Below, one piece after another: positions 1-24,574 of a stretch of DNA of 24,574 nt. Within the stretch, counting starts at the first letter, position 1, and each line of letters begins with the position of its first letter. The stretch covers positions 1 through 24,574 of the IMG/VR virus record IMGVR_UViG_3300032330_001059, one strand, 5' to 3'. The translations under genes and the position numbers were made by a program. The stretch comes from a virus (lineage: Duplodnaviria > Caudoviricetes). The notes beneath the pieces were generated by a model. The model did not search any database. It saw only the letters and a program-made list of their open reading frames with translations, and was not told the origin of the DNA.

Positions 1-287
1 CCTTGACCAAAGATAGCTTCCATGATCTCAGCATGGCGAGTCTCTACTGCTTGTTGGGTGGCGGGGGTTACGATGCGTGAACGCTCAGACTCACGGGTTT
101 TGTCTTCAGATGCCCACTGACCACGAAAGATGCGCTCGTATTCCAGATAATCAGGCAGGTAGTTGGTGTCTCTCCAATCACGCCAGCGGTTGCAATGGTC
201 AGTAACAAAATCAGTCAGGTCTTTATCAGCCTGTGTAGGCTCATAAAACTCACCTTGCTCTAGCTTTTCTTGATTATCTGTTGCCAT
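1..287 (-). CDS. Portal protein, N-terminal part (runs off the window)
   Basis: Manual translation from ATG at 287: MATDNQEKLEQGEFYEPTQADKDLTDFVTDHCNRWRDWRDTNYLPDYLEYERIFRGQWASEDKTRESERSRIVTPATQQAVETRHAEIMEAIFGQG, open to the window edge. TAAGG SD upstream. Lies downstream of terL and resembles podoviral portal N-termini. Confidence 0.8.
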   Translation of the reverse strand, partial: MATDNQEKLEQGEFYEPTQADKDLTDFVTDHCNRWRDWRDTNYLPDYLEYERIFRGQWASEDKTRESERSRIVTPATQQAVETRHAEIMEAIFGQ

Positions 288-291
288 AGTG

Positions 292-753
292 TTACCTTAT
301 AGACGAACCGATTGTATTGCCAAATGGATCGCTGTACATGGGAGAGGTTTGAGGTGCTGGCATCCTTAAATCTTGAGGTGTTGCAAAAGGACTCAATCCT
401 TGTTGAATTCGATACAAAGCAAAACGCTCTGCTTTGTCGTAAATCTCTGGAGTTGGCTCACCACCACGACTCAAAATATCAATTTCTTGTGCGGTAAGAG
501 TGGGCACTATTAAAGGATATTGAATAGTTTGACCATTTACCTCAAAGGAAGATGACAATTCAGTCATCGTCCCACCTTCTGATGTAGGAATTGGGCCAAA
601 AAACCCTTTTCCTTTTGCCTGTATATTGTCCTTTAGAGATTCAGAGTATCTAAACCCATAAGGCGCAAGGTTGCCATAACTAGAAATTCCCAAATAGTCT
701 CCAAATAGTCCCTTGACTATGCTGGATTCATTTTGGTTCATTTCCTCGTTCAT
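292..753 (-). CDS. Hypothetical protein inserted between terL and portal
   Basis: ORF 292..786; the likely start is MNEEMNQ at 753, coupled to the terL stop (TAATG). Contains KGKGFFGPIP...YPLIVPTL...GLSPF. Confidence 0.75.
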   Translation of the reverse strand: MNEEMNQNESSIVKGLFGDYLGISSYGNLAPYGFRYSESLKDNIQAKGKGFFGPIPTSEGGTMTELSSSFEVNGQTIQYPLIVPTLTAQEIDILSRGGEPTPEIYDKAERFALYRIQQGLSPFATPQDLRMPAPQTSPMYSDPFGNTIGSSIR

Positions 754-2012
754 TAAACCCCCGATATGATGTCTACAGGCTCCCACTCTTCATCTTCTTC
801 ACTCTCAAAGTAAGATGTTACAGCCAATTGGTCAATATAACTCAAAGCATCAGGAAGGTCATCATGTACGCCATTGGCAGGAAACATCAAGAGTTGGTCA
901 GTGAAGTCATCCCAATCTTCCTCTGAGTTCAGCACAATACGCCCATGCTCAAACCGCCCTTGGAGACTCCAGATGATTCTGTCTGTCTTTTTCCTGTTGC
1001 CATGCGTTAGGTCAACTATGTGCGAATATACATTATTTTTCCGCATCAAGTCACTGAGGTAGGGCAAAACAGCGTTTTTAAGTGCCCCACGCTCGATTCC
1101 CACCGAAATTGGCCTGTAATCCCGCATCTTTATCAGGATTTTGGCAGCAGTTTCCCGAATGTCCCACCGACCATGGTCAATCTCTTTGACAAACCACTTG
1201 CCATCATCAGTGACTTTGACCACTGCAATGGCACTTTCATCTAGTCTTTTTTTCGCGTTAGCAGCTTGTTTAGCCACTTCTTCAAATCCTGCCAAATCGA
1301 TTGCAATGAAGTAACTACCATACTCAGGTTCCACACCATATTTGATCCAATCTTCTTTAAAAACATCGCTTCCTGCGTTGTCAAAGGATGCCAAGTACTC
1401 CTGCTTGAAAGCAAAGGAACTCAGCGTCTTCTTGGCAGACTCAATTTCAGTTGGGTCTATCAATGGGTTGTCTTGGGTTGTGAAGTGCCAGGACTTCCAA
1501 TCAGGGTCAGATTCCTCTTGGCCCATCTTGAACAGATCATAGAACCAGTTGCGACCCTTGGGAGTGCCAATGAATATGGCTCTGCCCTTTTTGTCTGACA
1601 AAGAAGCACGAATCACCTGTTCCCAAGCTTCAGGCTTAATGTCAGCAACCTCGTCTAGCACCGCATAGGTCAGGGACACACCCCGCAGGGTATCTGGTCT
1701 ATCAGCACCACGAACATAAATCTTTGCACCATTTATCATGGTGATGTCCATATTGTTGATGTGACTGTTTTGGATAACATCCCGTCCAATCTCTAACAGT
1801 ACATCCCAAATAATCTGCCTTGCCTGTCCATTGGTAGGCGCAACATAGAGAACTGCACTTCCTGCTGGGCAACGCAATGCTTCAATAATTAGCGTAGTAG
1901 CCGCTAACCTAGACTTGCCACAACGCCTACCCGCAGCCACAACCTTAAACCTTGTTTTGTCAGTAAAGACTGTTTGTTGCCAAGGCAGGAGTGAGAAGTT
2001 GAGGTCAGACAT
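753..2012 (-). CDS. terL: Terminase large subunit
   Basis: 419 aa with Walker A AGRRCGKS, Walker B AVLDE, coupling motif GTPKG, and nuclease acidic motifs IAIDLAG and HDDLPDAL. Confidence 0.96.
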   Translation of the reverse strand: MSDLNFSLLPWQQTVFTDKTRFKVVAAGRRCGKSRLAATTLIIEALRCPAGSAVLYVAPTNGQARQIIWDVLLEIGRDVIQNSHINNMDITMINGAKIYVRGADRPDTLRGVSLTYAVLDEVADIKPEAWEQVIRASLSDKKGRAIFIGTPKGRNWFYDLFKMGQEESDPDWKSWHFTTQDNPLIDPTEIESAKKTLSSFAFKQEYLASFDNAGSDVFKEDWIKYGVEPEYGSYFIAIDLAGFEEVAKQAANAKKRLDESAIAVVKVTDDGKWFVKEIDHGRWDIRETAAKILIKMRDYRPISVGIERGALKNAVLPYLSDLMRKNNVYSHIVDLTHGNRKKTDRIIWSLQGRFEHGRIVLNSEEDWDDFTDQLLMFPANGVHDDLPDALSYIDQLAVTSYFESEEDEEWEPVDIISGV

Positions 2013-2397
2013 TTTTTGTTTCTACATCAGTCACATCTTGCAAGGGTTCAATCTCTACGCCACCAATGCCTGTGATGTTGATGGTAACGGCATTCCTTTG
2101 TTTGCCTTCTTTCTCAAACAGACTGACAGGAAGCATCCTATCCATACAGAGTTTGAGCATAGCGGCTTGTGCTGGGTGTTCATCATTCATAGCAATCTCA
2201 ATTGCTTTGTGAACGACATTGGAACCTGCACTGTTTATCAGGAGGTCTTTGAGTTCTTTGATGCGCTGAACTTCAGTCTTTGGCAGGAGAGCCGCAGGTC
2301 TTTCAGCATAGGTAGCCATAGTGAACTTCTTGTTCACAGCACCCTTGGGGCGACCTTTTTTCTTTAGGTTGTTTGGCAGTGCATCAATCACATTCAT
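2005..2397 (-). CDS. terS: Terminase small subunit (putative)
   Basis: 130 aa immediately upstream of and overlapping terL. N-terminal KKKGRPKG, helical core, C-terminal VTINITG strand. Confidence 0.75.
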   Translation of the reverse strand: MNVIDALPNNLKKKGRPKGAVNKKFTMATYAERPAALLPKTEVQRIKELKDLLINSAGSNVVHKAIEIAMNDEHPAQAAMLKLCMDRMLPVSLFEKEGKQRNAVTINITGIGGVEIEPLQDVTDVETKNV

Positions 2398-2424
2398 ACT
2401 TTACCCAGTTATGGAAGTAGTATA

Positions 2425-2564
2425 GGTTGTTGGGGATGAATTACCAGAGATGGCGCAAACACTCTACAGAGGCGGCAACCACATGAACAATCCAACACGG
2501 CTAGGGATTCGGGACAATAACTTGAACTTCCCAATTCAAGCATCTAAATCCCCATGCGTGTTAG
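2425..2564 (-). ncRNA. Two structured hairpin domains in the terS leader
   Basis: Minus strand CTAACACG-CAT-GGGGATT...CTTGAA/TTCAAG...AATCCCT-AGC-CGTGTTGG (about 2492-2564), then ATG-T-GGTTGCC...GGTAATT-CAT flanked by TTGTT/AACAA. Most G-U pairs favour the minus strand. Confidence 0.55.
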
Positions 2565-2666
2565 CTGTTGGTGAGATTCGAACTCACGGAAGCCCAAGTA
2601 TTGCCCATGACGGCACTCAAGTCTCTTTAGTCATGTCACCAATAGACCAGACTCTGGCACAACTAC
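2563..2666 (-). tRNA. tRNA-like element / pseudo-tRNA with non-canonical anticodon region
   Basis: Acceptor stem GTAGTTG/CAACAGC (6 of 7 pairs), D arm TGCCAGAGTCTGGTCTATTGG, perfect T arm GTGAG-TTCGAAT-CTCAC. About 51 nt between the D and T arms lack a canonical anticodon stem-loop. No encoded CCA. Confidence 0.65.
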
Positions 2667-2676
2667 TAACAACAAC

Positions 2677-2705
2677 AATGTAACTCACTTTCTTTCGTTT
2701 GACAA
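2677..2705 (-). promoter_or_regulatory. sigma70-type leftward promoter for the tRNA-like/terS-terL transcript
   Basis: TTGTCA (2705-2700), 17 nt spacer, TACATT (2682-2677). Predicted start is a few nt before the tRNA-like 5' end. Confidence 0.65.
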
Positions 2706-2727
2706 GTGGGGTAAACCCTAGTACATT
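2699..2727 (+). promoter_or_regulatory. sigma70 rightward promoter with a GGGTAAACCCTA box in its spacer
   Basis: TTGACA (2699-2704), 17 nt spacer, TACATT (2722-2727). Confidence 0.75.
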
Positions 2728-2733
2728 GTTCAC

Positions 2734-2990
2734 GGGGCCATCACCCAGCCCTCTATGCGGTGGAACCGACCAATTAGGATAATCGTAGCGAGTCAGGCGA
2801 CTCTTAAGTAGCCCCCCATCATTCGGGATGAATCATGGCAAGGTGAACGGGAAATGTAGTCTGAGCCACTTGTCTGACAAACAAGATACTGGTTAGCTTA
2901 GATAAACAAGAGGTTCACTTCTGAAAAGAAGACTAACCCTACACGGGTGCCTGAACTCGTCTATACCCTACCACCACCCGTCTGTAGCAC
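2734..2990 (+). ncRNA. Putative structured ncRNA A
   Basis: Follows the promoter and has no credible ORF. Hairpins: GGGGC-CATCACCCA-GCCCT, CGGT-GGA-ACCG, GAGTC-AGGC-GACTC, CATC-ATTCGG-GATG, GGTTAG...CTAACC enclosing CTTCT-GAAA-AGAAG, and CTACA-CGGGTG...CACCCG-TC-TGTAG. Confidence 0.5.
2853..2880 (-). promoter_or_regulatory. Possible convergent leftward promoter inside ncRNA A
   Basis: TTGTCA (2880-2875), 16 nt spacer, TACATT (2858-2853). Confidence 0.35.
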
Positions 2991-3106
2991 CTTCTCCCTT
3001 CCCAACAAAAGTCTAATTTCACCTTTTTTGTGGATGGGAGGCACCACAAAATCTCTCACACCACGACCACCCCCTCCCCCCCTACATTGTTGCGCCACTA
3101 CAACAC

Positions 3107-3178
3107 AGGGTAAACCCTTAAGGGTAAACGAGTAAGGGTAAACCCTGAGAGGGTAAACCCTAGGTAGTAGAAACCCTT
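3107..3178. repeat. Tandem array of AGGGTAAACCCT quasi-palindromic boxes
   Basis: Copies at 3107, 3121 (partial), 3135 and 3150 (spacing 14/14/15) plus a degenerate copy near 3167. Another copy at 3367. Confidence 0.9.
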
Positions 3179-3463
3179 AGATTAATTAACCGACCGGTCG
3201 GACGGTTTATGCGTAAATTGCATAGGCACCTTACTAAGGTAACCTGACTAAATCGATTGCACACACAATTGCATACAGTATTGTATACACTATACAAGAA
3301 CATAGATTGTTATCTTAATACTTTATGATTCATAGGGTTTTCATTCTATAAATAGTGGTAAAAACTAGGGTAAACCCTCTCACCGATCAACTGGCAGAAC
3401 CGTTAATATTAGTGACCAAAGCAGAAAAGCATTGGTTCTTCAATCAACTCAACAGGTGTCAAT

Positions 3464-3691
3464 ATGAAATCAAACCGCGCAGAATATCTCAATTTCTTCA
3501 CCAACTGGCTGCACTACCAATTTCCAAGAAATGCGGACATTGTGCATAACGTACTTATTATCCGCGAAGTGCGGCTTATCGTTGACACTGACAGCGAAGC
3601 GGCATATTGGGGTGATAGGGATTGTTGGACAATGCACGACATAGCAAACAAACGCATTCAAGCTCGTGCCATTGAAGCGGTGACAGCATGA
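3464..3691 (+). CDS. Early hypothetical protein
   Basis: 75 aa, AGGTG SD, first ORF after the control region, ATGA overlap with the next ORF. Confidence 0.75.
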   Translation: MKSNRAEYLNFFTNWLHYQFPRNADIVHNVLIIREVRLIVDTDSEAAYWGDRDCWTMHDIANKRIQARAIEAVTA

Positions 3692-3903
3692 ATCAATACT
3701 TCACTTTCCCCAATGAGCAAACCGCCCGCGATTATCGGCATGAACATGGCACTGGTGGCTGGATTTTTGTCCCTGAAAACGACAAACCCACGTTTCACCC
3801 TTACCATGCTGCCATTCTGTTTCCCTCTGAATTTACCCCTAGTGCCATCTTCAATCACCCTTTCACCAAGGGTCGCACTGGTAAGTTGATCGGGGCACAA
3901 TGA
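3688..3903 (+). CDS. Early hypothetical protein
   Basis: 71 aa, translationally coupled (ATGA) at both ends. Confidence 0.75.
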   Translation: MNQYFTFPNEQTARDYRHEHGTGGWIFVPENDKPTFHPYHAAILFPSEFTPSAIFNHPFTKGRTGKLIGAQ

Positions 3904-3983
3904 TGGACTATCAAGACAAAATTGTAGTTATCGGTTCGGCCTTGGCTTTCATGGCCTTGGCTTTCATCATGTGGACAACTTAA
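3900..3983 (+). CDS. Small membrane peptide (27 aa)
   Basis: MMDYQDKIVVIGSALAFMALAFIMWTT; ATGA coupling; one hydrophobic helix. Below the ORF-track cutoff. Confidence 0.6.
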   Translation: MMDYQDKIVVIGSALAFMALAFIMWTT

Positions 3984-4061
3984 AATCAAGGCTCAAGGGG
4001 ATTATGTCCCCTTTGGCCTGGGCTTTGGCTTAGGGTTCTTCAACTTTTTAATAGGTGTCAC

Positions 4062-4334
4062 ATGATCGCAATTCACACAAAATACATTAGCCCCACGAAT
4101 ACCCGTGGCGCACGAATCAAAGCATATACAGCCGATTGGGGCGACAGAAAAGGCTTTGCTGCCACTATCCCTTATCCTCATGCCCTCAGTTATGAGGCTT
4201 GCCACTTTGAAGCAGTTAAAGAGCTTGTTTCAAAAAACAAACTTGATTGGAATTTGAACGATATGCGCTTTGGTGACAGTGCTGATGGCAAAGGCTATTG
4301 TTTTTGCTTTGATCTTTCAAAGGTCAACGCATGA
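4062..4334 (+). CDS. Early hypothetical protein
   Basis: 90 aa (MIAIHTKYISPTNTRGARIKA...), AGGTG SD. Confidence 0.8.
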   Translation: MIAIHTKYISPTNTRGARIKAYTADWGDRKGFAATIPYPHALSYEACHFEAVKELVSKNKLDWNLNDMRFGDSADGKGYCFCFDLSKVNA

Positions 4335-4384
4335 TTTACGCCACCCTTGCACTCATTCTTAGAATACTAACCCGCAAAAAATGA
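4331..4384 (+). CDS. Micro-peptide (17 aa), hydrophobic then basic
   Basis: MIYATLALILRILTRKK; ATGA coupling to the upstream gene, AAAGG SD, fills the gap to the next gene's SD. Confidence 0.5.
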   Translation: MIYATLALILRILTRKK

Positions 4385-4395
4385 AAGGCTTTGAA

Positions 4396-4737
4396 ATGAA
4401 GATCAAAACAAGTGAATTAATAGGTTCCGCCCTTGATTGGGCGGTAGCGAAGTGTGAGGGATACGAAGACAAAGATTTTTGCTTAGACGATAAGTATTTT
4501 CGAGATGAAGATGACGTTTGGTATTCACCCTCTACAGATTGGTCACAAAATGGGCCGATCATTGAGCGGGAGGGAATCAACATCATTCAAAGTGGTTCTT
4601 GGTTCGCAGAAATGGATGCCGACCATAGCGGCGGCGTTATCCATGCCGAAGGCGGCACACCCTTGATCGCCGCCATGCGGTGCTATGTGGCAAGCAAGCT
4701 GGGTGATGAAGTTGAAATTCCAGAAGATCTAAAATAA
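4396..4737 (+). CDS. DUF2591/NinX-like phage protein
   Basis: MKIKTSELIGSALDWAVAKCEG...YSPSTDWSQNGPIIERE...TPLIAAMRCYVASKLGDEV signature; GAAAGG SD before ATG 4396. Confidence 0.8.
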   Translation: MKIKTSELIGSALDWAVAKCEGYEDKDFCLDDKYFRDEDDVWYSPSTDWSQNGPIIEREGINIIQSGSWFAEMDADHSGGVIHAEGGTPLIAAMRCYVASKLGDEVEIPEDLK

Positions 4738-4755
4738 AGTCAGTTCACACTAACT

Positions 4756-4783
4756 AAGACCGCCTTCGGGCGGTTTTTCTTTT
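4756..4783 (+). terminator. Rho-independent terminator of the early operon
   Basis: AAGACCGCC-TTCG-GGCGGTTTT followed by a T-rich tail. Confidence 0.9.
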
Positions 4784-4790
4784 CCCACTT

Positions 4791-4883
4791 TAAGCCCTTG
4801 CAAGCCATTGGGGTCAATCACCATGCACCCATCACAAGAAAAGCCCCTTAAAAGCCCTTTTAAGCCCTTTGGCAAGCCCTTTT
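4791..4883. repeat. Six short AAGCC(C/A)(C/T)T repeats between converging operons
   Basis: Copies near 4792, 4802, 4841, 4852, 4862 and 4874. Confidence 0.7.
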
Positions 4884-4887
4884 GTGG

Positions 4888-5112
4888 TCAATCATCATCT
4901 TGGTTTGGCAGTGTAGTGACAAGGCCCACATAGTTTAGGTTCATCTCAGGGTCAAGCCCACAATTGTAGAAGTGGCCCGCTTGGTCAATGGCAACCTTCA
5001 ATCCCTGCGTCATGTTACCGCCGCCGATCAATTCCAGAATGGCCCTTTGTTCGGGGCTTAAATCCAGTTTAAAGTCCGTCTGGGTTCTTAATGGGTTTAT
5101 CTTGTTTGCCAT
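4888..5112 (-). CDS. Hypothetical protein, possible ribbon-helix-helix DNA-binding protein
   Basis: MANKINPLRTQTDFKLDLSPEQRAILELIGGGNMTQGLKVAIDQA shows a strand-helix-helix pattern. The start could be 5124. Confidence 0.6.
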   Translation of the reverse strand: MANKINPLRTQTDFKLDLSPEQRAILELIGGGNMTQGLKVAIDQAGHFYNCGLDPEMNLNYVGLVTTLPNQDDD

Positions 5113-5569
5113 TAATCTGCTCACGCCAATATAAAGCTATTAATAATGCCTCTGCCCTGTTTCCATCTTTTTTGCGGGTCAACTTGGCTTCAGGCCAAAA
5201 TGATCGGGCAAGGTCTAGGCTTTCGTTTTTATCGCTTGTCAAGTGAAAATACTTTTTCCATTTCTGAGGTGTTACTAGGTGGAAAGGGTAATTTGTTAAT
5301 TCAGCAACAGCAGATATAACGCCAACTGCCCTGCCAAACTGAAAACTGCTGGCAACCCCTTGCCCTGGCATTGAATGCACTGATTCCATGCAAATCTCTG
5401 CCCCTTCCCTTGGATCAATGCACCGCAATATCATGTTTTTGAATACGAGGGGCAATATATTCTTATCTTTATGTTCGATCATAAAAGAGTCCAAATAATC
5501 TCCATTTGCATCCAATGCGCCAACTGCGCCGCTTATGCTGCCTGGGTCAAGCCCGATCCAGATGGTCAT
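5069..5569 (-). CDS. RuvC-like Holliday junction resolvase
   Basis: WIGLDPGSISGA, ICMESVHSMPGQGVASSFQFG, VTPQKWKK and DGNRAEALLIA motifs of phage RuvC-like proteins. Confidence 0.88.
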   Translation of the reverse strand: MTIWIGLDPGSISGAVGALDANGDYLDSFMIEHKDKNILPLVFKNMILRCIDPREGAEICMESVHSMPGQGVASSFQFGRAVGVISAVAELTNYPFHLVTPQKWKKYFHLTSDKNESLDLARSFWPEAKLTRKKDGNRAEALLIALYWREQINGKQDKPIKNPDGL

Positions 5570-5789
5570 ATTGGGCTTTCATATGGTTCGTCAAATCTGT
5601 TTTTATTCCACGCCATAAGTGAGTCGGGCATGACTCCAGTTCCTTGGCCCTGTGCCATGCTTGGCCCTTCCACCCTGGTTGCTTGGCAAGGTGAACAAGC
5701 CATTCCAAGGTCTCCTGATACAACAAGGGCTGAGTTGATAAGGTGCTGCGAGACTGCAAAACCTTGTTTTCGTTGTTCAAGTATTTCAT
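5547..5789 (-). CDS. Possible overlapping hypothetical protein (alternate frame)
   Basis: 80 aa open frame with protein-like amphipathic C-half YQETLEWLVHLAKQPGWKGQAWHRAKELE. Confidence 0.4.
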   Translation of the reverse strand: MKYLNNENKVLQSRSTLSTQPLLYQETLEWLVHLAKQPGWKGQAWHRAKELESCPTHLWRGIKTDLTNHMKAQYDHLDRA

Positions 5790-5808
5790 GGGCTTGGGTT
5801 TTGTTCAT
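5566..5808 (-). CDS. Hypothetical protein
   Basis: 80 aa, ATGA-coupled to both the upstream gene and the RuvC-like gene. Confidence 0.65.
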   Translation of the reverse strand: MNKTQAHEILEQRKQGFAVSQHLINSALVVSGDLGMACSPCQATRVEGPSMAQGQGTGVMPDSLMAWNKNRFDEPYESPI

Positions 5809-6302
5809 TTTGTCATCTTTTCTTTAAAACCTTGATAAAAATCACCACTGTCCATCAGTTTGAAAAGACCGAAACCTTCTTCAAAATAAACTGTATATCG
5901 CTCGCAAATGTAGTCGGCATATTCCCTCTCAAGTTGAGATGTTCTCATTGCGGCCTCGAATTCTTGCTCAGTCATGGGAACCCTTGCAATTTCAGCGGCT
6001 GCGCGGGTGATTGCTAGGCGAGTGGCTTCAGCAGTGTTAATGCCCGTCCTGACGAAAACCAGCGGTGTATCTTCTTTGTACCGCACCTGCACATTCCCTT
6101 GATTGATGGTGATCTTCATCTCCAACTTCACCGCTAAACGCAGTGCATCGCCATCATCGGTAATGGGGTTCCAAGGCTTTGCATCAAAGATGTTAAATCC
6201 TGGCGGCAAGCGAGTGCAGTTACGCCACACACCATTGGGGTCTTTTATCGCGTTGATTCTCGCCCCTTTTGCAGCCAACTCTATCAGTTCACTATCAGTC
6301 AT
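5805..6302 (-). CDS. DUF2591-like domain fused to a domain paralogous to ORF 7704-7937
   Basis: N-part MTDSELIELAAK...WNPITDDGDALRLAVKL...ATRLAITRAAAEI; C-part PMTEQEFEAAM...GDFYQGFKEKM. Confidence 0.8.
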   Translation of the reverse strand: MTDSELIELAAKGARINAIKDPNGVWRNCTRLPPGFNIFDAKPWNPITDDGDALRLAVKLEMKITINQGNVQVRYKEDTPLVFVRTGINTAEATRLAITRAAAEIARVPMTEQEFEAAMRTSQLEREYADYICERYTVYFEEGFGLFKLMDSGDFYQGFKEKMTK

Positions 6303-7360
6303 ATTAACTCCAATGACTGCTGTGCAGTGCGGATGTTCTGCAATTCCATGTAGGCAGGGTTCAACTCACAGCCAATGTATTGCCGCCCAAGGTTCTGCGC
6401 CACTTGTGCCGTTGTGCCACTTCCCATGAATGGGTCAAGCACAATGCCTCCAATAGGTGCGCCAGCAAGGATGCATGGTTCAATTAGTTCTGATGGAAAT
6501 ACTGCGAAATGTGCGCCAGCGTAAGGTTTAACTGGAACTAACCAGACGCTTCGTTTGTTTCTGTCTTCTCTAGGAATATACATACGTCCTTCATCGTTTC
6601 TTAAAGTTGCAGAAGCATCGCCATCTCTAAATTTTCTTGGTTTGCCCATGCTTTCAACAGGTTCTTTTAATGCATCAATGTCGTAATAATATTTTTGTGA
6701 CTTGCTTAATAAAAAAATGTACTCATGCGCCTTAGTGCATCGGTCTTGCACACTCTCAGGCATAGGATTAGGCTTGTGCCAAATAATGTCTTGGCGCAGA
6801 TACCAACCATCAGCCCTTAGTGCAAACGCCAGCATCCAAGGAATGCCGATAAGGTCTTTGGTCTTTAATCCTGCCTCATGCAACTTGTCTAGATTGCGGT
6901 CATTTGCTGGCATATTGTTTCTGCCTTCACGCTGATATTCGGGGCTTGCTCGAGCAAATCCATTGCTGTTGCAATAGCTGTCCCCAATGTTTAACCACAG
7001 TGTCCCATCGTCCTCCAGCACATCCCACACACAGCGGAACACCTCAACCATAGCTTGTATGTATTCTTCGGGGCTTTCCTCTAGTCCTAGTTGGTTGTCA
7101 ACACGGGTAGAACCACACTTCTTACAAACATCTTTGTATTGTTTTTTATAACCTTCTTGGTTTCTGTCAGCTCGTTGACCACCATGTTTATTTTCACTTT
7201 CAACATGGTCACAGGTAATATCACCACCCTCCCACTTTGCTGTGCCGTAGTCTCTAAGCCCATAATAAGGGGGGCTAGTCACGCAAGTCTGTGCTTTGAT
7301 ACCTTGCTCTTTCCATCTCCGCATGGTTTCCCTGCAATCACCAAATTCAATTTTGTTCAT
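6299..7360 (-). CDS. Orphan DNA amino-methyltransferase (N4C/N6A, beta class) with Cys-rich insertion
   Basis: Catalytic TSPPYY near the N-terminus, SAM-binding VLDPFMGSGTT near the C-terminus, and a CDH...CKKCG insert. Confidence 0.93.
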   Translation of the reverse strand: MNKIEFGDCRETMRRWKEQGIKAQTCVTSPPYYGLRDYGTAKWEGGDITCDHVESENKHGGQRADRNQEGYKKQYKDVCKKCGSTRVDNQLGLEESPEEYIQAMVEVFRCVWDVLEDDGTLWLNIGDSYCNSNGFARASPEYQREGRNNMPANDRNLDKLHEAGLKTKDLIGIPWMLAFALRADGWYLRQDIIWHKPNPMPESVQDRCTKAHEYIFLLSKSQKYYYDIDALKEPVESMGKPRKFRDGDASATLRNDEGRMYIPREDRNKRSVWLVPVKPYAGAHFAVFPSELIEPCILAGAPIGGIVLDPFMGSGTTAQVAQNLGRQYIGCELNPAYMELQNIRTAQQSLELI

Positions 7361-7707
7361 TGCCGCCTTAATTGAGCCAAACGCTCTTTGATGTGATCGG
7401 GCATTGGAGAGGCTTTGGCAATGTCTGCCTTGATCTTGGCTAGGGCAGGGTCTACAAGCGGTTTAAACGCCATTTCAGGCACTTCTGCGCCATCCCAGCG
7501 TTGTTGGTTCAGATAGACCAATGGAGCAGGGATAAACGCCCCATTTGCCTTTAGCCATTGCTCTGTGGTCTTCATCCAGGCTAGGTGCTTGATTATCTGG
7601 TCTGCTTGGGTATCGCAGTAGGACTTATCCCAAACCTTCTTGCAAGCCGATTTAGCACCTTTTCTGGGACTACTAGGCCATGCCTTCCAAAAGTCTTCAA
7701 ACATCAT
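7357..7707 (-). CDS. Replication-initiator C-terminal-domain-like protein (stand-alone)
   Basis: MFEDFWKAWPSSPRKGAKSACKKVW...FIPAPLVYLNQQRW resembles the FxxFWxxYPxK...PxxxxWLNxxRW domain at the C-terminus of phage replication/replisome-organizer proteins. Confidence 0.7.
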   Translation of the reverse strand: MMFEDFWKAWPSSPRKGAKSACKKVWDKSYCDTQADQIIKHLAWMKTTEQWLKANGAFIPAPLVYLNQQRWDGAEVPEMAFKPLVDPALAKIKADIAKASPMPDHIKERLAQLRRQ

Positions 7708-7937
7708 TTGCCCCCACTCATCATGTATTCTTTAAAGTCTTCATAATAATCCCCACGTTCCATCAGTCTTATCAAGACATGATTATTGCCAACAGTGTGG
7801 TGATCCTCAATGAACTCTGCATATCGGTCTTCCAACTCGTATGTGTTCATTTTGTCCTCAAACTCTTGTTCAGACATAGGTTCTCCAAGGGTGGATAGAC
7901 TGAGTATCCTTCCCTCTCCAGACTTGTCAGTGTTCAT
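7704..7937 (-). CDS. Hypothetical acidic protein
   Basis: 77 aa, AGGAG SD, ATGA coupling to the next gene; second possible start at 7877 with its own GGAG. Confidence 0.75.
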   Translation of the reverse strand: MNTDKSGEGRILSLSTLGEPMSEQEFEDKMNTYELEDRYAEFIEDHHTVGNNHVLIRLMERGDYYEDFKEYMMSGGK

Positions 7938-7944
7938 TATTGAC

Positions 7945-8270
7945 TCCTATTAAGATTGAAAAACTAAAAAAGCCCCAAGTGCGCTTGACGGGTTTGTTCG
8001 CTTATACATCTGGCCTTGTTTTCCACCGTGTACCAGATGCTTCAACAGTCGCCAAACCAACGCTGTTCGCCTTTTGCCCTTGGGTGTGTAGGGTGCGGTG
8101 TTTTCTTCCAAGCCGTCCATGCAAACGCTCTGCTATCGTGTGGAGTACGATCAAGAACGCAAAAGGCCACTTACTACTGCGTTCCAGTGCTGACCCACTG
8201 TCCCTTTCGGGGTGAACGCATGAGTAAATGGCCTCATGTTTCGTCTATGCGGGTCAGCGCTTTTGACGAA
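7945..8270 (-). ncRNA. Putative structured leader/ncRNA B with kissing loops
   Basis: Hairpin TTCGTC/GACGAA presenting loop CTGACC. Three-way junction AGGCCATTTACT/AGTAAGTGGCCT, TGCGTTC/GAACGCA, CCC-GAAA-GGG, CAGTG-GGTCAG-CACTG. A further multi-stem domain spans 7981-8151. G-U pairs and the GNRA loop favour the minus strand. Confidence 0.7.
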
Positions 8271-8273
8271 CGA

Positions 8274-8318
8274 AATATACACCATAAAAAAACAGGTTGT
8301 CAAGTAGGGGTTTTCCTG
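8274..8318 (-). promoter_or_regulatory. sigma70 promoter for ncRNA B/replication module with upstream box
   Basis: TTGACA (8303-8298), 18 nt spacer, TATATT (8279-8274). CAGGAAAACCCCTA box abuts the -35. Confidence 0.7.
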
Positions 8319-8671
8319 GGTACAAAAGAATCTCCAAATCTGCTAGGAAGTTGTAAGAAGTCGTAACATCCACGGCGAAAGACTGACATTCTCAGTTCTT
8401 TGCCATCATACTTTTCTGTGGTTGACCCATTTTCAATTCTCATGGCTGCACCACTGATGGCCCTGTTCATCTCCATGCGCCCGTACTCAGTCAGATGCCA
8501 CTTTTCTTGATGGTTGATGACATAGCCAAACCTCTCCAGTTCAGGCAGGTATCTTTGATAGTGAAACGATACAGAGTTGTTGTCTGTATGGCTGTGGGTC
8601 ATCTCAAGCATTGTCCTTGGGCCACTTGATAGGCGCTTGAGCAGTGTTCGATGGGTGAGGTTTAAACGCAT
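8300..8671 (-). CDS. Winged-helix-like DNA-binding protein (putative regulator)
   Basis: LLKRLSSGPRTMLEM...YLPELERFGYVINHQEKWHLTEYG wHTH wing pattern; GGAG SD. Confidence 0.65.
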   Translation of the reverse strand: MRLNLTHRTLLKRLSSGPRTMLEMTHSHTDNNSVSFHYQRYLPELERFGYVINHQEKWHLTEYGRMEMNRAISGAAMRIENGSTTEKYDGKELRMSVFRRGCYDFLQLPSRFGDSFVPRKTPT

Positions 8672-8721
8672 TTGCTTGTCTCCAAAAACCTCAGTATGAT
8701 GGTATTTATAGTTTTATGCAC

Positions 8722-8736
8722 TAGGGAAAACACCTA
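8722..8736. promoter_or_regulatory. TAGGGAAAACACCTA box in the divergent intergenic region
   Basis: Identical 15-mer at 9585-9599; variant at 10877-10891. Confidence 0.75.
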
Positions 8737-8805
8737 TTCCCTGCATCTTTTTTCTGTGCGAAAGTCCTATCACTGCTATTTGGCAGTGGTCAACAGGAGT
8801 TACAA

Positions 8806-9156
8806 ATGCCAACCGATGAAGAAAGATTTAAATACGAGTGCTGGGCGATTGTCCAGGAGTTAGACCCAGATGATATTGCTGATGCAATCCAAGACAGCGT
8901 TGCCCTGGTGGAAGCCATCAAAGCAAACCATGCAGAAGATGTTGCAAGCATCGTGATGAACAGAGTAGAACTCAAGGTGCGGCGCAGGGCTGAGTTGCGA
9001 GTGTTTGATGTTGTCAAGACCCCTTGGATTGATGACATTGAAGAACTGCAAGCCTACAGGAATCTACGCATTGAGCGAGTGCAAAAGGCACTTGAAGAGC
9101 GCAAGATTCTGGAAGCTAAAATGGATGGCCCTTTTCAACAAATGTTTGATGAGTGA
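8806..9156 (+). CDS. Hypothetical protein
   Basis: 116 aa, CAGGAG SD, first gene of the rightward operon. Confidence 0.85.
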   Translation: MPTDEERFKYECWAIVQELDPDDIADAIQDSVALVEAIKANHAEDVASIVMNRVELKVRRRAELRVFDVVKTPWIDDIEELQAYRNLRIERVQKALEERKILEAKMDGPFQQMFDE

Positions 9157-9163
9157 GGATGAT

Positions 9164-9349
9164 ATGAAGATGAAGTCTAGACTACAAGAAATCATTGGAG
9201 ACAATTCAGATGAAACATTTGATGACTGCGATCAAACGAGTCCTATCCTATTTCGAGATTGTGACCTTGCAACCCAGCTTGCCTATCTTGCTGAGAGACA
9301 AAACACCAGCAAAGATGACCCTGCCAACCCTGGCAATCACAGACCCTAA
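9164..9349 (+). CDS. Hypothetical protein (overlapping)
   Basis: ATG 9164 with GAGGA SD; MKMKSRLQEIIGDNSDETF... Confidence 0.45.
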   Translation: MKMKSRLQEIIGDNSDETFDDCDQTSPILFRDCDLATQLAYLAERQNTSKDDPANPGNHRP

Positions 9350-9515
9350 ATTTGTCTATAAGAATGCTTCTTGCACAGACATAACTCACACATTTCAAAA
9401 GGCTAAAGATGAGCGACTTCAACGATTACGCAACGATGCTGATAGCAATCGAGCAAAAGACCAAAGCATTGGAGAACAAGTGTCTAAACAAAAACTACGC
9501 AGGGTTCACGGCTGA
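9210..9515 (+). CDS. Hypothetical protein
   Basis: ATG 9210 with GGAG SD; MKHLMTAIKRVLSYF...ITDPKFVYKNASCTDITHTFQKA. Confidence 0.6.
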   Translation: MKHLMTAIKRVLSYFEIVTLQPSLPILLRDKTPAKMTLPTLAITDPKFVYKNASCTDITHTFQKAKDERLQRLRNDADSNRAKDQSIGEQVSKQKLRRVHG

Positions 9516-9621
9516 CATTCAAACAATTCAAAGCCAACTGACTTTGCTGACAATGTGGATCACACAAGCACAAGGAGAGCAAATTAGGGAAAACACCTAT
9601 AGAATTCTCAACAAAGTCTGA
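9409..9621 (+). CDS. Hypothetical helical protein
   Basis: 70 aa, AAAGG SD, two amphipathic helices. Confidence 0.65.
   Translation: MSDFNDYATMLIAIEQKTKALENKCLNKNYAGFTADIQTIQSQLTLLTMWITQAQGEQIRENTYRILNKV
9585..9599. promoter_or_regulatory. TAGGGAAAACACCTA box upstream of the ERF gene
   Basis: Exact copy of 8722-8736. Confidence 0.75.
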
Positions 9622-9652
9622 CAAAATTAAATCTCACTAACAGGAGTTACGA

Positions 9653-10264
9653 ATGAATGTATATCAAAAACTGAACGAGGCCCGTGAGCAATTTCATAAG
9701 GCCAAACTCAAGAAATCAGGTCACAACAAGTTTGCAAATTACTACTATTTTGAACTTGGTGACTTTGTAATCCCAGCGCTAGAAATCTTCAAGCAAATTG
9801 GTTTGACCTCAATCATCAGCTTTGGCAAAGAAGAAGCCAGCATGACGATTGTGAACAACGACAAGCCAGAAGAAAAGATCGTTCTCACAAGTCCAATGTC
9901 TTCAGCAGCCTTAAAGGGTTGCCATGAAGTGCAGAACCTGGGCGCTGTTCAGACCTACCTGCGCCGCTATCTTTGGGTGGCTGCCCTTGAGATTGTTGAG
10001 CATGATGCCTTGGATGGCACTGTTGGCTCAGACAAGAAGACCATCAAGCCCACTGATGGAGTCATTGTCTCCAAGGATAGGCAACACATCATTGCAGATG
10101 TTGCGATTGCCATTGCTGACAGAATCAATGCAGATGACATGATTGGGGCTTATGAGGAATACCTGGGAATCCATGACCAGGAGGAAAAGGTGGCGTTATG
10201 GGCATTGCTTCCAAGCAATGTTCGTAGTGCTTTGAAGAAACATGGCGAATCTTTGAAAGGCTAA
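9653..10264 (+). CDS. erf: ERF-family ssDNA-annealing recombinase
   Basis: MNVYQKL...KKSGHNKFANYYYFELGDF...QNLGAVQTYLRRYLWVAALEI ERF signature; CAGGAG SD. Confidence 0.85.
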   Translation: MNVYQKLNEAREQFHKAKLKKSGHNKFANYYYFELGDFVIPALEIFKQIGLTSIISFGKEEASMTIVNNDKPEEKIVLTSPMSSAALKGCHEVQNLGAVQTYLRRYLWVAALEIVEHDALDGTVGSDKKTIKPTDGVIVSKDRQHIIADVAIAIADRINADDMIGAYEEYLGIHDQEEKVALWALLPSNVRSALKKHGESLKG

Positions 10265-10265
10265 T

Positions 10266-10502
10266 ATGGAAAAGAAAGACAACTCTGGCGTTTTGTTTAA
10301 GAACGACAAAAAGGAATCAGCTAACCAGCCCGACTACAAAGGCAACATCACTGTTGATGGTCAAGAGTATTGGCTCTCAGCATGGATCAAAGAGGGCAAG
10401 AGTGGCAAGTTCATGGGCTTGGCAGTCAATCCCAAGGATGGACAACCTCCAGCAGCTAATCCTAAAAAGATAGTTTATGCGGATGACGATATTCCCTTTT
10501 GA
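10266..10502 (+). CDS. Small ssDNA-binding protein
   Basis: NSGVLFKN...QPDYKG...YWLSAW core with an acidic SSB-type tail DDDIPF; adjacent to ERF. Confidence 0.8.
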   Translation: MEKKDNSGVLFKNDKKESANQPDYKGNITVDGQEYWLSAWIKEGKSGKFMGLAVNPKDGQPPAANPKKIVYADDDIPF

Positions 10503-10512
10503 TAAACCTCAC

Positions 10513-10526
10513 GGGGCTACGGCCCC
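10513..10526 (+). other. Stable UACG-tetraloop hairpin in an intergenic spacer
   Basis: GGGGC-TACG-GCCCC without a long U tract; pause site, stabiliser or weak terminator. Confidence 0.55.
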
Positions 10527-10542
10527 AATTTAATAGGAGTTA

Positions 10543-10884
10543 ATGATGACAAAATTAGACAAAATTTGGTTTGGTGGTGCAGTCGAGAAGTTCTTTGGAA
10601 CTGCGCCGTTTAAACTTGCTCGCAAAGAAGACCCTGCCACTTCCCACATGGCAGCACAGGCAATCGACACCACTAAGATGGAGTCACTGGTCTTTGAAAC
10701 CATTGCGGCCTTTGGCCCAGATGGTTGCATCTCAGACGATGTACTTGCCAAACTACCATTCCTGCCCTATTCCAGCGTCACAGCCCGATACAAGGCGCTG
10801 ATTGACAAGGGCTTCATTGAGGTCATTGGAACCCGTAAAGGCGTTTCTGGGCGGCTCCAAAGGGTTATGCGTAAGCTAGGGTAA
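10543..10884 (+). CDS. Winged-helix DNA-binding protein (putative)
   Basis: ARKEDPATSHMAA...YSSVTARYKALIDKGFIEVIGTRKGVSGRLQRV; AGGAG SD. Confidence 0.75.
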   Translation: MMTKLDKIWFGGAVEKFFGTAPFKLARKEDPATSHMAAQAIDTTKMESLVFETIAAFGPDGCISDDVLAKLPFLPYSSVTARYKALIDKGFIEVIGTRKGVSGRLQRVMRKLG

Positions 10885-10919
10885 ATCCCTATTTCAATCT
10901 CTGTCAGACAAGGCAGAAT
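10877..10919 (+). promoter_or_regulatory. TAGGGTAAATCCCTA box followed by a weak promoter
   Basis: Box 10877-10891, TGTCAGACA near 10902-10910, and CAGAAT (10914-10919) 6 nt before an ATG. Confidence 0.55.
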
Positions 10920-10925
10920 TGGCGC

Positions 10926-11102
10926 ATGAACCAACAACAAACAACCCGTTTAAATGCTTTCTGGCAGGATGTAGAAGCTCACAAGGCTCTCAATCCATCC
11001 CTGCCAGAGAGTGCCCTTGTAATCCTTAAATCTGTGGCCTTGGATGCCCTCCTTGCCGCACAAGACATTGAACAGATAGGAGTGAATGATGCAAACAATT
11101 GA
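10926..11102 (+). CDS. Hypothetical protein (58 aa), possibly leaderless
   Basis: MNQQQTTRLNAFWQDVEAHKALNPSLPESALVILKSVALDALLAAQDIEQIGVNDANN; fills the gap and overlaps the next start. Confidence 0.65.
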   Translation: MNQQQTTRLNAFWQDVEAHKALNPSLPESALVILKSVALDALLAAQDIEQIGVNDANN

Positions 11103-11349
11103 ATTTGTGCCTTTTGATTGGGTAGACGATGACTTCAATCCAGAGATTGACCGCATTGAGGTTGATTACCAATGGCATGAAGCAGATGATTCTGTTGGCT
11201 TAATCGCATACTGTGAGAAAACAGTAAAGTGGATGCGCTTTAACCTGGAAATCAAGGACATAACAGACGAGTTGTCCTATGCTGATTTGGCATATCTAAA
11301 GCATGAAATCAAGCGTAACGATCAGGAGATTGCAGATGAAAGAACCTGA
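11086..11349 (+). CDS. Hypothetical acidic protein
   Basis: 87 aa, AGGAG SD. Confidence 0.8.
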   Translation: MMQTIEFVPFDWVDDDFNPEIDRIEVDYQWHEADDSVGLIAYCEKTVKWMRFNLEIKDITDELSYADLAYLKHEIKRNDQEIADERT

Positions 11350-11584
11350 AGACGAGGCTTTCGAGGAGTTGGCCTTGAAGCAAGGGCAATGGAGCCATAC
11401 AAGTGGCTGGCGCAAGAAGCAGATTGCTCACATGGATGTTTACTCACATCCAGCAGAGTTTACTCACTTGCACCGCAATGATGTGATTGAAGAAGTTGCC
11501 CAACACATTGAGAAATGCAGCTTGGCATTTGGAAAAGATAGCATTCAATCGTTTGCTGTGTACATAAGGAATATGAAAAAATGA
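11336..11584 (+). CDS. Hypothetical protein
   Basis: MKEPEDEAFEEL...RNDVIEEVAQHIEK...SFAVYIRNMKK; AGGAG SD before 11336. Confidence 0.8.
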   Translation: MKEPEDEAFEELALKQGQWSHTSGWRKKQIAHMDVYSHPAEFTHLHRNDVIEEVAQHIEKCSLAFGKDSIQSFAVYIRNMKK

Positions 11585-11820
11585 CTGACAAAGAAGCAAT
11601 GAAGCTGGCGCTGAAGAAGGTAACGCTTGGAGAATACTTGCGCGGTTTACGGCTGTGTCAAACCGATATGTCATTGGAGAAAATGGCAGAAAAAATCGGT
11701 TGTGCAAAATCGTATTTGTCGGACGTTGAAAACGACAAAATAATGCCTACGCTTTCAAAGGCGGCAATCATGTCAAAGGCTTATAAAACAAGTCTAAATC
11801 AGATGGGGAAATATATATGA
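11581..11820 (+). CDS. XRE/Cro-type HTH transcriptional regulator
   Basis: LGEYLRGLR...MSLEKMAEKIGCAKSYLSDVENDKIMPTL, a classic HTH_3 pattern. Confidence 0.88.
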   Translation: MTDKEAMKLALKKVTLGEYLRGLRLCQTDMSLEKMAEKIGCAKSYLSDVENDKIMPTLSKAAIMSKAYKTSLNQMGKYI

Positions 11821-12425
11821 GCATAGAAGCAATGAAACAGGCGCTTGAGGCGTTGGAAAGCAAGTATCTTGTCGGATGTGGAGCATGGCGTGTTCAGCAA
11901 GATCAAGCCATCGCCGCCCTACGCCAAGCCATAGAGCAAGCAGAGAAGCAGAAACACGCTGAGCAATTAGCTGAAAAAGGCTGGCAGTATTTTGAGTGCC
12001 CAGCTTGTGGCTCTGAGGGGGCTAAAGCATTTCCAAAACAAGAGAAGCAAGAGCCTGTGGGGTGGTTTACTCAGGCACGCAACTTTGTGTCTTTACATGA
12101 ATTTACAAAAGAAGAAGCAAAACTTTATGGGTGGAATGCACTCTACCTTCACCCACCACAGCGCACAGAGCCTGATGACATTGCGTCCATCCTGGCCTGT
12201 CGAGATATGCTAGACGCACAACCAGTGCCGCCTCGCACATGGGTAGGCTTAGAGGGTGCAGAATTTGGATGGTTTTGTCATACAGATTTTCTTAATGCTA
12301 GAAAATACACTAAAGAGCAACGAAAGAAAATTTGTTGTCAACTTTTATCTGAGGCCCAATCTTGGGATATTAAACAATACCAACTAATGATGCACGACAG
12401 CACCAAACTCAAGGAGAACACATGA
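11817..12425 (+). CDS. Mosaic accessory protein (Eaa/Ead-like modular type)
   Basis: MSIEAMKQALEALE...AIAALRQAI, CPACG knuckle, QEPVGW, LYLHPPQRT and RTWVGL linker modules. Confidence 0.75.
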   Translation: MSIEAMKQALEALESKYLVGCGAWRVQQDQAIAALRQAIEQAEKQKHAEQLAEKGWQYFECPACGSEGAKAFPKQEKQEPVGWFTQARNFVSLHEFTKEEAKLYGWNALYLHPPQRTEPDDIASILACRDMLDAQPVPPRTWVGLEGAEFGWFCHTDFLNARKYTKEQRKKICCQLLSEAQSWDIKQYQLMMHDSTKLKENT

Positions 12426-12577
12426 AAGCACGACAAGTATTCCACGCACTAATGTTTAGTAAGGGCTATACAGAGGCTAATCTAGCCATGACAAAAACCA
12501 TGTACACCAATCAATCCATGCAAAGTAGATGGAACTATTTTCTAGCAGGATGGGAAATGAGGGGCGTTTGTGATTGA
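12422..12577 (+). CDS. Hypothetical protein (51 aa)
   Basis: MKARQVFHALMFSKGYTEANLAM...MQSRWNYFLAGWEMRGVCD; AAGGAG SD, ATGA coupling. Confidence 0.75.
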   Translation: MKARQVFHALMFSKGYTEANLAMTKTMYTNQSMQSRWNYFLAGWEMRGVCD

Positions 12578-12674
12578 GACAATCATCACAATCTTTGCCA
12601 TAGGCTTTCTAGGCATTGCGTTAGCCATTGGAGGCGTTTGCCTGATGGTTTGGATGGCACTTAATGAGGATTGA
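12570..12674 (+). CDS. Small membrane protein (34 aa)
   Basis: GTG start with GAGGGG SD; MIETIITIFAIGFLGIALAIGGVCLMVWMALNED. Confidence 0.65.
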   Translation: MIETIITIFAIGFLGIALAIGGVCLMVWMALNED

Positions 12675-12675
12675 A

Positions 12676-12879
12676 ATGCCAAGACCCAAAAGTGAGTTAA
12701 CCAGCGTTGCAAAGACTGTCAGCATAAGACTTATTCCTGCCCATTACGCTGAATGGAAACGGCTAGAAGGCACGAAATGGTTACGCCAACAGCTATCTCA
12801 AAGCATCAAGAGCCAAGAACCGCAAAAGCCTCATTTGTATGCTTTACGCGATCATCTAGGCCAATTGTTCCGCCGTTAA
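12676..12879 (+). CDS. Small DNA-binding protein, ribbon-helix-helix-like
   Basis: MPRPKSELT...TVSIRLIPAHYAEWKRLEGTKWLRQQL; GAGGA SD before 12676. Confidence 0.7.
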   Translation: MPRPKSELTSVAKTVSIRLIPAHYAEWKRLEGTKWLRQQLSQSIKSQEPQKPHLYALRDHLGQLFRR

Positions 12880-13405
12880 TCTTTTTGGTCAGTCCAACCC
12901 AATCAGCAGCTTCTGCAAGGTTGTTGCAGTTATGGGTTGACCAGAACCAACCAGCAGTCAGTGCCGCATATTTGGGCGTTGCCACAAGGTCAGGCTCCAT
13001 CACAAAGTCAACTCCCAAGGCTTGACCAGCATGGAAGTAGTTTGCATGGCCCGTCAACTGGATGCACCCACGGCCTCTGAACCGATACCCGTCACCAGAT
13101 GCTTCATCCCTGTTTCCCATACGACTGCTGTACACCTTGTTGGCAATCTTCTTGGGATTCCTAGCATATTGGTTGGCAATATCAAGGGTGGGAAACCTTG
13201 CTTTCCACAGCTTCATCAGGGTTTCAGCACGATAGTTAAGGTTTTCTTCCAGGGTCTTGAAGTGCCCACACTCATGTCCACATTGACCAATGAATGCCGC
13301 TTGCTGACGCTGTGTGTTAATGCCAAAAGTGTTGAAGGTTTCATTTAGGGCATCAACCCACTCAGCCCCAATGTGGAGTTTTTTCAGTTGCTCACTATTT
13401 ACCAT
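12806..13405 (-). CDS. Endolysin, glycoside hydrolase family 19
   Basis: AAFIGQCGHEC...LEENLNY, FRGRGCIQLTG, AGWFW and KINGG motifs. Confidence 0.93.
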   Translation of the reverse strand: MVNSEQLKKLHIGAEWVDALNETFNTFGINTQRQQAAFIGQCGHECGHFKTLEENLNYRAETLMKLWKARFPTLDIANQYARNPKKIANKVYSSRMGNRDEASGDGYRFRGRGCIQLTGHANYFHAGQALGVDFVMEPDLVATPKYAALTAGWFWSTHNCNNLAEAADWVGLTKKINGGTIGLDDRVKHTNEAFAVLGS

Positions 13406-13883
13406 TTATCACCCCCATTACCTTGTTATAACTGTCGATACACGCATTCAGTTGCGCTGTGTTTCTGTCGCCTTGGGCGATGATTTCGGCAATGGCTGCG
13501 AGGGTTGCTCTGTCGGAGTCAGAAGTTTCATAAACCTGTCTGACAGGTTCACTTCTCTCTTTTGGGCTATCTCCGCTGGGAGTGGGGGCATTTGCGGGGG
13601 CTTGTACACAACTTGTGGACGGGAGCCGCAACCTACCAGCACGAATAGCAGAATCAAGAGAAGACTGTTTTTGAGTGATGACATTGTTGGCCTCCGAAAG
13701 TTTGGTTGATTGTTCATTTAATTGTTGGGCAAGTTCACGCTCTTTCTCTCTTGCTTCATCATTCTTTTTGGCAATCTCGACTTGCATCTCAGCATCCCTA
13801 TCACCCCATCCAACATGATGCCCATAGCCGTAAGCACCGCCCACAGCAATCATGGCCCCAATGATGAAGTATGGGTTAAGCAT
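13395..13883 (-). CDS. Rz: Inner-membrane spanin (Rz-like)
   Basis: N-terminal TM, coiled coil, GRLRL, GDRNTAQLNACIDSY; GAGGTG SD. Confidence 0.85.
   Translation of the reverse strand: MLNPYFIIGAMIAVGGAYGYGHHVGWGDRDAEMQVEIAKKNDEAREKERELAQQLNEQSTKLSEANNVITQKQSSLDSAIRAGRLRLPSTSCVQAPANAPTPSGDSPKERSEPVRQVYETSDSDRATLAAIAEIIAQGDRNTAQLNACIDSYNKVMGVINGK
13448..13684 (-). CDS. Rz1: Outer-membrane spanin lipoprotein (Rz1-like), embedded in Rz
   Basis: ATG 13684 with GGAGG SD; signal peptide with lipobox LVGC; Pro-rich mature part; fully nested in an alternate frame of Rz. Confidence 0.85.
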   Translation of the reverse strand: MSSLKNSLLLILLFVLVGCGSRPQVVYKPPQMPPLPAEIAQKREVNLSDRFMKLLTPTEQPSQPLPKSSPKATETQRN

Positions 13884-14364
13884 TCTTCACCTCTTGCCGA
13901 GCAAGGGCGATTTCTTCCCGCACAGAATCGGCTTCTAAATGTTGGGGTGGGGTGGTGGGGGGAGGTGGGGGAGTCCAGCTTTCATCTAAAGGTGGATTAA
14001 CCCAAGCAGGTAAAGCACCAGAGGGAGAAGTCCAGGTGGAGGTTGCAGGAGGGGCAGGAGGGGCAGGAACAGGCGTAGGAGGCGCTGAAGTTGCAGGTGT
14101 AGGCGTTGGGCTATTTACAGTCCCTACAGCCCGTTTGCCAACAATCCCACCGATACCGCCAACAATGAGAAGAACAATGTCGTTTAGCATCTTGGTATAG
14201 GCTTGATCGATGGGAGCCATGCTCTTGATAGGCTGAGTTACAAAAGTAACCGAATAAAGCAATGAGAACACGATGCCAAACAAAATGATGGTAATCATCA
14301 CCACCACAAAGCCCCAAATACGAACTTCTAGGTCTTCAGGAGAGTATTTACTTTTTGTCATCAT
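13876..14364 (-). CDS. Two-TM membrane protein with Pro-rich tail (holin-like)
   Basis: TMs IWGFVVVMITIILFGIVFSLLYSV and IVLLIVGGIGGIVG; long P/T/A-rich C-terminus; located in the lysis cassette. Confidence 0.7.
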   Translation of the reverse strand: MMTKSKYSPEDLEVRIWGFVVVMITIILFGIVFSLLYSVTFVTQPIKSMAPIDQAYTKMLNDIVLLIVGGIGGIVGKRAVGTVNSPTPTPATSAPPTPVPAPPAPPATSTWTSPSGALPAWVNPPLDESWTPPPPPTTPPQHLEADSVREEIALARQEVKNA

Positions 14365-14596
14365 CGGCCTTCTTTTCTTCAACCTTTGGTGGGTCAATTT
14401 TCGTGGTCAAGATAGGTGCTACAAGATATTCAGGACAGGTTTGGGTGAACAAGCATCTGGGCTTTTGGCACTCAGGAAGGTCAAATTTATCAGGATTCTG
14501 GCAAACATAGCGGTATCTGTCTTCACATCCACTCAGCAAAAGAACCACCGCAATGGATACAACAATCACGCCCCACAGAAACCTATTTTGATTCAT
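14348..14596 (-). CDS. Cys-rich lipoprotein
   Basis: Signal peptide with lipobox LSGC, then EDRYRYVCQNP...CQKPRCLFTQTCPEYL. Confidence 0.8.
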   Translation of the reverse strand: MNQNRFLWGVIVVSIAVVLLLSGCEDRYRYVCQNPDKFDLPECQKPRCLFTQTCPEYLVAPILTTKIDPPKVEEKKADDDKK

Positions 14597-14900
14597 TGCG
14601 TTGCCTATCCAGTTGTTGACGCTCGTACTCTAACTGTTGGCGCAGTCTTTCCATGCGCTCAATCTGCATTTTGCTTTCCTTTTGTGCAGCCAATGTGTCA
14701 TAGTAAATGCTTCCCAACAGCGGAAGCAGTAGGACAAAGACCAGCACCATAGCAACTAATGCGACTAGAAACCCCATCTTACCTTTCGATCCATCACTAG
14801 AAGGCTGAAGAACAGGACTAGGTAGAGGACGAACACCAAACAGGCTACCACGTAGATTGCCTTGTCCTGGATTGCGCTTATTACCTTTCTGCGTTGCCAT
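14583..14900 (-). CDS. Single-TM coiled-coil membrane protein
   Basis: GAGAGG SD; TM GFLVALVAMVLVFVLLLPLLG followed by a charged coiled coil. Confidence 0.7.
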   Translation of the reverse strand: MATQKGNKRNPGQGNLRGSLFGVRPLPSPVLQPSSDGSKGKMGFLVALVAMVLVFVLLLPLLGSIYYDTLAAQKESKMQIERMERLRQQLEYERQQLDRQRNESK

Positions 14901-15466
14901 TCAGCCTCTCGTTGTTTCTTTTCTTGAGCCAACCTTGCTTCTTCTTGTTCAGCAATGATGATGACCCGCATCTGGTTCACCCTGGTGTACAAGTTACCCA
15001 ACTCTGGGGGTGACTGATACACCATAATCTCACGAATCTCTTTGGCTAACTTCTCAAACTGGGTCTTGGCAAGTTCCCTGTTTAGCGCCGACTCCATGAT
15101 GTTCTGGCTTGGGTCATAAACAGTTTTAGACTTCTCTTCTTCTTCTCGAATGTGGTCTGCAAGCTGTTGCTGAACCCTGAAGAACTGCGACAGATTTGCC
15201 GCCAAGTCAGAGACAACCTTGTTCTCATCCCAAACCTCTGGTTCAGCTTTCTTTGCCTTGGGAGCAACAACAGGGACTGTGGGTTGAGGCTTTTTCTTCT
15301 TGAAGAACCCAAAGAAGCCACCCACTTCTTCAGCAATAGCCGTGACCTCTTTAACAGTCTTTTGGGCTGCGGCAACAGTTCCCTTGACCTCTTTATAGAG
15401 TTCACAGCCTTTGCGAATAGCTGCGACACAGCCATTTGCCATTGCCAGAAGGGTGAGAGGATCAAT
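14765..15466 (-). CDS. Coiled-coil protein with C-terminal TM; probable ATT start
   Basis: ORF 14765..15442 extends in frame to ATT GAT CCT CTC ACC CTT CTG GCA ATG, 6 nt after TAAGGAG. Confidence 0.8.
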   Translation of the reverse strand: MDPLTLLAMANGCVAAIRKGCELYKEVKGTVAAAQKTVKEVTAIAEEVGGFFGFFKKKKPQPTVPVVAPKAKKAEPEVWDENKVVSDLAANLSQFFRVQQQLADHIREEEEKSKTVYDPSQNIMESALNRELAKTQFEKLAKEIREIMVYQSPPELGNLYTRVNQMRVIIIAEQEEARLAQEKKQREAEWQRRKVISAIQDKAIYVVACLVFVLYLVLFFSLLVMDRKVRWGF

Positions 15467-15476
15467 CTTATGCTCC

Positions 15477-17651
15477 TTATTCGGCAGGAGCTAGTTGTTG
15501 CTCTTGCTGTTGTCTTTCTGCCAATTTTTTCATCAACTCCGCTTCTATTTCTTCTCTTGAAAAAGGCTGGTTTTCCATAACGGGTTCAGTAGGAGTAATT
15601 GATGGCTCAGTCGCAATTGTTGGCGCTTCTATGCTCATTTGTGGCCCAGCACGCATTACTTGTGCCCCAATAAATTTAGGAATAGCCGTAGATTGAGTCA
15701 TGCTCGTTAAAGCATCCAATGTCTTCTGTGATCTTGGGGTTAAAGAACCAGCCCTTAGAAACTGTGCGCCTTCTGGAGTTAACAAAGCCTTCATAGCCAG
15801 ATCATCACTTAATCCACTTTTACCAACCATGTTTAACAAATCAAGCCCAACTTGAGCTGTTTTTGCCATTTCGTATCCTGCACCAGCGCCAACAGTAGCT
15901 GCCACACTAGACTTTAAGCCTTGCGGAACAGTATCTGCTCCTTCAGGAACAACGCCGACTTGCATTTTTCTAGAAAATATTGCTGCATCTTTCATGCGTT
16001 TGCCAAACTCATCCACATTTGTTCCAAGCGATTGAACAAGGGCATCCTTAGAGTTTTTAGGCAAACTTTCCCAGTTTGATGCTAATGTTCCCAGGTCAAC
16101 TGACAAAACTCCAGCACGATTTTCTTTTTTGGCTGAATTGATAAAGTCATCGTAAACATTCTTGTCAATAAATTTCAATGCTTCTGCATCAGTATCTTCT
16201 ACATATCGTCTAAATAAACCACGATTGTATAAGTCAAGATTTTTGTATTCTCCATACAACTTGTCAAAAGAAACCTCAGACAAAGACTTGTCTTTTAAGA
16301 AACTAGGAATTCCTTGAGCAATAGCATCGTTGTAAGCCTCAGATGCTTTTTGAACCTTATTCCTAGCTGTAATCAACAGGTTTGTAGTGGCAATATCATC
16401 AGGAGTTTTTGCTAAAAGCCTTGATGCTCTTAAATCATCTTTAAGACCGCCAAAGATGGCAGAACTAATTACTTTCTGGTCTGTCAAAGAAATGTCCTTA
16501 ATCAAAGACTCTCCTTGTGCAGCTTTTCTTCCAAACTCAGATAGCAACGATTGTGTTTGCTCAACAGTTAATCTGTTTGTTTGAGGCATTCCTTCAGCAA
16601 TTAACCGCCTTGTTTCTCCAACTGAAATTTCAGGACTTGCTAATTTTTGTTTAAAGTTTTCCAAAAAAGTAACAGCATTTTTAGAGCTGTCATTTGCTCC
16701 TTTTCTGTATCTGTCTAATAACCTTTCAACATTAGAAAACATATTTTCTGTACTTACTACTCCTCGACCACCACCATATTCTTTTGCTTTTTCAAAGGCA
16801 GTAGAGCCAGCCGTTTTTTGTTCTTCAAATAGCTTCAATATTTTGTTTTGAACAGCTTGTGTTGCGCTAATTGCGGCTTGTCTTTCATCTGTTATTTTTG
16901 AAACAGGCTGCATCCCTTCCAATGCTGATTGGGTTGCACCTTGCTCAAGTTTTGAAAACAGTTCTGCATATTTTGGATTAACACGCAATCTTTGAATTAA
17001 ACTAGCAATTTCAGGGTCATCAGAACCCTGTCCAAGAACCATGAAGTTCTTAAATTTGTTTTCTAACTCAGGTGGAATGTCTTTGACAAAATCTTTGACC
17101 GCTTTATTTTCGGAATAAGCCTTTGCTCCCAATACGCCGCCTTTAACCAAATATGGAGATGCTTGTATGGCAATTTGTGCCAACGGGCTTTCTGGAGCAA
17201 TTGTTTGAGCTAAAAGTCCAGTTGATCCACCTGCAACAAACTCACCAGTTAAGCCTTTTCCAGTTCTGGAAAAAAGCCCAGGCAATCCAACTGCACTTGT
17301 CAATGCCGCAGGAGCGCCAGCCGCACCAAATTCATAAGCGCCACGATATCCTGGTATTGTTCGTACATCAATGCCACTAATATCTTTTATGCCCTTTGAT
17401 ATTCCAGCAGTAGAGAAAGCATTTGGGTCTTTGCTCTTTTTGAGGTAATCATACAAATTACCATAGCCACCAATAATATCAATTACACCCCTTGCACTAC
17501 CTTTAAGTAAAGACTCTGTTATTTTTTTAACCGCCTGGAGAGTGGTTTCCTCTTGCTTTGGCTCAAGCACAGATTGATAGCCAAGATTGACAACGCCTTC
17601 TCTACGAGCAATTTCTGCTTGTATTTCCTCTTTTGTAAATTTTTCAGCCAT
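15477..17651 (-). CDS. Internal virion / DNA-ejection protein (724 aa)
   Basis: Third of three large helical, Gly/Ala-rich ORFs after the tail genes; positional analogy to P22 gp7/gp20/gp16 and T7 gp14-16. Confidence 0.65.
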   Translation of the reverse strand: MAEKFTKEEIQAEIARREGVVNLGYQSVLEPKQEETTLQAVKKITESLLKGSARGVIDIIGGYGNLYDYLKKSKDPNAFSTAGISKGIKDISGIDVRTIPGYRGAYEFGAAGAPAALTSAVGLPGLFSRTGKGLTGEFVAGGSTGLLAQTIAPESPLAQIAIQASPYLVKGGVLGAKAYSENKAVKDFVKDIPPELENKFKNFMVLGQGSDDPEIASLIQRLRVNPKYAELFSKLEQGATQSALEGMQPVSKITDERQAAISATQAVQNKILKLFEEQKTAGSTAFEKAKEYGGGRGVVSTENMFSNVERLLDRYRKGANDSSKNAVTFLENFKQKLASPEISVGETRRLIAEGMPQTNRLTVEQTQSLLSEFGRKAAQGESLIKDISLTDQKVISSAIFGGLKDDLRASRLLAKTPDDIATTNLLITARNKVQKASEAYNDAIAQGIPSFLKDKSLSEVSFDKLYGEYKNLDLYNRGLFRRYVEDTDAEALKFIDKNVYDDFINSAKKENRAGVLSVDLGTLASNWESLPKNSKDALVQSLGTNVDEFGKRMKDAAIFSRKMQVGVVPEGADTVPQGLKSSVAATVGAGAGYEMAKTAQVGLDLLNMVGKSGLSDDLAMKALLTPEGAQFLRAGSLTPRSQKTLDALTSMTQSTAIPKFIGAQVMRAGPQMSIEAPTIATEPSITPTEPVMENQPFSREEIEAELMKKLAERQQQEQQLAPAE

Positions 17652-17654
17652 AAC

Positions 17655-19043
17655 TTACCTCGATGGTTTAGCGTTTTTAAGCATATCTTGCAATTGTTCT
17701 ATGCTCATTCCTTGTAAAGCACTAGAGCGAGATGGTGATTGTCCTGAAAAAATAGGAATTTTTGGAACATATCCTCTCAGGCCATTATTTTTTGGGTCTC
17801 TTGCATAGGTTTCCAATCTGGATGCTTCTTGAACAATTAATTGATTTTTTTCAACCATAAATTCAATAAGTTGTTTACGAGCTTGTGGACTGTTTTCAAG
17901 TTGAGGGACAAGGCTTCGTATAAATTCCACATCTTTATTTGAAACCTGACCACCAAGTTTTCCATTGAGCGTTGCTAAAACAAGATCACCAGCAGTCTTT
18001 TGATAATTTACTGAATCAGCAAGAGTTTTATCATCTTTTTCACCTGTCAATCCAATAGTTTTAAGAAAATTTGTTGCTCCAACACGACCAGCGGCAAATG
18101 ATCCGCTAATCAAAGCATTTTGATCCAATTGATTTAGTGTATTTAATGAGTTCAAGGCAGCAATAGAACTATCTTTCATAGTCATTGCATTGTCTACTCT
18201 ATCAGCATCTTTTGCGCCAAGACGCTTTTTAAATTCATTCTCTCCAGAATCTACTTGAACTTTTGTAGTTGCCGTTGTTCTGTCAACACCACCAAAATAA
18301 GGAACACGCATCTGTTTACCATCTGCGCCTTTTTGGTAGATGTATTGCTGGTCATTGTTTACATCAAGGTAAACAGGTTCTCTACTTCCCATTGCAACAC
18401 CAACTTCTTTTACATTTCCAACCTTTGGTTCTTTTGTTGTTAGTCGCTGTAATTCTGATCTATATTTTTCAATATATTGGGGTGATCCAACAGGAAACTC
18501 AGCACCAGCAATTGCAGCAGCATTTCTCATCTCTCCAGATGTTGATTCTGGTTTTGTTGTCAATTCAGTCAATTTATCTTGATATGCTCTATTGAACTCA
18601 GGAGAACCAGGACGACCAACAGATGCCGCAAAAGCCAAAGCATTTCGTTGCTCAGAAGTCATCTTCTCCGCAGTACGCTGTTGCACCAAGGCCAAATCAC
18701 TAGCCGCTTTACGAGCATAGTCAGCCAATGCACTAGCAGTAGCCGTATCGCCCATCTGAGCCGCCATCTGTGATCCACGCATGATGGACTCAGGATCATT
18801 CATATCAATCTGTCGTGCCAAAGCATTGCGTTGGCTAATCAGACGCATCTGAGGGTCTTCTACACCCATTGCAGAGGCAAATGCACCACCAAACTGTTGA
18901 CCAGCCCTGGCAGCACCATAGGATGCTTGCTCAAGAGGAGCCATTTGTGCCAATTGCATAGCCCGTTGACGAGCCATCTGATCCCGCTGTTCTTGGTACA
19001 ACTCAGGAGTCACGCCAAATAAACTTCCAACAATATCTGCCAT
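17655..19043 (-). CDS. Internal virion / DNA-ejection protein (462 aa)
   Basis: Q/A/M-rich helical N-terminus, internal ~39-aa repeat, LGGQVSNKDVEFI motif; position in the ejectosome cluster. Confidence 0.65.
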   Translation of the reverse strand: MADIVGSLFGVTPELYQEQRDQMARQRAMQLAQMAPLEQASYGAARAGQQFGGAFASAMGVEDPQMRLISQRNALARQIDMNDPESIMRGSQMAAQMGDTATASALADYARKAASDLALVQQRTAEKMTSEQRNALAFAASVGRPGSPEFNRAYQDKLTELTTKPESTSGEMRNAAAIAGAEFPVGSPQYIEKYRSELQRLTTKEPKVGNVKEVGVAMGSREPVYLDVNNDQQYIYQKGADGKQMRVPYFGGVDRTTATTKVQVDSGENEFKKRLGAKDADRVDNAMTMKDSSIAALNSLNTLNQLDQNALISGSFAAGRVGATNFLKTIGLTGEKDDKTLADSVNYQKTAGDLVLATLNGKLGGQVSNKDVEFIRSLVPQLENSPQARKQLIEFMVEKNQLIVQEASRLETYARDPKNNGLRGYVPKIPIFSGQSPSRSSALQGMSIEQLQDMLKNAKPSR

Positions 19044-19054
19044 GATTATTTCCT

Positions 19055-21598
19055 TTATGGATTACCGCCAGTTAAAAACGATTGAACTGCCGCTTTAAAT
19101 TGTGGATCATCTGCAAGACTCGTAAACAACGAACTATATGGGTTAACAGATGATGTTGGCAACAAAGTTCTTGCCGCATTAGTTGCCGCAGTAGTAGTTC
19201 TACCACCCAATGCAGTACCAATATCCAATGCTCCACCACCCATTCCCTCAACAGCACCAGCAGTACTCAACAGAGTCTTGAATGGATCATAGGCAGAAGT
19301 CTGACCAGCAGTGTACTTGCCAAGGAACTCACCACCAGCACCAAGCAACCCTTTGCCAAACAGAACACTCTGTTGACCTGCTTGCTGTGCCCCTGCCGCC
19401 AATTGAGCATCTTGTTGAGCCAATGCGTTGTAATAGGCTTCCATCTCAGGAGTAGTTGCACCAAGACCTCTAGCACCACTGGGACGGGCACTGGTTGCAC
19501 CAACAGACAAGCCACCACGACCTTGCTGGAATAATCTATTTTCAAGTTGAGCATACTGACGCTCACGGCTAGGAGCCAACAAGTCTTGTTGCTTTGCCAT
19601 GTAGTCAGAGGCAACTTGCTCTGGTGTTTTAGCCAGATACGATGTGCCCAAGTCAAACAGGCTTGTAGATGCCTTCTTCAGTGGGTCATACAGGTCTGCA
19701 ACCTTCTTTGCCTCATCAAGACTCAAAGTTGCACCAGACATTAACTTGTCTTGGATTGCCTTCAGTTCTGGCGTTAGCGTATAACCAGCAGTGGCAAGAT
19801 TACCTTTGTCATCGTATGTGTAGTCTGTGGCACCAAATCTAGTTGTCACGCCAACAGGCTTGAACTTTTGTGCTTCAGCGGCAGTTTTAGCGGCAGTAGT
19901 TGCAGTGTCTGTTGCCAGCTTAGTGCCAAACAAGCCAACACCACCAGAAATCACACTGGTTGCAGCTTTGGCAAGATTAGGATTATCTTTAAAGAACTTA
20001 ACAACATCTTTAATTGTTAAGCCAGTTCCTTTTGAATAGTCTTCAATGGCTTTTGTAATTTCATTAGAAGTATATGTTCCAGCGATTTCTTGATTTATTT
20101 GATAAATCAATGCCTGTTCTTCTGGAGAATAGTTATATGGAGTTATGTCGTCTAACTCTGTTGCAATTTCATTGCCTTCTTCACCCATGATATTTCCTCC
20201 AGTATTTACAGTAGTTTGTGTGGTGTCTATTTTGGTTGCGTCTGTTCCAACAACATTTGCAACAGTCTGTGCAGGATTTATTACTCCTGAATTTATTGTT
20301 ATTGGTGCAGTTGTTGTTGTGCTAAACCCAGAATTGTCATCAATAATGTCTTTTGTATCAAATGCTGATGCAGTTGTATCTTTTAGAAAGGGAGCCAAGC
20401 TATCTTGCAAGGCTGTCTGACCAGCAGTGACCTGTGCTTGATTGGCAACTGTTACTCCAGAATCTGGAATAAGAGAGTCTAGCTTTATGTTGCCAACACC
20501 TTGCGCTAATGCTTGCTCACCAGTTTTACCAGTAAGCAAGCCAGCAGTAGTTCCAGCAGCCACTTGACCAGCAACAGCAGAGCCAGTTTCTCCAGCAACA
20601 GTACTTCCCGCAAGACCAGCACCACTGCTAGTAATGCCAGCTTTAACAGCATCCTCTGGGTTCTTACCAGCCAAAAGATTGGTTGATGTACTGGTAACAA
20701 AACTCTTTAATGTGCCAGGGTCACCAACAAGATAACTTCCAACAGCACCACCAGCAGCACCAACAACACCAGCTTTCAAGGCATCTTCTGGAGATTTACC
20801 TTGAGCAACCTGTAAGGCGGCATTTGCCAAACCACTTCCAACTGCCGTAGCAGTAGCTACAGAAGTTCCAACAGGAAGAAGTCCAGCACTTAGTAAAGAG
20901 TTCCCAATGCTTGCGCCAACCCCAGGCAATGCAACAGATGCAGCAATGGTAGCAATCAGTGGTGCATTTTGAGAAAGGCTTAAATCTTTGTCTAGTTGGG
21001 CTAGATTTGTAGTGACTGCTTGTTCAACGGGTTGAAATAAACTTGTGGCTGCTCTACTAATAGATGCACTTGGGTCTAAGCTGGCAAAAGCGGCTCCAAT
21101 ATTTCCGCTAAACAAGTTGCTAAAAAAGTCACCACCATCACTTTTCGGATAGACAATACCTTGAATAAATCCTTTATTGTCAATAAAACTTTGGTCAGTG
21201 TTTGATGTCGCCCCGATAGAATATGCTGGCTGACCTTGATATGTAACCATGCCTTGAATAGCCGGTTTCTCTGGGGTTATTTTATAATTTACCGCATTTG
21301 CATTGGTGTATTTGGTTAAATCACTTAGCTTCCAAATATATCCACTTCCGGGGTTTGCATAAACCTTTTTAGCTTTCTCACCAAAATAAGCATCTTTAGG
21401 AAGCGTAATAGATGAGGCCGCTTGCATTACTTTGGGATTTAATGCCCATTCTGGATAAAATTGCTCTCCATTGTCAACATACCCTCTATCTATAAATTCT
21501 TTAGGAGCAAAAGCATAAACTTGGTCATTTGAATCTGTTAATTTAAAAAGAACAGGAGAATCTGTTTGTCCAAATTGTTTGATGGTATATGCTGCCAT
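19055..21598 (-). CDS. Internal virion / DNA-ejection protein with glycine-zipper repeats (847 aa)
   Basis: Repeats GKSPEDALKAG / GKNPEDAVKAG / GKTGEQALAQG; C-terminal Q/A/G-rich region. Confidence 0.65.
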   Translation of the reverse strand: MAAYTIKQFGQTDSPVLFKLTDSNDQVYAFAPKEFIDRGYVDNGEQFYPEWALNPKVMQAASSITLPKDAYFGEKAKKVYANPGSGYIWKLSDLTKYTNANAVNYKITPEKPAIQGMVTYQGQPAYSIGATSNTDQSFIDNKGFIQGIVYPKSDGGDFFSNLFSGNIGAAFASLDPSASISRAATSLFQPVEQAVTTNLAQLDKDLSLSQNAPLIATIAASVALPGVGASIGNSLLSAGLLPVGTSVATATAVGSGLANAALQVAQGKSPEDALKAGVVGAAGGAVGSYLVGDPGTLKSFVTSTSTNLLAGKNPEDAVKAGITSSGAGLAGSTVAGETGSAVAGQVAAGTTAGLLTGKTGEQALAQGVGNIKLDSLIPDSGVTVANQAQVTAGQTALQDSLAPFLKDTTASAFDTKDIIDDNSGFSTTTTAPITINSGVINPAQTVANVVGTDATKIDTTQTTVNTGGNIMGEEGNEIATELDDITPYNYSPEEQALIYQINQEIAGTYTSNEITKAIEDYSKGTGLTIKDVVKFFKDNPNLAKAATSVISGGVGLFGTKLATDTATTAAKTAAEAQKFKPVGVTTRFGATDYTYDDKGNLATAGYTLTPELKAIQDKLMSGATLSLDEAKKVADLYDPLKKASTSLFDLGTSYLAKTPEQVASDYMAKQQDLLAPSRERQYAQLENRLFQQGRGGLSVGATSARPSGARGLGATTPEMEAYYNALAQQDAQLAAGAQQAGQQSVLFGKGLLGAGGEFLGKYTAGQTSAYDPFKTLLSTAGAVEGMGGGALDIGTALGGRTTTAATNAARTLLPTSSVNPYSSLFTSLADDPQFKAAVQSFLTGGNP

Positions 21599-21599
21599 G

Positions 21600-21671
21600 T
21601 CAAACCCCCAATGCCAAAAGAACCTGCAAGCACTTGCAAGTTACATTGAGATTGTTTTGTACTGCGTTCAT
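21600..21671 (-). CDS. Possible 23-aa micro-ORF
   Basis: MNAVQNNLNVTCKCLQVLLALGV; TAATG-coupled to the upstream gene and ends 1 nt before the next ATG. Confidence 0.4.
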   Translation of the reverse strand: MNAVQNNLNVTCKCLQVLLALGV

Positions 21672-21946
21672 TAGACAGTGCCATTAGCCACAATGTTGCC
21701 CAACACAGTCAGGTTGCCAGAACTGTCAATCTTCATTACATCAGTTCCTGAGTGACGAATAAGTAGATTAGACCCACTCTCAACAAAGCTGAAGTTTGTA
21801 AAGGTTCCATCTGCCTTGGTTGCAATGGCAGTCTGAATGTTGGTGAACTCAGTATCAATCTCAGTTCCCTTGACAACCTTGCTTGCATTCCCTGGCGACA
21901 AAGCATCTTTAGCCGCAAAGTTGGTGGTTTTGGTGTAATTTGCCAT
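21671..21946 (-). CDS. Small tail-associated protein (needle/fibre-like)
   Basis: MANYTKTTNFAAKD...EIDTEFTNIQTAIATKAD followed by beta-rich MKIDSSGNLTVLGNI; TAAGGA SD. Confidence 0.7.
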   Translation of the reverse strand: MANYTKTTNFAAKDALSPGNASKVVKGTEIDTEFTNIQTAIATKADGTFTNFSFVESGSNLLIRHSGTDVMKIDSSGNLTVLGNIVANGTV

Positions 21947-21955
21947 GTTTCTTCC

Positions 21956-23515
21956 TTAAACCAGTTTGCCATTCTTGGCTTGAATCTCAATCTTTTGAAT
22001 GCTCACAGGATACCCATTGATCTGCACTTCATAACCAGTTTGCACAGTTTTTCCAGAACCAGTTGTTTGACCAACTAATGTCTGCAAAGAAATGCCCTCT
22101 GAGTAATAGGCAACAGGAGAGCCATTTGATCCATATTCAGCAGTTCCATACTCAGACACAGTTGACTGAGGAATTTGCAGTGTGGTGGAGTAATACTGAC
22201 CAGAGAAGTCATATCCCCATTTGATGATGAATCCTTGGCTTGAGCCACCAATCACCACCACAGCAATACGCTTTAGGATAGATGTAACATTGGGCGCACC
22301 CAGGTCAGCATAGGTGGTGAAATACTGTAGGCGGTATGTGCTTGCATGGTCAAGATAAGTCCCATACTTACCCACATAGCCATTCTTGCCAATCAACAGA
22401 TCTCCATTGCGTTTAGCAAGGAAAGCAGTTGGAGTGATGGAATCCCACACAGTTACCCGTGAAGAACCATCTTGCAAAGCCGCCTTTGTATCAAAGCAAT
22501 AAGTCTGGGTTGCAAGAGGAAAGTTAATCAGGTAGAAAGCATTTGACTCTGAATAGACTGCCTTGATGTTTGCTAATGTCTCAGCATTCACAATTGCCAT
22601 TAAGTCATTGCGAACATTCTTAGATAAATCCCGCAAAGGAGCAGACTTCTCTTGAATCGTTCTAAGCAATGAACGCACACCACTGTTTGACAAGAAAACC
22701 ACATCACTGCCTGTGTTGGCAATGGAGTCCCTTGCAATGCAACCAATGTTGCTGATGGTGTCACTCAGAGACAGGCTTGATGGTGTTGTTGCATTTGCAT
22801 AAATCAGGACTTGGCGCTTACCAAAGATAATCAAGAATCCATTGTGTGCTGCCAATCCTGTAATCTCATCAGACCCATTGGGCCATACCCGTGAAATGTC
22901 CAAAGAACCAGAAGTTCCTGTTGACCATACATGACCAGCCAACAAGTCAGAGAAATAGACAGTTACATTGTCAGCAGTGCTACTAGCAGTCCATAAACGA
23001 CCATAGGCAGAGATAACAATGTTGGTCTGGGGAGCAGTTGCAACATAACCAGTTTTCTCACTCACACGCCTGTATGTAGTGGTACTTACAGCAGGGTCAT
23101 AGATTAGTGGGTCATAGCCTGACTGAAAGAAATATGTGATTCCATTCAAAGAAGCACAATGCCAGTTGCTTGCGGTAATGGTGGGGCCAGTGCCTCCACC
23201 ACCATAGGTCAACTCTGTTACTGTGTTTGTTGAACTCAGTTTAAACAGCTTATTATTTCCAGCAAACAGAACAGTCAAAGTGCCATCAGTCTGCACCAAC
23301 TCATGGATGACTGTTACATTATTTGCACCAAGGTTCCCAGAGGATGTGTTAACCCTTGAAAAGCCTTTGCGAGAGCCAATGCGCCCGTATTGGTCAATCA
23401 CGCAGTTTGTTGCAATCGCAGCGTATCCAGCCGCTAAATCAAGCGGAGAGTCCTGTGTATTCAACCCATAAAAACCTGGAGCCGATACAGAAAATGTCTG
23501 GATTTGTTGGCTCAT
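21956..23515 (-). CDS. Tail nozzle / head-closure protein (P22 gp10 / T7 gp12-like)
   Basis: 519 aa, beta-rich propeller-like; PGFYGLNT start, YGRLW, VYFSDL, IGCIARDSI; follows the adaptor gene. Confidence 0.75.
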   Translation of the reverse strand: MSQQIQTFSVSAPGFYGLNTQDSPLDLAAGYAAIATNCVIDQYGRIGSRKGFSRVNTSSGNLGANNVTVIHELVQTDGTLTVLFAGNNKLFKLSSTNTVTELTYGGGGTGPTITASNWHCASLNGITYFFQSGYDPLIYDPAVSTTTYRRVSEKTGYVATAPQTNIVISAYGRLWTASSTADNVTVYFSDLLAGHVWSTGTSGSLDISRVWPNGSDEITGLAAHNGFLIIFGKRQVLIYANATTPSSLSLSDTISNIGCIARDSIANTGSDVVFLSNSGVRSLLRTIQEKSAPLRDLSKNVRNDLMAIVNAETLANIKAVYSESNAFYLINFPLATQTYCFDTKAALQDGSSRVTVWDSITPTAFLAKRNGDLLIGKNGYVGKYGTYLDHASTYRLQYFTTYADLGAPNVTSILKRIAVVVIGGSSQGFIIKWGYDFSGQYYSTTLQIPQSTVSEYGTAEYGSNGSPVAYYSEGISLQTLVGQTTGSGKTVQTGYEVQINGYPVSIQKIEIQAKNGKLV

Positions 23516-24159
23516 GTTGATACAAATTGCTGATTTTCTGGATACCGATTTGCCTCTAAAGCAATGTAATCGGAGAGCATGGATCGGAATAATGTGTATG
23601 CCTCTGATGAAGACAATCCACCATCTTCACCACGCTCAACCAATGCCCTAGCATACGCACCTTGAGCAACAACTACATCAGACACAAGGACAACAGTGCT
23701 ATTAGATGCCAAAGTTGCCTGGGGTATCGTTAGACTGAATTTTAGTGTGTATACGCCATTAGGGATTGGAAATAAAGTTACTTTTGTATCGTAAGAAGCG
23801 TCTACTCCATCAAAAGAAAATTCTGTTGGAATTGAGTTGACCAAGGGTAAAAAGTTCTGTTTGCGGTTCATGTCCACAAATGTGATATTGGTCAATCCAA
23901 CATTACTGGTTGTGTTGATAGCATCAAGCACTTGGAATTTCTGACCAGAACCTGTGAGTGAATATGTTGGAGTTGAAGCCACAGTAGTCACAGTAATGGT
24001 CTGTCCTAACGCATTCCAACCATACGAATCTTCAACTTGACGCTTTGCATCATTTACAAACTTTGCAACCAAAGTGGAATAGGTGGTTTCGTTGTAAGTG
24101 GTTACAACAGGCTCACGCAAGCGGATCAACACATCGTTGACAAGTTCTAGTAGTGTCAT
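23512..24159 (-). CDS. Head-tail adaptor (T7 gp11 / P22 gp4-like)
   Basis: MTLLELVNDVLIRLRE...FVNDAKRQVEDSYGW helical N-terminus with a beta insert; 215 aa. Confidence 0.75.
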   Translation of the reverse strand: MTLLELVNDVLIRLREPVVTTYNETTYSTLVAKFVNDAKRQVEDSYGWNALGQTITVTTVASTPTYSLTGSGQKFQVLDAINTTSNVGLTNITFVDMNRKQNFLPLVNSIPTEFSFDGVDASYDTKVTLFPIPNGVYTLKFSLTIPQATLASNSTVVLVSDVVVAQGAYARALVERGEDGGLSSSEAYTLFRSMLSDYIALEANRYPENQQFVST

Positions 24160-24491
24160 GCTCTTGCCAACCCTTCTTGTTCAAATGTGGCTATAAAACT
24201 GAATGTGCTTCCTGCTTCAGTAGTTATTTTGATCTTGTCATCTTCTTCTAAAACAATGTAGGCATTGCCATCAAACTGAAGATAGTTTTTTGATGTGAAA
24301 TTGTATTGAGTCAATATATCAAGCGTAGTATTAGCACTTGCGTCATACCATTGAACAGTTATATGCTTGGTAGAGCCGCCTGTATTGTGTATATACATGA
24401 CGGTAAATTTGGCGTAATAGCCCTTTGGACAGGTATAGACTGTTGTGTCTACTGCCGCTGTAGGACTAACACCAACTGATAATGCTCTCAT
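24156..24491 (-). CDS. Hypothetical virion-associated beta-sandwich protein
   Basis: TVYTCPKG...IVLEEDDKIKI; ATGA-coupled on both sides. Confidence 0.75.
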   Translation of the reverse strand: MRALSVGVSPTAAVDTTVYTCPKGYYAKFTVMYIHNTGGSTKHITVQWYDASANTTLDILTQYNFTSKNYLQFDGNAYIVLEEDDKIKITTEAGSTFSFIATFEQEGLARA

Positions 24492-24574
24492 TTCGCCTTT
24501 GCCTTGTTCCTTGCGGATATAGCTTTAGCTTTTGCCTTTGCGTCAGCCTTGGAGTTTGCACCCCATGCCTTTAG
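24488..24574 (-). CDS. C-terminus of a small basic phage protein (runs off the window)
   Basis: ...LKAWGANSKADAKAKAKAISARNKAKAK*; ATGA overlap with the next gene. Confidence 0.7.
   Translation of the reverse strand, partial: LKAWGANSKADAKAKAKAISARNKAKAK

Follow-up and report, generated by a model that had tools for sequence, protein, structure and literature searches.

We describe an uncatalogued, pseudoknotted RNA of about 280 nt that lies behind its own promoter in the slot where a phage replication initiator would have its DNA-binding half, next to a gene for the remaining half of that initiator. Such headless initiator genes nearly always have a structured RNA beside them, and no such RNA was found at the loci of full-length initiators. 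We propose, at about even chances, that this RNA opens a replication origin, with the headless mini-protein recruiting the helicase.

Results

A promoter, a structured RNA and half an initiator

The window, by which we mean the whole stretch of DNA analysed here (24,574 nucleotides), is the entire record G000, a 24.6-kb fragment from a small tailed phage. The elements considered below are the following:

8300-8671, minus strand: upstream gene of 123 aa, possibly winged-helix (weak Pfam hit, E 0.015, below the cut-off)
8274-8303, minus strand: sigma70-type promoter, TTGACA-18-TATATT (-35 at 8303-8298, -10 at 8279-8274), 11 of 12 consensus matches
8240-8270, minus strand: leader hairpin 1, whose loop GCTGACCC is complementary to a loop within hairpin 2
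8161-8234, minus strand: leader hairpin 2, a long stem with a GAAA-capped arm, then a T run; terminator-like
8107-8152, minus strand: 5' pseudoknot of the core (helices 1-3), a short hairpin, its loop pairing with 8110-8107 and enclosing hairpin P2 (8127-8114)
8077-8093, minus strand: core hairpin P3 (helix 4), with a loop ending in an invariant CACCC
8044-8067, minus strand: core hairpin P4, whose loop 8058-8053 pairs with 7996-7991 as a pseudoknot (helices 5 and 6)
8006-8040, minus strand: core hairpin P5, with loop segments GGTGG and CAAGG complementary to the 3' target at 7894-7886
7916-8001, minus strand: P6 and P7, the latter pairing 7979-7972 with 7922-7916 and enclosing a 48-nt loop (75% A+T)
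7886-7915, minus strand: 3' target CCACCCTTG (7894-7886) and the alternative hairpin P8 (7915-7888)
7704-7877, minus strand: acidic ORF of 57 aa, probable start ATG 7877; accessory insert
7357-7707, minus strand: C-half of a replication initiator, headless, 116 aa, starting MMFEDFWKAWP; all-helical AlphaFold model, mean pLDDT 79

An earlier sequence-only reading of this DNA had pointed to the near-consensus promoter, to a 116-aa protein beginning at FEDFWKAWP that would be an initiator C-domain, and to the lack of an iteron array, and all of these hold. The PHROG matches of the protein, to the replication initiators 9474, 270 and 9327, are confined to their C-terminal part, and 114 of its 116 residues align with the C-half of the 233-aa P0157 (41% identity); homologues of greater length, with 25 hits of 215-277 aa, have an N-terminal HTH_36 or DUF1376. 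On this evidence it is the intact C-terminal half of the DUF1376/HTH_36 initiators with the N-terminal origin-binding domain absent. The short form has 511 relatives in IMG/VR, 80 of which were kept for analysis, and it is a family rather than a broken gene: the open frame ahead of the C-domain measures only 1-63 codons in 80/80 kept relatives, and the 11 best cluster representatives are 100-156 aa long. No repeat family of more than two copies was found in 7200-8900, hence there are no iterons within the headless gene. Structure prediction, which the same reading had suggested as a check, yielded the all-helical model but no clear structural match: Foldseek against the PDB gave none, the best VIA Z was 5.1, neither offered a fold match supporting helicase loading, and a PDB sequence search found nothing, results which are silent on a DnaT-like fold. 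The nearest Atlas family, Phg_2220_C (0.92, 128 features shared), is a lead only.

A short acidic ORF does lie between the RNA and this gene, as had been read, but the boundary shifts, since the core runs about 60 nt into the ORF as first drawn. The 77-aa version of the ORF had no Pfam or PHROG hit. The ORF is confined to close relatives; elsewhere the ATG at the position of 7877 is the start codon of the mini-protein itself, or the insert consists of other genes. The 123-aa gene upstream occupies the slot of a short Cro-like gene in relatives.

Covariation in the core RNA

The paired region between promoter and ORF had been taken for one element of about 330 nt. It is indeed structured and larger than that, but it consists of two modules, an exchangeable leader of about 110 nt between promoter and core (8270-8161, minus strand) and a separate core of about 280 nt (8152 to about 7875, minus strand), which we call type I. 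The core model, which was drawn from the same 54 non-redundant relatives (mean identity 69%) used to test it, has 53 pairs in 11 helices, with 95% of cells pairing against 78.7% in shuffles (misalignment depresses helices 1, 2, 4 and 8) and compensatory changes on both sides in 33 of the 53 pairs. None of 500 shuffles reached any of the measures, and slid controls dropped to 26-43%. The proof of structure thus comes from covariation, the folding energy being modest (z -2.5, with a lower score, -3.6, in one of 17 sampled 331-nt windows elsewhere; 8 shuffles each) and weak evidence by itself. Among the paired cells of the core, G-U outnumbers A-C by 343 to 23, and the minus strand is therefore the structured strand.

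Four pairings are long-range or form pseudoknots: the 5' knot, the P4 loop with 7996-7991, and the two P5 loop segments with the 3' target. The P4 stem and the P4-loop pseudoknot are paired in 99.7% and 99.1% of cells. Across 107 sequences, the second P5 segment and the target read A-T in 70, T-A in 30 and otherwise in 7, and the first segment changes together with the target in 2/107; in five distant members both segments still pair with the target, using other letters. As the target can either fold into P8, which overlaps it in 104/107 sequences, or pair with the P5 loop, the 3' end is a two-state switch, and a ribosome-binding-like GGAG adjoins it. The A+T-rich loop closed by P7 varies in length and sequence. 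Window positions 8030 and 8017 face each other across the P5 loop, and each covaries with target base 7887, which suggests two pairing registers or two target copies. At 7898-7890 the target also overlaps a look-alike matching 7 of 9 positions of the DnaA-box consensus. In two members (L132, L196) the P7 loop contains CTGATGA...GAAA, which resembles a hammerhead core; the motif is missing from the others.

A degenerate or frameshifted N-terminal coding region at the site of the core is ruled out by frequent indels together with the compensatory pairs. In the complete genome MW202484 a 119-aa "hypothetical protein" is annotated across the RNA (33533-33892; L081:6426-6785); it has no PHROG hit and is probably no gene.

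All 4227 Rfam families were searched against the window and 18 relatives: nothing but tRNAs reached gathering score and nothing credible appeared at E<=5, and thus neither a ribozyme or intron (group II included) nor RNA I or RNA II was matched. The covariance models of ROOL, GOLLD, ARRPOF, PAGEV, GEBRO and int-alpA likewise gave no match at gathering score, and the Betaproteobacteria-1 RNA (RF02932) had 0 matches in G016 and G036 and none over the cut-off in 5/5 records. By pattern scan, which includes some chance hits, the core is estimated at about 230 IMG/VR stretches and 270 metagenomic ones. Contigs from 4/4 RNA sequencing runs of four studies span 7837-8276 at low depth, like neighbouring genes, a weak hint of a transcript.

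The leader as an exchangeable control element

A comparable promoter site precedes the elements of most relatives in the alignment. Behind it, the leader hairpin 1 loop takes more than 25 different sequences, and its complementarity to the bulge or loop of hairpin 2 is retained: the complementary run averages 7.3 nt in 98 distinct leaders against 4.9 +/- 0.1 with shuffled partners. The T run following hairpin 2 counts just 4 T in the window and was not flagged by the promoter/terminator scan. Leaders of like layout stand ahead of 2/24 inspected full-length initiators (L484 and L488 of one type, L555 of another), most of the 24 having a different short leader instead. Because similar leaders also head some full-length initiators, the leader appears to be what controls the replication slot, and here the controlled item is the core RNA. 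In the consensus scan, which misses weak promoters, no plus-strand (antisense) promoter was found below 8383.

The short leader, GGCTAG...CCGAAAAG...CCTGCC, is conserved about 100 nt before the initiator ATG in L501, L518 and most inspected full-length DUF1376 loci, and had no Rfam match in the two loci scanned. It also lies directly ahead of one headless gene (L655), where it is all that is found upstream.

Further core types

A second uncatalogued family, type II, has a core of about 250 nt (e.g. L064:2700-2960), stands behind the same kinds of leader and occurs in about 190 stretches in IMG/VR. A 10-mer inside it is a direct repeat of the ten DNA bases just past its last helix, and the two covary: they agree at 7.3 of 8 positions against 4.4 +/- 0.2 when shuffled (2000 shuffles, n=49), the repeat columns are the top covarying ones, and the rule holds, with new sequences, in 2/2 copies found later by BLAST. 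Apart from T-run matches in 5/49, no reverse complement of the repeat lies nearby. Two copies of the same sense are unable to base-pair, and the transcript offers no third copy complementary to them, so that the template DNA strand is the simplest partner. Mismatches are of the kind G inside/A outside in 44 cases and the reverse in 1, with 38 of the 44 at one conserved position, a bias that fits what pairing of the internal segment with the template strand would allow. As to an iteron reading of the type II repeat, repeats differ in 50/98 pairs of loci with proteins at >=95% identity, many of the large differences being register shifts. In type I, including the core of the window, no repeat of this template-strand type was found; its P5 loop shows complementarity to the sense strand, be it that of the RNA or of displaced DNA.

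At least three core types are known. The third (L649) lies about 430-70 nt upstream of a headless gene at 2501 and has only the 5' pseudoknot in common with type I. Five type II cores (L050, L364, L400, L439, L467) carry in a variable arm a perfect 9-mer of the DnaA-box consensus, which could be chance or a contact for host DnaA. HNH-like genes directly follow type II cores in L033, L050, L378 and L418 and are a possible route for swapping core types.

Headless genes and RNA cores occur together

The sequence-only reading had suggested comparing stand-alone with full-length homologues, and the comparison separates them. The headless loci and RNA loci are related and redundant, so that the counts are not independent and stand for few independent events. 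One core lies within 3 kb of 77/80 headless genes (60 type I, 17 type II, 0 both), and 2 of the 3 loci with neither have less than 1.3 kb upstream; at full-length DUF1376 initiator loci either core was found in 0/80. In a wider set of 79 headless loci, 43 have type I, 23 have type II and 13 have neither core within 2.5 kb; this set includes divergent headless proteins beside divergent type I cores in which the letters of loop and target are conserved (L595), as well as the third core type. Starting from the RNA pattern, a headless gene accompanies 47/48 type I loci with at least 2 kb of flank on both sides (43 downstream, 4 upstream) and 37/47 well-flanked type II loci, being missing in 10/47. 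The four type I loci with the gene upstream show that the RNA is not that gene's translation leader, and this role, as the only one, is rejected, the RNA lying downstream of the gene in several phages.

Among 32 RNA-bearing records that are 88-100% complete, DUF1376 occurs in 1/32 (G013, the lone record that has both the RNA and headless gene pair and a DUF1376 gene), HTH_36 in 0/32 and a DnaB-like helicase in 0/32, and exactly one headless gene is present in 18/18 RNA-bearing records checked. Conversely, 23 whole records with a full-length initiator have type I in 0/23 and type II in 2/23.

The window, its syntenic 34.1-kb relative G016 (99% complete; core RNA 100% identical) and MW202484 were scanned for other replication genes, the scans covering 34/69 called ORFs of G016 (the ORFs that neither had a scanned equivalent in the window nor were obvious shadows there) and 85 of 113 of MW202484. 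These sets contained nothing recognisable as an integrase, polymerase, primase, helicase or loader, and the 85 MW202484 ORFs no conventional initiator (DUF1376, HTH_36) or DnaB-like helicase. Beyond the content of the window, G016 adds only portal, capsid and tail genes and HNH-type nuclease/endonuclease genes. The sequence-only reading was therefore right that none of these genes is recognisable, and no conventional initiator or helicase was found in complete relatives, but lack of a helicase is not special to RNA carriers: of 14 controls, chosen for their DUF1376, 4 have a helicase and 10/14 have none, and a missing helicase is ordinary in such phages. Genes for Erf or Sak, for SSB and for a resolvase are present in RNA-bearing genomes; no par genes were recognised, and GC skew tracks gene direction and points to no origin. 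The RNA-bearing phages are abundant small freshwater phages, with a host likely among freshwater bacteria; GTDB holds only 4 matches to the core pattern, each on a contig of 1.6-8.8 kb from an assembled genome, and the taxonomy of these genomes is mixed, for which reason we name no host.

Cassettes outside the initiator slot

The promoter-leader-core cassette also adjoins terminase, capsid, virion or tRNA genes without a mini-protein. Wherever the record of such an off-slot cassette could be checked, the phage also encoded an initiator of full length or a gene resembling one, which makes at least five phages (G007 and G008 with type I, G011 with a distant type I, G001 and G003 with type II); the fragment G006 has a type I cassette behind three tRNA genes after terL (L579, 5500-6400). 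Most lie a short way ahead of terminase, capsid or virion genes on their own strand, one type II core lies ahead of a primase-helicase, and one distant type I core after a primase. Thus the RNA needs no mini-protein, whereas the mini-protein is seldom found without RNA. The idea that the RNA replaces the DNA-binding half stands insofar as the RNA accompanies headless and not full-length loci, but cassettes in phages that keep a full-length initiator are evidence against a strict one-for-one swap.

Discussion

The structure of the RNA, the anatomy of leader and core, the identity of the protein and the phyletic pattern are established. Lambdoid origins sit within the initiator gene, and as the headless gene has no iterons, another origin is needed. 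We consider the chances about even that the promoter-driven RNA in the slot of the missing DNA-binding half is an RNA-opened origin served by a helicase-recruiting mini-protein; every mechanistic step after folding of the RNA is one that we infer. RNA polymerase would read past the leader when its loop-loop pairing permits, and the core would fold co-transcriptionally. The P5 loop could then capture the 3' target, whether on the same RNA or on the non-template DNA strand once displaced, freeing it from P8, and the A+T-rich segment and the 3' part of the transcript would remain open as an R-loop. The mini-protein would bind the opened DNA or RNA and recruit host DnaB, helicase loading being predicted, and synthesis would be primed by the RNA end or by host primase. 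The variable leader pairing of 7-9 nt may set replicon specificity or copy control. In favour of this origin model count the close company of headless genes and cores, the near-absence of conventional initiators and helicases from RNA-bearing records, the covarying type II repeat and the existence of RNA-dependent replicons in plasmids and prophages. Against it stand the off-slot cassettes, type II in initiator-bearing phages, the core-less headless loci, G013, the lack of a template-strand repeat in type I, the relatedness of the loci and the missing fold match for helicase loading, and the pairing of P5 loop and target can be purely intramolecular.

A related reading, which we hold to be possible if doubtful, is an RNA-guided initiator: core RNA and headless protein would act as an RNP that pairs with one or both DNA strands at the RNA's 3' end, replacing helix-turn-helix and iterons, and several unrelated ornate RNAs would have been recruited independently across freshwater phages.

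It is unlikely, in our estimate, that the element is a stand-alone ornate RNA gene, a scaffold, decoy or sponge like ROOL or GOLLD that moves as a cassette, with the headless protein needing no RNA to initiate at recombination or restart structures. The self-contained cassette at several genome positions, once behind tRNA genes, the Erf or Sak, SSB and resolvase genes and the plurality of core types would all suit such a gene. However, it leaves unexplained the near-obligate linkage to headless genes and the exclusion from full-length initiator loci, as well as the type II repeat, which covaries outside the paired body of the RNA.

Somewhat more improbable to us is a cis-acting processive antiterminator heading long operons into terminase and virion genes. 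The HK022 put RNA is a processive antiterminator of this kind. The terminator-like hairpin that ends the leader, the position of most off-slot cassettes and the switch between P8 and P5 pairing beside the GGAG would be expected of such an RNA, whereas the headlessness of the initiator, the placement of some RNAs downstream of the mini-protein gene and the missing ATG after P8 in several members that keep the target would not. Q-family antiterminators are absent from 30/30 records, RNA-bearing or not, and the comparison is thus silent on this explanation.

We think it quite improbable that a ribozyme or selfish element is involved, with loop segments recognising a target in the manner of group II intron EBS and adjacent HNH nucleases spreading it. 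Two loop segments do pair with neighbouring segments of the target, the 5'-3' order being the same in both, the cassette is mobile and HNH-like genes follow some type II cores, but Rfam holds no matching ribozyme or intron, no host gene is interrupted, and none of the RNA-library contigs spanning the element shows a junction from which it has been removed. Lastly, that the structure works as folded ssDNA, as a priming or nicking site, is very improbable: covariation is blind to the difference, as PMC5737381 states for plasmid motifs, but the excess of G-U pairs and the dedicated promoter that travels with the cassette favour minus-strand RNA, the alternative that the sequence-only reading had put first, and the GAAA tetraloop of the leader and, weakly, the RNA-library contigs of four studies agree.

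The element at best resembles RNA-dependent replicons and is a member of none. With lambda O-like initiators (DUF1376 PF07120 / HTH_36 PF13730) it shares the C-terminal FxxFWxxWP...YLNxxRW domain and tail, the position after a Cro-like gene, the promoter and the leader; it differs in having no N-terminal DNA-binding domain or iterons and in the RNA of about 280 nt in or beside the gap. IS110 bridge RNA pairs with DNA and works with a DEDD recombinase. The type II core may similarly pair with both DNA strands around a shared CC, a likeness unseen in type I, yet its target is its own locus and no recombinase was recognised nearby, DEDD recombinases being absent from the PHROGs-scanned ORFs of the window, G016 and MW202484. 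Like ROOL and GOLLD, the element is a large, pseudoknotted and movable phage RNA, sometimes near tRNAs; unlike them, it is smaller, has no Rfam match and is tightly linked to a headless initiator. ColE1 RNA II uses an internal G-rich stretch much as type II may use its internal segment.

RNA-dependent replication is described for ColE1 (PMC5043065, PMC8683028), MRB plasmids (PMC3035462) and mycobacterial prophages (PMC7157519). In PMC5043065, RNA II is likewise non-coding and transcribed from a promoter, its alternative folds are proposed to open the origin, it has a 5' loop-loop specificity element, and the trigger of hybrid formation is called speculative; there is no sequence likeness, however, and here the specificity pairing lies inside one transcript, no antisense promoter was found and a phage-coded protein is present. 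MRB plasmids (PMC3035462) and ARRPOF, PAGEV and GEBRO (PMC5737381, PMC12990946) likewise have structured RNAs of 220-470 nt at Rep-less origins, with four pseudoknots in ARRPOF, but they are plasmids without an initiator fragment, and none of them gave an Rfam match here. Closest in layout are prophage origins of cluster A mycobacteriophages, where a non-coding RNA also replaces the RepA gene in the same slot of sister phages (PMC7157519); those origins, which lie beside parABS, maintain the prophage as a plasmid and can be dispensed with in lytic growth, whereas here neither par nor integrase genes were recognised and half of the initiator is retained. In the open literature, as far as it was accessible, neither this RNA nor headless initiators with RNAs are described, and the supplements of PMC10690425 (10,006 candidate viral RNAs) and PMC5737381 may hold an entry.

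The two new RNA families, uncatalogued and 250-280 nt long with four or more long-range pairings, are good targets for structure determination. If the cassette is indeed the origin, these phages would replicate by means of a single 116-aa protein plus a folded RNA, combining ColE1-style priming with lambda-style initiation, and the guide pairing of type II with DNA could, if true, be reprogrammable. We know of no function for most ornate RNAs, and the finding offers a concrete, testable job for a large uncatalogued phage RNA.
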